64,000 nt of DNA, from positions 13,981 to 77,980 of the forward strand of contig JAJYHV010000065.1 of the NCBI GenBank assembly GCA_021790515.1, in the 5' to 3' direction. The notes beneath the pieces were generated by a model, which was not told the DNA's origin, searched no databases, and saw only the letters and a program-made list of their open reading frames with translations. Numbering within the stretch: the first letter of the stretch is position 1; every line of letters begins with the position of its first letter. This document shows, in pieces, positions 1 through 64,000 of this stretch. The DNA is from Pseudomonadota bacterium (GTDB taxonomy: Bacteria; Pseudomonadota; Gammaproteobacteria; Burkholderiales; Sulfuriferulaceae). The translations under genes were made by a program, and so were the position numbers.

Positions 1-180
1 GGAACGAGAATGGTGCACGGTTGCCTGTGTATCCCGAACCAGGATATTCATGCGCTTGGCCCCTCTGATCGGATGATCGGTATAAATCACCTCGCCGGAA
101 GCGCTCACATACTTGTAAATGTCTGCTCGCGCCTGTGCTGTCCAGACACACAACAACAAAGCAAGCCACCCGATTTTCAT
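1..180 (-). CDS. Exported DUF4124-like protein, N-terminal part (runs off the window edge)
   Basis: Manual translation from ATG at 180: MKIGWLALLLCVWTAQARADIYKYVSASGEVIYTDHP...; signal peptide followed by a YKY-x4-G-x3-YTD-x-P motif typical of DUF4124. Confidence 0.6.
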   Translation of the reverse strand, partial: MKIGWLALLLCVWTAQARADIYKYVSASGEVIYTDHPIRGAKRMNILVRDTQATVHHSRS

Positions 181-278
181 GCAGGAAAATCCCTTTGTCA
201 GCCAATAAGCGGGTAGTGTAAGACAGACCTTGCGTTCCCGCAATTCGCGAATGACGGACAACAAAAATGAGGGGCGAC

Positions 279-308
279 AAAAAAGGGGGCGCGAGCGCCC
301 CCTTTTTC
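279..308. terminator. Intrinsic terminator downstream of glnA (likely bidirectional)
   Basis: AAAAAA-GGGGGCG-cgag-CGCCCCC-TTTTT, about 15 nt after the glnA stop. Confidence 0.75.
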
Positions 309-322
309 TTGAACAGAAACGA

Positions 323-1732
323 TTACAGCGAATAGTACATTTCGAACTCGACCGGATGCGTGGTCATGCGCATGCGCGTGACTTCTTCCATTTTCAGTTC
401 GATATAGGCATCGATCATTTCGTTGCTGAACACGCCGCCACGAGTCAGGAATTCACGGTCCTTATCCAGTGCTTCCAGCGCCATGTCGAGCGAATGACAA
501 ACCTTCGGAATCTTGGCTTCTTCTTCCGGTGGCAGGTCATACAGGTTTTTATCAGCCGCATCCCCAGGATGAATCTTGTTCTGGATACCGTCCAGCCCTG
601 CCATCAACATGGCGGAAAAGGCCAGGTAAGGATTGGCGGTAGGATCAGGGAAACGCACTTCAATCCGGCGAGCCTTGTCATTGGGCACATACGGAATACG
701 AATTGACGCCGAGCGGTTACGGGCGGAATACGCCAGCATGACCGGAGCCTCAAAACCGGGAACCAGCCGTTTGTATGAGTTGGTGCCAGGGTTGGTGATG
801 GCATTCAATGCGCGAGCATGCTTGATGATGCCGCCGATGTAGTACAGGGCAAACTCTGACAACCCGGCATAACCATTGCCAGCAAACAGGTTCTTGCCGT
901 CTTTCCAGACGGATTGATGCACGTGCATGCCGGAACCGTTATCCCCAACAATGGGCTTGGGCATGAACGTGGCCGTTTTGCCATAGCTGTGCGCCACGTT
1001 CTGCACAACATACTTCAGGATTTGCGTCCAGTCAGCACGCTTGGTCAGCGTATTGAAACGGGTACCGATTTCACACTGACCGGCCGTAGCGACTTCGTGG
1101 TGATGCACTTCGACTTCAACACCCATCTCTTCCAGCGCCAGACACATCGCGGAACGAATATCCTGCAGGCTGTCAACCGGAGGAACGGGAAAATAGCCAC
1201 CCTTGACGCTGGGGCGATGGCCCATGTTTCCGCCTTCATAAACTTCACCCGAACTCCAGGCCGCTTCTTCAGAATTGACTTTGCACATACTGCCCGACAT
1301 GTCGACTTTCCAGTTCACGGAATCGAAGACAAAAAACTCTGGTTCCGGACCAAAATAAGCCGTATCGCCCAATCCGGTTGACTTCAGATAAGCTTCAGCG
1401 CGTTTGGCAATCGAGCGCGGATCGCGATCATAACCCTTCATGTCAGAGGGTTCGATGACATCGCAGGTCAAAATCAGGGTCGATTCGTCCCGAAACGGGT
1501 CAAGGCAGGCGCTATCAGGATCCGGCATCAGAATCATGTCCGATGCCTGAATACCTTTCCACCCAGCAATCGACGAACCGTCAAACGCATGTCCATCGAC
1601 AAATTTGCTTTCCGAAAATTGTGACACAGGCACGCTGACATGCTGCTCTTTGCCGCGGGTATCGGTAAAACGAAAATCCACAAATCTGACTTCATTATCC
1701 CGGATCATTTCTATTACTTTGGCCACAGCCAT
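323..1732 (-). CDS. glnA: Glutamine synthetase type I
   Basis: [30 protein letters not shown] and C-terminal [10 protein letters not shown] motifs; start trimmed to ATG 1732 (MAVAKV), which follows a GAGGAG RBS. Confidence 0.98.
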
Positions 1733-1794
1733 TGAATTCTCCTCATGCGAAAAAATACAAAAACACCCCAAGCTCAAAAATGGCCTCCCAGACA

Positions 1795-1810
1795 AGCACG
1801 ATGCATGCCA
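1795..1810 (-). promoter_or_regulatory. Sigma54 (-24/-12) promoter of glnA
   Basis: Minus strand reads TGGCATGCATCGTGCT, i.e. GG-N10-GC. Confidence 0.75.
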
Positions 1811-1989
1811 TGACATACCGCGAGCCTGTTGCATTGAACAACGCGCTGCGCCTTGAGCTCTTGCCAAGACGGAATTATCCTTGTTTCGGTAATCAGATGC
1901 AAAATTTATTTGTGTTATATGACGTTTATTCCCGCGTAGCGCCCGGTACCAAAACAAACTGGAACAATTAATTTGCGCATACGCTTACG

Positions 1990-2037
1990 CGCACCAATTA
2001 TGCGCAACAATACCCTGTTGCGCACCAAATTGGTGCG
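1990..2037. promoter_or_regulatory. Pair of NtrC-binding enhancer sites
   Basis: CGCACCAATTATGCGCA (1990-2006) and CGCACCAAATTGGTGCG (2021-2037), 31 bp apart, matching TGCACCA-N3-TGGTGCA upstream of a sigma54 promoter. Confidence 0.75.
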
Positions 2038-2053
2038 TTTCTGCCGGTTAAAG

Positions 2054-2073
2054 CACCGGCCCGAAGGCCGGTG
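2054..2073. other. GC-rich hairpin of unknown role
   Basis: CACCGGCC-cgaa-GGCCGGTG followed by ACTTCTTT. Confidence 0.35.
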
Positions 2074-2331
2074 ACTTCTTTGCCAGGAGCAAGCCTGACA
2101 AGCTCCCAGGAAAGCCCATTCACGACGCCAATCCATGAGTGATATACTGCAAACCTGTCAACTCCACCACACGATTTTCCGGGCATTGTCTTTAAACATG
2201 CGCAAAAAAAATCCCATCTCCGCACTGACGCCAGGCATGCTCATTGATGAATCATGTGGCCACCGGATGGATTACCCGTTCTGGAACACCGGTTTTTTAC
2301 TGGAAATCGCATACCAGCGTCTGCGCAGATC

Positions 2332-3078
2332 ATGCTGAATACCGTGATGATTCTGGCTGCCGGACGAGGCGAGCGTATGCGCCCGTTGACGGACCATACG
2401 CCAAAACCCTTGCTTGCCGTACACGACAAACCCTTGATTGTCTGGCTGCTGGACAGTCTGGCACGCGCCGGATTTACCCGTGTGGTCATCAATCTGGCAC
2501 ATTTGGGCGAACAAATTGCAAGCCATCTCGGCAACGGCGCGGCATTTGGTCTTGACATTCTGTATTCGCACGAAAATCCGGCGCTGGAAACAGCGGGCGG
2601 AATAGCGCATGCATTGCCTTTATTGGGCGCCAAGCCTTTTCTGGTCATCAATGGCGACATCTGGACAAATTTCGATTTCAGCCGATTGCGGCAACGCGAC
2701 TGGCCGAAGGACGATCTGGCCTATCTGGTGCTGGTGGCAAATCCGCCGCACCACACACAAGGAGATTTTTGCCTAGAGACGCTTGCGTCCGGCGCGCGCG
2801 TGCACGACAATGGCGAACAGCGCTTTACCTTCAGCGGCATTGGCTGTTACCACCCGCAGTTGTTTGGACAACTGGATGACAACCTGCCTGCCCCTCTGGC
2901 GCCGTTGCTGCGGCAGGCCATGGCCGAAAACAAAGTAGGGGGTGAGTTTTTTTCTGGCTGCTGGCAAGATATCGGCACGCCGGAACGTCTGGCGCAACTG
3001 GATGAAAAGCTGCGCCAACAGGCAGCGCAACCCCGGAACGAATGCACACCAGCAACAGGGACAAGCAATGGATGTTGA
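2332..3078 (+). CDS. murU: MurU-like nucleotidyltransferase (MurNAc-alpha-1-P uridylyltransferase)
   Basis: MILAAGRGERMRPLTDHTPKPLL, LETAGGI, FLVINGDIW and W-x-DIGTPERL motifs. Confidence 0.85.
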   Translation: MLNTVMILAAGRGERMRPLTDHTPKPLLAVHDKPLIVWLLDSLARAGFTRVVINLAHLGEQIASHLGNGAAFGLDILYSHENPALETAGGIAHALPLLGAKPFLVINGDIWTNFDFSRLRQRDWPKDDLAYLVLVANPPHHTQGDFCLETLASGARVHDNGEQRFTFSGIGCYHPQLFGQLDDNLPAPLAPLLRQAMAENKVGGEFFSGCWQDIGTPERLAQLDEKLRQQAAQPRNECTPATGTSNGC

Positions 3079-3532
3079 ACAAGTATATCAGGCAGTCACC
3101 ATCGACGCCGACTGGCAACAAATGCTGCGCCGCGACTGGCTGGATTTGATGGACACGGCTGTGTTCGGCGACATCAAGTCTTCCCGTCTGGGCGCGATGA
3201 ACCGGGTGCGTCGGCGCGTACTGGAAACAGGTGAAAAACTGCATTCGCTGTTTGCCGACCGGCGCTGGATTCCGCATCCGCGCGAACAGCTGAAAAATGC
3301 GTTGGGGTCGGCTTACAGCCTGCGCGAAAGTTTGCAACAACTGCAAAAGACTGCTGCTGACGTCGATGGCGGCAACGACCTCGCCGTATTCTCTGCCCGG
3401 CTGCAACAACTGGAACAACAGTTGCTGACCGTGTTGCCAGAACAGGAAAACCGATGGGCTGAATTTCTGGATAGCCAGTATCAGGATGATGACGACGAAT
3501 CAGACAACGATGAGACAATTCATGCCGAATAA
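3068..3532 (+). CDS. Hypothetical protein, helical with acidic tail
   Basis: 154-aa ORF overlapping the murU stop and the pepP start; no family recognised. Confidence 0.75.
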   Translation: MDVEQVYQAVTIDADWQQMLRRDWLDLMDTAVFGDIKSSRLGAMNRVRRRVLETGEKLHSLFADRRWIPHPREQLKNALGSAYSLRESLQQLQKTAADVDGGNDLAVFSARLQQLEQQLLTVLPEQENRWAEFLDSQYQDDDDESDNDETIHAE

Positions 3533-4856
3533 CACCTTTGATGCCAGCCCGTTTGCGGCGCGCCGAACACAGTTACTGCAACGCATGGGGCAGGGGATCG
3601 CCATCATCACCACGGCGCCCGAACGGCTGCGTAATCAGGACAGTCACTATCCATATCGTTTCGACAGCCACTTTTATTACCTCACCGGCTTTACCGAACC
3701 GGAAGCCGTGCTGGTCTTGCAGGCCGAACCGGCGCGCGCCATCCTGTTCTGCCGGCCAAGACATCCCGAACGCGAAATCTGGGATGGCTTTCGTCATGGG
3801 CCGGAAATGGCGCAATCCCGATTTGGCTTTGATGCTGCTTACAGCATCGAAGAACTCGATCAGCGCCTGCCAGAACTGTTGGCCAATCAATCTGTCATGC
3901 ATTACGCCCTTGGCGCAGACATGACCTGGGATCGGCGCATCCTGCGCTGGCTGAATACCGTGCGCGAACAAACGCGTAGTGGTGTGCGTGCCCCGCACCG
4001 GATTCAGGACATCCGCGAACCCTTGTCCGCCATGCGCCGCATCAAAGATGAAACCGAACGCATGCTTATGCAGCACGCCGCCGACATCAGCTGCCGCGCC
4101 CACCGGCGCGCCATGCTTGCTGCTCGGCCTGGCCTGTCGGAATACGCCATCGAAGCAGAATTATTATATGAATTTCGCCGCCATGGCGCACAGGCGCCGG
4201 CATACACGTCCATCGTTGCCGGCGGCCTGAACGCCTGCACCCTGCATTACGTCGGCAATGCCGCGCCGCTCCGGGATGGTGACCTGTTATTGATTGATGC
4301 CGGTTGCGAATTCGACGGCTACGCTGCCGACATCACTCGCACCTTTCCCGTCAATGGCCTGTTTTCTGCGCCACAGCGCGATGTCTACGCCTGTGTACTG
4401 GCCGCGCAAGCCGCTGCTCTGGACCGTGTGCGGCCTGGCGCCGGCTGGAACGAGCCACACGATGCGGCGGTACGCGTGCTGGCGCAAGGCATGCTTGATT
4501 GGGGTTTGCTCAAAGGTTCATTGGATGGCGTCATCGAATCTGGTGACTATAAACAATTTTACATGCACAGAACCGGACACTGGTTAGGACTTGACGTGCA
4601 CGATGTGGGTGCTTACAAACAGGATAATGGCGATTGGTGCAGCCTGGAAGCAGGCATGACGCTGACAGTGGAACCCGGCTGCTATATCCGGCCGGATGAC
4701 AACATTCCAACCGCTTTTCACGGTATCGGCATTCGCATTGAAGATGATGTCTGTGTTACGGCCAACGGCCTCGACATTCTGACGGCTGCCGCACCAAAAT
4801 CCATCGATGACATCGAAAACCTGATGAGAGAACAGCAACATGCCTTCGCACAGTGA
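3522..4856 (+). CDS. pepP: Xaa-Pro aminopeptidase
   Basis: LLIDAGCE, YAADITRTFP, HRTGHWLGLDVHDVG, TVEPG and GIRIEDD metal ligands. Confidence 0.96.
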   Translation: MPNNTFDASPFAARRTQLLQRMGQGIAIITTAPERLRNQDSHYPYRFDSHFYYLTGFTEPEAVLVLQAEPARAILFCRPRHPEREIWDGFRHGPEMAQSRFGFDAAYSIEELDQRLPELLANQSVMHYALGADMTWDRRILRWLNTVREQTRSGVRAPHRIQDIREPLSAMRRIKDETERMLMQHAADISCRAHRRAMLAARPGLSEYAIEAELLYEFRRHGAQAPAYTSIVAGGLNACTLHYVGNAAPLRDGDLLLIDAGCEFDGYAADITRTFPVNGLFSAPQRDVYACVLAAQAAALDRVRPGAGWNEPHDAAVRVLAQGMLDWGLLKGSLDGVIESGDYKQFYMHRTGHWLGLDVHDVGAYKQDNGDWCSLEAGMTLTVEPGCYIRPDDNIPTAFHGIGIRIEDDVCVTANGLDILTAAAPKSIDDIENLMREQQHAFAQ

Positions 4857-6003
4857 TATCGTCGTCGCCGGTGGCGGGCCAGTCGGCGCCGCCTTTGCGC
4901 TCGCCGTGGCCGACAGCCGCTTTTCGGTCACCTTGCTGGAAGCCCGCCAACAGGCCAAATCGCCGATCAGCCAGCGCACGCTGGCACTTTCCTACGGCAC
5001 ACGGCTGATTCTGGAGCGACTGAACGTCTGGCAAACGCTGCAACAGATCACTCCCATCCGCGACATCCACATCTCACAGCGGGGCACGATTGGCGTTACC
5101 CGCCTGCATGCAAGCGAAGAAAATGTGCCCGAATTGGGTTATGTCGTCGAATACCGTGCGCTGGATGCCGCCTTGCAAACAGCCTTGGCCGACAGCAATA
5201 TCGCTGTGCATTATGGCACCAGCGTCTCTGCTTCTGGCGGTAACCGTCATCTGGCCTGGCTCAACTGGCAAACAAAAGCCGCCAGCGGCATGCTGACCTC
5301 GCGACTGGCCGTCATTGCCGACGGCGGCAATCAGACAGAGCCTGCCAGCCAGAAACAACAAAAACAATATGACCAGCACGCCCTGCTGGCCTGGATTAGT
5401 AGTGAGCGCCCACACATGAATGAAGCCTTCGAACGCTTCACGCCAGACGGCCCGATGGCGCTATTGCCGCACGGCGAAGGTTTTGCGCTGGTGCTGACCG
5501 CGGCGCCAGACAAAATCCGGCACTGGATTTCGCTGGACGAGAATGCGTTTCTGACTGCGTTGCATGTCCATTTCGGCGACCGGGTAGGGCGCTTTCTCAC
5601 GGTGCGCGACCGGTCGAGTTTTCCTTTGCGGTACAGTCTGACGCAACACAGTGCAAAAGATCACCGGATATTCATCGGCAATGCCGCTCATGTCATGCAC
5701 CCGGTCGCCGGACAAGGCTTCAACCTCGGGTTGCGCGACGCGTGGGAGCTGGCGAATCAAATACACGCTTGTTCGCACCGTCATGAACTGGGCTCAACCG
5801 ACATGCTCGCCCGTTATCAGCGGGCACGCCGGCTGGATGTCAGCGCCAGCATGCTGTTCACCGATCAACTGGTTTACTGGTTTACCCTCGCCGACCCGGT
5901 GCTGCGTCACGCTCGCGGTCTGGGACTCGCCACACTGCAACAATGGCCGCCACTCAAACATTTCGTGGCCCGACGCATGATGTTTGGAGCGCAGGCATGG
6001 TAA
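4840..6003 (+). CDS. ubiH: UbiH-family FAD-dependent hydroxylase
   Basis: GGGPVG, AFERFTPDGPMALLP, GNAAHVMHPVAGQGFNLGLRD; follows pepP. Confidence 0.85.
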   Translation: MPSHSDIVVAGGGPVGAAFALAVADSRFSVTLLEARQQAKSPISQRTLALSYGTRLILERLNVWQTLQQITPIRDIHISQRGTIGVTRLHASEENVPELGYVVEYRALDAALQTALADSNIAVHYGTSVSASGGNRHLAWLNWQTKAASGMLTSRLAVIADGGNQTEPASQKQQKQYDQHALLAWISSERPHMNEAFERFTPDGPMALLPHGEGFALVLTAAPDKIRHWISLDENAFLTALHVHFGDRVGRFLTVRDRSSFPLRYSLTQHSAKDHRIFIGNAAHVMHPVAGQGFNLGLRDAWELANQIHACSHRHELGSTDMLARYQRARRLDVSASMLFTDQLVYWFTLADPVLRHARGLGLATLQQWPPLKHFVARRMMFGAQAW

Positions 6004-7160
6004 CCCGTCATTTCGACATCATGATTGTCGGCGCAGGCATCGTGGGCGCCGCGCTGGCCGCCACCTTGCGCCACAGCGGACTGAATCTTGCTCTGATTGA
6101 TCCCCGTCCGCCCCACGAACCGACTGTCGACTGGGACACACGTATTTACGCCATCAGTCCGGGCAGCGTTGCCCTGTTACAACACGTCAACGCCTGGCAA
6201 CGCATCGATTCCTCCCGTCTGACCCCGGTACACGCCATGCAGGTGCACGGTGACAGGAACGCCCGTCTCGTACTGGACGCCATTCAGTCCGGCGTACCGC
6301 AACTGGCATGGATTGCCGAAGCCGGACAGATCCAGCACGCTTTGTGGCAAACCCTCGTCGAACAACCCAACCTCACGATATTCTGTCCCGGACAGGGACG
6401 CAGTCTGCACTGGTCGGCGCAACAGGCCCGGCTGGAGCTTGATGATGGCCAATGCCTGAGCGCTGATCTTGTCGTGGCTGCGGATGGGCGCGCTTCCTGG
6501 GTACGCGAACAGGCCGGCATCATCGCCCGCCGTGACGATTACCACCAGTCCGGGGTGGTCGCCAATTTTAGCTGCGAGCGCCCACATCGCCACATCGCCC
6601 GCCAGTGGTTTCGTGACGACGGCATCCTTGCCTGGCTGCCCCTGTCCGACCGGGCCATCTCGATGGTCTGGTCGACCCCTGCCGAACATGCCGGCCGCCT
6701 GCTAGCGTATACGCCGGAACAATTGGCACAACAGGTGGCAACAGCCGGACAACATGCGCTGGGGAAATTACAGGCATTGGGACAAGCCGCCGCATTTCCG
6801 CTAAGCCTTCTGCGTGTGAATCCCATTGTTCGACCAGGGTTGGCGCTGATTGGCGATGCCGCACACGGCGTGCACCCACTCTCCGGGCAGGGTGTCAATC
6901 TCGGACTCCGCGACGTGAGTGAACTTGCTGCTGTGCTGCTGGACAGACAGGCCGCCCGTTGCGGCGACCTGCCACTGCTCGAGCGTTACGCCCGCGCGCG
7001 CCGGGCGGACATTCTGACCACCCAATCCGTCACCGACGGGTTGTATCATCTGTTCCATCACCAGCACCCTTTGCTTACCCGGTTACGCAACATTGGACTA
7101 AACACCGTGGCGCGGCTGGATCCGGTCAAATCATGGCTGGTACAGCAATCGCTCATCTGA
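5997..7160 (+). CDS. UbiI/UbiF/VisC-family FAD-dependent hydroxylase
   Basis: VGAGIVG, QWFRDDGILAWLP, IGDAAHGVHPLSGQGVNLGLRD. Confidence 0.85.
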   Translation: MVTRHFDIMIVGAGIVGAALAATLRHSGLNLALIDPRPPHEPTVDWDTRIYAISPGSVALLQHVNAWQRIDSSRLTPVHAMQVHGDRNARLVLDAIQSGVPQLAWIAEAGQIQHALWQTLVEQPNLTIFCPGQGRSLHWSAQQARLELDDGQCLSADLVVAADGRASWVREQAGIIARRDDYHQSGVVANFSCERPHRHIARQWFRDDGILAWLPLSDRAISMVWSTPAEHAGRLLAYTPEQLAQQVATAGQHALGKLQALGQAAAFPLSLLRVNPIVRPGLALIGDAAHGVHPLSGQGVNLGLRDVSELAAVLLDRQAARCGDLPLLERYARARRADILTTQSVTDGLYHLFHHQHPLLTRLRNIGLNTVARLDPVKSWLVQQSLI

Positions 7161-7197
7161 TATCCGTCAAACACAAGTCAACCATACAGGACTTTTC

Positions 7198-7926
7198 ATG
7201 AACAAACACATTCAACAAACCCTTCTCGCCGGCCTCTTGATGTGCCTTTTTCCATTCGTGCACGCCGATGACGCCAGTATCCGTAAAAACCTGTCCAGCC
7301 GCTTTCCTGGCACACAAATTTCCAGTATCACCAAAACCCCGTATAGCGGTCTATATGAAGTCGTGGCGGACGGACAGATTGCCTACACCGATGAAAATGC
7401 CGATTACCTGTTTCTGGGCAACATAATAGACACAAAAACCCGAAAAAACCTGACGCAGGAACGATTGGTCAAGCTGAGCGCCGTCAATCCGGCTACTTTG
7501 CCACTGGAACATGCGCTCAAATTTGTCAAAGGCGATGGCAGCCGTAAATTGTATATTTTTTCCGATCCAGAATGCCCATTCTGCAAACGACTGGAACAAG
7601 AACTGACCAAAATCAACAATGTAACGCTCTACTTTTTCCCCTATCCGCTGGAAAGTCTGCACCCTGGCACCACCGGAGTCGCCAAGGCCATCTGGTGCAG
7701 TAAAGATCGCAACAAGGCATGGCAGAACGCCCTGCTAAAAAATGTTTTCCCTAAAAATGACGGTAAATGCGACAATCCGATTGACGATGATTTGGTGCTG
7801 GGACAAAAATTGCACATCACCGGTACACCGACGATCATCTTTTCCAATGGTGATCGCGTGCCCGGCGCCATGCCGGCCAGCCAATTGGAAGACAAACTTC
7901 TGACCATGGAAAAGAAAGGGCAATAA
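7198..7926 (+). CDS. dsbC: DsbC thiol:disulfide isomerase
   Basis: Signal peptide, FSDPECPFCK active site, ITGTPT cis-Pro loop. Confidence 0.9.
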   Translation: MNKHIQQTLLAGLLMCLFPFVHADDASIRKNLSSRFPGTQISSITKTPYSGLYEVVADGQIAYTDENADYLFLGNIIDTKTRKNLTQERLVKLSAVNPATLPLEHALKFVKGDGSRKLYIFSDPECPFCKRLEQELTKINNVTLYFFPYPLESLHPGTTGVAKAIWCSKDRNKAWQNALLKNVFPKNDGKCDNPIDDDLVLGQKLHITGTPTIIFSNGDRVPGAMPASQLEDKLLTMEKKGQ

Positions 7927-7929
7927 AGC

Positions 7930-8523
7930 ATGTGGGATCAGCGTTATGATGTCGAAGAATATGTCTACGGCACCGACCCTAACCAATTTCTGCGCGAACA
8001 CTTGTCATTCTTGACTCCCGGCATGCGGGTGCTCTCCGTCGCCGACGGTGAAGGCCGCAACGGGGTCTGGCTCGCGGAACAGGGCATGCAAGTGCTGTCC
8101 GTCGATGCTTCCTGCGTCGCGCAGACCAAAGCACGGAAACTGGCGGACGAGCGTCAGGTACAAATGGAATTTGAATGTGCCGATTTGTTGAACTGGCATT
8201 GGAAGCCCAACCAGTTTGACGCAGTTGCCGCCATCTTCATCCAGTTCGCGAATGCCGCAGAAAGAAAAAATCTGTTTGCCGGCTTGCACACGACGCTCAA
8301 GTCCGGAGGGATTCTGCTACTGCACGGCTACACGCCGCGCCAACTCGAATACCGTACCGGCGGCCCCGGTTCTGTTGAGCAACTCTACACCATCCCCATG
8401 CTCAGAGCGTTGCTTGACGGCTTCGACATTCTCGAACTGCGTGAACACGACAGTCATATCAGCGAGGGTACGTATCATCATGGCATGTCCGCCCTCGTTG
8501 ATGTCGTTGCGAAAAAATGTTGA
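7930..8523 (+). CDS. Class I SAM-dependent methyltransferase
   Basis: VLSVADGEGRNGVWLAEQG motif I; LKSGG motif. Confidence 0.85.
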   Translation: MWDQRYDVEEYVYGTDPNQFLREHLSFLTPGMRVLSVADGEGRNGVWLAEQGMQVLSVDASCVAQTKARKLADERQVQMEFECADLLNWHWKPNQFDAVAAIFIQFANAAERKNLFAGLHTTLKSGGILLLHGYTPRQLEYRTGGPGSVEQLYTIPMLRALLDGFDILELREHDSHISEGTYHHGMSALVDVVAKKC

Positions 8524-8545
8524 GCCAGAAGTTGAGCCAGTAGAA

Positions 8546-9334
8546 TCAGGTGATTAACAGTTGCAACGCTTTCCCAGGACTTTCTGCCCGCATAAAGGCT
8601 TCGCCGACAAGAAAGCCATATACGCCAGCGTCCATCATGCGCTGAACGTCGGCACGGGTATGGATGCCGCTCTCGGTGATGACAAGACGCTCGTCACCGA
8701 CCTGCGGCAGCAATTGCAGCGTCGTATCGAGGCTGGTTTCGAAGCTGCGCAGATTGCGATTGTTGATGCCGACAAGCGGAGAGCTGAGTTGCAGCGCCTG
8801 CTCTAGCTCGCTCGCGTTATGCGATTCAATGAGTACCGACATGCCCAATTCATGGGCAATTGCTTCAAACTCGCGCAGCGCCCCGCCATCAAGTGCTGCA
8901 ACAATCAATAAAATGCAATCGGCGCCCAATGCGCGGGCTTCATAAATCTGGTAAGGATCAATCACGAAATCCTTGCGCAGCACGGGTAATTCACACGCTT
9001 GTCGCGCACAAACCAAATCGCCATCACCACCCTGAAAATACTGTTTGTCCGTCAATACCGACAAGCATGCCGCACCATGCTGCGCGTAACTGCGCGCAAT
9101 CGCCGCCGGCTCGAAATTTTCCCGCAATAGCCCTTTGGATGGACTGGCGCGTTTGATTTCGGCAATCACAGCCGGTTGCTGAGCCGTCATACGCTGACGC
9201 AACGCTGCCGTAAAATCACGGGCAGGTGGCTGCATCCGTGCTTTTAACACCATCTCCGCAAGCGAAACTTCTCGCTTGCCTGCGGCAACTTCCTGTTGTT
9301 TGGTGGCCAGAATCGTGGCGAGAATGTCAGCCAT
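8546..9334 (-). CDS. trpC: Indole-3-glycerol phosphate synthase
   Basis: [34 protein letters not shown]. Confidence 0.96.
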
Positions 9335-10385
9335 GGTGACTACCATCTATCAGTTGTTGCAATTTTTCCCAGGCGCGTCCGGACTGTATTTCTTCCTGCG
9401 CGCGCGCAACGCCCTCGGCCAGCGTGGCAGCAAGCCCGGCCACATAAATGGCGGCACCGGCATTCAGCGCCACAATCTCGCTCGCCGCGCGAAAATCACC
9501 GCGCAAGGCAGCAGTAAACATCGCCTGGGCGGCAGCCAGATCCTCCACCTGCAACTCCGCCAGATCAGCACGCAGCAGCCCGAATTGCTCTGGACTGACC
9601 GTGTATTCGGTCACCACGCCATCCTTGAGTTCCGCCACCTGATTTTCGCCCGACAGACTCAATTCATCCAACCCTCCCGCCCCATGCACGACCAGCACCC
9701 GCTCGCTGCCCAGACGTTGCAGCGCCTGCGCCAGCCGTAATGGAAGATGTGGACTGTAAACGCCGATGACCTGATGTCGGGCTCCGGCCGGATTGGTCAA
9801 TGGTCCCAACAGGTTGAACAGGGTACGTACGCCAAGTTCCCGGCGCACCGGCGCAGCATGCTTCATGGCGCTGTGATGGTTCGGCGCGAACATGAAACCG
9901 ATGCCAATCTGCCGCACGCAACGGGCAACCTGTTCTGGCTGCAACTGAACATTCACCCCCATCGCTTCCAGCACGTCTGCGCTGCCGCACGTTGACGAAA
10001 CAGAGCGTCCGCCATGTTTGGCCACCCTGACGCCCGCCGCTGCGGCAACAAATGCGGCAGCAGTAGAAATGTTGAACGTATGTGCGCCATCTCCTCCTGT
10101 GCCGCAGGTATCCACCAGATTCGGTATGTCTCCCAGCATCACCCGTGTTGACAAGGCGCGCATGACTTCGGCCGCCGCCGCAATTTCGGTGACACTTTCG
10201 CCTTTTGCACGCAACGCTGCCAGCACACCCGCAATCTGCGCCGGCGTCAACAGACCGGACATGATGGCGCGCATCAGAATCAGCATCTCTTCATACGGCA
10301 GATCCTGGCCGTTCAGTAGTGTATTCAACCAGCGCGGATAAGCGGTAACATCCGGCTGCATCAAGGTTTCAATCATCACCGTCAT
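9327..10385 (-). CDS. trpD: Anthranilate phosphoribosyltransferase
   Basis: [33 protein letters not shown]. Confidence 0.96.
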
Positions 10386-10951
10386 GCTTTCATCGCCAAA
10401 AAATTAGCCAGCATGTCATGACCGTATTCAGTCAGAATCGATTCCGGATGAAACTGTACGCCCTCCACCGGCAGGGTTTTGTGCCGCACGCCCATGATTT
10501 CGCCATCTTCAGTCCACGCGGTCATTTCCAGACAATCCGGCAAGGTTTCGCGCTCGATGACCAACGAGTGATAACGTGTCGCCCGTAACGGGTTAGGCAA
10601 ACCTTTGAAGACACCAACGTCCAGATGATGAATCATCGAGGTTTTGCCGTGCATCAATACCTTGGCGCGCACGATACGACCACCAAATGCCTGTCCGATA
10701 CTTTGGTGGCCAAGGCACACCCCCAACAAGGGAACGTGGCCCGCCACAGCCTGAATCAGCGGCACGGAAATGCCTGCTTCATTCGGAGTACAGGGCCCCG
10801 GCGAAATCACCACCCGATCCGGTTGGCGGGCCAACACGGCTTCAAGGCTTATCTCATCATTACGGTACACTTCCACCGTTTCACCCAGTTCACCAAAATA
10901 CTGCACCAGGTTATAGGTAAAAGAATCATAATTATCCAGCATCAACAACAT
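10382..10951 (-). CDS. trpG: Anthranilate synthase component II (glutamine amidotransferase)
   Basis: [38 protein letters not shown]; adjacent to trpDC. Confidence 0.93.
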
Positions 10952-11588
10952 AATTTGTCTGTTCCATCGAATTGCTCGTCATGACATCGACATACTGACG
11001 CCATGCATCCGTCTCGCCACGATTCGCGATCTGTCTCACCCAAGTGGGGCTATTGTCCCACAAACACGGCTTGCCCGAAACCATGATTCCATTACGGAGA
11101 GGCGGTCGGATTTGATTCGCCATACCCGTTACAGCCGGAAAACAATGGATGTACGCGTCATGAATGGTTATTCCATGGACAAACTTATTGACAAATTCCA
11201 CAACGTCGCCGGCGTGCTTTCCGGTTGCAACCCAGCACGACAAATCAATCAGCGGACTCTGCAACGAAAAATGCCTGCGCCAATCTTCCGAAAGTCAGCG
11301 CAGGCACCACTCGGATGCGTCTCGAACACATCGGACGCACCCCGATGTCAAAAATCAACTATTTGCGGGCAGTTATCAGGAAAAAAACACGACCGATAAA
11401 AAACTCATCCATGCCATCACAATCAACCCCACCACAACGGTCAACGGAAAGTTGGCTTTGCTGAACAGAAAAGTAACCATGTCACACCCCTTATTCACGA
11501 CAACAAGATAAAAAGACTGTTACGTCTTGTTGAAGTGTAACAGACGCCAAGCTCTTTTTAAAGTAATTTAGTATAAAATTGTCTTTAA

Positions 11589-11762
11589 GGAAGCGCTGAT
11601 TAACTCCTCCACGAGGAGCAAAGCAGACCAAATCGCGATAATCGCGAGTCGAACGACGAAGGTCATAGCCAAGACTACGATGCCAAGGAGGTCGGCGAAG
11701 CGAGCGCGCGATTTGGTTGCAACCTATGGGACGGCGTTTGGCGGGCGAACTGCCGTGTTGCG
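11589..11762. mobile_element. MITE-like element, truncated copy (left TIR, module A, start of module B)
   Basis: TTAA followed by GGAAGCGCTGATTAA; about 170 nt closely match 43039-43213; no right TIR. Confidence 0.8.
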
Positions 11763-11803
11763 CAGCCGCCCCGCCCTTTGGGTTGCAACGGGCATCTGGT
11801 ATG

Positions 11804-12124
11804 TCAGTGCGTCAACACCCATTGCGCAAGCAAATGCAATTCCTGCGGGCTGGCCTGCACGTTTGGCGGCATAGACACCTGTCCCCAATCGCCGACGCTG
11901 CCATGCTGCAAGCGCTGCGTCAGATAGTCTGCGGCATTGGGTGTCTTGCGGTAGCGGGCGGCCACCGCCTTGAAAGAGGGGCCAATCACCGTATGATCAA
12001 TGGCGTGACAAGTCATGCAGGCGTTCTCCTGCGCCAGTTGCAACATGGCATCGTCGGCGTGCGCCAACATGCTGCAACACAATCCAACACCCATTCCAAA
12101 GATACGCAACCACATGGCTTTCAA
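11804..12124 (-). CDS. Periplasmic class I cytochrome c (c551/c552-like)
   Basis: Signal peptide, CMTCH haem site, GPSF, MPP axial Met. Confidence 0.92.
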   Translation of the reverse strand: MKAMWLRIFGMGVGLCCSMLAHADDAMLQLAQENACMTCHAIDHTVIGPSFKAVAARYRKTPNAADYLTQRLQHGSVGDWGQVSMPPNVQASPQELHLLAQWVLTH

Positions 12125-12137
12125 CCTTTATTCTCCA

Positions 12138-12755
12138 CTACTCATCACTCGATAACCAGTCCATCAACGTTTGCCATTGCTCTCGCTCACGCAGCGTCTG
12201 TCGTACCGGCAAATCCACAATGCCCTTGCCTTCAAAGGCCGCTTTCACATACGCCTGCGTATCCTGCAAGCTGGCAACCACCGGCAAACCATGCTGGACA
12301 CAGAAACCTTCCATCTGTTGCGCGGCCCAGGTTCTTGGTGCCATGCGCATTCCCACTACCCCCAGGCGCACCCGTTCTTTACGCACGGCTTTTTCTGCTT
12401 TCAGTGCCGCCACAAAAGCAGCGCTGGCTTCGAGATCAAACAAGGAATTTCCCATCGGCACCAGCACATACCGGGCAAGCTTCAACATACGGGCGAGCAT
12501 TTTTCCATGCACGCCCGCCGGGCTGTCGATAACCAGCCAACCTGCGCGTGTGGCAGACGGTGTGTCTGCATGATAAGGCCACACGACCGGAAGCTGGCTG
12601 GCGCGACGTGCCAACCAACTCTGCGCAGACTGTTGTCGATCCAGATCAAGCAGTCGCACGTTGTTTCCTTGCTGTGCCAGCATGGCAGCCAAGTTTACCG
12701 CCAGCGTGGTCTTGCCGCTCCCGCCTTTGGGATTCGCCACCAACAGGGTTTTCAC
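12138..12755 (-). CDS. Orphan ParA/MinD-family ATPase
   Basis: [11 protein letters not shown] deviant Walker [17 protein letters not shown]. Confidence 0.88.
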
Positions 12756-14611
12756 GCCAAACGTTCCACCTGACTCACGTCGCGCACCGCACCAGTAGCA
12801 GCCGACGTTGTCATCGCGGCATACGCACGCAAAGCCGGCGACACCTTGCGCTGCCGCAATTCAACCGGCCGCCAGGCCATCGTTCCTCGCGCAGCCATCG
12901 CTGCCCGTCGAGCCGTCAGCACGTCATCTGTCACCGCAAGATGAATACGGCGCGCCGGAATATCAATTTCAATGATGTCCCCTTCCTCTACCAGACCAAT
13001 CACCCCGCCTTCAGCCGCTTCCGGCGAAACGTGCCCGATGCTCAAACCGGACGTGCCGCCGGAAAAGCGGCCATCGGTAATCAAGGCGCAGACTTTGCCC
13101 AGGTGCTTGGCTTTGAGGTAAGAAGTCGGGTAGAGCATTTCCTGCATGCCCGGGCCACCCTTAGGGCCTTCATAACGAATCACCACCACGTCGCCCGGAC
13201 GAATCCGGTCATCCAGAATTGCCGTCACCGCGCTGTCCTGCGATTCGAAAACCCGGACCGGACCGGAAAAACATAAAATGCTTTCATCAACCCCGGCCGT
13301 CTTGACGATGCAGCCATCCTGCGCCAGATTGCCCTGCAACACGGCCAATCCGCCCTCGCGGCTGTAGGCGTGTGCGGCATCACGAATACAACCTTGCGCG
13401 CGATCGCTGTCAAGCGTCGGCCAGCGCTTGTCCTGACTGAAGGCCACTTGTGTCGGCACGCCGCCGGGAGCGGCACGATAAAACTGGTGTACCGATTCAT
13501 CCTTTGTCTGTCGAATGTCATATTGCGCCAACGCATCCGCCAGTGTATCGCTGTGCACAGTCGGCACGTCGTGATGAATCAGTCCGGCGCGGTCAAGTTC
13601 GCCCAGAATCGCCATCACACCACCAGCGCGATGCACATCTTCCATGTGATATTGTGGTGTGGCAGGGGCCACCTTGCACAAATTCGGCACACAGCGACTC
13701 ATGCGATCGATGTCATGCATGGTAAAAGGCACTTGCGCTTCGTGCGCTGCGGCAAGCAGATGCAGTACGGTGTTGGTTGACCCCCCCATGGCGATATCCA
13801 GCGCCACCGCATTTTCAAACGCGGCAAAGCTGGCAATGTTACGCGGCAGCACGCGCTCGTCATTGCCCTCATAATACCGCTTTGCCAACGCAACAATCTG
13901 GCGGCCAGCCCGTAAAAACAATTGCTTGCGATCAGCATGCGTCGCCAGCACCGAACCATTGCCCGGCAAAGACAAACCCAGCGCTTCAGTGAGACAGTTC
14001 ATCGAGTTGGCAGTAAACATGCCGGAACACGAACCGCAGGTCGGGCACGCCGAGCGCTCGACCTGCGCCACGGTTTCATCCGACTCTTCACTGCTGGCCG
14101 CCAACACCATGGCGTCCACCAAATCAAGTTTCATTACCTGTCCATGCAATACCGTTTTGCCGGATTCCATCGGGCCACCGGAAACAAAAATCACTGGAAT
14201 GTTCAGTCGCAAGGCGGCCATCAACATGCCGGGCGTGATTTTGTCGCAATTCGACAAACAAACCAGCGCATCGGCGCAATGCGCATTCACCATATATTCC
14301 ACGCTATCCGCAATCAAGTCGCGTGACGGCAACGAATACAACATGCCATCGTGCCCCATGGCAATGCCGTCATCAACGGCAATGGTATTGAATTCTTTTG
14401 CCACACCGCCCGCCGCTTCGATTTCACGCGCAATGAGCTGACCCAGATCTTTCAGATGCACGTGACCAGGCACAAACTGGGTAAATGAATTGGCTATGGC
14501 AATCAGCGGTTTGTCAAAATCGGCATCGGTCATGCCGGTGGCGCGCCATAATGCGCGTGCACCCGCCATATTGCGACCATGAGTTGTGGTACGAGAACGA
14601 TAGTCAGGCAT
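12752..14611 (-). CDS. ilvD: Dihydroxy-acid dehydratase
   Basis: [53 protein letters not shown]. Confidence 0.97.
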
Positions 14612-14669
14612 ACAGTTTTCATCAACAAGTGCGATAATGCCATCCATTCTAACGCAAATCTGGATGCAT

Positions 14670-15467
14670 ATGCTTATTCACCCACAAATCAACCCCGTTG
14701 CACTGGCGATTGGCCCGTTGGCGATTCGCTGGTATGGACTGATGTATCTGTTGGCCTTTTTGATGGTATTGGCGCTTGGCCGTTACCGTATCCGCCAACG
14801 CCCGCAATCCGGCTGGCAATTGCCGGAAATGGACGATTTGCTATCGTCAGGCGTGCTTGGCGTGGTGTTGGGTGGCCGGTTGGGTTATGTTCTGTTTTAC
14901 AAACCCGAATTTTATTTTGCCCACCCCTTGCAGATTTTTTATGTCTGGCAGGGCGGGATGTCGTTTCATGGCGGGTTCATTGGCGTCATGCTGGCGATGT
15001 GGCTTTTCAGCCGCCGCCATCACAAGCCCTGGCTCGCGGTGATGGATTTTGTCGCACCGCTGGTTCCGCTGGGATTAGGGGCGGGGCGCATCGGCAATTT
15101 CATCAATGGCGAATTATGGGGGCGACCAACCCATGTGCCATGGGCGATGGTTTTTCCTGCCGTGGACAATTTACCGCGCCACCCCTCGCAATTGTACGAG
15201 TTCGGTCTGGAAGGAATTACCCTGTTTACGCTGCTATGGCTGTTCTCCGCCAAACCACGCCCTGTGGGCGCCGTTTCCGCCTTGTTTCTCATCGGTTACG
15301 GCAGCTTCCGCTTTCTGGTCGAATTCACCCGCGAACCAGACGATTTTCTCGGCCTGCTTGCCATGGGTCTCAGTATGGGACAATGGCTGTCGCTACCGAT
15401 GATCATCGCTGGCATTATCATGATGATCTGGGTGTATCGTCGTCAACCATCGAGTCATTCGGCATGA
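14670..15467 (+). CDS. lgt: Prolipoprotein diacylglyceryl transferase
   Basis: [48 protein letters not shown]. Confidence 0.97.
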
Positions 15468-16387
15468 CGTTGACCGATCTGCGCTATCTGGTGGCGCTGG
15501 CTCGTGAACGGCATTTTGGCCGGGCAGCCGAAAGTTGCTTCGTTTCCCAACCCACCTTGAGCGTCGCCATTCGTAAACTGGAAGAAGACCTCGGCGTTAC
15601 CTTGTTCGAGCGCAACAAGCACGACATCACCCTGACCCCCACCGGCAATGAAATCGTTGCCCAGGCAAAACGGGTTCTTGACGCGGCACAGATACTCAAG
15701 GACATGGCGCGATTAAGTCACGACCCCTTATCCGCACCCTTGCGGCTGGGCGCCATTTTTACCGTTGCACCCTATGTGCTGCCGACGCTCATCCCCGTAC
15801 TGCACACCCTTGCGCCGCACATGCCCTTGCTACTGGAAGAAAATTTCACCCACAAACTAACCGAACGCCTGCGCCAGGGTGAACTTGACGCCATGTTGAT
15901 TGCGCTACCATTTACAGAGCCTGGCATGGCCGTGCAGGCGCTATACCACGAAGATTTTCGCGCCGTCATCCGCCGCGACCATCCCTGGGCAGCCCGCGAA
16001 ACCATTCATGCCTCAGAACTGGCCAACGAACCACTGCTTTTGTTGGGAACAGGTCATTGCTTTCGCGATCAGGTGCTCGCCAGTTGCCCGGCGCTACAGC
16101 ATCCGGCACACCCGTCATCCATGCAAAGAACGCTCGAATCCGGCAGTCTGGAAACCATCCGTCATATGGTCGCTTCCGGCACCGGCATCACCGTCATGCC
16201 TTGCACCGCAACCGTGCACCTGCCCGGCGATCAATTATTGGCGCGGCCATTTCAGCAACCGGTACCCTCTCGCACCGTGGCGCTAGTCTGGCGCAACAGT
16301 TTTCCTCGCCCACAGGCCATTGCGGCACTGATTCAGGCCATACACCAGACTGCGCTGCCCTGCGTCAACTGGATGACCGGAACATAA
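15464..16387 (+). CDS. oxyR: OxyR hydrogen-peroxide-sensing LysR regulator
   Basis: [20 protein letters not shown]; [12 protein letters not shown] redox cysteine pair; [12 protein letters not shown]; ATGA overlap with lgt. Confidence 0.92.
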
Positions 16388-16420
16388 TAAAAAACTATCA
16401 AATTGATAATAATGATTCAT
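16384..16420. promoter_or_regulatory. OxyR-box-like operator upstream of rubrerythrin
   Basis: ATAA-N7-CTAT-N7-ATAA-N7-TCAT versus consensus ATAG-N7-CTAT-N7-ATAG-N7-CTAT. Confidence 0.65.
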
Positions 16421-16512
16421 TGGATTTATTGTTTTGTTGTCAGTAACATGTTGTTTCGAGGTGCTTGCAAAAGCACCAATTGTTGAACCACCACGTTATT
16501 AAGGAGCCTTTC

Positions 16513-16998
16513 ATGCATCAAGATACCGCGTCCGTCACCATCAAGAATCTGGAATCCGCTTTCGCCGGCGAATCCATGGCACACATCAAATACATGTACT
16601 TTGCCCGCATCTGCCGTGCCACGGGTGATGAAGAAACCGCCCGCGTATTCGAAGCCACCGCTGCGCAGGAAATTCTGCACGCTTTTGGTCATCTCGACTT
16701 GCTATACCCGGCTGCCAGCATGTCTCCCGCCCGTTGCCTCAATATGGCCATCGAGGGTGAGACCTACGAATACACAGAAATGTACCCTTCATTCCGCCAC
16801 GCCGCTGTGGAAGAAGAACAACACGCGGCCGTGGCAGAAATCGACGGTCAGATTGCAGAATCACGCGAGCACGCCGAGCGTTTCAAGGCCATGTTGGAAA
16901 AAGCCGCCAAACGTTTTGCCGCTCTGGCCAAGGTAGAAGAGCGCCACGCCAACCATTACCGCGAAACATTGCAACACGTTCAGGCTGCCGGCCGATAA
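16513..16998 (+). CDS. Rubrerythrin-family protein lacking a rubredoxin domain
   Basis: AFAGES, Y-x2-FA, E-x2-HA and GETYEYTEMYP diiron ligands; AAGGAG RBS. Confidence 0.9.
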   Translation: MHQDTASVTIKNLESAFAGESMAHIKYMYFARICRATGDEETARVFEATAAQEILHAFGHLDLLYPAASMSPARCLNMAIEGETYEYTEMYPSFRHAAVEEEQHAAVAEIDGQIAESREHAERFKAMLEKAAKRFAALAKVEERHANHYRETLQHVQAAGR

Positions 16999-17025
16999 AC
17001 CACTCGACTTCTCAGGAGAAATCAC

Positions 17026-17190
17026 ATGAAAAAATGGCAATGTATCGTTTGTGGGTTCATTTATGACGAAGTGGCCGGGTTGCCTGACGAAGGCATCGCC
17101 CCCGGCACCCGATGGGAAGACATTCCGGAAGACTGGTGTTGCCCCGATTGCGGCGTCGCCAAAGCCGATTTTGAAATGATTAACATATAA
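17026..17190 (+). CDS. Rubredoxin (54 aa, absent from the ORF track)
   Basis: [15 protein letters not shown]...[13 protein letters not shown]; two CxxC motifs; CAGGAG RBS. Confidence 0.95.
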
Positions 17191-17219
17191 GTAAACCACC
17201 ACGGGTCAGGAGAACAAGC

Positions 17220-18359
17220 ATGCAACAATCTTTGACAATCATCGGTAGCGGCATGGCGGCTTACACGCTGGCCCGTGAGTGGCGCAAACGCGATACAACC
17301 AGCCCTTTGACCATCATCACGGCCGATGATGGCGTCTCTTACAGCAAACCCATGCTCTCGGCGGCCTTTGCACAGCAAAAGACCCCTGCCATGCTGGCGC
17401 AGGCCGGCGCAGAACAAATGGCTGCCCAATTACAGGCAAACATCCTCCCGCACACGCAAGTCACGCAAATCGACGTGGCGCAACATTCGCTGCAAGCCAA
17501 TGGACAAACGATTTCCTGGCAGCGCTTGGTCCTCGCTACCGGCGCAGACACGCTCAACCCGCAACTGGCGGGAGATGCCGCCGGGCGCGTACTATCCGTC
17601 AACAGTCTGCAGGATTACACCCGGTTTCACGAAGCCCTGAAAAACACACGCCACATTACCTTGCTCGGTGGCGGATTGATTGGCTGTGAATTCGCCAATG
17701 ATCTGGCTGCGGCAGGTTACCCTGTCACGGTAGTGCATGCCGGCAATTGGCCGCTGGAGCGCATGATTCCGGAAGTCGCCGGCGAACAAATGGTATACGC
17801 CCTGAGCCAGCTTGGCGTGGATTATCGTTTGCAACGACGGGCGAAATCCGTGCATCAGCACGCCAACCAGTTCTCGATAACTCTCGATAATGGTGAAGTC
17901 ATCACCACTGATCTGGTTGTCAGTGCCATTGGACTCAAGCCTCGCACCGCGCTGGCAACAACCGCCGGCATCGCCATCAATCGCGGCATTCTGGTCGATG
18001 AACACCTGAGAACCAATATCCCCGATATTTATGCTTTGGGAGATGGCGCTGAATTGAACGGACAACTCCTGCCTTTCGTCCAACCGCTGCTGACCCAGGC
18101 GCGGGCATTGGCAGCCACGCTGGCGGGCGACCCTACGCCGGTACGCTACCCGGTGATGCCGGTCATTGTCAAAACGCCCGCCTATCCGGTTACGTTGGTC
18201 ACGCCACCGGCCAACAGCGAATGGCAGTGGCACATCGATATACAGCCCAATGCCATCTATGCCGCACAACGCGATGTCGACAATCGTTTGCTGGGTTTTG
18301 TCCTCACCGGTTCGGCCGCAGCCGAACGGGCGGGGTGGTTAAAACAACTCAACTCCTGA
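17220..18359 (+). CDS. Rubredoxin-NAD(+) reductase (RubB/AlkT-like)
   Basis: IIGSGMAAY, YSKPMLS, GGGLIGCEFANDL, IYALGD, P-x2-VKTP. Confidence 0.9.
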   Translation: MQQSLTIIGSGMAAYTLAREWRKRDTTSPLTIITADDGVSYSKPMLSAAFAQQKTPAMLAQAGAEQMAAQLQANILPHTQVTQIDVAQHSLQANGQTISWQRLVLATGADTLNPQLAGDAAGRVLSVNSLQDYTRFHEALKNTRHITLLGGGLIGCEFANDLAAAGYPVTVVHAGNWPLERMIPEVAGEQMVYALSQLGVDYRLQRRAKSVHQHANQFSITLDNGEVITTDLVVSAIGLKPRTALATTAGIAINRGILVDEHLRTNIPDIYALGDGAELNGQLLPFVQPLLTQARALAATLAGDPTPVRYPVMPVIVKTPAYPVTLVTPPANSEWQWHIDIQPNAIYAAQRDVDNRLLGFVLTGSAAAERAGWLKQLNS

Positions 18360-18394
18360 AAAGCGCCATATCGGGAAGCCACCACCCCCGACAA

Positions 18395-18766
18395 TCAGGA
18401 CGCCGCTGCTTGCTGCTCGGCAATTTCCTTGTGCACCTGCGCCATATCCAACGCCTTGGCCTGCGCAATCAAATCGTCGAGCGCTGCAGCGGGCAACGAA
18501 CCGGGCTGAGAAAAAATAATCACTTTTTCACGAAAAATCATCAAGGTGGGAATGGATCGAATCTGAAAGCTGGCTGCCAGACCTTGCTCGACTTCCGTAT
18601 TGACCTTGGCAAAAGTAATGTCGGGATATTTTTCCGAGGCGGCTTCAAATATCGGCGCAAAAGCGCGACAAGGCGCACACCAGGGCGCCCAGAAATCCAG
18701 CAGGATAAAGTCCTGGCTGGTAATGGTGCTTTCAAAATTTTCTTCGGTCAGTTCCAGAACAGCCAT
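18395..18766 (-). CDS. Thioredoxin
   Basis: DFWAPWCAPCRAFAP, IRSIPTL. Confidence 0.93.
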   Translation of the reverse strand: MAVLELTEENFESTITSQDFILLDFWAPWCAPCRAFAPIFEAASEKYPDITFAKVNTEVEQGLAASFQIRSIPTLMIFREKVIIFSQPGSLPAAALDDLIAQAKALDMAQVHKEIAEQQAAAS

Positions 18767-18820
18767 GACATCATCCTTTGGTGGCAAGCAAAGTGTTCAC
18801 CATAGCATGTTTTATATCTC

Positions 18821-18854
18821 TGCCGCAAACCCCTGCAGGGGTTTGCCTGCGGCA
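18821..18854. promoter_or_regulatory. Palindrome in the divergent trx/regB promoter
   Basis: Perfect 22-bp palindrome GCAAACCCCTGCAGGGGTTTGC (18825-18846) inside TGCCGCA...TGCGGCA. Confidence 0.45.
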
Positions 18855-18899
18855 AATCGTCACGCCCATCTGCACCACCTGTTCGGCTACAATGTGCAC

Positions 18900-20186
18900 A
18901 TGATCAACCTTCTGCACACCCTGACGCTCGCCCCGCGCGAACTGCTGCGCAAACTGTTCTGGTTACGCTGGTATGGCCTTGTCGCGCAGGCCGCTGTCAT
19001 TCTGATCTCCCGGCTGACCTTGCACATCGCATTACCGCTGCACGATCTATGGCCGGTGCTGTTATTTTCTCTCGGCATCAACCTGTTTACCGGTTATCGC
19101 CTGCGGCGCAACTGGCCGGTCACCGCTTTCGAATGCTGGTTGCAACTGACCATCGACACGCTGATATTAACGCTGCTGCTGTACTTCTGCGGCGGCGCCA
19201 GCAATCCGTTTGTCTCGCTTTTCCTGTTACCGGTCATCATCGCCGCCACTTCTCTGCCGATACATTTTGCCTGGATACTTGCATTTTCCGGCATCGTCGC
19301 TTATTCGTGGTTGCTGCACACTTACATACCGCTGGCTTTACCCGTCGGCAGTCATTTGCTCAGTCTGCACTTGGTGGGCATGTGGATGAATTTCATGGCC
19401 AGCGCCCTGTTGATGACTTTCTTCATCGGCGATCTGACCAAGTTATTGCGCCAGCGCGACCGTGATATTGCACGTCTGCGCGAGCAAAGCCTGCGTCACG
19501 AAAAAATTATCGCCATTGCCAATCTGGCAGCCGGCGCGGCGCATGAATTGTCCACACCCCTGGCCACCATGAGCCTGCTCACGGAAACGCTGCAGGAAGA
19601 CTGCCTTGCCCACGCCACCGATAATCCCGACATCACGCAAAGCCTGCTTGTTCTCCGCCAGCAGATCCAGATCAGCAAACAGATTCTCACTCGCCTCACG
19701 CAACAGGGCGCGGCTCGTGCCGAGACCCTCCAACACAACGTACTCACTGCCTTCCTGCCTTCCGTCATGGAAAACTGGCAATTAATGCGACCGCAAGCCA
19801 AATACCAGATACGCTGGCTGAGCGAACCTCCCGACCCGATCATCCTGAGTAGTGAGGCACTGGCGCAGGCGCTCATCAATTTTTGCAACAACGCCGCCGA
19901 TGCCAGCAAACAACCCATTGAAATCGAAGCCGCATGGGATGCGACCGTGGTAGATATTCATATCTGCGACAGAGGCAACGGCTTTCCGCCGGATGCTCCC
20001 ATCGGACAGGCTTTTTTCACCACCAAACAAGGGCAGGGCGGGGCGGGTATCGGCATCATGCTGGCCCATGCCAGCATCGAACAGCTGGGCGGAAGCGTAC
20101 GAGTAAAATCTAGATCGGGCGGTGGAACCCGCGTCAGTGTGCGCTTACCCCGAACTTCCTCCGCGCCAACTGACATGAGGTTCTGA
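18900..20186 (+). CDS. regB: RegB/PrrB-type redox sensor histidine kinase
   Basis: About 6 TM helices, GGASNPF quinone-site motif, AHELSTPL H-box, DRGNGF G1 and GAGIG G2 boxes. Confidence 0.88.
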   Translation: MINLLHTLTLAPRELLRKLFWLRWYGLVAQAAVILISRLTLHIALPLHDLWPVLLFSLGINLFTGYRLRRNWPVTAFECWLQLTIDTLILTLLLYFCGGASNPFVSLFLLPVIIAATSLPIHFAWILAFSGIVAYSWLLHTYIPLALPVGSHLLSLHLVGMWMNFMASALLMTFFIGDLTKLLRQRDRDIARLREQSLRHEKIIAIANLAAGAAHELSTPLATMSLLTETLQEDCLAHATDNPDITQSLLVLRQQIQISKQILTRLTQQGAARAETLQHNVLTAFLPSVMENWQLMRPQAKYQIRWLSEPPDPIILSSEALAQALINFCNNAADASKQPIEIEAAWDATVVDIHICDRGNGFPPDAPIGQAFFTTKQGQGGAGIGIMLAHASIEQLGGSVRVKSRSGGGTRVSVRLPRTSSAPTDMRF

Positions 20187-20187
20187 C

Positions 20188-20721
20188 ATGCATCTTTTAC
20201 TCGTCGATGATGATGATACCTTCTGTTCCGTGCTGATCCGGGCGCTGAGCCGGCGCGGATTTACGGTACAACGCGCGCACAGCGTTGCTGACGCCTTGCA
20301 ACAATTGCAGCACATCGATCCACCAACGCACGCTCTGCTGGATTTAAAAATGCCGGGGGAAAGCGGGTTGCACCTCATCCCTGCGCTCAAACAGGGCAAC
20401 CCCGCCATGCACATCGTCATGCTGACGGGCTACGCCAGCATTGCCACGGCAGTGGAAGCCATCAAACTCGGCGCCACGCATTATCTCGCCAAACCGGCAG
20501 CATTATCGGACATTGTTGCCGCATTACAACGCCAACCGGATGGCAACCCGACCATCGCCCCTGCCGAACACCCTCCTTCGGTGCGGCGTTTGGAATGGGA
20601 ACACATCCAGCGCGTGCTCAACGAACATCACGGCAACATCTCTGCCACCGCCCGCGCGCTCAACATGCACCGGCGCACGTTGCAGCGCAAGCTGTTCAAA
20701 CATCCAACGCAAGAAAACTGA
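20188..20721 (+). CDS. regA: RegA/PrrA-type response regulator
   Basis: Receiver domain plus RLEWEHIQRVL-x5-GNISATARALNMHRRTLQRKL. Confidence 0.93.
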   Translation: MHLLLVDDDDTFCSVLIRALSRRGFTVQRAHSVADALQQLQHIDPPTHALLDLKMPGESGLHLIPALKQGNPAMHIVMLTGYASIATAVEAIKLGATHYLAKPAALSDIVAALQRQPDGNPTIAPAEHPPSVRRLEWEHIQRVLNEHHGNISATARALNMHRRTLQRKLFKHPTQEN

Positions 20722-20751
20722 TGTCGATCGCGTGAGAACCGCCTGCGGAAA

Positions 20752-21384
20752 TCAACTACCTTCACGCAGCTCGAATTTGACCTGCTCCAGAAATGTGCCC
20801 GCATACAGACTGCCGGTTTTGGATTCGCGCAGTGCCATGTGCCAGAAAGCTGCCGCAGCAAACAACTGTTCTGCCGTATGACAGCGCTGAATGCGCGCAA
20901 TGGTATCCGCGCCCATGAGTCCCAAATGAGTATTGGCCATGGTAATCATGAACTCTTTTACCTTGTGTACCACCGCCACGTTCTGTGTCAGAACGGGTGC
21001 CACACTGGTCAACACCGCTGGCGAAACAGCGGACTGATTGGCTGCTGAGCGACTTGCCGATTTGCCGTCTGGCTGCCCGCGCACTGACAATGAACTGCGC
21101 GCAGCGGCAGCCGCCGCCATACGCGCCTGCTCACGAATGGATTCGGCCAGCACAACAAACCCTTGTTCCAGCAAATAAGGAATGGTTTCCCGCAATTCTT
21201 CCAGCGGAATGACATTCGCCAGCACACCCATGTTTTTTGCACAATCAATCAAAATCAATGCGCTGCGTTGTCGTGCCAATAGCCCGTGCGTGCGCGCACT
21301 GACTTCCTGTCGCCCTTTATTGGTTTTACAATAGACGTGGTTCGGATGCAATGCCGCCACCAAATCCGGTCGGGAAGAAAGCAT
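20752..21384 (-). CDS. Hypothetical protein
   Basis: 210-aa ORF with N-terminal KTNKGRQEV...LILID segment; no function assigned. Confidence 0.7.
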   Translation of the reverse strand: MLSSRPDLVAALHPNHVYCKTNKGRQEVSARTHGLLARQRSALILIDCAKNMGVLANVIPLEELRETIPYLLEQGFVVLAESIREQARMAAAAAARSSLSVRGQPDGKSASRSAANQSAVSPAVLTSVAPVLTQNVAVVHKVKEFMITMANTHLGLMGADTIARIQRCHTAEQLFAAAAFWHMALRESKTGSLYAGTFLEQVKFELREGS

Positions 21385-21389
21385 AAGCC

Positions 21390-21406
21390 TTGATACCCCT
21401 TATCAA
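21390..21406. promoter_or_regulatory. TTGATA-N5-TATCAA palindrome, possible operator
   Basis: Directly upstream of the ATG at 21384. Confidence 0.3.
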
Positions 21407-21570
21407 ACATATTATGCGTAATCTAGCGTAATCACATGACAACATCATGAACCTTGTTTTTTTCAGAAACTTTTCCAGCAACATTCAGTCCGACCCATGC
21501 TGTCAATGGCAGCTTTATTGCTTCAACTGGCGCATGTGCTTCGTTTCTGTTTTTTTGAGAGGTATTGATT

Positions 21571-21948
21571 ATGTCCGAACAACAAGTTCCTGATCTGGTC
21601 ATCATTTTGATTACCGGTCCTGAAAACCCCAAACGCTTGCCATCAGCCTTCTTTCTGGCGGCTACTGCTGCCGCCGCAGAACAGAATGTCATCATGTATT
21701 TTACCGGCCCTGCCACTGAACTGCTGGCCAAGGGCAAAGCCGAAAGCATTTTCCCGATGGCGGGCGGCAAAAGCATCGCTGGTTTCATGAAACTGGCTGA
21801 AGACAATGGCGTCCGGATTATTGGCTGCCTGCAGTCATTGGAACTCAACGGCATGACAGTCAACGATCTGGCCAAGCCCATCCCGATGATGAATCCAAGC
21901 GCCGCATTACCCTCTTTGTCCGCCGCCGGAAAAGTGCTCACCTGGTAA
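21571..21948 (+). CDS. DsrE/DsrF-like protein
   Basis: VIMYFTG, G-x3-IGCLQS conserved cysteine; GAGAGG RBS. Confidence 0.75.
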   Translation: MSEQQVPDLVIILITGPENPKRLPSAFFLAATAAAAEQNVIMYFTGPATELLAKGKAESIFPMAGGKSIAGFMKLAEDNGVRIIGCLQSLELNGMTVNDLAKPIPMMNPSAALPSLSAAGKVLTW

Positions 21949-21957
21949 ACCTTTTTG

Positions 21958-21998
21958 ACTGGTTTCGGCTTGACGCAACAGTATCAACCGGAACCAGT
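21958..21998. other. Imperfect inverted repeat after dsrE-like gene, possible terminator
   Basis: ACTGGTTTCGG...CCGGAACCAGT. Confidence 0.35.
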
Positions 21999-22122
21999 AC
22001 CCAATCGAACACAATCCCTCCAAACGCCTTTTCGGCGCCGCGCAACATTTCTCGCGCAACCCCTTAAAATAATGTATTTTATTTGGTACAATTCCTACCT
22101 TTTCCTTGTCCGCCACGTTGCC

Positions 22123-23238
22123 ATGTCCCCGATCCCGCTCAAAACCACCGCCCTGAATTCCGTACATCGTGAACTGGGCGCCAAAATGGTCGATTTCGGT
22201 GGTTGGGACATGCCGTTGCATTACGGTTCGCAACTGGCCGAACACCTTGCCGTGCGTCAATCGGTGGGGATGTTCGATGTCAGCCACATGTGTATTGTCG
22301 ACATCACCGGCAACGATGCCAAACCCTGGCTGCGCCATCTGCTCGCCAACGATGTTGCCCGCCTTGCCACGCCAGGGCGCGCTTTATATTCATGCATGCT
22401 GAATCCGACCGGGGGCATCATCGACGACCTGATCGTATACGCCAATGCCGATGGCAGTTACCGCATGGTCATCAACGCCGGTACGACCGACAAAGACCTG
22501 GCCTGGATGCAACAACACCTCGCCCCCTATCAGGTCACGTTGCTGCCACGACGTGACCTGGCCATGATTGCCCTGCAAGGCCCTCTGGCAACAGAAAAGC
22601 TGTGGCAGGCGGTACCCGGTTTGCGGGCGCTTACTTCCGATTTAAAACCGTTTCATTCAATCCATTGGCAGGATTGGTTTGTTGCCCGCACTGGCTACAC
22701 AGGTGAAGATGGCTTTGAACTCATGCTGCCGGCCAGCGCCGCCGTGACCTTATGGCGACAACTATACGCGCTGGGTGTGCAACCGACCGGACTCGGCGCG
22801 CGCGACACCCTGCGCCTGGAAGCCGGCATGAACCTGTACGGTCAAGACATGGATGACACCACGTCACCTCTCGACAGTGGTCTGGCCTGGACCGTGGATC
22901 TGAAAGACCCATCCCGCCAATTCATCGGTCGAACAGCGCTTGAATCACACAAAACAAACTACCGTCTGGCCGGATTGCTGTTGCTCGACAAAGGCGTGCT
23001 GCGCGCCCACCAACCGGTTGACACCGCAGCAGGACAAGGCGAAATCACCAGCGGCAGCTTTTCACCCACCCTGCAACGAAGCATTGCCTTGGCGCGCTTG
23101 CCTGGCACGATTGCCGATGGCACGATCGTGCAGGTCATGGTACGAAACAAGCCCCTCGCAGCAAAAGTGGTAAGCTACCCGTTTGTACGCCACGGCCGTT
23201 CTTTGTTGCCCACTCTGCCCTCTTCCCAGGAGACTTGA
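22123..23238 (+). CDS. gcvT: Glycine cleavage T protein
   Basis: [44 protein letters not shown]. Confidence 0.97.
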
Positions 23239-23239
23239 C

Positions 23240-23629
23240 ATGACCATTCCTTCCGATCTGAAATATACCGAAACCCACGAATGGATCAAAATGCATCCTG
23301 ATGGCAGCGTAAGCATCGGCATTACCGACCATGCACAAGATTTGCTCGGCGACATGGTTTTTGTGGAAAATCCCACGCCGGGGCAACACCTCGTCGCCGG
23401 CAAAGAATGTGGCGTCGTCGAATCGGTCAAGGCGGCTTCCGATATTTATGCCCCCTTGAGCGGACGCGTACTCGCCGTCAATATCGACGTGGAAACGTCG
23501 CCAGAACAAATCAATACCGATGCGTGGGGGTCCTGGCTGTTCACCCTGCAACCCGACGACCCGGCCGAAATCGATTCCCTGCTCGACGCAGAAGCCTATC
23601 GTGCCATTGCCGAAGCCGACCATCACTGA
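23240..23629 (+). CDS. gcvH: Glycine cleavage H protein
   Basis: [24 protein letters not shown] lipoyl lysine. Confidence 0.97.
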
Positions 23630-23632
23630 ATC

Positions 23633-24985
23633 ATGCCGTTCATTCCCCATACCGAAAGCGACATCCGCGACATGCTAAGCGCCATTGGCGCAAAGCAGAT
23701 TGATGATTTGTTCGATGAAATTCCGTCTTCGCTGCACGCAAGACAAGCACCCAGCCTGCCCCCGGCGCTCAACGAAATGTCTGTCATCCGTCTGGCACAA
23801 GAGCGCGCCTCCCGGGATCCCGCCAACCTCAACTTCATTGGTGCCGGGGGGTACGATCACCACATCCCGGCCGCCATCTGGCAACTCGCCACGCGTGGCG
23901 AGTTTTACAGCGCTTATACCCCATATCAGGCCGAAGCCTCTCAGGGTAGCCTGCAAGTCATTTATGAATACCAAAGCATGATGACGGCGCTCACCGGGCT
24001 GGACGCCTCCAACGCGTCACTCTACGACGGCGCTTCCGCACTGGCCGAAGCCATTCTGATGGCCGTTCGTGCCCACAAAACCCAACGCCGCATCCTGTTG
24101 CCCCGCACTGTTTCCCCCCTCTACCGCCGGGTCATCGCCACACTGGTTGCCGCGCAAGGCATAGAACTCGTCGACCTGCCCTATGACCCTCACACCGGCA
24201 CCACCGTCCTGCCAGCCGAGACCGCCCCTTTCGCGGCGCTTGTCATCCCGCAACCGAACTTTTTTGGTCAACTGGAAGATGTCGATACCCTCACCGACTG
24301 GGCGCACCAGCAACAGGCGCATGTGATTGCGCTGGTCAACCCCACGAGTCTGGGTATCCTGAAACCGCCCGGACAATGGGGAATAGCCGGCGCCGACATC
24401 GCCACCGGAGAAGGGCAACCATTGGGTTGCCCTCTGTCCAATGGTGGCCCCTGGTTTGGCTTCATGACCTGTCGCCAGGAAATGATCCGCCAGATGCCTG
24501 GCCGGCTCGTCGGCCGCACCCTCGATACCGAAAACAACACTGGTTTTACCCTGACGTTGCAAGCGCGCGAACAGCACATCCGGCGCGCCAAAGCCACTTC
24601 CAACATCTGCAGCAATCAAGGCTTGATGGTCGTTGCCGCCGCCCTGTATTTGAGCCTCATGGGTGCCGAAGGCTTGGCTCGGGTAGCGCGCGCCTGCCAC
24701 GCCAACACGCAACAACTGGTCAGGCGCTTAACGGCCATTGCCGGCGTCAGGCGCGTCTTTCAGGGCGCCTTGTTCCACGAGGCCTTGTTGCAACTTGATC
24801 GACCGGTTCAGCCCGTGCTCGACGCCTTGTTGACTTATAATTTGGTTGGCGGCCTGGATGTGAGCGCACACTATCCCGAGCTTGGGCACACATTGCTCGT
24901 TTGCGCCACCGAAACCCGTACCGTCGATGATATTCATCATTACGCCATCAGCCTGCAAGCCGTTCTCGAAAAAGGTATGGCATGA
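23633..24985 (+). CDS. gcvPA: Glycine dehydrogenase subunit 1
   Basis: [40 protein letters not shown]. Confidence 0.95.
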
Positions 24986-26433
24986 AACTCATTTTTGAAC
25001 AAGGTGCGTCTGGCCGCAGCGCCAACGCACAACTCCCCCCGGACACGAATATCGATGACATTCCTGCCCATTATTTGCGCACCACGCCGCCAGTCTTGCC
25101 CGAGGTGTCCGAAATGGATACGGTACGACATTACACACGACTGAGCCAGCAAAACTTTTCCATCGACACCCATTTTTACCCTTTGGGGTCGTGCACCATG
25201 AAATACAATCCTCGCGCCTGTAACAGCATCGCCCTGTTACCCGGATTTCTGGCGCGCCACCCCTTTGCGCCAGCCACGACCGGACAAGGCTATTTGTCCT
25301 GCCTGTATGAATTACAGGACATTCTCGCTGAACTGACCGGCATGCATGCCGTCAGCCTCGCGCCGATGGCTGGCGCACAGGGCGAATTTGCCGGTGTTGC
25401 CATGATTCGCGCCTGGCATCTGGCGCGCGGGGATACCGCACGCACAGAAATCATCATTCCTGATGCGGCTCACGGCACCAATCCGGCTACCGCCGCCATG
25501 TGTGGTTACACGGTGCGGGAAATTCCCACCGACAAGCAAGGCAATATCGACCTTGACGAACTACGCCGTGTAACCGGCCCACAAACCGCAGGATTGATGC
25601 TCACCAACCCATCCACGCTGGGGGTGTTCGAACAACAAATCACCGAAATCGCAGCAATCATCCATCAGGCTGGCGGCCTGTTATATTATGATGGCGCCAA
25701 TCTTAATGCCATTCTGGGTCGCATCAAGCCTGGCGACATGGGGTTTGATGTCGTCCATATCAACCTGCACAAAACTTTTGCCACGCCACATGGCGGAGGA
25801 GGTCCGGGCGCCGGTCCGGTAGGCGTTTCCGCGCGCTTGCAACCCTTTTTGCCCTTGCCGGTCACAGTCAGGGAAGGTGAACATTACCGCCTGCTGGACG
25901 AAACCGACCGACCATACAGTATCGGTCGCCTGAGCGCCAATCATGGCAATGGCGGCGTGTTACTGCGCGCATGGGCATACGCCCGCATGCTGGGTGAACC
26001 CGGCATGGCGCGCGTGGCGCAATTTGCCACACTCAATGCCAATTATTTGATGGCCCGCCTCGATCAAGCCGGTTTCGACATCGCTTTTCCACAACGACGC
26101 GCCAGCCACGAGTTCATCGTCAGCCTGAAACGCCTGAAAGACGAAACCGGCGTCAGCGCCATGGATTTCGCCAAACGTCTGCTCGATTATGGCTTTCATG
26201 CCCCCACCACGTATTTTCCCATGCTGGTGCCAGAATGCCTGTTGATTGAACCGACCGAAACCGAAGCCAAAACCACGCTGGATGCTTTTGTCGCCGCCAT
26301 GATTGCCGTTGCGCAGGAAGCGCGCGAAACGCCGGAAAAGGTCAAATCAGCGCCCCACACGCTGCCCGTCCGGCGACTGGATGATGTGCGTGCTGCGCGC
26401 AAACCCGATTTGGCCTGGAAGCCTCAAATCTGA
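24982..26433 (+). CDS. gcvPB: Glycine dehydrogenase subunit 2
   Basis: [40 protein letters not shown] lysine. Confidence 0.95.
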
Positions 26434-26563
26434 TTTGCCCTACCCGTTACGCCCCGAAAAGCGGAACAATTGTGTATACCACGGTTGGCAACACATTGCA
26501 TCGTTACAAGCAACCACGACAAACCCGGGACTTGATCCGGGTCGATGCGCAAACCGTGGTAGT

Positions 26564-28036
26564 TTACCTGGACCGATTTACAGATCGGTTTTTACGGCCC
26601 GCCATCTCATACAACACCAGACCAAAAACCAACAACAGAATCGGCGTATCGCCAAAGCGTACAAAAGGCGTCTCACCTCGGTATGCACGGGCTTCGCCAT
26701 TCAGACTGGTGCAAACAAACAGCGGCGCCACCGCCTGCAAACGCCCCCGTTGGTCAATGATGGCAGTTACTCCCGTGTTGGTCGCGCGCAACAGGTAACG
26801 CCCGGTTTCCAGTGCTCTGGTCTGCGCCATCTGCACGTGTTGCCACGGCGCGGCGGTATGACCAAACCAGGCATCGTCTGTTACATTTACCAACATCGTC
26901 GCCCGCGGCAAAGGACGACGAATTTCGTCGCCAAACACGTCTTCATAACAAATATCCACACCCAGCTGTTGCCCTGCGATCCGCAAAGGAGCCGGCTTGT
27001 CAGTGCCGCGCGAAAAATCGGCCATCGGTGCGTGAAGCACCGCCAAGGCCTGTCCAAACAAGGCTCGCATTGGCACATATTCGCCAAACGGCACCAAATG
27101 GTATTTACGGTATATTTGCGTCGGTGCTACGCCAAAACTCATCACGCTGTTGTAATAACGCCCATCCGGTTCCTGCTCTGGCATACCAATCAACAAATCT
27201 GCGCCATGTTCGCGCGCGCTATCAGCCAGCGTTTGCAAATACAACGGCGGGACATCATCATACAGCAAGGGAATCGCCGTTTCCGGCAAGATAATCAAAC
27301 GGCTTTTGCTCGCCACCACCAAACGTTCATATGTGAGCAACGTATCACTCAACGCTTCGGGACGCCATTTTATCGATTGGTCGATATTTCCTTGCAACAA
27401 ACTCACCGATAATGGTTCGGCAACAGGGTGGACCCAGTCAACTCTACCTAAACCCGCTCCGATGGCGCAGAGCAACAGCGCCGCCATCACGCCGCGCGCG
27501 TCAGGCCGCGCCAGAATTCCTGCCAGCCAGGCCAGCACAAAACTGACGCCAAACACGCCAAACACTGGGGCATAGCCCGCTAACACCGATGCCGGAATCT
27601 GGGAGTAACCGACAACAAGCCACGGAAACCCGGTCAACATCCAGCTGCGCAACCATTCCTGCATGGTCCATAACGCAGCAAGTCCGGCAGGGGATTGAAT
27701 GGAAAATCGTCGCGCCAACCACGCCGCCGACAAAGGAAACAGCGCCAAAAAAGCACTGAACACCACGATCAGCAACAGGGAGGGCAGCGTCGCGACTTCG
27801 CCATGATCGTGCAGGGCCGCGTACAGCCAGCTTACCCCAACACCAAACCAGAACAAGGCATACACAAAGGTCAGCCACAGCGCTGAAGTCGGGAAACGGC
27901 GCCAGACGAAAAACAGCAATGCCAGACCCAATATCGGCAAACCATACCAGCCATACGGAGCAAAACCGAACATGCCGCTTGCGCCCGCAGCCGCCATGAC
28001 ACCCGCAGCGACCAGCTGCTTATAAGGTGGCGGCAA
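26564..28036 (-). CDS. lnt: Apolipoprotein N-acyltransferase
   Basis: [31 protein letters not shown]. Confidence 0.95.
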
Positions 28037-29072
28037 AATCCAGCATCCGTTGGATGGAATGACGCGCGCGCAAACCGATTTCGGCGTCTATCTTGATTTC
28101 ATGATCGCCTTCACGCAACGCCTGCGCCAGATTGCGCAGGCCGTTCATCGCCATCCACGGACAATGCGCGCAACTGCGACACGTCGCACCCACGCCCGCT
28201 GTCGGCGCTTCGAACAATTGTTTGTCCGGCGCCATTTGTCGCATTTTATGAAAAATGCCATTATCAGTAGCAATGATGAATTGTGAATTCGGTAACTGCT
28301 GAACAGCTCGCAACAATTGTGTGGTCGAACCGACGACATCCGCCAACTCGATGACCGCCGCAGGTGACTCAGGATGAACCAGCACGGCTGCACCAGGATA
28401 AGCCAATTTCATCTGCACTAACGCCTGCGCCCGAAATGTCTCATGCACGACACAGGAACCAGGCCAGATCAACATGTCCGCGCCGCTGGTCTGCTGTACA
28501 TAATGCCCCAGATGCCGATCCGGCGCCCAGAGCAATTTCTTGCCCTGTGCACGCAAATGTTGCACCAGACGAACTGCAATACCTGACGTGACAACCCAAT
28601 CCGCCCGCGCCTTGACAGCGGCAGACGTATTGGAATAAACCACAACTTCGCGATCAGGATAAGCATCGCAAAAATCCGTAAACGCTTGCGCCGGACACGC
28701 CAAATCAAGTGAGCACTCGGCATCGGAACTGGGCATCAATACCCGTTTTTCCGGGTTGAGGATTTTCGCCGTTTCGCCCATGAAACGCACCCCAGCCACC
28801 ACCAAGGTCTGCGCTGAATGCTGATGACCAAAACGCGCCATTTCCAGCGAATCCGACACACAACCGCCAGTTTCTTCTGCCAGATCCTGAATGTCGCCAG
28901 CCGTATAATAATGTGCGATCAAGACAGCATTGTGTTCCCGCAGCAGCTGACGGATTTCTTGTTTCAGCCGCCCGGTTTCTTCTGTGGACAACACCTCTTC
29001 TTCGACCATCGGTGCAACAATCCCGGGTATCTGCAGGTCGTGTGCCCATCGTGTGCTCATCGTGATGCTCAT
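28020..29072 (-). CDS. nadA: Quinolinate synthase
   Basis: [14 protein letters not shown]-like [36 protein letters not shown]. Confidence 0.96.
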
Positions 29073-29749
29073 TACGTTCCCTGCCTGTCATGGTAAATCA
29101 CTGCCGAACCGGCCAACCGATACAACAACGCGGGTTTGTGTGCCCCGTTACGCCGTGTCTCGCCCGTTTCCTGCAATACGTTCAATGAGCGGATAAACTT
29201 GCGAAAATTGCGCTTGTCGAGCTCCTGCTCGCCAACAATTTCATATACCCGCTGCAATTCGTGGAATGTAAATGTCTCTGGTAACAACTTGAATGCCAAA
29301 GTGGAATAATTCAGCTTGGCGCGCAGGCGCGCGCGCGCCAATGCCAGAATATCCCGATGATCAAACGCCATTTCCGGCAAATGTTCCGCTTCAAACCAGT
29401 CCAACGCCGCCGCATCGGACGCGGCAACCGGCTGCAAGGCTTCCAGTGGCGCCAACGCAAGATATGCCACACTGATTACCCTGCCACGCGGATCACGTTG
29501 TGGTTCGCCAAACGTGTACAGCTGTTCCAGATACACCTGCGTCAGCCCGGTTTCTTCCTGCAATTCACGCAAAGCACCCCGTTCCAGCGTTTCGTCCGGT
29601 TCTACAAATCCGCCAGGCAACGCCCAGTAGCCGGCATAAGGGTCGCGTGCGCGCCGGATCAACAATACCGACAACCGTTCATTGCGCAAGGTAAACACCA
29701 CAATATCCGTCGTGACGGCAGGACGAGGGTAATCATAACAATGTTGCAT
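29072..29749 (-). CDS. nrtR: NrtR-family regulator (Nudix + wHTH)
   Basis: WALPGGFV...ARELQEET-type Nudix box, [10 protein letters not shown]-x-L-x-EL-x2-VYE...DKRNFRK; TAATG overlap with nadA. Confidence 0.88.
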
Positions 29750-29802
29750 TCTCTGGGGACCAGCCCTAAGCCATTCTAACAAACCTTGCTAACGAACCTT
29801 GA

Positions 29803-29823
29803 TAAGTGTAAAAAATACACCTT
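29803..29823. promoter_or_regulatory. NrtR-box-like palindrome
   Basis: TAAGTGTAAAAAATACACCTT (GTGTA-N5-TACAC), 54 nt upstream of nrtR. Confidence 0.6.
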
Positions 29824-29978
29824 CATGATAGACAGTCGCCGACATTCTGTCAATGTGAATCGATGTGAATCTCTTGGGCCAAATTTTCATTGCCCGGATA
29901 CCCGTAACACCATGATTTTGGTATGATGCTTTACTCGCTTTCAGCGTTACACCCGAATACCCGCACAAATCCCCGACC

Positions 29979-30926
29979 ATGTCACTACACATTTATTTCA
30001 ATCTGCTGATAGAAGTCATGCTACCCATGGCCTTGTTGGTCATGGCCGGGGCCTGGTGGCGACGATCCTTGGGGGAATCTGGCGTACGTGCCGTGCGCAG
30101 TTATATCAGCACCATCACCATCCATCTTTTTGCCCCGGCGCTGATGTTTGCGGCAGCGGCAAGTGCGCCCATCAACCGTGAACTCTTATCCGTGCCTATG
30201 TTGATGGCTAGCGGTATCCTGATCGCTTTTTTCCTGCTGTATGTGCTGCTGCACCACACTCCGATTGGTCACGGACTGGCGGCCCCCACTCGCGCTGCGT
30301 TGATGTTATGCGGCATATTCGGCAATGTATTGTTCATGGGGTATCCTCTGCTGCATTTTCTGTATGGAGAACGCGGCGCACAATATGCTGTCTTTGCAGA
30401 CATGGCTGCTTCCACCCCTTTGCTCTGGAGCTTGGGAGTGGCTGTCGCTACCCGTATCGGTCAATGTGAACGAGAACCCGGTCATCCAGTCATCAACTGG
30501 CTGAAATTGCCCCCCATCTGGGCATTTTTGTCCGGACTGGCATTCAATTTTTCGCATCTGAACATTACTCCTTTGTTACACGCCGCGAGATTTATCGGCC
30601 AACCAACGATACCAGTGATGCTGCTCATGCTGGGCATTTCAGTACCCTGGCACAAATTAACCCCCAACCGACCGATTCTTGTTATCATCACTTTCAAGTT
30701 ATTGCTCCTGCCGCTGCTGATCACGGGCATTGTGCTCGCCGTTTGGGGAAAGCCCCACTCCGCGCAAGTCGCGGCCATCATTGAAAGCGGGGTACCAACC
30801 ATGCTGATGGCGCTAGGATTGGCTGACCGGTACAAACTGGACGTGGAAACCACCGCGCTGACCATCGCGTGGACCACTATCCTGATGATTTTCACTCTGC
30901 CACTTTGGCTACTGACCTTGTTATGA
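29979..30926 (+). CDS. AEC (auxin efflux carrier)-family membrane transporter
   Basis: About 10 TM helices; GNVLFMGYP, PPIWAFLSG, PVMLLMLG; start uncertain. Confidence 0.8.
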   Translation: MSLHIYFNLLIEVMLPMALLVMAGAWWRRSLGESGVRAVRSYISTITIHLFAPALMFAAAASAPINRELLSVPMLMASGILIAFFLLYVLLHHTPIGHGLAAPTRAALMLCGIFGNVLFMGYPLLHFLYGERGAQYAVFADMAASTPLLWSLGVAVATRIGQCEREPGHPVINWLKLPPIWAFLSGLAFNFSHLNITPLLHAARFIGQPTIPVMLLMLGISVPWHKLTPNRPILVIITFKLLLLPLLITGIVLAVWGKPHSAQVAAIIESGVPTMLMALGLADRYKLDVETTALTIAWTTILMIFTLPLWLLTLL

Positions 30927-30935
30927 GAAGACCCC

Positions 30936-31364
30936 ATGGCCATTATTTTACCTCCACATTTGCAACCCTCTGCCGCCCCCTTGCACAAGACTGTGTGGCT
31001 GAAAACGCGCGCGGGCGTACAACTCAGCATGCCCTTTACGTTACAGGATGAGCAGGGCAGAGACAGCGCCGCCGAATATCTGCAACATGTCTACGAGACT
31101 CTGCGCGAAAAGCTGGCCGAACCCGTGCTCAGCACGCCAAAATCCGACTTTGGTCCTACACTGGACGTGCTAAAACAACAGATTTTGTTTATTGCCAGCT
31201 TTCATGACAACATGTTCGGTACATTCAACCCGCAAAGCGCGTTACCCGAACAGGAACGCGCCGATTTCATTGAATTGTTTTTGCTGGCAGTAGCCAGCGT
31301 CCTTCCCGGCAACGAAATTCATGTTGATCTGGCGCGAGGACAAGTCACCAGCAACGGGAATTAA
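30936..31364 (+). CDS. Hypothetical protein
   Basis: 142-aa ORF tightly spaced between the AEC transporter and mpl. Confidence 0.7.
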   Translation: MAIILPPHLQPSAAPLHKTVWLKTRAGVQLSMPFTLQDEQGRDSAAEYLQHVYETLREKLAEPVLSTPKSDFGPTLDVLKQQILFIASFHDNMFGTFNPQSALPEQERADFIELFLLAVASVLPGNEIHVDLARGQVTSNGN

Positions 31365-31378
31365 CACGGAAACGGCAC

Positions 31379-32725
31379 ATGCACCTTCACATTCTGGGTA
31401 TTTGCGGCACATTCATGGGCGGAGTGGCGGCACTGGCCCGAGCTCAAGGCCATACTGTCACGGGTTGTGACAGTCAGGTTTACCCTCCCATGTCTGATCA
31501 ATTGCGCCTGCTGGGCATCGAGCTTATCGAAGGTTATCACAGCGACCAGGCACAAATTGGTGCAGATGTGTTCGTCATCGGCAATGTCGTACGCCGGGGA
31601 AATCCGCTCATGGAAACCATCCTGAATCGCGGGTTACCCTATATTTCCGGCCCGCAATGGCTGGCAGAAAATCTCCTGCACGACAAGTGGGTGCTTGCTG
31701 TCGCAGGAACCCATGGCAAAACAACCACCACCAGCATGCTGGCGTGGATTCTGGATTCGGCAGGACTCAATCCCGGTTTCCTGATTGGCGGTATTCCGGC
31801 CAATTTTTCCTTGTCGGCACGGTTCAGCGACAGCCCGTTTTTTGTGATTGAAGCCGATGAATATGACACGGCGTTTTTTGACAAACGGTCAAAATTTGTT
31901 CATTACCATCCAAGAACCCTGATTCTGAACAATCTGGAATTTGATCACGCCGATATTTTTGCTGACCTTGCTGCCATCGAAACCCAGTTTCATCATCTGG
32001 TTCGCACGGTGCCCGGTGAAGGCCTGATTTTGGCGCATCAGGAAGCCAGCATCGCTCGTGTACTGGCACGCGGAGTATGGACGCCGGTAGAAATGCTCGA
32101 CGCACCAGACGCATGGCACACCGTTGGCGTTGACGATCACTTTGCCGTCCAGCAGCAACAAACCCTGTTCGGAGAAGTCCACTGGTCGTTAATGGGTGCG
32201 CACAACCGCGCCAATGCGCTGGCAGCCATTGCCGCTGCCCGGCACGCGGGGGTGCCGCCTGGCCTGGCCATACAAGCCTTGCAACAGTTCACCGGCGTAA
32301 AGCGGCGCATGGAAATCCGTGGCAAAGCTGACGGCATCACGGTATATGACGATTTTGCCCACCATCCAACCGCCATTGCGAGCACATTGGCCGGGTTGCG
32401 TCGCAAAACAGGCGATGCGCGCATTCTTGCGGTACTCGAACCCCGCTCCAACACCATGAAACTCGGTGCCATCAAGGACGCTTTGCCTGCCAGCCTTGCG
32501 TTGGCCGACGAGGTTTACTGTCTGGCGGAAGGCATTGACTGGAATGTTCGTGACACCATGGCTCCGCTTGGCACACGATGTCATGTCTGCGATACGCTGA
32601 CAGAATTATTGCAAACATTATTGCAACAGGCTAAAAATGGTGACCACGTTCTCATCATGAGCAACGGCAGCTTTGGTGATCTGCACGCCAAATTATTGCA
32701 AGGGTTGGCGCAGCGCGACTCGTAG
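31379..32725 (+). CDS. mpl: Murein tripeptide ligase
   Basis: MHLHILGICGTFMGG, AGTHGKTTT, EADEYDTAFFDKRSKF, DDFAHHPTAI, EPRSNTM. Confidence 0.96.
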   Translation: MHLHILGICGTFMGGVAALARAQGHTVTGCDSQVYPPMSDQLRLLGIELIEGYHSDQAQIGADVFVIGNVVRRGNPLMETILNRGLPYISGPQWLAENLLHDKWVLAVAGTHGKTTTTSMLAWILDSAGLNPGFLIGGIPANFSLSARFSDSPFFVIEADEYDTAFFDKRSKFVHYHPRTLILNNLEFDHADIFADLAAIETQFHHLVRTVPGEGLILAHQEASIARVLARGVWTPVEMLDAPDAWHTVGVDDHFAVQQQQTLFGEVHWSLMGAHNRANALAAIAAARHAGVPPGLAIQALQQFTGVKRRMEIRGKADGITVYDDFAHHPTAIASTLAGLRRKTGDARILAVLEPRSNTMKLGAIKDALPASLALADEVYCLAEGIDWNVRDTMAPLGTRCHVCDTLTELLQTLLQQAKNGDHVLIMSNGSFGDLHAKLLQGLAQRDS

Positions 32726-32731
32726 AGGCGC

Positions 32732-32749
32732 TAATCAGCACTTCCTTAA
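32732..32749. mobile_element. Solo TIR plus TTAA remnant of the MITE family
   Basis: Minus strand TTAA-GGAAGTGCTGATTA, 13/14 identical to the TIR. Confidence 0.6.
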
Positions 32750-33613
32750 CCGCTGCGCCTGCCGCGGTATCCGTGCTTCATTCCATTCCAGTCTGGCTTG
32801 TGCCCAAAACTCTGTCACGCTGCCACAAGATACCAATCGCCGTTGTCCCAGATAAAACCATGCCTGCTGCAAATCCGTTAGCGCGGCGGTTGGCGTCAGC
32901 GCTGGTGCTTGATCGCGCTTGGACAGTTTGCGCCCGTCTGCCTGTAACAATAAAGGCACGTGAGCGTAGGTGACATCGACATACCCGAGCAACGCTTGCA
33001 AATACCGTTGCGACGGGGTGGCCGCCAGCAAATCGGCGCCTCGCACCACGTCTGTCACGCCCTGTGCCGCATCATCCACCACCACGGCCAATGGATAAGC
33101 AAACAGCCCATCGGCCCGACGCAAAATGAGATCCGCCGCGCCAGGCGCCTCTTGCCAATAACAATCCCCCTGAATACGATCAAAAAACCGTACGACGATC
33201 TTCTCTGCGCGCAAACGCCAGGCATACGTCTCTTGCAAGGGTAGTCCGCGTTCACGACACACGCCCGTATACCTTCCGCCACCAATCCGGGTGGCACGCC
33301 GACAGTCACAAGCATACAAGAGATTCTGCCGTCGCAGGCTGTCCAGAGCTGCGCGATAGGCTTCATTCCGCGTTGACTGGTACAGTATGTCACCATCCCA
33401 TTCAAATCCCAACGCGTCCAGTTGGCGCAAAATCATGTCGGCATGGTGCGCGTGTGAACGGGTAATATCGATGTCTTCCATGCGCACCAGCCATTTTCCA
33501 TGCCGTGTACGCGCAGACAGGTAGCTGGCCATGGCCGCCAGCAATGAACCTTGGTGCAATGGGCCGGTAGGTGATGGTGCAAAACGACCAATAACAGGTC
33601 TTGCAGCAGACAT
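32735..33613 (-). CDS. gluQ: Glutamyl-Q tRNA(Asp) synthetase
   Basis: GRFAPSPTGPLHQGS, VRMEDID, YPLAVVVDD, VRGADLL, KLSK; short, lacks the anticodon domain. Confidence 0.92.
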   Translation of the reverse strand: MSAARPVIGRFAPSPTGPLHQGSLLAAMASYLSARTRHGKWLVRMEDIDITRSHAHHADMILRQLDALGFEWDGDILYQSTRNEAYRAALDSLRRQNLLYACDCRRATRIGGGRYTGVCRERGLPLQETYAWRLRAEKIVVRFFDRIQGDCYWQEAPGAADLILRRADGLFAYPLAVVVDDAAQGVTDVVRGADLLAATPSQRYLQALLGYVDVTYAHVPLLLQADGRKLSKRDQAPALTPTAALTDLQQAWFYLGQRRLVSCGSVTEFWAQARLEWNEARIPRQAQRLRKC

Positions 33614-34773
33614 TATTGTGCAGCATCTCCCAAGATCTGTTGATAAAATGCCACCATCTGTTTCGCCATCTGCGGTGCCGACCACGCCAACGCGTGCAAT
33701 TTCGCCTCTTCACCAAGACGTGTCCGCAATGGTTCATCTTGCAACAATCCGTGCACCATGTCGGCAAAAGCAACCGGGTCGTTCTGTGCAATCCGGCAAC
33801 CTCGCTCCCCGGCCAGGATATCACAGGTACCCATGGCGGCAATTGCCACGACGGGCACACCCAATGCCATCGCCTCCAGCAACACCAACCCTTGCGTTTC
33901 CGTGCGCGAAGCAAAAACAAACAAATCTCCCGCACAATAACAGGCCGGCAATTCGCTAGAGCGTTCCAGATATCCGACAAACAGCACATTGTCCACCAGA
34001 TTCAATGCCTGCGTCATTCGGCGCAGCCGTTTCTCTGCGGGGCCTTCCCCGGCAATAATGAGCAAAATATCCGGCACATTGTGCCGCAACTGCGACAACA
34101 TCAACAACAAAAAATCAATATTCTTCTCGAACGCCACTCGCCCGACATACACCAGTACAGGCCGGTTTTCCGCAATGCCATGCTGCCGGCGAAAATCTCG
34201 CGCGTCACAATGATCGAAATCCGACAGTTCAATACCGGTCGGAATAACCCGTCCCGTGGTTCGCACGCCGTAACGATGCAAGGTTTGATCCATGGCGGAC
34301 GAGGGCAAAATCAAGCCATCGAGACTGGCGCACTGCTGACGCGAAAAATACCGGGCCATGTAACGTAACAAGGGTTTAGGTAACAGCGGAATATAATGGT
34401 ACAAATATTCTTCAAAAAAAGTATGGTATGTCTCCACACAAGGAATATGACGCGCGCGCGCAAACGCAATGCCGGTATAATGCGCAATGAATGGCGTATG
34501 AATATGAACCAGATCGAAATGCCGATGGGCGAGTTGCGTGGTGACTTCTCGTAGCGCAACTGACTTCATCAAGCGATCTTCCGGATCAAACAGCACCGAT
34601 CGACCGGACACGCGCAAGATGTCGGCTTCGGCCGCTTCCTGCTGACCGTATGCAGGAGCTACCAGTGTTACCTGATGTCCCAAGGACAACAACTCTCGCT
34701 TCAAGGTCATGATGGACGTTGAAACGCCATTCACGCGCGGAAAATATACGTCAGACAACATCAGGATGTTCAT
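33613..34773 (-). CDS. GT4 glycosyltransferase (diacylglycerol glycosyltransferase-like)
   Basis: YFPRVNGVSTSI, HIHTPF, GRVAFEKN, SRTETQGLVLLEAMA. Confidence 0.88.
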   Translation of the reverse strand: MNILMLSDVYFPRVNGVSTSIMTLKRELLSLGHQVTLVAPAYGQQEAAEADILRVSGRSVLFDPEDRLMKSVALREVTTQLAHRHFDLVHIHTPFIAHYTGIAFARARHIPCVETYHTFFEEYLYHYIPLLPKPLLRYMARYFSRQQCASLDGLILPSSAMDQTLHRYGVRTTGRVIPTGIELSDFDHCDARDFRRQHGIAENRPVLVYVGRVAFEKNIDFLLLMLSQLRHNVPDILLIIAGEGPAEKRLRRMTQALNLVDNVLFVGYLERSSELPACYCAGDLFVFASRTETQGLVLLEAMALGVPVVAIAAMGTCDILAGERGCRIAQNDPVAFADMVHGLLQDEPLRTRLGEEAKLHALAWSAPQMAKQMVAFYQQILGDAAQ

Positions 34774-34960
34774 GCCGATTCCGGTTAAAAAGTTTTATTG
34801 TCGCCCGTTTGTAACAAATCAACATGACTAACAGATGACAAGCCAACAAAAAAAGCAATTTTTCTGCCTCAAGTTGCTGTCCTGACGTAATTCAAATGCC
34901 AACCAGACTCGATTCATGGCGAGAATTAATCCGTACTTCCTTGACAAGGATCTCTTAAAC

Positions 34961-34984
34961 GATAATGAATATTGTTATATTATC
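34961..34984. promoter_or_regulatory. AT-rich dyad / Fur-box-like site upstream of the CbbR-like gene
   Basis: GATAAT-N12-ATTATC; 34961-34979 matches 14/19 of GATAATGATAATCATTATC; TTGACA at 34941. Confidence 0.4.
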
Positions 34985-35022
34985 ATTCTGTCCCTCGCGG
35001 TCTCCCCTATGAAAGTTGCCCC

Positions 35023-35919
35023 ATGCTACACCTCACTTTACGTCAATTGCAGGTTTTCGCCATGGTAGCACAGCAATCGAGCTTTTCCCGCGCAGCAAGG
35101 GAATTACACCTGTCGCAACCGGCGGTTTCCATGCAAGTTCGCCTATTGGAAGATAGCGTAGGACTTCCGTTGTTCGAACAATTGGGCAAAAAGATTTTTC
35201 TGACCGATGCCGGACGGGAAATGTATACCTGCAGCCAGTCCATCCAAGAACAATTACGCACCACAACAGCCCTGCTTGAACAAATGAAAGGCTTGAAGCA
35301 GGGCGATCTCAAGATTGCTGTGGCATCAACCGCCAACTACGTCGCAACGCAGTTATTGGCCAATTTCTGTCAACAACATCCTCAAGTCATCGTTCACCTG
35401 AACGTTTGTAACCGGGCAGAACTACTGGACTTGCTGGAACACAATCAGATTGACCTGGCCGTCATGGGCTTTCCCCCTCAAGGCCACGATCTGGATGCAA
35501 CATCCTTCATGGAAAACCCGCTGGTTATCATTGCGCCGCCAACGCACGCGCTGGCAGGACAACAGCAAATTAATGTCCTCCGCCTGACAGAAGAAATCCT
35601 GATCCTGCGCGAAGCCGGTTCCGGCACGCGCAGCGCCACAGAACGCTTTTTACAAAATCACGCCGTCAGTCCACGTGGCGGCCTGGTCATGAACACCAAT
35701 GAAGCCATCAAACAAGCAGTTCAGGCCAATATGGGTCTGGCCGTGGTTTCCCTTCACACCGTCAAGCTGGAATTACAGGCCGGCTTACTGGTAATGCTTG
35801 ACGTGCAGGGCTTTCCCCTGCAACGACACTGGTTTGTTGTGCACCGGACACAAAAGCGGTTATCTCCCGTCGCACAATCGTTCAAAACATTTTTGATACA
35901 GGCCGGCCAGAATAACTAA
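35023..35919 (+). CDS. CbbR/CmpR-like LysR regulator
   Basis: LTLRQLQVF, QPAVSMQV, LREAGSGTR, NEAIKQAVQANMG, SLHT, KRLSP resemble CbbR. Confidence 0.85.
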   Translation: MLHLTLRQLQVFAMVAQQSSFSRAARELHLSQPAVSMQVRLLEDSVGLPLFEQLGKKIFLTDAGREMYTCSQSIQEQLRTTTALLEQMKGLKQGDLKIAVASTANYVATQLLANFCQQHPQVIVHLNVCNRAELLDLLEHNQIDLAVMGFPPQGHDLDATSFMENPLVIIAPPTHALAGQQQINVLRLTEEILILREAGSGTRSATERFLQNHAVSPRGGLVMNTNEAIKQAVQANMGLAVVSLHTVKLELQAGLLVMLDVQGFPLQRHWFVVHRTQKRLSPVAQSFKTFLIQAGQNN

Positions 35920-35932
35920 CGGCGCCAAAATT

Positions 35933-36577
35933 TCAACCGTGCCGCTTGTGCCGAACCATGGCAATCAGGTCATCTAACGTATGGAACAAGCTGTCTTCGC
36001 CACCCGTCAAGCCTTCAGACGTCACATAACGACCATCCACCACAAAGGATGGCACCCCCTTGATCTGTGCCTCTTTTGTCAATTGGGCTGCCCGGGCAAC
36101 CTCGCTTTGCACGCCAAAAGAATTGAACATGTCAGCAAACCGTTGCTGATTCATGCCCATTTTCTTTGCCCAATTGAAAATACTGATTTCGGATTGTAAG
36201 TTCAAACCATCCAGATGTACGGCATTAAAAAAATCGTCATGATATTGATCGGCCACACCCATTGCCCGCAAGGTATACCAAACTTTTGCTGACACCGCCC
36301 ACGTATTATTGAGTATCGCCGGAATACGCCGGAAAGCCACATCTTTAGGCAATGTTTTCAGCCAGGCATTCAATCCGGGTTCCACTGCAAAACAATGTGG
36401 GCAGCCATACCAGAAAAACTCGGTAACCTCGATTTTTTTTCCACTGTCCGTATTGATTGGGGTATCCAGCTGCGTGTAATCGCGGCCAGGCTGCATGGCC
36501 CGCGCCGCAAGCCACGGTGCGGATAATAGTCCAATGACACAAAATTTCAGAAATCGTCTACGCATACGTATCTCCAA
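35933..36577 (-). CDS. dsbA: DsbA thiol:disulfide oxidoreductase
   Basis: EFFWYGCPHCF, GVPSFVVDG; start may be a few codons later (MRRRF). Confidence 0.93.
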   Translation of the reverse strand: MEIRMRRRFLKFCVIGLLSAPWLAARAMQPGRDYTQLDTPINTDSGKKIEVTEFFWYGCPHCFAVEPGLNAWLKTLPKDVAFRRIPAILNNTWAVSAKVWYTLRAMGVADQYHDDFFNAVHLDGLNLQSEISIFNWAKKMGMNQQRFADMFNSFGVQSEVARAAQLTKEAQIKGVPSFVVDGRYVTSEGLTGGEDSLFHTLDDLIAMVRHKRHG

Positions 36578-36586
36578 TCCAATGTT

Positions 36587-37234
36587 TTATTGTGAAGTGC
36601 CGCTTTTCATGTTGCTTTTCGTATTGCCTTCGATGGTCGTCGACGCAATATTGTTCTGCGCCAATTGCGCTTGCGCGCCAGCGACCTGATCTGCCGTATA
36701 TGGCCCCAATCTTACCCGGTACCAGATGCCTTTTTCTGCTCGATCTACCGTTTGAATCGATGCCTCCATTCCCATCAAGGCCAGTTTTGCTTTCAAGTCA
36801 TCCGCCTGCTGCGGGTCGGGAAAGGCCCCTACCTGTAGCCATATCTGTTGCGGGGTCGGGGATGGCGAAGGGGTATTGGCCGCTGGCGGCACATTCATGC
36901 TGTTACCGGCTGTCATGTTGGCGTCTTTACCCGGCAGTATATGATAAAAATCATAATGGGCATCGGTCGGTGGAAGAGAGTGCGTGGCAGGATCAATCAC
37001 GCCTGTGCCTTTGCTGTTCGTTCCGTTGGCGGTGGCATTGCCGGTCGCGGGATTTGCCGCTTGCGAAGCAGAAACCTCTGTGCGCTCTGTAAACGGATTA
37101 TTACGCCCCACCCAGACAGCAACGGCAGCGGCCCCGGCCAAACCGGTCAGCAGACCAATCAATATCCCGAACCAGATACCGCCTGATTTACGTGGCTCTC
37201 GCGCGCGTTGATTTGTATTTTTGCCTTGTGCCAT
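36587..37234 (-). CDS. SPOR-domain (FtsN-like) cell-division protein
   Basis: N-terminal TM, YDFYHILPG, LQVGAF, WYRVRLGPY; located between argS and dsbA. Confidence 0.85.
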   Translation of the reverse strand: MAQGKNTNQRAREPRKSGGIWFGILIGLLTGLAGAAAVAVWVGRNNPFTERTEVSASQAANPATGNATANGTNSKGTGVIDPATHSLPPTDAHYDFYHILPGKDANMTAGNSMNVPPAANTPSPSPTPQQIWLQVGAFPDPQQADDLKAKLALMGMEASIQTVDRAEKGIWYRVRLGPYTADQVAGAQAQLAQNNIASTTIEGNTKSNMKSGTSQ

Positions 37235-37245
37235 AATGATGACCC

Positions 37246-39000
37246 CTATAAATAGGTTGGGCAAGAAATACCCAACAATGTCAATCCATTGGCCAATACC
37301 GTGCGCGTTGCCAGAATCATTGCCAATCGCGCTTCGCGCAGGAGCGCGTCCTCCAACAGGAACTGCTCGGCGTTGTAACAGGCATGAAAAGCTGCCGCGA
37401 CTTCTTTCAGCGCGTAAGCAACCAGGTGTGGCGCCAGTTCGCGTGCGGCGGCCGATACCGTTTGTGGATAGTCCGCCAGCGTTTTGAGCAGGTTGATTTC
37501 GTGTTCGGAACTTAACAATCCGGCCTCTGCATTCAACAACAACGCTGTGTCCCCCCCCCACTGGTCCAGCACACTACAAATGCGAGCATGCGCATACTGG
37601 ATATAATACACTGGGTTATCATTACTTTGTGATTTAGCCAAATCCAGATCAAAATCCAGATGCTGATCGGATTTGCGCAGGACATAAAAAAAGCGCGCTG
37701 CATCGTTGCCGACTTCTGCGCGCAATTCACGCAAGGTGACAAACTCTCCGGAGCGAGTCGACATGGCGGCTTTTTGTCCGTTCCGATACAGCACGGCAAA
37801 CTGAACCAAAGCAACCGTCAATCGTTCTGCATCACACCCGATGGCTTTGAGCGCCCCTTTCACGCGTGGGATATACCCGTGATGATCAGCGCCCCAGACA
37901 TCTATCAATCGATCGAACCCGCGTTCCAGTTTGTATAAGTGATAGGCGATATCCGAAGCAAAATAAGTAAACAAACCGTTTTCTCGCTGCACCACACGAT
38001 CTTTTTCATCACCGAAATGCGTAGAACGGAACCAGATTGCCCCGTCCTGTGAATACAAATGACCTTGTTCATCCAGCATATTCAGCGTACGTTGCACCAA
38101 CCCCGAATCAAACAAGGTCTGTTCAGAAAACCACTGATCAAACTGTACGCCAAACTCAGCCAAATCCTGTCGACAGTCTGCCAATTGCTCATTAAGTGCA
38201 AATTGGTGGAAATAAACATAATCGACAGCCAGCAACTCTTTTGCGCTGCCAATCAATGCGTCCAGATGCGCATCCGCATCCGTGTGTGCGGATAACGAAA
38301 CTGGCATAAAGTTCGCCGGATCATGCCAATACTGTCTGGCGTGCTGCGCATAAATTGCCTCGGCCATCTCGCGCACATACGTTCCCTGATAAGCGTTGGG
38401 CGGAAAATCGATGCGTTCACCACAACACTCCAGGTAACGCAGCCAGGTCGACAAGGCTAAAATGTCCATCTGTCGTCCGGCATCATTGACGTAATATTCT
38501 CGCCATACCCGATAACCATTCGCATCCAGAATGTTGGCAAGGCTGGCGCCATACGCTGCCCCGCGACCGTGACCGACGTGCAAGGGTCCCGTTGGGTTGG
38601 CGGAAACAAATTCCACCAGAATCGACTGTTCCTTTCCACTCGAATTTTTGCCATATTCCTGTTTTTGTTGCAGGATGACAGGCACCAGTTGCGGCCAGAT
38701 TTGCGCGTGCAGATAAAAATTGATAAACCCGGCTCCGGCCACTTCGGTTTTGGCAACCCAGGATGATGCCGGCATGGCTTGTAAAATACGCTCGGCCAAC
38801 TCGCGCGGCGGTTTACGCAAGGCTTTTGCCAGTTTCAGGGCGATGTTGCTGGCATAGTCTCCATGCGTGGCCTCGCGGGGTTTTTCCAGTTCGATAACGT
38901 CCTGATATAACCCTGTTTCCTGAATGGCCTGTTGTATCAAACCAGTCAAATGTTCAATTACTTCATTTACAGAGAAAGTCACTATGGCATCCTTATACAA
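37246..39000 (-). CDS. argS: Arginine-tRNA ligase
   Basis: HGDYASN, AGAGFINF, EFVSANPTGPLHVGHGR, MSTRSG, YYIQYAHARI; start uncertain. Confidence 0.97.
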   Translation of the reverse strand: MYKDAIVTFSVNEVIEHLTGLIQQAIQETGLYQDVIELEKPREATHGDYASNIALKLAKALRKPPRELAERILQAMPASSWVAKTEVAGAGFINFYLHAQIWPQLVPVILQQKQEYGKNSSGKEQSILVEFVSANPTGPLHVGHGRGAAYGASLANILDANGYRVWREYYVNDAGRQMDILALSTWLRYLECCGERIDFPPNAYQGTYVREMAEAIYAQHARQYWHDPANFMPVSLSAHTDADAHLDALIGSAKELLAVDYVYFHQFALNEQLADCRQDLAEFGVQFDQWFSEQTLFDSGLVQRTLNMLDEQGHLYSQDGAIWFRSTHFGDEKDRVVQRENGLFTYFASDIAYHLYKLERGFDRLIDVWGADHHGYIPRVKGALKAIGCDAERLTVALVQFAVLYRNGQKAAMSTRSGEFVTLRELRAEVGNDAARFFYVLRKSDQHLDFDLDLAKSQSNDNPVYYIQYAHARICSVLDQWGGDTALLLNAEAGLLSSEHEINLLKTLADYPQTVSAAARELAPHLVAYALKEVAAAFHACYNAEQFLLEDALLREARLAMILATRTVLANGLTLLGISCPTYL

Positions 39001-39047
39001 GTATCGGCTATTATATCTCGTCCTTTACCGAACGGGTTACCGGAAGC

Positions 39048-41213
39048 CTATAACTGCAAGGGGTCAACATCGAGGTGCCAATGTACGCCCCGTTTAGGCA
39101 ACGCATAAATTTGTTGTGCCCATTGCCGTAAAAATTCCTGCAGCTTTTTTCGATGCGATGACTGTACCAATAGCAGCGCCCGTTCGCGCCCAGCCTTGCG
39201 CGGCATGTTGTCCGGGATCGGATCGAATGACAGGATGGCATCCGGACAACGGTATACATTTTTGGCTTGTTGCAAAAAATCCAGCGCCCGGTCCATGGTT
39301 GGCGCATCCGCACGCAATACGGCCTGATACACAAAGGGAGGAAATCCCGCCTGCTTTCGTTCTGACAGCAAAATTTCCGCGTAACCTGCATAATCATGCC
39401 GTTGTAATGCCTGATACAAAGGGTGTTGCGGAAATCGGGTCTGAATAATGACCTGCCCAGCCTGCTGCGCACGGCCTGCCCGTCCGCCAACTTGCATGAT
39501 CTGGGCAAACAAGCGTTCCGATACACGGAAATCCGTACTATACAAGGCATCATCCGCGCCAACGACAGCAACCAATGTCAAATTGGGGAAATCATGCCCT
39601 TTCCCAATCATCTGTGTTCCAACCAGAATATCTACATTACCTGTTTGAATGGCATCTTGCATGCTTTGCCAGTTTTGCTCACCCTGCGCGGTATCCTGAT
39701 CAATCCGTAATACGCGAGCAGCAGGAAATCGTTGCCGCAAGTATTGTTCCAACCGTTGCGTTCCAAATCCCCCGGGATGCAAATCCAGATTGCCACATTC
39801 CGGACAGGCTGATTTCATCTTCTCCTGATAACCGCAATGGTGACAACGCAAGGTATTGTTCGACACGTGCATTACCAGTCGGACGCTGCAACGATGGCAT
39901 TGCGCGGCCCACCCACACTCATGGCAATACAAGGCAGGAGCATATCCTCGCCGGTTGACATAAATCAAACTTTGTTGTTTTATATCAAGTCGCTGCTGAA
40001 TTGCGGCTTCCATTTCCAACGCAAGGCCGGACGGTGTTTTATGCACGCGCGTATCCAGTAACTGTACGGAAGGCAACGTTGCTTTTCGTGCGCGATGCAA
40101 TAAAGGTAAATAATGATAGCGCCCGATTTTTGCGTTATACCAACTTTCCAGGGCCGGCGTTGCCGAAGCCAAAACAATGGGACAGTTTTTTCGTTGTGCC
40201 CGAACTATCGCCACATCACGCGCGGCATAACGCAATCCGTCCTGTTGGAAATAGGCACTGTCATGTTCTTCATCGACAATGATGAGACCAAGATCGGGTA
40301 ATGGTGTAAAAATAGCCATGCGTGTGCCAATAATGACCGACACACCACCAGCGCTGGCTTGTTGCCAATCGTAAATCCTTTGTCCTGCCGGACGATCGCT
40401 ATGCAGAACGACCAATTGATGTGCGGCAAAATAGCGTCGTAACCGGGTTTCCATTTGCGTGGCAAGACGAATTTCTGGTACCAGGATCAATATTTGTTTC
40501 GGTTGAAAATGTTGCACCAAATGCGCAAAAATCTCGGTTTTTCCACTACCGGTGACCCCGTGCAGTAAAAACGGGCTGAATGTTCCTTCCGTGTGCTGAA
40601 TGGCCGCATAAACCTGTTGTTGCGCGGTATTCAATGCCAGCAAAGGTTGCAAGGCCGGTGATGATGGCGCTTTGGTTTGTTCGGTTTGTATCCAGCGCTG
40701 TTCCAACCAGCGTTTTATGATTTTTTTTTCCTGTATATTACAGTCCGAGGACAATACCGCACCTGTTTTCAATTTTATCCACAAGGCTTGTTGTACGCGT
40801 GCTTGCGTTGGCAAGCTACCTGCTTGTTGCAAGCCCTGTTCCGTCAGAATATACTGCTCTGCTTTTTTCTGCGCCGATTTGCGGCGATTTAACTGTCTGA
40901 ATGTTGCCGGCAGGGCGGTAAATAGCGTGGCTCCCATTGGATAATGATAATATTGACTGCAAAATTCGATTAGTTGCATGATTTCAAAAGACAAAATTGG
41001 TTCGACATCCAGGCATGCCGCGATTTCTTTCAGGCGCTCGGCTTCGGCTTCTGAACAGGATTCCACTGTCAGCACGATTCCCAGTTTTTCTCGCGTTCCA
41101 AAAGGCACGCGAACACGAATACCCGGTTGAACCAACTGGTCGTTTTTTATACGATAACTGAATGCTTGCGGAATAGGTAAATCAAGTACGATATTGGCAA
41201 TGGTCGTCGTCAT
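39048..41213 (-). CDS. priA: Primosomal protein N'
   Basis: GVTGSGKTE, DEEHD, SATP, four CxxC zinc motifs, Q-x2-GRAGR. Confidence 0.96.
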   Translation of the reverse strand: MTTTIANIVLDLPIPQAFSYRIKNDQLVQPGIRVRVPFGTREKLGIVLTVESCSEAEAERLKEIAACLDVEPILSFEIMQLIEFCSQYYHYPMGATLFTALPATFRQLNRRKSAQKKAEQYILTEQGLQQAGSLPTQARVQQALWIKLKTGAVLSSDCNIQEKKIIKRWLEQRWIQTEQTKAPSSPALQPLLALNTAQQQVYAAIQHTEGTFSPFLLHGVTGSGKTEIFAHLVQHFQPKQILILVPEIRLATQMETRLRRYFAAHQLVVLHSDRPAGQRIYDWQQASAGGVSVIIGTRMAIFTPLPDLGLIIVDEEHDSAYFQQDGLRYAARDVAIVRAQRKNCPIVLASATPALESWYNAKIGRYHYLPLLHRARKATLPSVQLLDTRVHKTPSGLALEMEAAIQQRLDIKQQSLIYVNRRGYAPALYCHECGWAAQCHRCSVRLVMHVSNNTLRCHHCGYQEKMKSACPECGNLDLHPGGFGTQRLEQYLRQRFPAARVLRIDQDTAQGEQNWQSMQDAIQTGNVDILVGTQMIGKGHDFPNLTLVAVVGADDALYSTDFRVSERLFAQIMQVGGRAGRAQQAGQVIIQTRFPQHPLYQALQRHDYAGYAEILLSERKQAGFPPFVYQAVLRADAPTMDRALDFLQQAKNVYRCPDAILSFDPIPDNMPRKAGRERALLLVQSSHRKKLQEFLRQWAQQIYALPKRGVHWHLDVDPLQL

Positions 41214-41294
41214 TGTATGTTTGTCAGTACGTTTGTCACGAAATCTTAAAATATTGTTCATAAATCTGACGCGCCGTTTTGCCAAAATGGTGGC

Positions 41295-42512
41295 ATGAAC
41301 GATGAAATTCTACTACAGGTTTTTCCTTCCCGATCCCAATCATTGCGCATAGCTTTGGTAACGGAGACCTATCCGCCCGAAATCAATGGTGTGGCCATGA
41401 CGTTGGGGCGGCAGGTTGACGAATTACAGCGTCGTGGGCATCAAATCCAGCTGATTCGACCTAAACAAGGGGTTTTTGATGTCGCGGTATCCAATCCACA
41501 TTTGGAAGAAGTTTTAAAGCCTGGTGTTCCCATTCCACGTTATGCCGGTTTGAAGCTCGGCTTGCCGGCAAAAGCAGCTTTGGTCAAACTTTGGCGATTC
41601 AAGCGGCCGGATCTTGTTCACATTGCCACTGAAGGTCCGCTTGGCTGGTCAGCGCTTTCGGCCGCACAAAAGCTTCGTTTACCCGTCAGTACGGATTTTC
41701 ATACCAATTTTCATAGTTACAGCCGTCACTATGGCGCAGGATGGTTACGTCGCCCCATTCTGGCGTATTTACGCAAATTTCACAACAAGGCCTGTGTGAC
41801 GCTGGTTCCTACCAATGCCATTCGTGAAGAATTGCAAGAACATGGCTACCGTAATCTGGAGGTGGTCGCGCGCGGAGTAGATACCGAACTTTTTCACCCC
41901 GATCGTCGTGATGCACACCTTCGTGCTTCGTGGGGAGTTTTGGATGATACCCCTGTCGTACTATATGTTGGTCGCTTGGCTGCCGAAAAAAACCTGCCGC
42001 TGGTTTTTTCTGCGTTCAATGCGATGCGCCAGGAAAATCAACGGGTAAAGCTGGTTTTGGTCGGTGACGGACCAGAGTTGCCCACACTAAAAACCCGTTA
42101 TCCGGATGCCATTTTTTGCGGTTTGCGCCGAGACGAAGACCTCGCTCGCCACTATGCCTCAGCTGACATTTTTTTATTCCCCAGCCTCACCGAGACTTTT
42201 GGTAACGTTACCACCGAAGCCATGGCAAGCGGTCTGGCAGTGGTTGCTTATAATTACGCGGCAGCTGAAGCTTTAATTCGGCATCGCATCAATGGTTTGG
42301 TCGCTGCACCACAAGATAGTACTGCTTTCGTTCGCGAAGCTGTATCATTGGTCACCGACCCATCACAAATCAAGGGTATCGGAAGGAACGCTTTTCAAAC
42401 AGCATTGTCTATTTCATGGCCTGAAGTGCATGATCGGTTTGAACGTGTTCTACAGGCGCTCGTCGAAAAGGAATCCAACCATGGAGAAATTGAGTTGGCA
42501 ATGGGTAGCTGA
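41295..42512 (+). CDS. GT4 glycosyltransferase
   Basis: TETYPPEINGVA, HIATEGPLG, VGRLAAEKN, SLTETFGNVTTEAMASG. Confidence 0.88.
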   Translation: MNDEILLQVFPSRSQSLRIALVTETYPPEINGVAMTLGRQVDELQRRGHQIQLIRPKQGVFDVAVSNPHLEEVLKPGVPIPRYAGLKLGLPAKAALVKLWRFKRPDLVHIATEGPLGWSALSAAQKLRLPVSTDFHTNFHSYSRHYGAGWLRRPILAYLRKFHNKACVTLVPTNAIREELQEHGYRNLEVVARGVDTELFHPDRRDAHLRASWGVLDDTPVVLYVGRLAAEKNLPLVFSAFNAMRQENQRVKLVLVGDGPELPTLKTRYPDAIFCGLRRDEDLARHYASADIFLFPSLTETFGNVTTEAMASGLAVVAYNYAAAEALIRHRINGLVAAPQDSTAFVREAVSLVTDPSQIKGIGRNAFQTALSISWPEVHDRFERVLQALVEKESNHGEIELAMGS

Positions 42513-43038
42513 ACACGAAGCAGGGGTGACGCGTCGATTGAATCGCGCGGGCAGGTTTCCTGTTTTGTTGTATTTGTTTCGTTACATTAGCCGCCTGGGT
42601 AATGGAATATTCTGGTACGTATTGATGATGGTCATGCTTGCCGTTCAAGGTAATCGTGCGTGGCCAATTGTCTTGCAAATGATCTTTGCCGGGTTGTTTG
42701 GAACGGCCATTTATGTCTGGCTCAAAAAGAAAACAATTCGTCCTCGCCCGCATTGTCAATTTGGCAGCATCCATTGTCTGTTAGCGCCTCTTGACCGTTT
42801 CAGCTTTCCGTCTGGGCATACTTTGCATGCGACAGCTTTTACTTTGGTCGCCATCGTTTATTACCCGTTGCTTGCCTGGTTATTGCTGCCCTTTACCTTG
42901 TTGGTTGCTCTCTCGCGTATGGTATTGGGATTACATTATTTAACTGATGTTTTGGCTGGATTTCTCCTTGGTTCAATCGTTGCCGGAATTTCATTTCTTT
43001 TGCTGGATGTTTTATCAAATTACGGATTAGTGGGTTAA
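42481..43038 (+). CDS. PAP2-family phosphatase
   Basis: K-x4-RPRP, SFPSGH, SRMVLGLHYLTDV. Confidence 0.9.
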   Translation: MEKLSWQWVAEHEAGVTRRLNRAGRFPVLLYLFRYISRLGNGIFWYVLMMVMLAVQGNRAWPIVLQMIFAGLFGTAIYVWLKKKTIRPRPHCQFGSIHCLLAPLDRFSFPSGHTLHATAFTLVAIVYYPLLAWLLLPFTLLVALSRMVLGLHYLTDVLAGFLLGSIVAGISFLLLDVLSNYGLVG

Positions 43039-43313
43039 GGAAGCGCTGATTAACTCCTCCACGAGCCGCGTTGCAGACCAAATCGCGATGATCGCGAGTC
43101 GAGCGACGAAGGTCGTAGCCGGGACTACGATGCCAAGGAGGTCGGCGAAGCGAGCGCGCGATTTGGTTGCAACCCATATGGGACGGGGTTTGGCGGGCGA
43201 ACTGCCGCGTTGCGCCGCTTGTCAAGGAGAATAACCCTTGACTGCGCGTCACGCCTTGCATTTCATCCCGCCAAGCCACCGTCGCGACCGTGTGGGAATT
43301 AATCAGCGCTTCC
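43039..43313. mobile_element. Complete 275-bp MITE-like element
   Basis: Perfect 15-bp TIRs GGAAGCGCTGATTAA / TTAATCAGCGCTTCC; TTAA on both flanks (43035-38 and 43314-17); no transposase. Confidence 0.88.
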
Positions 43314-43324
43314 TTAAGGAAGCC

Positions 43325-43353
43325 AGTCTTTGGTTTGGCCAAGACTCTTTTTT
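43325..43353 (+). terminator. Probable intrinsic terminator
   Basis: AGTCT(T)TGG...CCAAGACT hairpin followed by a T6 run. Confidence 0.5.
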
Positions 43354-43517
43354 CCTTCGTTCGGCACACATGACAACAGGCGCCAAGACTGCTTTCACGT
43401 CTGTTGCGATTTTTTGGCAAACGATTAATGAACGCGCCTACCAGAAATCCGCTTTAACCACGATAATGGTGCTCGCTTATTTTTACGTAGGCTCTTGTCA
43501 TGTTGTTTGTTGCGACA

Positions 43518-45944
<2,427 letters not shown>

Positions 45945-46001
45945 AGGCGTATTGCGTTGATTCAAGTGTGGTTAATGATTTTTTGCTAAAAACTCGACAA
46001 A

Positions 46002-47114
46002 TTATATTCTCATCGACATAACGACATATTTAAAATCATCTCGTTCGGGTAAGGTAATTAACATACTGCTATTTGCATCGTTAAAATGGCAGAAAACATG
46101 ATTCGTATCAATCGCTGATAAAAGTTCTAACAAATAAGTTACATTAAAGCCAATATCGAGAGGAATTCCTTGATATTGAACGGATAACAATTCTTGAGCT
46201 TCCTCTTGTTCGTTATTATTGCTAATAATTTTTAATTCGTTTTGCGATAGTATAAAACGTATTCCACGAAATTTTTCAGTGGATAAAATTGCAACTCGTT
46301 GTAAAGATTGCAAAAACTCAAGTCGTTCAATTTGCATGACATTGGTATGATTTTTGGGAATGACTTTATGGTAATCCGGAAATTTTCCATCAATCAATTT
46401 TGAAATAATTTGAATACTATTTAATTCAAAACAGATTTGTTTTGAATAAATGGTAATGTTTACGAATTGTTCGCTTTCGTCTTTCAATAATTTAAATAAT
46501 TCCAGAATGGTTTTTCGAGGAACAATCCATTCGCCTGGAACCGGATTTTCCGGTTCGGGTAAATATGCCCAGCTTAATCGATGTCCGTCTGTTGCAACCA
46601 GTTCAATTTGATCCGAAAGGACATTAAATAACATTCCATTCAGGTAATATCGAAAGTCTTGTTGTGCCATGGCAAACTGAACTTTGGCAATATGTTGTTT
46701 TAATGTTTTTTGTTCAATTTGAATATGATTGGATTGTTCGACGGGAAGAATAACCAACGGATAATCATTTGCTGGAAGAGTTTGCAAATGAAATCGACTT
46801 TTTTTGGTACGAATCAACAATTGATGATCCGGATTTTCCAAGAAGACGGTTTCCGTTTCGGGTAAGGCACGAAAAATATCAACAATTTTTTTGGCCGATA
46901 CCGTTAAAGCAAAATCAATCGCCTGAAATGATTTGTCCGGACAAGATGCTGTTATCTGGATGTCTTGATCCATGCTGGTAACAGAAAGAACGGTGTTTTT
47001 ATGTTCAATTAAAATATTGGCAAGAATAGGTTGATTGGCGCGTTTCTCGACAATATTGGCAACGGTTTGAAGAAGTGGCAAAAAAACCTGTCGTTTAATT
47101 TCCAATAATAACAT
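46002..47114 (-). CDS. dnaN: DNA polymerase III beta clamp
   Basis: PILANILI, MAQQDFRYYLNG, VATDGHRL, KLIDGKFPDY, IGFNVTYL. Confidence 0.96.
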   Translation of the reverse strand: MLLLEIKRQVFLPLLQTVANIVEKRANQPILANILIEHKNTVLSVTSMDQDIQITASCPDKSFQAIDFALTVSAKKIVDIFRALPETETVFLENPDHQLLIRTKKSRFHLQTLPANDYPLVILPVEQSNHIQIEQKTLKQHIAKVQFAMAQQDFRYYLNGMLFNVLSDQIELVATDGHRLSWAYLPEPENPVPGEWIVPRKTILELFKLLKDESEQFVNITIYSKQICFELNSIQIISKLIDGKFPDYHKVIPKNHTNVMQIERLEFLQSLQRVAILSTEKFRGIRFILSQNELKIISNNNEQEEAQELLSVQYQGIPLDIGFNVTYLLELLSAIDTNHVFCHFNDANSSMLITLPERDDFKYVVMSMRI

Positions 47115-47390
47115 TTTAATATAAACCTAATAATTAGAGTCAGTACAGTTCTGTGGAAAACAATCATTTGTTGCAGTTTGTCATGTACTTGGCTTTTTAA
47201 CAATGTTGTGTAAACAGTTTGTTTGATAAGTGCTCTATTTGTGGATAAAAGTGACCGTTGTGGGTAACTGAACGGTTATACACATATTGTCCACATTATT
47301 TAAACAGCTTTGTTTGTTGAATACAATAACAGGGTTTTGTATGACCTTCGCGTTTATTCTTGAATTGTTTTTTATGGCGCACAGCAAAAT
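47115..47390. other. Predicted oriC (DnaA-box cluster)
   Basis: TGTGGAAAA 47152, TGTGTAAAC 47207, TGTGGATAA 47240, TGTGGGTAA 47259, TTATACACA 47276, TTGTCCACA 47287; AT-rich; GC skew flips nearby. Confidence 0.8.
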
Positions 47391-48722
47391 TCAATTGCTT
47401 AAAACTTGTAATAGTACATTGTATTCACGATGAAATGTACTGTCTTCTATTTTTAAATCATTAACCTTATGACAAGCATGAATAACGGTGGTATGGTCTC
47501 GACCACCAAAAGAGGCGCCTATTTCTGGCAGACTCATGTTGGTTAATTCTTTTGCCAAAGCCATAGCCATTTGACGCGGCCGAACAAAAACACGGGTGCG
47601 TTTTTTGGAGTGCAAATCAATCAATTTTATTTTATAGAAATCACAAACGGTTTTTTGTATGTTTTCGATAGAAATTTGGCGGTTTTGAACGGCAAGCAAA
47701 TCTTTTAATGCCTCTTTTGTTGATTCCAGGGATATTGGTTTACCAGAAAAACGTGAAAATGCCAAGACTCGTTTTAATGCGCCTTCCAATTCTCTGACGT
47801 TGGAGCGAATTTGTTTGGCAATAAAAAACGCTACAGTTTCGTCCAGTTCAATATTTTCCATTAATGCTTTTTTTAACAGGATAGCTACACGCATTTCCAG
47901 TTCTGGTGGATCGATGGAAACGGTTAAACCCCAGCTGAATCTGGATTTTAATCGTTCTTCCATATCTGTAATTTCTTTTGGATAGGTATCACAGGTAATG
48001 ATAACTTGCTTCTGATTTTCAATCAGCGTGTTAAAAGCATAAAAAAATTCTTCTTGCGTACGGTTTTTTCCGCTAAAAAATTGAATATCATCAATCAATA
48101 AAATATCCAGCGAATGATAATGACGTTTGAACTCATCAAACATTTTGTGTTGATACGCTTTGACGACATCAGAAACATAATGTTCGGCATGGATATAATT
48201 TACTTTTGCTTCTGGTTGATGTAGTTGAACATAATTACCAATTGCTTGAATCAAATGCGTTTTACCTAAGCCAACACCACCATAAACAAACAACGGGTTA
48301 TAAGCTTTTCCTGGATTATCTGCAACAGCAATAGCTGCTGCACGAGCAAGTTGATTGGCTTTCCCGATCACAAGGGTTTCAAAAGTGCATAACGCATTCA
48401 AGCGATTGATTGTTTTTGTTTTGGTTTTTTTTGGTTGGGCTTGAATGACAGGGGAAGTTGGTGATACGTGCATTGTTTTATTTGGCACATCAACTTGCAG
48501 CAAAATAGAAACAGGTTGACCAAAATATTGTTCGGCAAGGGTTTCAATTCGAGATAAAAATTTGTCTCGCACCCAATCTTGAATGAACCGATTGCCCGTC
48601 AGTAAAATGAATTCATCTTTTGATTCACCAGGTTTTAATGGCTTAATCCAGGTGTTGAACTGTTGTGGGGACAACTCCTGTTCCAGTTTAGGCAGTATTG
48701 TTTGCCAAAATTGAGTCATCAT
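47391..48722 (-). CDS. dnaA: Chromosomal replication initiator
   Basis: [41 protein letters not shown]. Confidence 0.98.
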
Positions 48723-49195
48723 AATATAAATATTTTATTAAAAACAAAGAAATAAAAGCGAATTAAACGACGTAACAAAGTTACCGGTTCTTGATTTCAA
48801 GGTTTAAATCTGATAGAGCACTTTTCAAAGATAACAAGACTTGCTTTTTTGGTCGCGACAGCTCAATCCTTTGTAACAAGGATTTTAATCCGGGTTAGGT
48901 AGATGGTGATTTTATAAAAGGGTTCACGTGAGCATCACACAAGAAACGACTGGAGACAATCATGGGCATGGGCACTAATCTCGGTTTGTTATTTAATAAA
49001 ATATTATGCGATTAATTGAGCGTCCAGCCTGAATAATCAACATATAACGATTCGTTTGCAAATCAATTAAAAAGTGCTATTCGGGAATTGTACGGAAAAT
49101 TTAAAACCTTGCCATGAAATTATTTTATTAAATTTTGTGAATTATTTGTTTTTTTTGAGCTATAATTCAAAACTTTATATTAAACAGGTGTTAAC

Positions 49196-49342
49196 ATGAA
49201 ACGTACATATCAACCTTCAGTTGTTCGTCGGAAAAGAACACATGGATTTTTGGTGCGCATGCGTACCAAAGGAGGCCGAGCCGTCATTAATGCGCGTCGA
49301 GCCAAAGGCAGGCATCGGCTTTCGGTTGGAACTTCGCGATAA
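49196..49342 (+). CDS. rpmH: 50S ribosomal protein L34 (absent from the ORF track)
   Basis: [48 protein letters not shown]. Confidence 0.97.
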
Positions 49343-49482
49343 TCATGCATTTGTTTTGATGATATAGTGAAACAAAAGGTTAAATAAGCATCAAGCTTGT
49401 CAAGAACAGGTAACATATATTGTCTTGAATACAGGTATCGCCAAGATAGTGCTTTGTTCGCCTACGTGTAAAAGTGCCGCTT

Positions 49483-49845
49483 ATGAGTGATTTGCGTTAT
49501 AAGTTTGTCCGTGCGCAACGGCTCTTGGTTACCCAACAATTTCAGACGGTTTTGAAGTCGGTACGACGATTCAAAGGCAGGTTGTTGCAATTACAAGCGC
49601 TGGATGTCAATATGCCGCATGCGCGTTTAGGTATTGTTGTCGGCAAAAAACAACTGTCCAGAGCCAATCGTAGAAACACGATAAAGCGACATATTCGTGA
49701 ATATTTTCGTTTGCATCAGCATGATTTTTTACCATTGGATTATGTGGTAAGGGTGAATCAACGGTTTTTACCGGAAGACCTTGCAGAGGTCATGAAGGAA
49801 TTGGAGCGCTTGTTTCAACAGGCAAAACGATGCAACAAATCTTGA
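49483..49845 (+). CDS. rnpA: RNase P protein component
   Basis: RLGIVVGKK...[16 protein letters not shown]; position after rpmH. Confidence 0.92.
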
Positions 49846-50039
49846 TTGTTTTGATCAGGGCGTATCAATATGTGATCAGTCCATGGCTTGGACCCCGTTG
49901 TCGTTTTACGCCAACCTGTTCCAGTTATGCCATGGAAGCCATTTCACGACATGGTGCTATGCGTGGTTTGATTATGGCATTGCGACGAATTTCGCGTTGT
50001 CATCCACATCATCCGGGTGGTTATGATCCGGTTCCATAA
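49830..50039 (+). CDS. yidD: Membrane protein insertion efficiency factor
   Basis: [15 protein letters not shown]-x3-GGYDPVP. Confidence 0.95.
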
Positions 50040-50062
50040 ATAAACAGAGCAATGGATTTTGT

Positions 50063-51676
50063 ATGGATGTTCAACGTATCATATTAGCCGTTATTTTTTC
50101 TTTTTCCTCGTTAATGCTATGGCAATCGTGGCAAAAATTCAATATACCGGCATCAACAGCGGAAGTTGTTGTTCACCAAACGGAACCTGGTAAGTCATCG
50201 ATACAACAAGCCGAGGTAATTCGTCAGGAAAACCTTTTGCAACAAGGTAGTGTCGTTAGTATTCAAACAGACACGTTGCAGGCACAAATCAATACCCTTG
50301 GCGGTGATGTTCAACAAATTGCTTTGTTGAATTATCATGATTTGCAACACAAGAACGTTCCGCTGATGTTGTTGCAGGATACCGCAACCAATAAATTCGT
50401 TGCGCAGTCAGGTTTATTGGGGAATCAATTACCCACACATAAAAGTCTGTTTCAAGCAAAAGCAAAGAACTATGTGTTAATGAAGGGACAAACCGAATTG
50501 GTTGTTCCTTTGTACTGGGACGATGCAGCAACAGGAATACAAGTCGAAAAAGATTATGTTTTTTATCCCGATTCTTATCGAATAGATGTTCGCTGGATAG
50601 TGCACACCCCACACCCGTTGACAGAACCCATAGAGGCATATTTTCAGTTTGTACGAGACGGAAAAGCGCCCATTGGAGAATCAAAGGTGGTGCACACCTT
50701 TACAGGCCCTGCTTTTTATACCCAGGCCAGCAAATTTAAAAAAGTCAGTTTTGAGTCACTAAACAAACACGAACAACAGATTCCGCCTGCGGCCAATAAT
50801 GGTTGGGTGGCTATTGTGCAACACCATTTTGTTTCCGCCTGGCTACCAAAAAACGGTGAACACCGTGAATTTTATGCGAAAGCGCTGGGTAACGGGTTGT
50901 ATAAAGCCGGGGTATTGTTGTCAGGGAACAAAATTTCCAGTAATACCGTTTGGCAAATGGACGTTCCTTTGTATGTCGGTCCACAAATACAAAAAACCCT
51001 GGCGGGATTGGCGCCCGGATTGACCTATGTCGTTGATTACGGCTGGTTAACGCCCATTGCGGTACCTCTGTTCTGGGTGTTACAAAAAACCGAGGAAATC
51101 ACCGGGAACTGGGGGTGGGCCATTATTATCCTGACCATTTTGATCAAACTGGCGTTTTTCCCGTTGTCTGCCAAAAGTTATCGTTCGATGGCACAAATGA
51201 AGCAATTGACGCCAAAACTGCAGCAATTGAAAACGGTCTATGGTGATGACCGGGAAAAACTGCATCATGCGATGATGGAATTATATAAAACGGAAAAAGT
51301 AAATCCTTTGGGCGGTTGTTTGCCAACTGTGGTACAAATTCCGGTTTTTATTGCGTTATACTGGACTTTGGTAGGTAGCGTGGAAATGCGGCAAGCGCCG
51401 TTTATCGGCTGGATTCATGACTTGTCTGCGCCCGATCCTTATTATGTATTACCCATTTTAATGGGCCTGACCATGTTGTTGCAGACACGGCTGAACCCAG
51501 CCCCACCAGACCCCATGCAGGCAAAAGTCATGATGGTGATGCCGGTGGCATTCACTGTTTTCTTTTTGTTTTTTCCTTCGGGACTGGTGTTGTACTGGGT
51601 GGTCAGCAACATCATGTCCATGAGTCAACAATGGGTGATTACCCGGCAAATGGGTAAGAAAACGGTTCGTGGTTGA
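50063..51676 (+). CDS. yidC: Membrane protein insertase
   Basis: VDYGWL, GNWGWAII, NPLGGCLP, DLSAPDPYYVLP, GLVLYW. Confidence 0.97.
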   Translation: MDVQRIILAVIFSFSSLMLWQSWQKFNIPASTAEVVVHQTEPGKSSIQQAEVIRQENLLQQGSVVSIQTDTLQAQINTLGGDVQQIALLNYHDLQHKNVPLMLLQDTATNKFVAQSGLLGNQLPTHKSLFQAKAKNYVLMKGQTELVVPLYWDDAATGIQVEKDYVFYPDSYRIDVRWIVHTPHPLTEPIEAYFQFVRDGKAPIGESKVVHTFTGPAFYTQASKFKKVSFESLNKHEQQIPPAANNGWVAIVQHHFVSAWLPKNGEHREFYAKALGNGLYKAGVLLSGNKISSNTVWQMDVPLYVGPQIQKTLAGLAPGLTYVVDYGWLTPIAVPLFWVLQKTEEITGNWGWAIIILTILIKLAFFPLSAKSYRSMAQMKQLTPKLQQLKTVYGDDREKLHHAMMELYKTEKVNPLGGCLPTVVQIPVFIALYWTLVGSVEMRQAPFIGWIHDLSAPDPYYVLPILMGLTMLLQTRLNPAPPDPMQAKVMMVMPVAFTVFFLFFPSGLVLYWVVSNIMSMSQQWVITRQMGKKTVRG

Positions 51677-53000
51677 ATTTGTTCAGCGGGATACCATTGC
51701 TGCCATTGCTACCCCGGTCGGTGCGGGCGGCATAGGAATAATCAGAATTTCAGGGTGGCAACTTGAATCTTACGCGATACAACTGTTAGGCAAGGTTCTA
51801 ACGCCCAGGGTGGCTTGTTTCACAGCGTTTCGGGACGAAAGAGGGCAAGTATTGGATGAAGGGTTGGTATTGTATTTCCCATCCCCTCATTCATATACTG
51901 GTGAAGACGTGTTGGAATTGCAGGGACACGGCGGGGCAGTTGTTCTGAATGCCGTGTTGCATCGATGCCTGCAATTAGGTGCGCGGATTGCCAAACCTGG
52001 CGAGTTTACTTATCGGGCGTATTTGAATCAAAAACTTGATTTGGCGCAAGCGGAAAGCGTGGTGGATTTGATTCACGCGAGCAGCATCGAAGCAGTTAAA
52101 TGCGCAACCCGATCGTTACAGGGAGAGTTTTCGACGCAAATTTTTCGTTTGGTAGAACATCTCGAATCGTTACGCGTCCAAATAGAAACCGCGTTGGATT
52201 TTGCGGATGAAGCGCTGGATTTTATTCAACAACAAGACGTTGCGCAGCGATTGGCAACCTTGTGGCAAGACATTGCAAGGATTGAACAAGCCAGTCAACG
52301 AGGTTCGGTTTTGCGGGAAGGAATACATCTGGTCCTGGTCGGACAACCCAATGCAGGAAAATCCAGTTTACTTAATCAATTGGCAGGAAACGACAGGGCC
52401 ATTGTTACACCGATGGCAGGAACAACCCGTGATACCATACGAGAGTCGTTATTGATTGAGGGGATTGTTTTTCACGTGATCGATACTGCCGGTTTGCGTG
52501 AAACGACGGATCCGGTTGAACAGGCGGGGATTGATCGTACCCGGCGTGCCATCGAGCAGGCAGATGTGGTTTTGTTGTTGGTTGATGCAAGAAATCCACA
52601 GGCATCGGATAGCGTTATGAAAGAACTACCGCAACAGATACCTTGTTTACGGGTGTTTAATAAAGTGGATTTATTGGCTGCTGATAGACCGGTTGAAGCA
52701 GACGCTTGTTATATTTCCGCCAAAACGGGGCAGGGTTGTGATCATCTGCGGCGGGTTTTGGTGAGCATGGTGGCGGGGCAGGTCGAAAACTCCAGCGCTT
52801 TTTTGGCGCGCTCGCGCCATCTTGATGCTTTGCGACAAGCCAGGGAATACGTAAGTCACGCAACTGAAAAATTTGCATGGCTGGAGTTGATGGCGGAAGA
52901 CCTGCGGTTGGCGCAAGCGGCATTGATGGAAATCACCGGACCGAAAGATGCCGATGATTTGCTCGGAAAGATTTTTTCCGAATTTTGTATTGGTAAATAA
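51669..53000 (+). CDS. mnmE: tRNA modification GTPase
   Basis: DTIAAIATP, SYTGEDVLE, GQPNAGKSSL, GTTRD, DTAG, FSEFCIGK. Confidence 0.97.
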   Translation: MVEFVQRDTIAAIATPVGAGGIGIIRISGWQLESYAIQLLGKVLTPRVACFTAFRDERGQVLDEGLVLYFPSPHSYTGEDVLELQGHGGAVVLNAVLHRCLQLGARIAKPGEFTYRAYLNQKLDLAQAESVVDLIHASSIEAVKCATRSLQGEFSTQIFRLVEHLESLRVQIETALDFADEALDFIQQQDVAQRLATLWQDIARIEQASQRGSVLREGIHLVLVGQPNAGKSSLLNQLAGNDRAIVTPMAGTTRDTIRESLLIEGIVFHVIDTAGLRETTDPVEQAGIDRTRRAIEQADVVLLLVDARNPQASDSVMKELPQQIPCLRVFNKVDLLAADRPVEADACYISAKTGQGCDHLRRVLVSMVAGQVENSSAFLARSRHLDALRQAREYVSHATEKFAWLELMAEDLRLAQAALMEITGPKDADDLLGKIFSEFCIGK

Positions 53001-53032
53001 CTTCAGCAAGTGAGGTTAACAGGAAATTTGCG

Positions 53033-53048
53033 TGTTTCACGTGGAACA
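53033..53048. other. parS site
   Basis: TGTTTCACGTGGAACA, canonical. Confidence 0.9.
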
Positions 53049-53104
53049 ACAGCATTTTTCTGTTTTGAAATCAACAAGGTAATCCAGTTTGATAAAAGGT
53101 GATC

Positions 53105-55015
53105 ATGGAATTTGATGAATCATTCGATGTGATTGTCATCGGAGGTGGCCATGCAGGAACGGAGGCGGCGCTGGCAGCGGCTCGAATGGGAGCCAATGTC
53201 TTATTGTTGACCCATAATCTGGAAACGTTAGGACAAATGTCGTGCAATCCCTCGATTGGCGGGATTGGTAAGGGGCATTTGGTAAAAGAAATTGATGCTT
53301 TGGGTGGCGCCATGGCGTTAGCGAGTGATGAAGCCGGTATACAGTTTCGTATTTTAAACGCGTCCAAAGGGCCGGCAGTGAGAGCGACTCGCGTGCAGGC
53401 CGATCGTGTGTTATATCGTCAAGCCATTCGATCGCGGTTGGAAAACCAACCGGGATTGCGTTTGTTTCAGCAGGGTGTGGAAGACATTCTGGTCCAGGGC
53501 GAGCAAGTGGTTGGCGTCAAAACTCAATTGGGCCTGACGTTTCGCGCCAGGCAGGTGGTGTTGACAGCGGGCACCTTTCTGGCGGGACTGATGCATGTGG
53601 GGTTGAACCAGCAAACAGGTGGACGTGCCGCGGAACCCGCTTCCGTACAACTGTCTGCCAGATTGCGAGAGCTTGATTTGCCGGCAGGACGGTTAAAAAC
53701 AGGCACTCCGCCCAGAATTGATGGCCGCAGCATCGATTATTCTCGTTTGCAACAGCAGCAAGGAGATGAGCCGGTCCCGGTTTTTTCGTTTATGGGCAAA
53801 CGAGAAATGCATCCTCGGCAAGTGGCTTGCTGGGTGACGCACACGAGCGAAGCCACGCATGAAATCATTCGAAGCGGCATGGATCGCTCACCGCTGTATA
53901 CCGGCGTCATTCAAGGTGTCGGGCCAAGATATTGCCCGTCGATCGAAGATAAAATCATTCGTTTTGCTGATAAATCGTCTCATCAGGTTTTTTTGGAACC
54001 AGAGGGGTTGACCACACACGAAGTTTATCCGAATGGCATTTCCACCAGTTTGCCGTTCGATGTGCAATGGAAACTGGTGCGTTCTATTCCGGGGTTGGAA
54101 AATGCGCATCTGTTGCGCCCCGGGTATGCCATTGAGTACGATTATTTTGATCCAAGGGCGTTGCGACGCAGTCTGGAAACTCGCGCAGTAAAGGGTTTGT
54201 TCTTTGCCGGCCAAATCAATGGGACGACGGGGTATGAAGAAGCGGCAGCACAGGGTTTGCTGGCCGGGATTAATGCGGCTCTGGCCGCTCAGGAAAAATC
54301 GCCCTGGATTCCGGGTAGAGATGAAGCCTATCTGGGTGTGATGCTTGATGATTTGACGGTGCGAGGGGTCAGTGAACCGTATCGTATGTTTACCAGTCGC
54401 GCAGAATATCGCTTGTCTCTGCGTGAAGACAATGCGGATTTACGGTTGACGGAAACCGGTCGTCGGTTGGGATTGATCAATAATGAGCAATGGGATGCAT
54501 TCAATCGTAAACGGGACCGGATTGCACAGCAAAACGCGCGCATGAAACAGATTTGGTTGCAACCGGAGAAAGTGGATAATGAGTTGATTTCTCGGGTGTT
54601 GGGAAAACCCATTGAACGAGAATACAATTTGTACGAATTGCTGCGGCGTCCGGAAATACGTTACGCGGATGTTTGCGAATTGTCGACCGAACTGGAACCG
54701 GAAACGGACAGCACAGTCGTGGATCAGATAGAAATCATGGCCAAGTACCAAGGGTATGTGACCAGACAGCAAGCGGATATCGATAAGGCGCGAGAACATG
54801 AAACCCTGTTGTTGCCAACGAATCTTGATTATCACAATATTCCGGGATTGTCCGTGGAAGTCAGACAAAGGTTGATGCAATTCCAACCCGAAACACTTGG
54901 TCAGGCAGGCAGAATTTCCGGTGTGACGCAAGCGGCTTTGATGATCTTGCTGACCTGGGTAAAGCGGCAACCGTCAATCACCAATGCAAGCAGCGCCGCA
55001 GGCAACCATGTCTGA
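53105..55015 (+). CDS. mnmG: tRNA uridine 5-carboxymethylaminomethyl modification enzyme
   Basis: [53 protein letters not shown]. Confidence 0.98.
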
Positions 55016-55634
55016 TGACGACGTGTTTGAGCAACAGGCGGCGCAATTAGGCCTGGCTTTGCGCGATGAAGCCATACAACAATTGCTCGCGTATGTTTCG
55101 TTGCTGCAAAAATGGAATAAAACACATAATTTAACTGCGGTACGCGATGAAGAAATGTTGTCCTTGCATTTGTTGGACAGTCTCGCTATTCTGCCCATGC
55201 TGAGTGGAAAACGCGTGCTGGATGTTGGCAGCGGCGGCGGATTGCCGGGAATTCCATTGGCAATCGCAAGTCCGGAGATGACGTTCACCCTCGTTGACAG
55301 TAATCGAAAAAAAACCAGTTTTCTTCGACAGGTTGTACTGGAGTTGCGACTTCCAAACGTACTGGTGGAGACGCAACGAGTAGAAAACCTGCCGCCCACG
55401 CCAGTGTATGATTGTATTGTTTCGCGGGCGTACGCCAGTTTGCTTCAATTTGTTACGCAGTCACGCCATGTGTTGGCGAAAAACGGTTATTGGTTGGCCA
55501 TGAAAGGACTTTTTCCAGGGCAAGAATTAACGGCGTTGCCAAAAGATGTGCGTATGTTGGCAACAAAGGCCTTACAAATTCCCGGACTGACAGCAGAACG
55601 ACATGTGTTGCAACTAGGAGTTGTGCATGACTAA
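55008..55634 (+). CDS. rsmG: 16S rRNA m7G527 methyltransferase
   Basis: [31 protein letters not shown]. Confidence 0.95.
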
Positions 55635-56400
55635 GATCATGGCGATAGCCAATCAAAAAGGCGGGGTGGGAAAAACCACAACGGCGGTTAATCTGGCCGC
55701 GGGCTTGGCAAGCGAAGGATTGCAGGTCTTGCTGGTGGACCTGGATCCACAAGGCAACGCCACCATGGGTAGCGGAATCGACAAGCGCGGGTTGACGGTG
55801 AGCATTTATCATGGCTTGTTGCGCTTGCGCCGTGCTGAAGAAATTGTCTGCCGGAGTGAACAGGGAAAATATGATGTGTTGCCGGCAAACCGTGATTTGG
55901 CTGGCGCCGAAATCGAGTTGGTGGATGAAGCGGAACGCGAGTTGCGTTTAAAGCAGCTGTTGAATCCTTTTTCATTTCAATATGATGCGGTGTTGATTGA
56001 TTGCCCTCCGGCGTTAAATCTGTTGGCAATCAACGCACTGGCCGCCGCCGACGAAGTAATGATACCCATGCAGTGTGAATACTATGCCCTGGAAGGCGTG
56101 TCCGATCTGGTCAATACCATTCGCCGTATCCGGATGCACATTAATCCGGCGCTGGAAATTGGCGGGTTGTTGCGAACCATGTATAGCGCAACCAGCACGC
56201 TGGCGCAGCAAGTTTCAGAACAATTGAAGAGCCACTTTGCTGATAAAGTGTACGATACGGTGATTCCGCGCAATGTTCGGCTTGCTGAGGCGCCCAGCCA
56301 TGGCTTGCCGGTTTCAGTTTACGATGCTGCGTCCAAAGGGGCGCAGGCCTATCAGGCTTTGGCGCGAGAGATGAAAACACGGTTTCATTCGGTTAAATGA
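55627..56400 (+). CDS. parA: Chromosome partitioning ATPase
   Basis: [47 protein letters not shown]. Confidence 0.96.
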
Positions 56401-56501
56401 TGTCGTGGACTGTAACGGAATATTAAAGGATACGGACAAAAGCCAGAAATAGAGATTGATATGCGTGTTGGTGAGGTTTCTGGGGGCAAGGAAAAGAAGG
56501 T

Positions 56502-57371
56502 ATGAGGAAAATCAAAGGGTTAGGTAGAGGGTTGGACGCGTTGCTGGACGCTGAGCGGGTTGTTGACGACGCATTGAAATCGGTAAAACTGGACGAGTTG
56601 TGTCCAGGGAAATACCAGCCGCGGACCAGAATGGACGAAGAAAGCCTGCAAATGCTGGCCGAGTCCATTAAAAAACAAGGTTTGATGCAACCCATTCTGG
56701 TGCGACATACAGAGCAGGATGGACTTGAAATCATTGCGGGCGAACGACGCTGGCGCGCGGCACGGATGGCGGGTTTGCTGGAAGTACCGGTATTGGTGAA
56801 AAACGTTGCTGATGAGCATGCATTGGCGATGTCACTCATTGAAAATATCCAGCGCGAAGATTTGAATCCGTTAGAAGAAGCGAACGGAATACAGCGACTG
56901 ATAACGGAATTTGGTTTGACCCATCAGCAAGCAGCCGATGCTGTCGGCCGATCCCGCAGCGCCGTCAGCAATTTGCTGCGTCTGCTGCAACTACCCCAAC
57001 AGGTACAGCAACTGCTGATGGCGGGTAATCTGGACATGGGGCATGCTCGCGCCTTGCTGTCATTGCCCGAGCAAGAGCAGGGCGTGATTGCGCAACGATT
57101 GGTCGATCAGGCCTGGAGTGTACGCGAAACGGAAAAGCAGGTGGCGCGTTTGTTGCGGGGAGCGCCCGCACCGGAAGGTGTTGTCAAAAACAACACGATG
57201 GATCGCGATGTGTTGAATTTGCTGGAGCGCCTGTCAGAACGCCTGGGATCTCAGGTAAAAATCCAGCAGCAAAAAAAGGGTAATGGAAAATTGATTATTG
57301 AATACCAGAACCTTGATCAACTGGACCAGATTTTGTCCGGATGGAAGGAGACGGAAGGAACCGCTGATTAA
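56502..57371 (+). CDS. parB: Chromosome partitioning protein
   Basis: GLGRGLDALL, QPR, IIAGERRWRAA, LIENIQREDLNP, GRSRSAVSNLLRLL. Confidence 0.96.
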   Translation: MRKIKGLGRGLDALLDAERVVDDALKSVKLDELCPGKYQPRTRMDEESLQMLAESIKKQGLMQPILVRHTEQDGLEIIAGERRWRAARMAGLLEVPVLVKNVADEHALAMSLIENIQREDLNPLEEANGIQRLITEFGLTHQQAADAVGRSRSAVSNLLRLLQLPQQVQQLLMAGNLDMGHARALLSLPEQEQGVIAQRLVDQAWSVRETEKQVARLLRGAPAPEGVVKNNTMDRDVLNLLERLSERLGSQVKIQQQKKGNGKLIIEYQNLDQLDQILSGWKETEGTAD

Positions 57372-57517
57372 TTCCGCCATGAGCCGCATTGCGCCGCTTG
57401 TCAAGATTATTTCTTGGGTACTGACCCAAGGGCGAATAAGCCTTGACTGCGCGCAACACCTTGCAGCTCATCCCGCCAAGCCACCGTCGCGACCATGTGG
57501 GAATAAAGCGCGGTTCC
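57357..57517. mobile_element. MITE-like element, module-A-less variant with degenerate ends
   Basis: GGAACCGCTGATTAA left end; interior matches 43204-43298; right end GCGGTTCC. Confidence 0.75.
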
Positions 57518-57661
57518 CGAAGAACAATAAGCTCGTTCGCCTTCAGTCCGGGTGCTTTCTGTCAGGATGGAATTCTGTTTTTGGCCTTGCCGGCAAACCA
57601 TGCCATCCAGAAAAGGTCGAGGGAAAATAATGGGTCATCCAAAAAGACAACACGAAAAAAG

Positions 57662-57691
57662 TTGCAAAAAGATAAGTGAGTCGTGTATGAT
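57662..57691 (+). promoter_or_regulatory. Candidate sigma70 promoter of the atp operon
   Basis: TTGCAA-N18-TATGAT. Confidence 0.45.
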
Positions 57692-57766
57692 TCGGCCGGT
57701 TGCACAGAATTTGGCTGAAACATGTCAATAGGCGGGCTTGGGGAAGACCCGCTCGAGGTCAAGCAA

Positions 57767-58132
57767 ATGCATTCGCCCGTTCGTCGCGTTCTGCTGTGGC
57801 AGTTGGTCGCAACAGCTCTCATCGCGATAATGGCCGGTGTGTACTACCCATCAGCAATGAAGTCAGTTGTGTATGGCTGCCTGGTGTCGTTGTTGCCTGG
57901 AGCCTACCTGTGGTGGCGCTTGCGTCAAAAGCCAATTCGTGGCGCCGGTGTTGTTGTGCGCGAAGCGTACCAGATGGCGCTGACCAGAATGCTGATAGTG
58001 ATTGTTTTGTTGTCGTTGCCGTTATGGCACAGACTGGGTTTTTTGTATGGTGGCGTACTGACCGGTTTTGCATGGGGTCAGTTGATTTGGTTAGCAGGTT
58101 GGGCATGGGTCCAGTCCGGCAGACAAAAATAA
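57767..58132 (+). CDS. atpI: ATP synthase protein I
   Basis: Four-TM protein first in the atp operon; start uncertain (57722 is an alternative). Confidence 0.75.
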   Translation: MHSPVRRVLLWQLVATALIAIMAGVYYPSAMKSVVYGCLVSLLPGAYLWWRLRQKPIRGAGVVVREAYQMALTRMLIVIVLLSLPLWHRLGFLYGGVLTGFAWGQLIWLAGWAWVQSGRQK

Positions 58133-58137
58133 TTTAA

Positions 58138-58995
<858 letters not shown>

Positions 58996-59116
58996 TTCCG
59001 GTTGGATGATGCAGATTAGGTTCGTTGATGTTCGTGCCATGGGGGTGACATGGCGCCAGGGACATCGGCAGAGGGATAGATTTATTTTTAATTTTTCATT
59101 ATCAGGAGCAGTATAA

Positions 59117-59356
<240 letters not shown>

Positions 59357-59388
59357 TTCAATTCTGACTGGCAGGAAAGGTAAGCAGC

Positions 59389-59859
59389 ATGAATATCAAT
59401 GCGACCCTGATTGGACAGTCCATCACGTTCTTCTTGTTTGTGTGGTTTTGCATGAAGTTTGTGTGGCCACCGATCATGCAGGCGTTAAGTGAGCGCAAAC
59501 AGCAGATTGCGGACGGACTGGCCGCTGGCGAACGTGGAAAACACGAACTGGAACTGGCCGGCAAACGGGCAACCTCTGAATTGCAGCAAGCACGACAAAA
59601 AGCGGGAGATATTGTCGCCCAGGCCGAAAAAAGGGCTTCGCAGTTAATTGATGAGGCGAAGTCGGCGGCAAAAATCGAAGCAGATCGCGTAATGTCTGCC
59701 GCGCAAGCGAGTGTCGAGCAAGAGGTTGTGCGCGCACGAGAAGCTTTGCGCAGCCAGGTTGCCGCGTTGGCGGTGGCGGGCGCAGAAAAAATCTTGCGCC
59801 GGGAAATCGACAGCAAGGCGCACGCCGCTTTGTTGGCAGACATTCAAAATGAGCTCTGA
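59389..59859 (+). CDS. atpF: ATP synthase subunit b
   Basis: [17 protein letters not shown]. Confidence 0.97.
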
Positions 59860-59861
59860 TC

Positions 59862-60398
59862 ATGGCTGAAATTGCAACGGTAGCTCGTCCATACGCTGAA
59901 GCAGTATTTCGTCTTGCGCAGGAATCGAAAGATCTTGCCAAATGGTCGGCCGCTCTGGCCTTGCTGCAATCCGTCTATCAGCATCCTGATATGAAGGCGC
60001 TGGCCGATAACCCGGCATTTGGTAAAGAGCGGTTTGCTGATTTGTTTGTGGATATTTGTGGTGATGGACTGGATTCGCAGGCAAAGAATTTTGTGCGGGT
60101 ACTGGTTTCCAATGGCCGTATCGATCTGTTGCCAGAAATGGTCGCGCAATTCGAAGCGTTGAAAGCCCGGGCCAGCGGCGTCAAATCCTCGCATGTCGTC
60201 AGCGCCTTTCCTTTGACCGCCGCGCAGCAACTTGCGCTGAAAACCGTGCTGGAATCGCGTTTCAAGTGCGCAGTTGAAATGGAGACCAGCGTGGATTCGC
60301 AGTTGATAGGCGGCGTAGTGGTAACCATAGGCGACGAAGTGTACGACGCATCGGTGCGAGGCAAGCTGCAGGATATGGCCTACGCTTTAAATCGTTAA
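59862..60398 (+). CDS. atpH: ATP synthase subunit delta
   Basis: ATVARPYAEAVF, LIGGV, DASVRGKL. Confidence 0.97.
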   Translation: MAEIATVARPYAEAVFRLAQESKDLAKWSAALALLQSVYQHPDMKALADNPAFGKERFADLFVDICGDGLDSQAKNFVRVLVSNGRIDLLPEMVAQFEALKARASGVKSSHVVSAFPLTAAQQLALKTVLESRFKCAVEMETSVDSQLIGGVVVTIGDEVYDASVRGKLQDMAYALNR

Positions 60399-60419
60399 GA
60401 ATATCGTTAGGAGCAAGTA

Positions 60420-61961
60420 ATGCAACTCAATCCCACTGAGATCAGTGATCTCATTAAAAGCAGGATTCAGCACCTCGAATCTGCAACGGAATTACGAAAC
60501 CAGGGAACAGTCGTTTCCGTGACCGATGGTATCGTCCGTATCCACGGTCTGTCAGACGTCATGCAAGGTGAAATGTTGGCGTTTCCGGGCAACACGTTTG
60601 GTATGGCGCTGAACCTTGAGCGCGACTCCGTTGGTGCTGTGGTGCTGGGTGAGTACGAGCATATCACCGAGGGAGACACGGTCAAGTGTACCGGTCGTAT
60701 TTTGGAAGTGCCGGTTGGAGAAGGTTTGATTGGTCGCGTTGTCGATTCGTTGGGACGCGCCATTGATGGTAAAGGAGCGATTGAAAGCGGGGCAAGTGCG
60801 CCGATTGAAAAAATCGCTCCAGGCGTGATTGCCCGTCAATCGGTTAATCAACCGTTGCAAACCGGCTTGAAATCCATTGACGCGATGGTTCCGATTGGTC
60901 GGGGTCAGCGCGAGTTGATCATTGGTGACCGCCAAACCGGAAAAACCGCTGTTGCGGTGGATGCCATCATCAACCAGAAAGGCACAGGCGTTGTCTGTAT
61001 TTATGTTGCTATCGGACAGAAAGCGTCGTCGATTGCCAACGTGGTGCGTAAACTCGAAGAACACGGCGCATTGGCGCATACCATTGTCGTTGCGGCAACA
61101 GCATCTGATTCGGCAGCAATGCAATATATTGCGCCTTACGCGGGTTGCACCATGGGTGAATATTTCCGTGACAAGGGGCAGGACGCGTTGATTGTTTATG
61201 ATGACTTGACCAAGCAGGCGTGGGCATATCGTCAAATTTCGCTCTTGCTGCGCCGTCCGCCCGGTCGCGAAGCATATCCTGGTGACGTGTTCTACTTGCA
61301 TTCCCGTTTGCTTGAACGGGCGGCGCGCATCAACGCAGAGCAAGTGGAAAAATTGACCAACGGCGCGGTCAAGGGCAAGACCGGATCGTTGACCGCGCTA
61401 CCGGTGATCGAAACGCAAGCTGGCGACGTTTCAGCGTTTGTGCCCACTAACGTGATCTCGATTACCGACGGACAGATATTTCTGGAAACGGATCTGTTTA
61501 ATGCGGGCATTCGTCCGGCCATCAACGCGGGCTTGTCCGTGTCGCGTGTGGGCGGTGCGGCGCAGACCAAGGTCATCAAAAAGCTGGGTGGCGGTATTCG
61601 CCTGGCCTTGGCGCAGTATCGCGAACTGGCTGCTTTTGCACAGTTTGCGTCTGACCTGGATGAAGCCACTCGCAAACAGTTGGAACGCGGAAAACTGGTG
61701 ACGGAACTGATGAAGCAAAATCAGTATGCCCCGATGAATATTGCCGAAATGGCGTTGACATTGTTTGCCGTCAATAAAGGGTATATGGACGATGTGGAGA
61801 TTAAAAAAGTGTTGGCGTTCGAGAACGCTCTCGCTTCTTACATCAAGACCCAGCATGCTGATATCGTCAGCAAGATACTGGAAACGGGAGATTTGTCCGG
61901 CGATAGCGAAACCGCTTTGGCTAAGGCAATCGAAGCCTTTAAAGCCAACTCTACCTATTGA
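60420..61961 (+). CDS. atpA: ATP synthase subunit alpha
   Basis: [30 protein letters not shown]. Confidence 0.99.
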
Positions 61962-61985
61962 TCCCGGTTAACAGGAACCTCTACA

Positions 61986-62849
61986 ATGGCATCAGGCAAA
62001 GAAATACGCACAAAAATCAAGAGTGTAGAAAATACACGCAAGATTACACGTGCTATGGAGATGGTGGCTGCGGCAAAAATGCGCAAAGCGCAGGAACGTA
62101 TGCGGGCCACCCGTCCGTATGCGGAAAAAATTGCTGCGGTTGCCGCGCACCTGTCGTCGGCGAGCTCGGAGTACAAACATCCTTTCGTCGTCAAACGAGA
62201 AACGATCAAGCGCGTGGGGTTGATCGTCGTCAGCACGGACAAGGGCTTGTGTGGCGGGTTGAATACCAATGCCATGCGTCTTGCATTGAATCTGATTCGG
62301 CAATGGGATACCAGTGGGCACGGCGTAGAGGTTACCGCGCTGGGCAATAAGGGGCTTGGTTTCATGCAACGCTTGGGCGCCAAGGTGGTATCTCACGCGG
62401 TAGGTTTGGGCGATACCGCACACATGGAGCAGTTGATTGGCCCGGTGAAGGTGATGCTGGATGCGTATAGTGTCGGGGAAATCGACGCCTTGCATCTGGT
62501 GTACAGTCGTTTTGTCAACACCATGAAACAAGAAGCCGTCAGCGTTCAATTGTTGCCTCTGGCGCCGGTCGAGCAAACCGAATTGGCGCATCATTGGGAT
62601 TACATTTACGAACCGGATGCAAAATCGGTGGTTGATGCCCTGTTGGTGCGCTATATCGAAGCGATGATTTATCGTGCGGTGACCGAGAATATGGCGTGTG
62701 AGCAAAGTGCGCGCATGGTTGCCATGAAAGCGGCATCGGATAATGCAAAAAACGTGATTGGCGAATTGAAACTGGTGTACAACAAGACCCGGCAGGCGGC
62801 CATTACCAAAGAACTTTCGGAAATCGTGGCGGGCGCGGCGGCAGTGTAA
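61986..62849 (+). CDS. atpG: ATP synthase subunit gamma
   Basis: [33 protein letters not shown]. Confidence 0.98.

Positions 62850-64000
<1,151 letters not shown>

Follow-up and report, generated by a model that had tools for sequence, protein, structure and literature searches.

In Coxiella burnetii, the elements QMITE1 and QMITE2 overlap the 3' ends of functional genes by 1 to 50 bp, so that C-terminal residues come from the element; whether enhC terminates ahead of the element or within it depends on an indel, and IS1111, a member of the IS110 family, inserts into QMITE2 (PMC5896051). The Correia/NEMIS repeats of Neisseria and the RPEs of Rickettsia are small palindromic repeats fused to ORFs, and where Correia and RPE variants survive depends on whether or not they contain open frames (PMC2229807, PMC10969869). 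MITEs that share termini with IS of the IS5 family include BrickBuilt, MITE293, and MITE700 of Porphyromonas gingivalis (PMC4596501), and IS5 itself has been reported to prefer, loosely, the target Py-T-A-Pu (PMC5493358).

Here we describe, in a 64,000-nt stretch of DNA (the window) and in the draft genome to which it belongs, a convergent pair of housekeeping genes, mpl and gluQ, whose two stops lie in what is left of one MITE end. The locus clearly exemplifies a behavior already known for MITEs and represents no new mechanism or kind of system; its particular features, and its differences from the QMITEs, whose elements and hosts are unrelated, are that one remnant closes two converging genes and that the target is a stop-containing tetranucleotide whose coincidence with stop codons was quantified. 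Correia elements duplicate TA and RPEs insert in frame inside genes, whereas here the fused part of a gene never exceeds its last few codons and is ended by the TIR. With the aid of sister sequences, the case documents a mobile-element end turned into the C terminus and stop of two genes of essential pathways.

One MITE end between mpl and gluQ

The features of the junction are as follows.

31379 to 32725, plus strand: mpl (UDP-N-acetylmuramate:tripeptide ligase), ORF of 448 aa, identified from homologues named Mpl, with Mur ligase Pfam domains
32735 to 33613, minus strand: gluQ (glutamyl-Q tRNA(Asp) synthetase), 292 aa from Met25, PF00749
32723 to 32725, plus strand: mpl stop TAG, inside the MITE remnant; other copies have TGG or ATG there
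32735 to 32737, minus strand: gluQ stop TGA, which is the TGA at TIR position +8
32719 to 32745, minus strand: MITE-end remnant (TIR plus about 12 inner bases) in the gluQ-side reading, 19.5 bits with the terminus matrix
32746 to 32749, no strand: TTAA flank (copy of the YTAR target), read TTA-A within gluQ
32709 to 32719, plus strand: junction microhomology, native to mpl and present likewise in the 96% relative G022
32707 to 32717 and 32750 to 32759, plus strand: inverted repeat of 9 to 10 nt bracketing the remnant, both arms native coding sequence

The stops of the two genes are separated by 9 bp. On the minus strand, the gluQ frame is open from 32735 to 33685, with the Met25 start at 33613, and the database form likewise has 292 aa. 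The initial annotation had gluQ end in a lone MITE TIR, and this holds, the TIR being that of the window's 284-bp MITE: the 3' end, CGG TTA AGG AAG TGC TGA, reads as claimed, with TTAA followed by a TIR variant, so that the final three codons and the stop of gluQ are TIR sequence (TIR core at 32731 to 32745). The TTAA is read TTA-A in gluQ and is therefore out of frame as a stop. What had been taken for a TIR match of 14 nt extends in fact over about 40 nt (32710 to 32749) and includes the mpl stop. Ungapped similarity to the full copy runs for 40 to 42 nt (32710 to 32751 against 43033 to 43074, 86% complementary); over 32710 to 32749, the best copy matches at 35 of 40 positions without a gap and several full copies at 85 to 87.5%, with a BLAST E value of 1e-7 for the 40 nt. 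The mpl stop is thus also covered by element sequence, and the final codons of mpl lie with it inside the remnant, with back-up TAAs in the mpl frame downstream of the TAG (32732 to 32734 and 32747 to 32749). The match is contiguous and comprises element positions 1 to 40 only; the other end is absent, and no further element sequence occurs within mpl or gluQ. As far as sequence comparison can tell, the spacer and the last codons of both genes are the leftover of one MITE end that holds both stops.

The TIR 14-mer, allowing up to 2 mismatches, occurs six times in the window against 0.62 expected, and a 26-nt terminus matrix applied to the 1.996-Mb draft scored 239 termini, against 0 when the genome was reversed. 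That the resemblance arose by chance, or that an assembler joined unrelated sequence across a repeat, has in our estimate a probability close to nil: the draft does consist of 80 contigs broken by repeats, but the empty reversed genome and the E value of 1e-7 speak against chance, and the remnant carries mismatches of its own, shares no exact word longer than about 10 nt with other copies, and is flanked by proteins (the 448-aa Mpl and the 292-aa GluQ) that recur in independent NCBI and ENA assemblies.

On the mpl side, the junction at 32709 to 32719 is identical at 8 to 9 of 10 positions to an internal 10-bp repeat motif of the element, present in the full copy at 43065 to 43074 and 43204 to 43213, and it is at that same repeat that family members lose their middle module. 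Each arm of the bracketing inverted repeat encodes A-Q-R in its own gene. This A-Q-R repeat is also similar to the repeat inside the element; it may be due to chance, be the trace of an older element, or form a hairpin.

The MITE family and its target

Two further copies lie in the window.

43035 to 43317, plus strand: full MITE copy flanked left and right by TTAA; a PAP2 gene (42490 to 43038) has as its stop the TAA within the left flank
11585 to 11766, plus strand: partial copy, left 184 bp, assigned to the same family by sequence match

The PAP2 stop (TAA, 43036 to 43038) had been placed in the TTAA of the full copy, and it is found there, with the identity of PAP2 supported by Pfam. The TIRs of this copy occupy 43039 to 43053 and 43299 to 43313, within 29-nt arms that are 90% complementary (43035 to 43063 and 43289 to 43317), and the whole of it folds as a long hairpin (z -10.8). 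The TIRs start with GGAAG, which we take to resemble IS5. In BLAST searches the family comprised full copies of about 280 to 340 bp, copies with internal deletions, TIR-TIR mini copies of about 60 bp (on contigs C16, C45, and C75), and one-end fragments, that is, more than 100 copies of 60 to 340 bp plus fragments, all of them small and without a transposase. Termini occur at about 1 per 8 kb in the present genome; of 26 other genomes of the genus, 5 carry the family as well, with a high density in G022. At 34927 to 34940 on the minus strand, in the divergent spacer between genes at 33613 to 34773 (minus) and 34972 to 35919 (plus), a 14-mer weakly resembles the TIR (2 mismatches) and is possibly a decayed lone end.

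TTAA was not upheld as the sole target, which is instead YTAR, of the IS5 type. The logo of the flanks shows Y at -4 (86%), T at -3 (71%), A at -2 (79%), and R at -1 (86%), with no signal beyond, and an exact YTAR adjoins 83 of the 239 ends (CTAA 27, TTAG 28, TTAA 22, CTAG 6). A pair of filled and empty sites shows duplication of 4 bp, and identical 4-mers flank several full copies, a YTAR duplication of the kind that marks derivatives of the IS5 family. A Pfam search of the present draft assembly for DDE_Tnp_1 and DDE_3 found no gene, and a search of five relatives for DDE_Tnp_1 found a single gene, in G016, which lacks these TIRs and is the only one in relatives that harbor the family. Because no parent IS was found in these draft genomes, which are incomplete, the IS5 assignment is drawn from the target and its duplication. 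Like the IS5-related MITEs, the elements are short and non-coding, with TIRs and many copies (PMC4596501), and their loose 4-bp YTAR flank, with odd members such as CTGG and TTAA, is like the list of IS5 targets (PMC5493358). They differ from the IS5-related MITEs in the lack of an IS with matching TIRs and of a DDE_Tnp_1 gene in the assembly, in a far higher copy density, and in a modular interior with deletion variants.

Sister sequences and the history of the junction

Comparison of GluQ C termini showed, in line with the initial annotation, that the RLRKC tail is lineage-specific and not conserved across relatives: proteins 88 to 91% identical end in QAQRKS or QAQRES, and QAQRLRKC occurs in the present lineage only. 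Five Mpl sequences, taken from separate assemblies and almost identical to one another, have 448 aa, and those of a sister group that is 95 to 96% identical have 464 aa. The GluQ of the sister lineages has 290 aa, and this protein and the 464-aa Mpl are both recorded on NCBI contigs of 14,566 bp. Among species-representative genomes, GluQ retrieved no close relative and Mpl retrieved G022; a search of genome contigs for related loci returned only relatives of at most 69% identity. Sister DNA comprised one draft sequence per gene, contig L031 for gluQ and genome G022 for mpl.

In L031, the stop of gluQ is the TAA of a TTAA, and the very next base is the first of a diverged TIR; aligned with L031, the present gluQ misses 5 nt just before the TTAA. 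In G022, mpl retains a native tail whose stop TAA lies in CTAA and is followed directly by a full MITE copy, and the present mpl tracks this sequence to 32718, from where the alignment continues in the reverse complement of the element end. Since the sisters (with proteins 90 to 96% identical) keep longer native tails with a TIR right after the stop, we infer that the tails of the present lineage, Mpl ending in DS and GluQ in LRKC, are derived, via one deletion and one 5-nt indel. A candidate reading in which the sister Mpl tail (ending in ASATVIPPKSIGTRNRN) was itself element-coded was rejected, as the tblastn hints were weak and the G022 tail is native and ends in CTAA before the TIR. The TIRs beside gluQ in the present genome and in L031 differ at 11 of 27 positions, and the fourfold sites of gluQ show 24% differences; the two lineages may have received separate insertions at the same TTAA.

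These observations can be accommodated in the following steps: (i) in the present lineage, a deletion between the 9- to 11-nt microhomology in the mpl tail and the internal repeat of an element would have removed the last 17 codons of mpl and most of that element, whose far end abutted gluQ; (ii) a loss of 5 nt before the TTAA would have shifted the gluQ frame off its TAA; and (iii) translation of gluQ would since then enter the TIR for 4 codons and end at its TGA. The present TGA stop would in that case probably stem from the later 5-nt indel and not from the insertion itself.

The initial annotation had instead suggested a collapsed TIR-TIR scar, and in its full form this explanation would have an element insert within the gluQ tail, at a TTAA, and subsequently collapse by recombination through the TTAA present in each TIR. 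The genome does contain TIR-TIR mini copies of about 60 bp, and leftward of the TIR the sequence bears a loose likeness to a second one (7 of 9), but the scar needs a gap of 4 nt, whereas the ungapped version matches 22 of 27 nt next to the TIR and about 12 inner bases more; the mpl side is native up to 32718; and the TIR in L031 follows a native TAA, which argues for insertion at the gluQ stop and not inside the tail. We therefore consider the scar very unlikely, and an ungapped left end of about 40 nt, joined to native mpl at a microhomology, fits better. The one-end remnant of an IS5-type MITE, shaped by a deletion and an indel, with the stop coincidence described below due to survivorship, is the full explanation that we favor and hold to be quite probable.

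The convergent mpl-gluQ pair is old: it also occurs in G002 and G016, and a MITE-mediated rearrangement as the origin of the adjacency was rejected on this ground. In G002 (L010:2340-2360), the gluQ stop TAG and the mpl stop TAA, on the other strand, overlap in a single TTAG, so that one YTAR site serves both genes alike. The genes adjoining mpl in G022 and gluQ in L031 differ and are without a homologue in the present genome, and the exact state before the deletion is therefore a reconstruction. Those neighbors (L219:1-1152 of G022 and L031:1615-1971) encode three proteins, one of 147 aa, one of 195 aa that is membrane-like, and a secreted Cys-repeat protein of 118 aa.

Filled and empty sites

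The proposal that the termini restore stops was borne out directly at aroC and parB, where the duplication keeps the stop of one gene and the TIR ends the other. In G022 (L224), a gene of 644 aa and aroC overlap tail to tail by about 25 nt, and the overlap is centered on a single CTAA that serves the 644-aa gene as its stop. The present genome (C52:3571-3830) carries a 160-bp copy inserted in that CTAA, separating the two genes; the first target copy still stops the 644-aa gene, and the second has lost 1 nt, which places aroC in the frame closed by the TIR. The last 8 residues of AroC are replaced by 5 new ones, ending at the TIR's TGA. The second gene lies in the window.

57357 to 57371, plus strand: TIR from which parB (56502 to 57371) takes its final 4 codons and its stop, the TAA at +12

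parB lost its native last residues to a MITE copy, and the site is empty in G022, in which the orthologue of a third gene, for a GGDEF-EAL protein, is cut by a contig end. The PAP2 site and that of a class I/II aminotransferase, considered as clean empty sites by comparison with G022, were discarded, element sequence being present in both genomes. In the aminotransferase (C30:24230-24360; L239 of G022), the last codons, about 8, match the MITE interior in both genomes, and the present site carries a further TIR, which looks like nested element-derived C termini.

Coincidence of MITE ends with stop codons

Genes were called with our own ORF and codon-score caller (1810 genes, 89.6% coding). For 23 of the 239 termini the target holds a gene stop; at 12 termini the gene ends on the TGA of the TIR (+8), and at 3 on its TAA (+12). 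In the open frame, 4 genes run on, of which 2 are tiny ORFs, and credible gene cases number 10 in the TIR-closed frame against 2 in the open one. By Pfam, 9 of 10 genes of the +8 and +12 classes are real, with domains complete before the tail, and include aroC, parB, a GGDEF-EAL protein, LysR, and SCO1; among the weakest calls of the target class, 8 of 10 are real. The TIR had been credited with stops in two frames besides the TAA of the target. Its TGA (+8) and TAA (+12) do close two inbound frames, but the TAA shares the frame of the target's stop, so one inbound frame stays open through the TIR. In two of the three +12 cases, CAG or TGG stands in place of the target's TAG, which fits a role of the TIR's TAA as a back-up stop.

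With harmless YTAR sites defined as those that are intergenic or on a stop, and with termini that are not independent of one another, the coincidence with stops was as follows.

Per end, against all harmless YTAR sites: 19/83, null 7.5%, p 1e-5
Per end, where the end faces a 3' gene end: 19/48, null 18.7%, p 6e-4
Ends facing 3' gene ends: 61%, null 43%, p 1e-3
Per insertion: 17/55, null 15.6%, p 0.003
With each element confined to the intergenic region in which it lies: 17 observed, 14.0 expected, p 0.07, not significant
TTAA flanks only: 3/22, null 7%, p 0.2, not significant

The predicted enrichment at stops thus stood against random harmless YTAR sites, by a factor of 2 to 3 and mainly through CTAA flanks on TAA stops (12 of 27), but it failed for TTAA by itself and within the same intergenic region. 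The enrichment is real but modest. In many convergent pairs, the stop is the sole harmless YTAR, and most of the excess is accounted for by the YTAR target chemistry combined with compact spacers and the scarcity of YTAR.

The account that we propose has four parts: (i) every YTAR has a TAA or TAG on both strands, which makes stop codons that follow a pyrimidine targets themselves, and the 4-bp duplication returns the stop; (ii) in a compact genome, few other YTAR sites would be harmless; (iii) with a TGA (+8) and a TAA (+12) in the TIR, a gene hit in its last codons, by an insertion or by a later indel, would pay with a tail of 4 residues only; and (iv) deletions at element repeats would then shrink the spacers, squeezing intergenic DNA, a little at a time, out of the 2-Mb genome. 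The stop coincidence is accordingly worded here as a likely product of survivorship under purifying selection in a compact genome, with no dedicated function. A bolder version, in which YTAR-targeting elements are pre-adapted or even selected for stop codons, serve as preferred material for converging gene ends, and drive the loss of spacers in shrinking genomes, strikes us as rather improbable; if it were true, the two extra stops of the TIR would buffer later indels and deletions.

The elements could also have been kept at 3' ends for a function, for example as two-way terminators or RNA-stabilizing hairpins between convergent genes, roles of which REP or Correia elements are capable, with the stop coincidence as a by-product. 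Full and mini copies do form very stable hairpins (z -10.8), convergent spacers are over-represented (41 of 154 clusters against 216 of 1730 spacers), and in many convergent pairs a mini element is the whole spacer; divergent spacers, however, are enriched too (32 of 154 against 231 of 1730). At the mpl-gluQ junction, a 10-bp stem can form, but the element is present there by half only, the arms of the stem are native coding sequence, the predicted fold of 32707 to 32759 (-33.6 kcal/mol) has a z of only -2.5 on the plus strand and -1.3 on the minus strand, and a search of the junction for a terminator-like site with a T-run found none. As a general explanation, function at 3' ends therefore appears unlikely to us; such a role is possible for full and mini copies and is not indicated for the half-copy between mpl and gluQ. 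In annotating genomes of this lineage, one should expect element-derived, lineage-specific sequence at gene 3' ends and in short C-terminal tails, and the coincidence of YTAR elements with stops can be tested in any well-annotated genome.

Other repeats at the tips of the TIRs

Seven contig ends (C6, C22, C36, C37, C62, C67, and C75) share the same first or last 106 nt, which abut a MITE TIR two bases in from its tip and therefore represent one end of a repeat that escaped assembly and whose insertion point in the TIR is fixed. At C54:7461-8900 (L242:741-1908), a related end adjoins a mini MITE, and after this end comes a transposase of the IS110 family (346 aa, Pfam Transposase_20); IS110-type ends at the tips of the TIRs are a likeness to QMITE2 and IS1111. 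A similar end follows the 27-nt TIR that adjoins gluQ in L031.

Follow-up and report, generated by a model that had tools for sequence, protein, structure and literature searches.

Why should the lowest-G+C tract of a genome lie around its replication origin, and what keeps it there? In the window considered here (the whole 64,000-nucleotide stretch of DNA that was analyzed, whose numbering is used throughout), a graded AT-rich valley extends over 39000..56000. A first-pass annotation of the same DNA had preferred an origin-linked mutational or repair bias to a horizontally acquired island as its explanation, and the analyses below support that preference: the G:C>A:T excess is graded and origin-centered, and A:T>G:C change is flat. 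The reading favored here, with a probability of roughly 0.6, is that of a native positional valley held by an origin-linked G:C>A:T mutation bias, likely through cytosine deamination of single-stranded DNA (ssDNA).

The SoxB and three RuBisCO genes present in the genome indicate that the host is a sulfur-oxidizing autotroph; a search for AmoA found no match in the genome, and the same search matched none of the control genomes either.

Shape and Extent of the Valley

G+C in 1-kb windows falls from 0.55 to 0.341 at 46–47 kb and is back to about 0.51 by 53–54 kb. Values under about 0.50 span roughly 40–53 kb, and the lowest, 0.29–0.39, are at 46–49.5 kb. The biggest step between adjacent 1-kb windows is only 0.056, so the valley has no sharp edges, bearing out the earlier impression, gained by eye, that AT content rises gradually from priA to dnaN and falls through yidC and mnmE. 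The five spot G+C counts offered with it (11/60, 16/60, 18/60, 17/60, and 45/60) were all exact on recount, and sliding GC3/GC4 profiles show a genuine dip. The span first proposed, 39000–53000, is real but somewhat short: the valley reaches slightly farther, mnmG and rsmG being still mildly depressed. Its tails run left to priA and right to mnmG/rsmG, and the depression covers at least 14 kb of coding sequence.

For fourfold-site GC, a graded exponential is a better description than a box model (RSS 3168 vs. 3179). The fitted curve has a background of 0.69–0.70, an amplitude of 0.32, and a lambda of 7.0 ± 0.9 kb, equal on both sides, and is centered on the DnaA-box cluster in the dnaA-dnaN spacer. 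Within the 80-contig, 1.996-Mb assembly, the valley is the sole multi-kb low-GC tract (masked N runs excluded); its lowest 3-kb G+C is 0.354, about 7 sd under the genome mean of 0.534 (sd 0.025). Other low-GC spots in the assembly are blips of 1–2 kb, on C19 and C69 only.

The Probable Origin and Its Gene Neighborhood

At the center of the valley is the dnaA-dnaN spacer (47115..47390), the probable oriC. Five DnaA boxes with at most one mismatch are located at 47152–47295, with a perfect TTATCCACA at 47240–47248; the window as a whole has 28 boxes against 12.3 expected, clustered in this spacer, and the GC skew changes sign at about 46–47 kb.

The spacer is flanked by dnaA (47391..48722, minus strand; 443 aa; TIGR00362, 573 bits) and by dnaN (46002..47114, minus strand; 370 aa; TIGR00663), which forms the valley floor, with gyrB (43518..45914, minus strand; 798 aa; NCBIfam) beyond it. 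GC3 is 0.30, 0.28, and 0.37 in these three genes, respectively, vs. a genome mean of 0.594 (sd 0.055). GC1 and GC2 drop in valley genes as well, and the encoded amino acids shift: FYMINK residues go up from 0.19 to 0.32 (the value for DnaN), and GARP residues go down from 0.30 to 0.15. DnaN, previously described as rich in I, K, N, and F, does indeed contain 10.0% I, 5.9% K, 5.9% N, and 5.4% F, with only 1.9% G.

The left shoulder consists of priA (39048..41285, minus strand; GC3 0.46) and, on the plus strand at 41295..43038, genes for a GT4 glycosyltransferase (41295–42512) and a PAP2 phosphatase (ending at 43038), with GC3 of about 0.45. On the right, all on the plus strand, are rpmH (49196..49342; L34, 48 aa; PF00468), rnpA (49474..49845; GC3 0.45), the shoulder genes yidC (50063..51676; GC3 0.47) and mnmE (51669..53000; GC3 0.46), and, in the outer tail, mnmG (53099..55015; GC3 0.53). 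NCBIfam matches confirm the gene names priA, gyrB, dnaN, dnaA, rnpA, yidC, mnmE, mnmG, and pepP, the pepP-like gene being that of an Xaa-Pro aminopeptidase.

Two parS-like sites, each with one mismatch, are found on the plus strand: TGTTTCACGTGAAACC (45929..45944) in the gyrB-dnaN spacer and TGTTTCACGTGGAACA (53033..53048) in the mnmE-mnmG spacer. ParB spreading from them was considered; most bacteria have parS without a valley. GC3 within gyrB is graded, from 0.30 in the quarter nearest oriC to 0.39–0.40 farther away, and a MITE insertion at 43035..43317 has normal G+C within the valley (0.53 in 43001–43500); the MITE is missing from the sister genome G022, and is therefore considered recent. 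Both the gradient within gyrB and the normal G+C of the MITE were counted for a positional effect.

A Native Region of the Chromosome

Could the valley be an artifact? The genome is an 80-contig metagenome-assembled genome, and L162, a related contig from ENA, is an A/B mosaic and may be an assembly chimera; both would be in keeping with a chimeric or mis-binned assembly here. Against this, ten independent assemblies from four sources (JGI, NCBI, ENA, and Logan) agree in gene order and composition, L159 and L161 are 99.6–100% identical to the window, the complete, single-contig genome of the congener G017 has the valley, and the compositional transitions are gradual and located inside genes. 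A chimera was rejected, the join being reproduced in independent assemblies, and is given practically no weight. Further close-relative assemblies were found through an exact-identity RpmH lookup; when metagenomes were scanned with DnaA for a third close relative, the best match reached only 75% identity.

A horizontally acquired module, or an ancient foreign origin now ameliorating, would account for the atypical composition and for the genome's lowest G+C. The phylogenetic evidence speaks against it: trees of DnaA+DnaN+GyrB (valley genes) and of MnmG+ParA+ParB+AtpA (flank genes) agree in topology, the genus being monophyletic with a support of 100/99, and the nearest DnaA from outside the genus belongs to neighboring betaproteobacteria. 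Horizontal transfer was rejected on this congruence. The comparison with sister genomes points the same way, a dnaA-centered valley being found in 15 of the 15 congeners profiled rather than in a patchy subset; the controls (Marinobacter, Neisseria, Nitrospira) have only an intergenic dip of about 1 kb. Borders are not sharp, and non-orthologous neighbors are likewise depressed. Nor is the valley ameliorating, since there is no W>S excess and the equilibrium G+C (GC*) is at or below the current value (see below). A foreign origin of the region therefore seems exceedingly improbable; the valley is native, vertically inherited chromosome. The branches of DnaA, DnaN, and GyrB are 1.8–2.8 times longer.

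Position Rather than Gene Identity

Does the composition belong to the genes or to the place? Gene content of the gyrB-distal flank varies among congeners, and any genes there are depressed: the gyrB-side neighbors in G021 have GC3 of 0.42/0.47, vs. 0.60/0.62 for the orthologs in G000, which are on another contig. The same can be seen in priA, with a GC3 of 0.46–0.47 here vs. 0.76 for its ortholog in G016, 18 kb from its own oriC. In G021, G019, and G009, the depression reaches 20–25 kb on the side of conserved synteny and only 10–12 kb on the rearranged side. Position relative to oriC, and not the identity of the resident genes, thus determines the composition of the valley.

A Substitution Bias Still in Operation

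Third-position substitutions in clade B were polarized by parsimony with G000, an outgroup whose 10% divergence entails some error; the events counted are substitutions between lineages 5–10% apart, not raw mutations. At <2.5, 2.5–6, and 6–12 kb from oriC, S>W events per S site are 0.267, 0.150, and 0.096, and W>S values in the same zones are 0.088, 0.105, and 0.094. The S>W profile is symmetric around oriC over nine bins and peaks there, declining about threefold from 0.26 at oriC to 0.08 at 10 kb; the logistic slope is -0.145 per kb (z = -6.8, p = 8e-12), for an e-fold distance of 6.9 kb that matches the 7.0-kb lambda of the composition fit. The W>S slope is flat (p = 0.47). Equilibrium values (GC* 0.25, 0.41, and 0.50) are close to current ones (0.27, 0.43, and 0.57): with a uniform A:T>G:C rate and S>W decaying from oriC, each zone is at its own compositional equilibrium. 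The G012/G017 subclade provides a replicate, with S>W of 0.154, 0.111, and 0.059 (slope -0.142 per kb, p = 5e-6) and W>S of 0.164, 0.159, and 0.120. A local excess of G:C>A:T transitions keeps the valley in place today. At fourfold sites, G000 and G022 diverge more in the core (0.305) than at distances over 12 kb (0.193); in this unpolarized comparison S<->W counts are symmetric, with no information on direction.

The bias appears to be mutational rather than a bias in fixation. The converse, a local loss of GC-favoring fixation bias, would have gBGC/recombination or selection for GC suppressed around a co-adapted dnaA-oriC module: overlapping tracts would be purged, giving an exponential profile whose length is the mean tract length, and the region would relax to an AT-biased mutational equilibrium. 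Such a process predicts an exponential cusp, as seen here (lambda about 7 kb); the floor GC3 of about 0.25–0.30 is alike in several deep-valley species, resembling a mutational equilibrium; r/m is positively correlated with GC in 82% of species (PMC11879095); and, given a free rate factor k of about 1.6, the process also fits the substitution counts. The difficulty is with W>S, which under pure loss of fixation bias should be about 0.55–0.6 of its flank value in the core; the two clades give ratios of 0.94 and 1.37, and about 1.1 when pooled, a comparison confounded by the free overall-rate factor. With this factor, higher S>W mutation (k about 0.9) fits as well as loss of fixation bias plus 1.6-fold mutation; GC-neutral changes give k = 1.2 ± 0.4, and a stationary-model rate decomposition for G000-G022 comes out between the mutation and fixation models. 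Because W>S is not lowered as predicted, loss of fixation bias still needs an additional local rise in mutation rate. Published landscapes, moreover, show recombination higher near Ori, not lower (PMC11879095), and L162 may be a recombinant with its breakpoint inside the valley. This explanation is considered unlikely, also in view of the strand data below.

Mutational Spectrum and Strands

Nearly all of the excess is of one kind: G:C>A:T transitions are 0.253, 0.146, and 0.088 in the three distance zones, with few transversions, and transitions make up 76 of the 80 S>W events of the core. Leading-strand C>T vs. G>A is 0.128 vs. 0.067 in the flank and 0.245 vs. 0.261 in the core, strand asymmetry rising with distance from oriC; the loss of asymmetry in the core involves about 35–41 events per class (roughly 2–3 SE) and assumes oriC at 47.25 kb, with the skew flipping nearer 46.0 kb. 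Third-position counts agree, with no skew in the core (C 143, G 157) and a clear one in the flank (C 289, G 554). The excess is thus transition-specific and, at oriC, strand-symmetric. Loss of fixation bias would be expected to boost both strands equally, whereas the rise in C>T is about 1.9-fold for the leading and about 3.9-fold for the lagging strand.

Might AT-richness itself be selected around the origin, as a low-melting or structured domain of 10–30 kb that helps with opening, with ParB/SMC loading at two parS sites, or with nucleoid-protein binding? The valley is centered on oriC, holds the two parS-like sites, and is conserved across the genus, and it has been remarked in passing that low-GC genes near oriC help opening (PMC8495750). 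Selection of this sort should favor any S>W change and disfavor W>S, but only G:C>A:T transitions are up and W>S is flat; there is no obvious structural reason for a smooth exponential out to 10 kb; and more AT-rich DNA in one topological domain would compete with the unwinding element instead of assisting it. It would also have to offset an amino-acid cost in essential proteins, seen in their lengthened branches, and most bacteria that have oriC and parS lack a valley of this kind. We consider selection quite improbable, more so than an altered fixation bias.

Several specific sources of damage were also evaluated. An oxidative G>T signature was rejected, S>W transversions being rare, as was ssDNA damage confined to a single strand: A is approximately equal to T, and C to G, at third positions of dnaN and dnaA, and the core is without skew. 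An APOBEC/DddA-like TC context was not found either: C>T has its lowest value, 0.031, after T and its highest values in CC and CG, context being confounded with codon position.

Possible Mechanism

For the mutational bias favored here, the most likely cause would be cytosine deamination of ssDNA around the origin, where both strands may be transiently single-stranded. Possibilities for the source of the ssDNA, not mutually exclusive, are helicase unwinding ahead of coupled synthesis at initiation, and negative supercoiling leading to breathing of already AT-rich DNA, which would be self-reinforcing. No bacterium is known to unwind several kb in vivo at initiation. The uracil-excision repertoire of the lineage is thin: a search of 25 genomes of the genus found no family-1 Ung, and G000 gives a single UDG-superfamily match. 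Absence of Ung/UDG as a sufficient cause was rejected, many valley-less outgroups also lacking Ung; the valley of G038 is deep despite a high-scoring UDG, and that of G016, which lacks one, is nonetheless shallow. In the long run, the G:C>A:T excess has shifted DnaA, DnaN, and GyrB toward AT-coded amino acids as well.

A more tentative proposal, on which we would not insist, is that origin firing leaves a kb-scale mutational footprint, both templates being single-stranded long enough for deamination to dominate. The e-fold distance of about 7 kb might then be a read-out of uncoupled unwinding in vivo, and the amplitude might depend on the background S>W/W>S balance and on uracil-repair capacity.

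Significance and Comparison with Known Systems

Known position-dependent mutation in bacteria consists of strand skew and broad waves on a 100-kb scale. The valley shows a sharp, symmetric, origin-centered gradient in one mutation class, strong enough to take 20 points off the G+C and to change amino acids in DnaA, the sliding clamp, and gyrase; a literature search found no account of a multi-kb graded origin valley. The gradient offers a testable handle on DNA events in the first kb after initiation. There is a practical side as well: since such valleys resemble HGT islands and mis-assemblies, they can mislead composition-based HGT detection, metagenome binning, and dnaA/dnaN/gyrB phylogenies.

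Of the systems that might be compared, ordinary strand asymmetry (GC skew) also consists of C>T transitions and is likewise presumed to arise on ssDNA, and the valley flanks show its usual features: a leading-strand excess of about 1.9-fold, a G>C skew, and a sign flip at the origin. GC skew, however, is chromosome-wide and strand-asymmetric, with total G+C roughly constant, whereas the valley is local (e-fold 7 kb) and equal on both strands at oriC, with skew abolished in the core and G+C down about 20 points. Replichore-scale structuring of G+C likewise depends on replication landmarks (PMC3091660; PMC11879095). There the origin-flanking region is GC-richer and the terminus AT-richer (PMC3091660), a published generalization that the valley contradicts: G+C at the origin is low instead of high, and the scale is about 100-fold smaller.

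The DnaA-box cluster at the center recalls the DNA unwinding element (DUE) and intergenic oriC, whose ordinary dip of about 1 kb is what the controls show. A DUE measures tens of bp, though, and oriC is functionally selected non-coding DNA of a few hundred bp; the valley is 15–35 kb, mostly coding, and affects all three codon positions of essential genes. Low-GC islands acquired by HGT share its strongly atypical G+C and codon usage, but not its graded edges, core housekeeping genes, congruent phylogeny, presence in every congener, or compositional equilibrium. The Pol I mutation footprint 3' of the ColE1 plasmid origin, seen with error-prone Pol I, is similar in that mutation density decays over kb from an origin; that footprint is unidirectional and driven by polymerase error, while the valley is bidirectional, with a deamination-like spectrum.

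Composition and shape of the origin valley

With N excluded from the counts, the source genome (G000; 1.996 Mb, 80 contigs, 96% complete, mean GC 0.534) has a single multi-kb low-GC tract, the valley around its probable origin (oriC); contigs C48, C23, C3, C71 and C5 carry N runs and look low-GC if N enters the denominator. The window occupies C18:13981-77980 of this genome. In 1-kb windows, GC on the left arm is about 0.55 over 0-33 kb, 0.50 at 38-40 kb, 0.47 at 42-44 kb and 0.39 at 45-46 kb; it reaches its minimum, 0.341, at 46-47 kb, and on the right arm rises from 0.36 via 0.41 and 0.49, reaching 0.51 at 53-54 kb. The first-pass annotation had described a gradual change without sharp edges, and this is borne out: its five 60-base spot counts were all exact on recount, the largest jump between neighboring windows is 0.056 GC, and an exponential fits better than a box. 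Fourfold-site GC on the contig is described by a background of 0.69-0.70 from which 0.32·exp(-|d|/lambda) is subtracted, the fitted lambda being 6.97 kb to the left of the center and 7.11 kb to its right; the residual sum of squares is 3168 for the exponential, 3171 for a Gaussian and 3179 for the best-fitting box (per-site variance about 0.22).

The gene names assigned earlier, including priA, gyrB, dnaN, dnaA, yidC, mnmE and, as a contrast gene outside the valley, a pepP-like aminopeptidase, were confirmed by NCBIfam, which also names a GT4 glycosyltransferase, a PAP2 phosphatase, rnpA, mnmG, rsmG, parA and parB; rpmH lies at 49196-49342. Third-codon-position GC (GC3) is 0.28 in dnaN and 0.30 in dnaA, versus a genome-wide average of 0.594 (sd 0.055, n=1304 long ORFs), and in gyrB it is graded internally, from 0.30 in the quarter nearest oriC to 0.39-0.40 further out. 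GC1 and GC2 are also lowered in valley genes, and in the proteins FYMINK residues go from about 0.19 to 0.32 and GARP residues from about 0.30 to 0.15.

The valley is centered on the 276-bp dnaA-dnaN spacer, with five DnaA boxes (at most one mismatch) at 47152-47295, and GC skew changes sign at 46-47 kb. The flip itself falls at about 46.0 kb, on the gyrB/dnaN border and some 1.2 kb left of the box cluster, and the fourfold sites of dnaN (46000-47250) have a plus-strand skew of +0.35; this offset may be noise in AT-rich DNA, or asymmetry may be lost near oriC, or replication may initiate to the left of the boxes.

The only GC-normal spike in the valley (43001-43500, GC 0.53) is a MITE at 43035-43317, between the PAP2 gene and gyrB, in a spacer of 478 bp versus 48 bp in sister genome G022. 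Since G022 lacks the element, the insertion is recent, and its genome-typical GC is that of DNA which the local AT pressure has yet to erode. Two parS-like sites, each with one mismatch to TGTTTCACGTGAAACA, lie within the valley at 45929-45944 (gyrB-dnaN spacer) and 53033-53048 (mnmE-mnmG spacer), and a ParB partition complex therefore probably nucleates there.

Occurrence and inheritance

The valley is real and no assembly artefact. An exact-identity lookup with RpmH found ten independent assemblies (JGI 3300047582, NCBI GCA_021790625.1, two Logan runs and six ENA assemblies), all with the order gyrB-dnaN-dnaA-rpmH-rnpA-yidD-yidC as far as each contig reaches, and two of them match the window at 99.6-100% identity. 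A dnaA-centered valley, 10-20 GC points deep on backgrounds of 46-57% GC, is present in 15 of 15 congeners profiled, one of them a complete single-contig genome. The controls Marinobacter, Neisseria and Nitrospira have just the ordinary intergenic dip of about 1 kb. Dips in the other families of this order are mostly 1-3 kb wide and 4-8 points deep, deep valleys having arisen independently in comparison genome G038 and a Gallionellaceae MAG. In the Gallionellaceae MAG CYS170214_bin_14, GC3 of dnaN/dnaA is 0.29/0.30, and the depression is graded toward yidC with an abrupt edge at gyrB (GC3 0.62), which suggests recent arrival of gyrB beside dnaN in that lineage.

A tree of DnaA, DnaN and GyrB and one of MnmG, ParA, ParB and AtpA have identical topology, with the genus monophyletic (support 100 and 99). 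This congruence of valley and flank genes, with the valley's presence in all 15 profiled congeners, rules out a foreign origin and upholds the earlier preference against a horizontally acquired island. Branches of valley genes are 1.8-2.8 times as long as those of flank genes in exactly the deep-valley lineages (G000/G022 stem 0.65 vs 0.36; G013/G005 0.35 vs 0.15; G038 0.93 vs 0.33; GalCYS 0.69 vs 0.31), and 1.0-1.3 times in shallow ones. Relative to sister genome G016, DnaA replacements are directional (FYMINK +31/-9, GARP +10/-27), and those in AtpA have no direction (FYMINK 8/8, GARP 11/12).

Two further observations concern strain and lifestyle. One assembly (L162, ENA ERZ27236847) is 100% identical to G000 and its clade (clade A) over 43.5-48.6 kb, and at window-equivalent 48600-49800 or so, across rpmH, rnpA and the 5' end of dnaA, it instead matches a second clade (clade B) at 98-100% identity. 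Natural recombination, with a breakpoint inside the valley, or a chimeric metagenome assembly of co-occurring strains would each account for this. The three RuBisCO large-subunit genes and SoxB of G000 (C50:11706-12632, C10:31360-32286, C72:8453-9346, C8:6045-7724) indicate, from gene content, a probable sulfur-oxidising chemolithoautotroph; an AmoA search gave no match in G000, and none in control genomes either. The genus, betaproteobacterial and uncultured, makes up a family of its own among the genomes compared.

Position rather than gene identity

The depression follows position relative to oriC, not gene identity. The gyrB-distal flank is rearranged among congeners, and its resident genes are still depressed and graded: in G021, GC3 toward oriC runs 0.70, 0.62, 0.55, 0.52, 0.47, 0.42, then 0.39 in gyrB and 0.30 in dnaN, and the orthologs of the two closest neighbors (0.42, 0.47) lie on another contig in G000, at 0.60 and 0.62. 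Conversely, priA has a GC3 of 0.47 in G000, 7 kb from oriC, versus 0.76 in G016, 18 kb from its oriC (background 0.67). In three congeners the valley is asymmetric and about 35 kb wide (G021:C23 411-431 kb, G009:C3 220-240 kb, G019:C1 51-71 kb), with 42-49% GC over 20-25 kb on the yidC-to-atp (parAB) side, where synteny is conserved, and recovery within 10-12 kb on the rearranged gyrB side, as expected if depression builds up with time spent near oriC.

Substitution gradient

The additional assemblies fall into two clades. Third-position changes were polarised in clade B (L157/L160/L163-165, L158, L156; members 93-99% identical to each other) with G000 as outgroup; clade A (G000, L159, L161 and the mosaic L162) is about 90% identical to clade B, and the events are substitutions, not mutations. 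Changes from G or C to A or T (S>W) number 0.267 per GC site within 2.5 kb of oriC (core), 0.150 at 2.5-6 kb and 0.096 at 6-12 kb (flank); the reverse changes (W>S) number 0.088, 0.105 and 0.094 per AT site. The implied equilibrium GC of 0.25, 0.41 and 0.50 tracks present GC of 0.27, 0.43 and 0.57. In a three-taxon comparison from -8.5 to +12 kb, S>W is 0.106, 0.149, 0.174 and 0.254 up to oriC and 0.259, 0.165, 0.125, 0.127 and 0.065 beyond it, with W>S flat at 0.06-0.11 on both sides. The logistic slope of S>W on distance is -0.145 per kb (z = -6.8, p = 8e-12), predicting a fall from 0.261 at oriC to 0.077 at 10 kb, and its e-fold distance of 6.9 kb agrees with the composition fit; for W>S it is +0.016 (p = 0.47).

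An independent shallow-valley subclade (G012/G017, outgroup G007) replicates the gradient, with S>W of 0.154, 0.111 and 0.059 (slope -0.142 per kb, p = 5e-6) and W>S of 0.164, 0.159 and 0.120 (p = 0.14). The S>W slopes being equal in both clades, one roughly 3-fold multiplicative boost accounts for both shallow valleys, on a GC-rich background, and deep ones. Neither clade's polarised substitutions have any sign of amelioration.

The excess is nearly all G:C>A:T transitions (0.253, 0.146 and 0.088 from core to flank); A:T>G:C transitions stay level across the three zones (0.077, 0.092, 0.082), and few of the changes are transversions. In the flank, C>T on the leading strand (0.128 per C) exceeds G>A (0.067), as in the classical asymmetry; in the core, where the strand assignment of dnaN hinges on oriC placement (DnaA boxes at 47.2 kb versus the skew flip nearer 46.0 kb), the values are 0.245 versus 0.261, from 35-41 events per strand class. 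Third-position G/C skew is likewise lost in the core (C 143, G 157) and present in the flank (C 289, G 554). Asymmetry returns with distance on both sides because lagging-strand C>T drops most steeply, from 0.25 to 0.03. Among polarised events at 38770-59320, C>T has no preference for TC contexts; near oriC it is highest in CC and CG (0.095 each) and lowest after T (0.031), context being confounded with codon position; cytosine methylation may contribute.

Mechanism

The results show a native valley whose composition is graded, depends on position and sits at local equilibrium; what drives it is an excess of G:C>A:T transitions affecting both strands, while A:T>G:C is unchanged. Cytosine deaminates far faster in single-stranded DNA, and the best-supported mechanism, by inference, is that close to oriC both strands would pass through a transient single-stranded state in which their cytosines deaminate. 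The asymmetry in the flank is what a replication fork normally leaves, and the loss of that asymmetry at oriC is the outcome expected from exposure of both templates.

Selection for AT around the origin does not predict the observed spectrum, with transitions only and flat W>S. Another possibility is that a GC-favoring fixation bias is lost locally around oriC. Alone, this predicts W>S at about 0.55-0.6 of its flank value, but the pooled ratio observed is about 1.1; the model therefore survives only with an added local mutation rise of about 1.6-fold, so that a mutational increase is required in both cases. With k = 1.2 +/- 0.4, GC-neutral changes are compatible with both the mutation-only version and that combining fixation bias with mutation.

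Searches for family-1 Ung (TIGR00628) found it in none of 25 genus genomes, and 14 of the 16 outgroup genomes likewise gave no match. In G000, the UDG superfamily is represented by one match (C52:8229-8735, 90 bits); within the genus, a UDG type scoring about 128 bits is confined to the shallow-valley subclade (G001, G006, G007, G011, G012, G017), an imperfect association with valley depth across non-independent genomes.

Relation to known patterns

A full-text literature search found no account of a graded valley extending over several kb around an origin, nor of an origin-centered deamination gradient. The published generalisation is that DNA flanking the origin is richer in GC and the terminus richer in AT (PMC3091660); recombination, too, is described as generally more frequent close to Ori and as positively correlated with GC (PMC11879095), and low-GC genes near oriC have been tied to helix opening only in a passing, unsupported remark (PMC8495750). 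The valley is classed here as a variant of replication-linked mutational patterning.

Follow-up and report, generated by a model that had tools for sequence, protein, structure and literature searches.

The 64,000-nucleotide stretch of DNA analysed here (the window, C18:13981-77980 of the source assembly G000, a 1.996-Mb draft in 80 contigs with 53.5% G+C) holds a 275-bp element with inverted ends and a strongly paired interior, lying between a PAP2-family phosphatase gene and gyrB. It raises the question of what kind of element this is, by what means it came to its present position and what, if anything, its interior does. The whole of the evidence is best explained, at a probability that we place at about 0.85, by a lineage-restricted, non-coding MITE family of IS5 type, which belongs to a small-genome clade of Sulfuriferula and would be moved in trans.

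The copy in the window extends from one terminal inverted repeat (TIR) to the other over positions 43039-43313 on the + strand, and serves as the reference for the 275-bp class. Its TIRs are perfect over 15 bp, the left one being GGAAGCGCTGATTAA (43039-43053, + strand) and the right one reading TTAATCAGCGCTTCC on the + strand (43299-43313, - strand). Each is adjoined by a 4-bp target-site duplication, TTAA, at 43035-43038 and at 43314-43317, neither of which has a strand. These features had been described in a first-pass annotation of this DNA and are borne out; the similarity of the two ends extends to about 25 nt (CTCCTCCACG). The TAA at 43036-43038, within the left TTAA, is also the stop codon of the upstream PAP2-family ORF (42292-43038), while gyrB converges on the copy from the right. 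The only ORFs in the copy are one of 48 aa inside the element and an antisense one of 175 aa running through it; such ORFs turn up at other copies too and seem to be a side effect of the repeat. At window positions 43035-43053, and at every copy, target and TIR together put stops in two of the three frames that read into the element: the YTAR target supplies a TAA or a TAG, and GCTGATTAA contains TGA and TAA. In this way the family puts stop codons at the ends of genes. Just past the MITE, at about 43322-43355 on the + strand, stands a terminator-like hairpin, AGTCTTTGG...CCAAGACT followed by CTTTTTT, which is weak (z = -1.1 against shuffles, not significant) and was missed by the consensus scan. 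The copy is probably transcribed as a 3' UTR.

The element has relatives within the window. With up to two mismatches, the TIR is matched five times in the 64 kb (at 11589, 32731, 43039, 43299 and 57357), against 0.17 +/- 0.43 matches in dinucleotide shuffles of the window, none of which reached five in 100 trials. The three further loci to which these matches lead had been named earlier as a truncated, an internally deleted and a solo-TIR relative, and all are real. The first, at 11589-11766 (+ strand), is truncated at its 3' side, covers reference positions 1-184 at 92% identity and is preceded by TTAA at 11585-11588. The second, at 57357-57517 (+ strand), is missing what lies between two GCCGCGTTGC direct repeats, a segment comprising hairpin domain A along with the base of domain B. 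The apical loop of its domain B contains an additional CTTGGGT/ACCCAAG hairpin, its left TIR is a variant (GGAACCGCTGATTAA) and its right TIR is degenerate. The third, at 32731-32749 (- strand), is a solo TIR remnant, GGAAGTGCTGATTAG, with 13 of 15 matches and an adjoining TTAA.

Beyond the window, the family is spread throughout the genome. A BLAST search of G000 with the element returned 132 hits, and a 19-nt end with up to four mismatches was found 190 times, as compared to three times in a shuffled genome. Those ends could be paired into 48 elements of 45-331 bp, and the family as a whole occupies about 159 loci, amounting to 0.70% of the genome, so the further copies anticipated from the window alone do exist. 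Several size classes are represented. A mini class of 45-66 bp (about 20 copies) retains scarcely anything besides the ends; in the class of 123 bp (three copies), reference positions 1-58 are joined to 207-275; and a class of 136-162 bp, which includes the window copy at 57357, arises by deletion between the two GCCGCGTTGC direct repeats. The 275-bp class numbers eight copies in G000, and a class of 328-331 bp carries two extra small hairpins, one between the domains and the other in the apical loop of domain B. The four structural states recognised initially thus exist, yet are an undercount, since at least six size classes occur genome-wide. Several derivatives possess identical flanks of their own (for example ATAG/ATAG, CTAA/CTAA and ACAG/ACAG), and were therefore transposed as derivatives. 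One copy, at G000:C60:2193-2467, is 85% identical to the window copy, carries the TIR variant GGAACCACTGATTTA and groups with the copies of the sister species G022 rather than with the G000 burst; it stems either from an older branch of the family or from exchange between the G000 and G022 lineages. Immediately beside it, at 2471-2555, is a further copy, which is partial.

The flanks of these copies are those of a transposable element with a preferred target. The motif YTAR flanks 53 of 94 well-kept MITE ends, where about 1.6% would be expected. Identical 4-bp flanks are observed in 12 of the 48 pairs in G000 and in 8 of 13 copies of at least 260 bp. They also occur in 11 of 15 full copies in G022, a sister species represented by the GenBank MAG "Proteobacteria bacterium DBS1-3.bin12" (JAJYGL01), whose flanking DNA is about 90% identical to that of G000. 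Some of the identical pairs lie outside the YTAR preference and are also non-palindromic (CTGA, ACAG and ATAG in G000; TTTG, TTAT and ATAG in G022), which establishes the flanking 4-mers as true duplications and not as extensions of the TIR.

Empty sites in a sister genome, a check proposed at the outset, were sought by querying close relatives with the joined flanks of G000 copies and aligning these locally. Five insertion points of G000 (C65:11438, C33:12222, C35:21602, C19:93674 and one on C60) are uninterrupted in G022, a comparison which is between species and not between individuals. At C65:11438, G022 has a single perfect CTAA in place of the CTAA-MITE-CTAA of G000, and the same site is also empty in G005 and G013; at C33:12222, G022 has a single TTAA. 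At C65:11420-11450, as compared with G022:C121 (locus L102), the MITE lies in ATGCACACTAACC, a sequence that has a TAA and, a few bases away, an upstream ATG. For the window locus itself, the PAP2 gene of G022 ends in TTAG and the MITE is absent from the orthologous PAP2-gyrB spacer, which has diverged, so that this was counted as absence only and not as a nucleotide-level empty site. A G022 copy in locus L002, considered against contig C5 of G000, was rejected as an empty site owing to a local rearrangement and a masked stretch, which leave the comparison unclean.

A paralogous empty site is also available, as the copy that begins at C17:8017 interrupts one repeat of a second family, other repeats of which are uninterrupted. 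This second dispersed family, of about 130 nt (CAAAACCCCGGCCTTCAGGCCGG...GGCCTGAAGACCGGTGACC), occurs at G000:C17:7909-8019 and at about 10 other loci (for example C77:302-431 and C57:21198-21327), with dozens of members in G005 and G013. The MITE copy within it spans C17:8017-8344 and has the duplication CTGA. A third repeat, of about 115 nt, lies to the left of C50:6252, and it too is multi-copy in G005 and G013.

The family was found in 5 of 27 Sulfuriferula species, all with genomes of 1.8-2.3 Mb. Seven recent copies in G000 are 94-100% identical to the window copy; the mean identity is 93.2% within G000 (the divergent C60 copy included) and 84% between G000 and G022, and the copies cluster by host species. 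This clustering, together with the restricted distribution, points to master copies that would have been inherited vertically and then amplified in separate bursts.

The identity of the enzyme that moves the family is a further matter. The first-pass annotation had taken the GGAA-initiated TIRs and 4-bp YTAR targets as IS5-type characters, and had proposed a genome-wide MITE mobilised in trans by an IS5-type transposase. In the G000 draft no DDE_Tnp_1 (PF01609) gene was found, and seven transposases of related loci, used as tblastn queries, gave no IS5-type match there; a DDE_Tnp_1 transposase is likewise missing from G022 and G002. This is weak evidence of absence, since a multi-copy IS is expected to be lost from a draft assembly. 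An autonomous IS with the same ends, while lacking in G000, does occur in a congener and widely elsewhere. In G042, of the same genus, an IS at locus L018 reads TTAG|GGAAGCACTGATTTATTCTCTCA, and 45 nt past this stretch a DUF772+DDE_Tnp_1 transposase starts, which is cut by the contig end. Relatives of this transposase, 50-94% identical to it in amino-acid sequence, are plentiful in metagenomes and throughout the order, and the homologues in PLSDB are annotated as IS5 family transposases. Where both ends are present (for example L047, L056, L061 and L151), the elements measure about 1.19 kb and possess TIRs of the form GGAA[GA]CGCTGATT[TA]A and identical CTAG, TTAG, CTAA or TTAA flanks. The MITE TIR differs from the termini of many such DUF772+DDE_Tnp_1 elements by 0-2 mismatches in 15: the right TIR of L047 (CTAG flanks) is one mismatch away from that of the MITE, that of L151 (TTAG flanks) is identical to it, and the left end of L066, GGAACCACTGATTTA-TTCCCA, is the exact variant borne by many G000 copies. 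No similarity was found between the MITE interior and the interiors of these elements. An IS5-type gene of G016 (L016) was also considered as partner and was rejected, its ends being unlike those of the MITE.

The termini and duplication shared with the 1.19-kb elements place the MITE ends in the DUF772+DDE_Tnp_1 clade of the IS5 group, and the earlier assignment of TIR and target is thereby upheld. Of the broader proposal, the genome-wide, non-autonomous character and the IS5-type ends stand, whereas mobilisation in trans by an IS5-group transposase is something that we infer, because the assembly contains no IS5-type transposase gene. The element has every structural feature of a bacterial MITE with IS5-group ends, a partner transposase in the draft being the one that is missing.

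A different enzyme might be imagined, as the genome does contain two Y1_Tnp (PF01797) genes of IS200 or RAYT type (C78:272-634 and C16:9301-9627), and the element is extragenic, palindromic and abundant, much as would be a REP/BIME-like repeat dispersed by a Y1 transposase of RAYT type. Neither gene has MITE ends in its vicinity, however, and the family shows no GTAG-type head; its 4-bp duplications and clean empty sites are unlike those of REP elements, and its termini match those of IS5-group IS. A REP/BIME-like origin is therefore highly improbable, and has largely been refuted already.

Under the preferred reading of an IS5-type MITE, a DDE transposase of an IS5-group IS (DUF772 + DDE_Tnp_1), supplied in trans, would recognise the 15-19-bp termini GGAAGCGCTGATTAA-YTCC, cut the element out and insert it at 4-bp sites, with a preference for YTAR, whereupon the site would become duplicated. 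The partner element would be expected to bear the ends GGAAGCGCTGATT[AT]A. The requirement would be limited to about 25 nt at each end, and this would allow forms shortened by internal deletion (45-215 bp) and forms enlarged by extra hairpins (300-331 bp) to spread beside the 275-bp form.

Such a requirement leaves the interior to be explained. RNAalifold was applied to an alignment of 23 copies, all of the 275-bp class and drawn from four species. The consensus fold comprises 94 pairs, with 98.1% of cells paired; in it the two ends pair with each other as a terminal helix, and the rest forms a pair of long hairpin domains. Domain A (43070-43173, + strand; alignment columns 32-136) contains the stems ACCAAATCGCG/CGCGATTTGGT and TCGTAG/CTACGA, and domain B (43182-43283, + strand; columns 145-247) the stems TGGCGGG/CCCGCCA and GTCAAG/CTTGAC, so that all four stems read from the single window copy recur in the consensus. 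Compensatory change was detected at 24 pairs, compared to 12.8 +/- 1.8 in column shuffles (none of 500 reached 24), a test in which related sequences can exceed shuffles in the absence of any structure. Controls with slid partners gave 2-7 compensatory pairs. In domain A, 12 pairs (helices 2-5) are changed on both sides across species, and 16 of the 24 compensatory pairs are internal, for which co-evolution of the TIRs offers no explanation. The compensatory changes exceed the needs of a purely selfish element that depends on its TIRs only, and in this respect they count against the best explanation.

One reading of this pairing is that the repeat is a functional structured RNA (a 3'-UTR stabiliser, a terminator or an sRNA precursor), dispersed by chance, with its fold selected on the transcript; the first-pass annotation had similarly suggested a structured RNA at mRNA 3' ends. 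The strong covariation of internal helices in four species agrees with such a role, as do the conservation of the 275-bp length across species, the situation of the window copy between the PAP2 stop and the weak hairpin, where it is probably co-transcribed, and the location of the copies, essentially all of which are intergenic by crude ORF calls (the cases inside ORFs being largely ORFs made by the repeat). Convergent spacers are mildly over-represented among the copies (15 of 51, against a background of 18%). The two strands, however, fold about equally well, at -124.5 kcal/mol forward and -115.8 kcal/mol reverse, with 94 pairs each. An apparent excess of G-U departures on the + strand (124 against 21), in the strand test for an RNA role, disappeared once the mirror structure was treated alike: over the union of the pairs of both strands there are 124 G-U and 131 A-C departures. 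The orientation of copies between tandem genes is also even, 14 being in the same and 14 in the opposite direction. Derivatives without one or both domains have spread as well, and the TIRs, duplications and empty sites are accounted for by transposition and not by RNA function.

Searches of known families give the same picture. The window had no Rfam match at the gathering score, and the element itself, at E<1, received only sub-threshold hits at chance level; the ends of the IS gave nothing meaningful in Rfam. No match to the element was found by distant blastn in a plasmid collection, nor to the TIR sequence in a full-text search of the literature. The equal folding of the strands and the 14:14 orientation leave a role at mRNA 3' ends without support, and a family that is mainly a functional structured RNA is quite unlikely. 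Copies and empty sites were found elsewhere and no catalogued family was matched, and the claim of a new dispersed repeat has withstood these checks.

A second reading dispenses with selection altogether, attributing the pairing to templated correction of quasi-palindromes together with shared ancestry from a few master copies. A fold that is symmetric between strands is what would be expected of a process at the DNA level, and the copies fall into few species-specific clades, so that the 111 compensatory cells reflect few independent events; the tendency of related sequences to exceed shuffles, which is a stated caveat of the tool, operates in the same direction. Against this stand the compensatory changes at 16 internal pairs, distributed over helices 2-5, 7 and 8, and the slid-partner control, which keeps the relatedness of the sequences and nevertheless falls far below the observed 24 pairs. 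Unselected pairing is accordingly a possibility to be kept in mind, although at clearly less than even odds. Because the fold is about equal on either strand, the rod-like, two-domain interior, if it acts, would most likely do so as DNA or as a single-strand hairpin that brings the ends together, or else its pairing may be kept by templated correction; a strand-specific role as RNA appears less likely.

The TIR is itself a target of another mobile element. An IS of IS1111 type is inserted at one fixed position of the TIR (GGA^AGCGCTGATTAA), with no duplication, in at least seven MITE copies. Its right end is found at seven contig ends of G000 (C6 and C22 on the left; C36, C37, C62, C67 and C75 on the right), which read MITE...TTAATCAGCGCTT|ATATGGACGCCTCCCGTTTTGC. 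Its left end is found at G000 C39 and C58 (left) and C77 and C65 (right), and at G022:C35:8518-8728 and G022:C197:1-211, which read YTAR-GGAAG|ATGGGATGGACGCCTCCC. On C39, C58 and C77 an ORF beginning MNFTTYGLDIAKRVF follows about 135 nt on, presumably the N-terminus of a DEDD-type transposase; the other left-end junctions are cut, or can be read for about 40-83 nt only. Of the IS, what is assembled in G000 amounts to 116 nt on the right side and the first 24 codons of this ORF. Its subterminal inverted repeat, ATGGACGCCTCCC, has 13 bp and is set in from the IS ends by 7 bp on the left and by 3 bp on the right. This corresponds to the IS1111 family, in which subterminal inverted repeats are situated 7 bp and 3 bp from the left and right ends and insertion occurs without duplication (PMC11187229). 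When the boundaries are set in this manner, the flanking GGA and AGCGCTGATTAA together give back an exact TIR, and MITE ends of both left and right type have been hit.

A full copy of this IS was not recovered: its ends coincide with contig ends in G000, G022 and G391, and no full copy was among the best 120 homologues. In S. plumbiphila (G001), a relative at 73% identity (L128) shows both IS ends as parts of one element of roughly 1.5 kb, which codes for a DEDD_Tnp_IS110 (PF01548) + Transposase_20 (PF02371) protein followed by a non-coding region of about 250 nt. The target in which L128 lies is an unrelated one, which programmable targeting would predict. No convincing complementarity between a seekRNA and the target was seen by eye in the available 116 nt. 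The IS1111-type element is the cause of many of the contig breaks in the assembly.

Some further observations concern this IS. A contiguous hybrid is present on the minus strand of G000:C29:8601-8820, in which CTAA-GGA|AGATGGGATGGACGCCTCCC is joined to MITE interior (TCCTCCACGAGGAGCAAAGCAGACC...) at C29:8702-8735; the first 25 nt or so of the IS left end stand between CTAA-GGA and the MITE interior, and the hybrid looks like the scar of a deletion, between short repeats, that removed the IS. In sequence, the left end of the IS (CTCCTCCACGGGGAGCAGGGGCAAGC) is similar to the subterminal part of the MITE subfamily that comprises C65, C44 and the window copy at 11589. Over 211 nt the left ends on G000 C58, C39 and C77 are 99.5-100% identical to those on G022:C35 and C197, in genomes that are about 90% identical, which suggests recent transfer between the lineages or contigs shared via binning.

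The paired interior and the targeting of the TIR may conceivably belong together. A joint reading would regard the fold as a functional single-strand structure, of DNA or RNA, serving efficient mobilisation or host use, and the tip of the TIR as the programmed landing site of an RNA-guided recombinase of IS1111 type; as a whole it is rather doubtful. Were it true, a reduced-genome lineage would harbour a three-tier nested system, leading from IS5 transposase to MITE to IS1111-type IS. On the preferred reading, that of a MITE with IS5-group ends, the significance of the family is more modest. It accounts for 0.7% of the DNA in a 2-Mb Sulfuriferula genome, breaks the assembly at many points and is of interest chiefly as a marker for recent change in the genome: its insertions postdate the split from the sister species and can therefore serve as dated markers for the small-genome clade. 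It also offers a natural pair for study, an IS5-type MITE and the IS1111-type element, presumably guided by a seekRNA, that targets its TIR specifically. Current understanding is unchanged by it, and a well-documented example is added.

Compared with known systems, this is a previously uncatalogued MITE family of a familiar type; only its covarying interior and its targeting by an IS1111-type element go beyond the ordinary, and both have precedents. Elements of the IS5 group, such as IS5 of E. coli, are about 1.2 kb long, have ends beginning GGAAGGTG and generate a 4-bp YTAR/CTAG duplication. The MITE resembles them in ends that begin GGAAG, in its 4-bp YTAR duplication and in its autonomous relatives of about 1.19 kb with DUF772+DDE_Tnp_1, yet it has no transposase gene, and its TIR fits the betaproteobacterial and metagenomic sub-clade GGAA[GA]CGCTGATT[TA]A rather than IS5 itself. 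The Correia (NEMIS) elements of Neisseria are likewise abundant intergenic MITEs, with long TIRs, hairpins formed when transcribed, and size classes due to internal deletion. The Sulfuriferula family shares with them its abundance, intergenic location, hairpins and size classes, and differs from them in that Correia elements have a TA duplication, 26-bp TIRs and documented effects on RNA processing and promoters.

In Porphyromonas gingivalis, BrickBuilt, MITE293 and MITE700, the TIRs of which are shared with ISPg1, ISPg3, ISPg4 and ISPg9 (PMC4596501), are similarly short, non-coding, multi-copy elements with TIRs identical or nearly so to those of IS5-family elements; as with the Sulfuriferula MITE, their interiors bear no relation to the IS, and movement in trans is presumed. 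The Sulfuriferula family differs from that group in sequence, host lineage and IS5 subgroup, in having no minisatellite, and in its covarying interior of two hairpin domains, and its duplications are regular 4-bp YTAR sites while those of BrickBuilt are irregular (PMC4596501). As for the targeting of the TIR, QMITE2 of Coxiella burnetii is a landing site of IS1111, within an internal GTAG REP (PMC5896051), and IS4321 and IS5075 insert in the TIRs of the Tn21 family (cited in PMC11187229). In all of these cases an IS1111-type IS splits a dispersed repeat, or the terminal repeat of a transposon, at a fixed position. The Sulfuriferula target differs from that in QMITE2 in being the outer tip of the TIR of an IS5-type MITE, at either end of the element.
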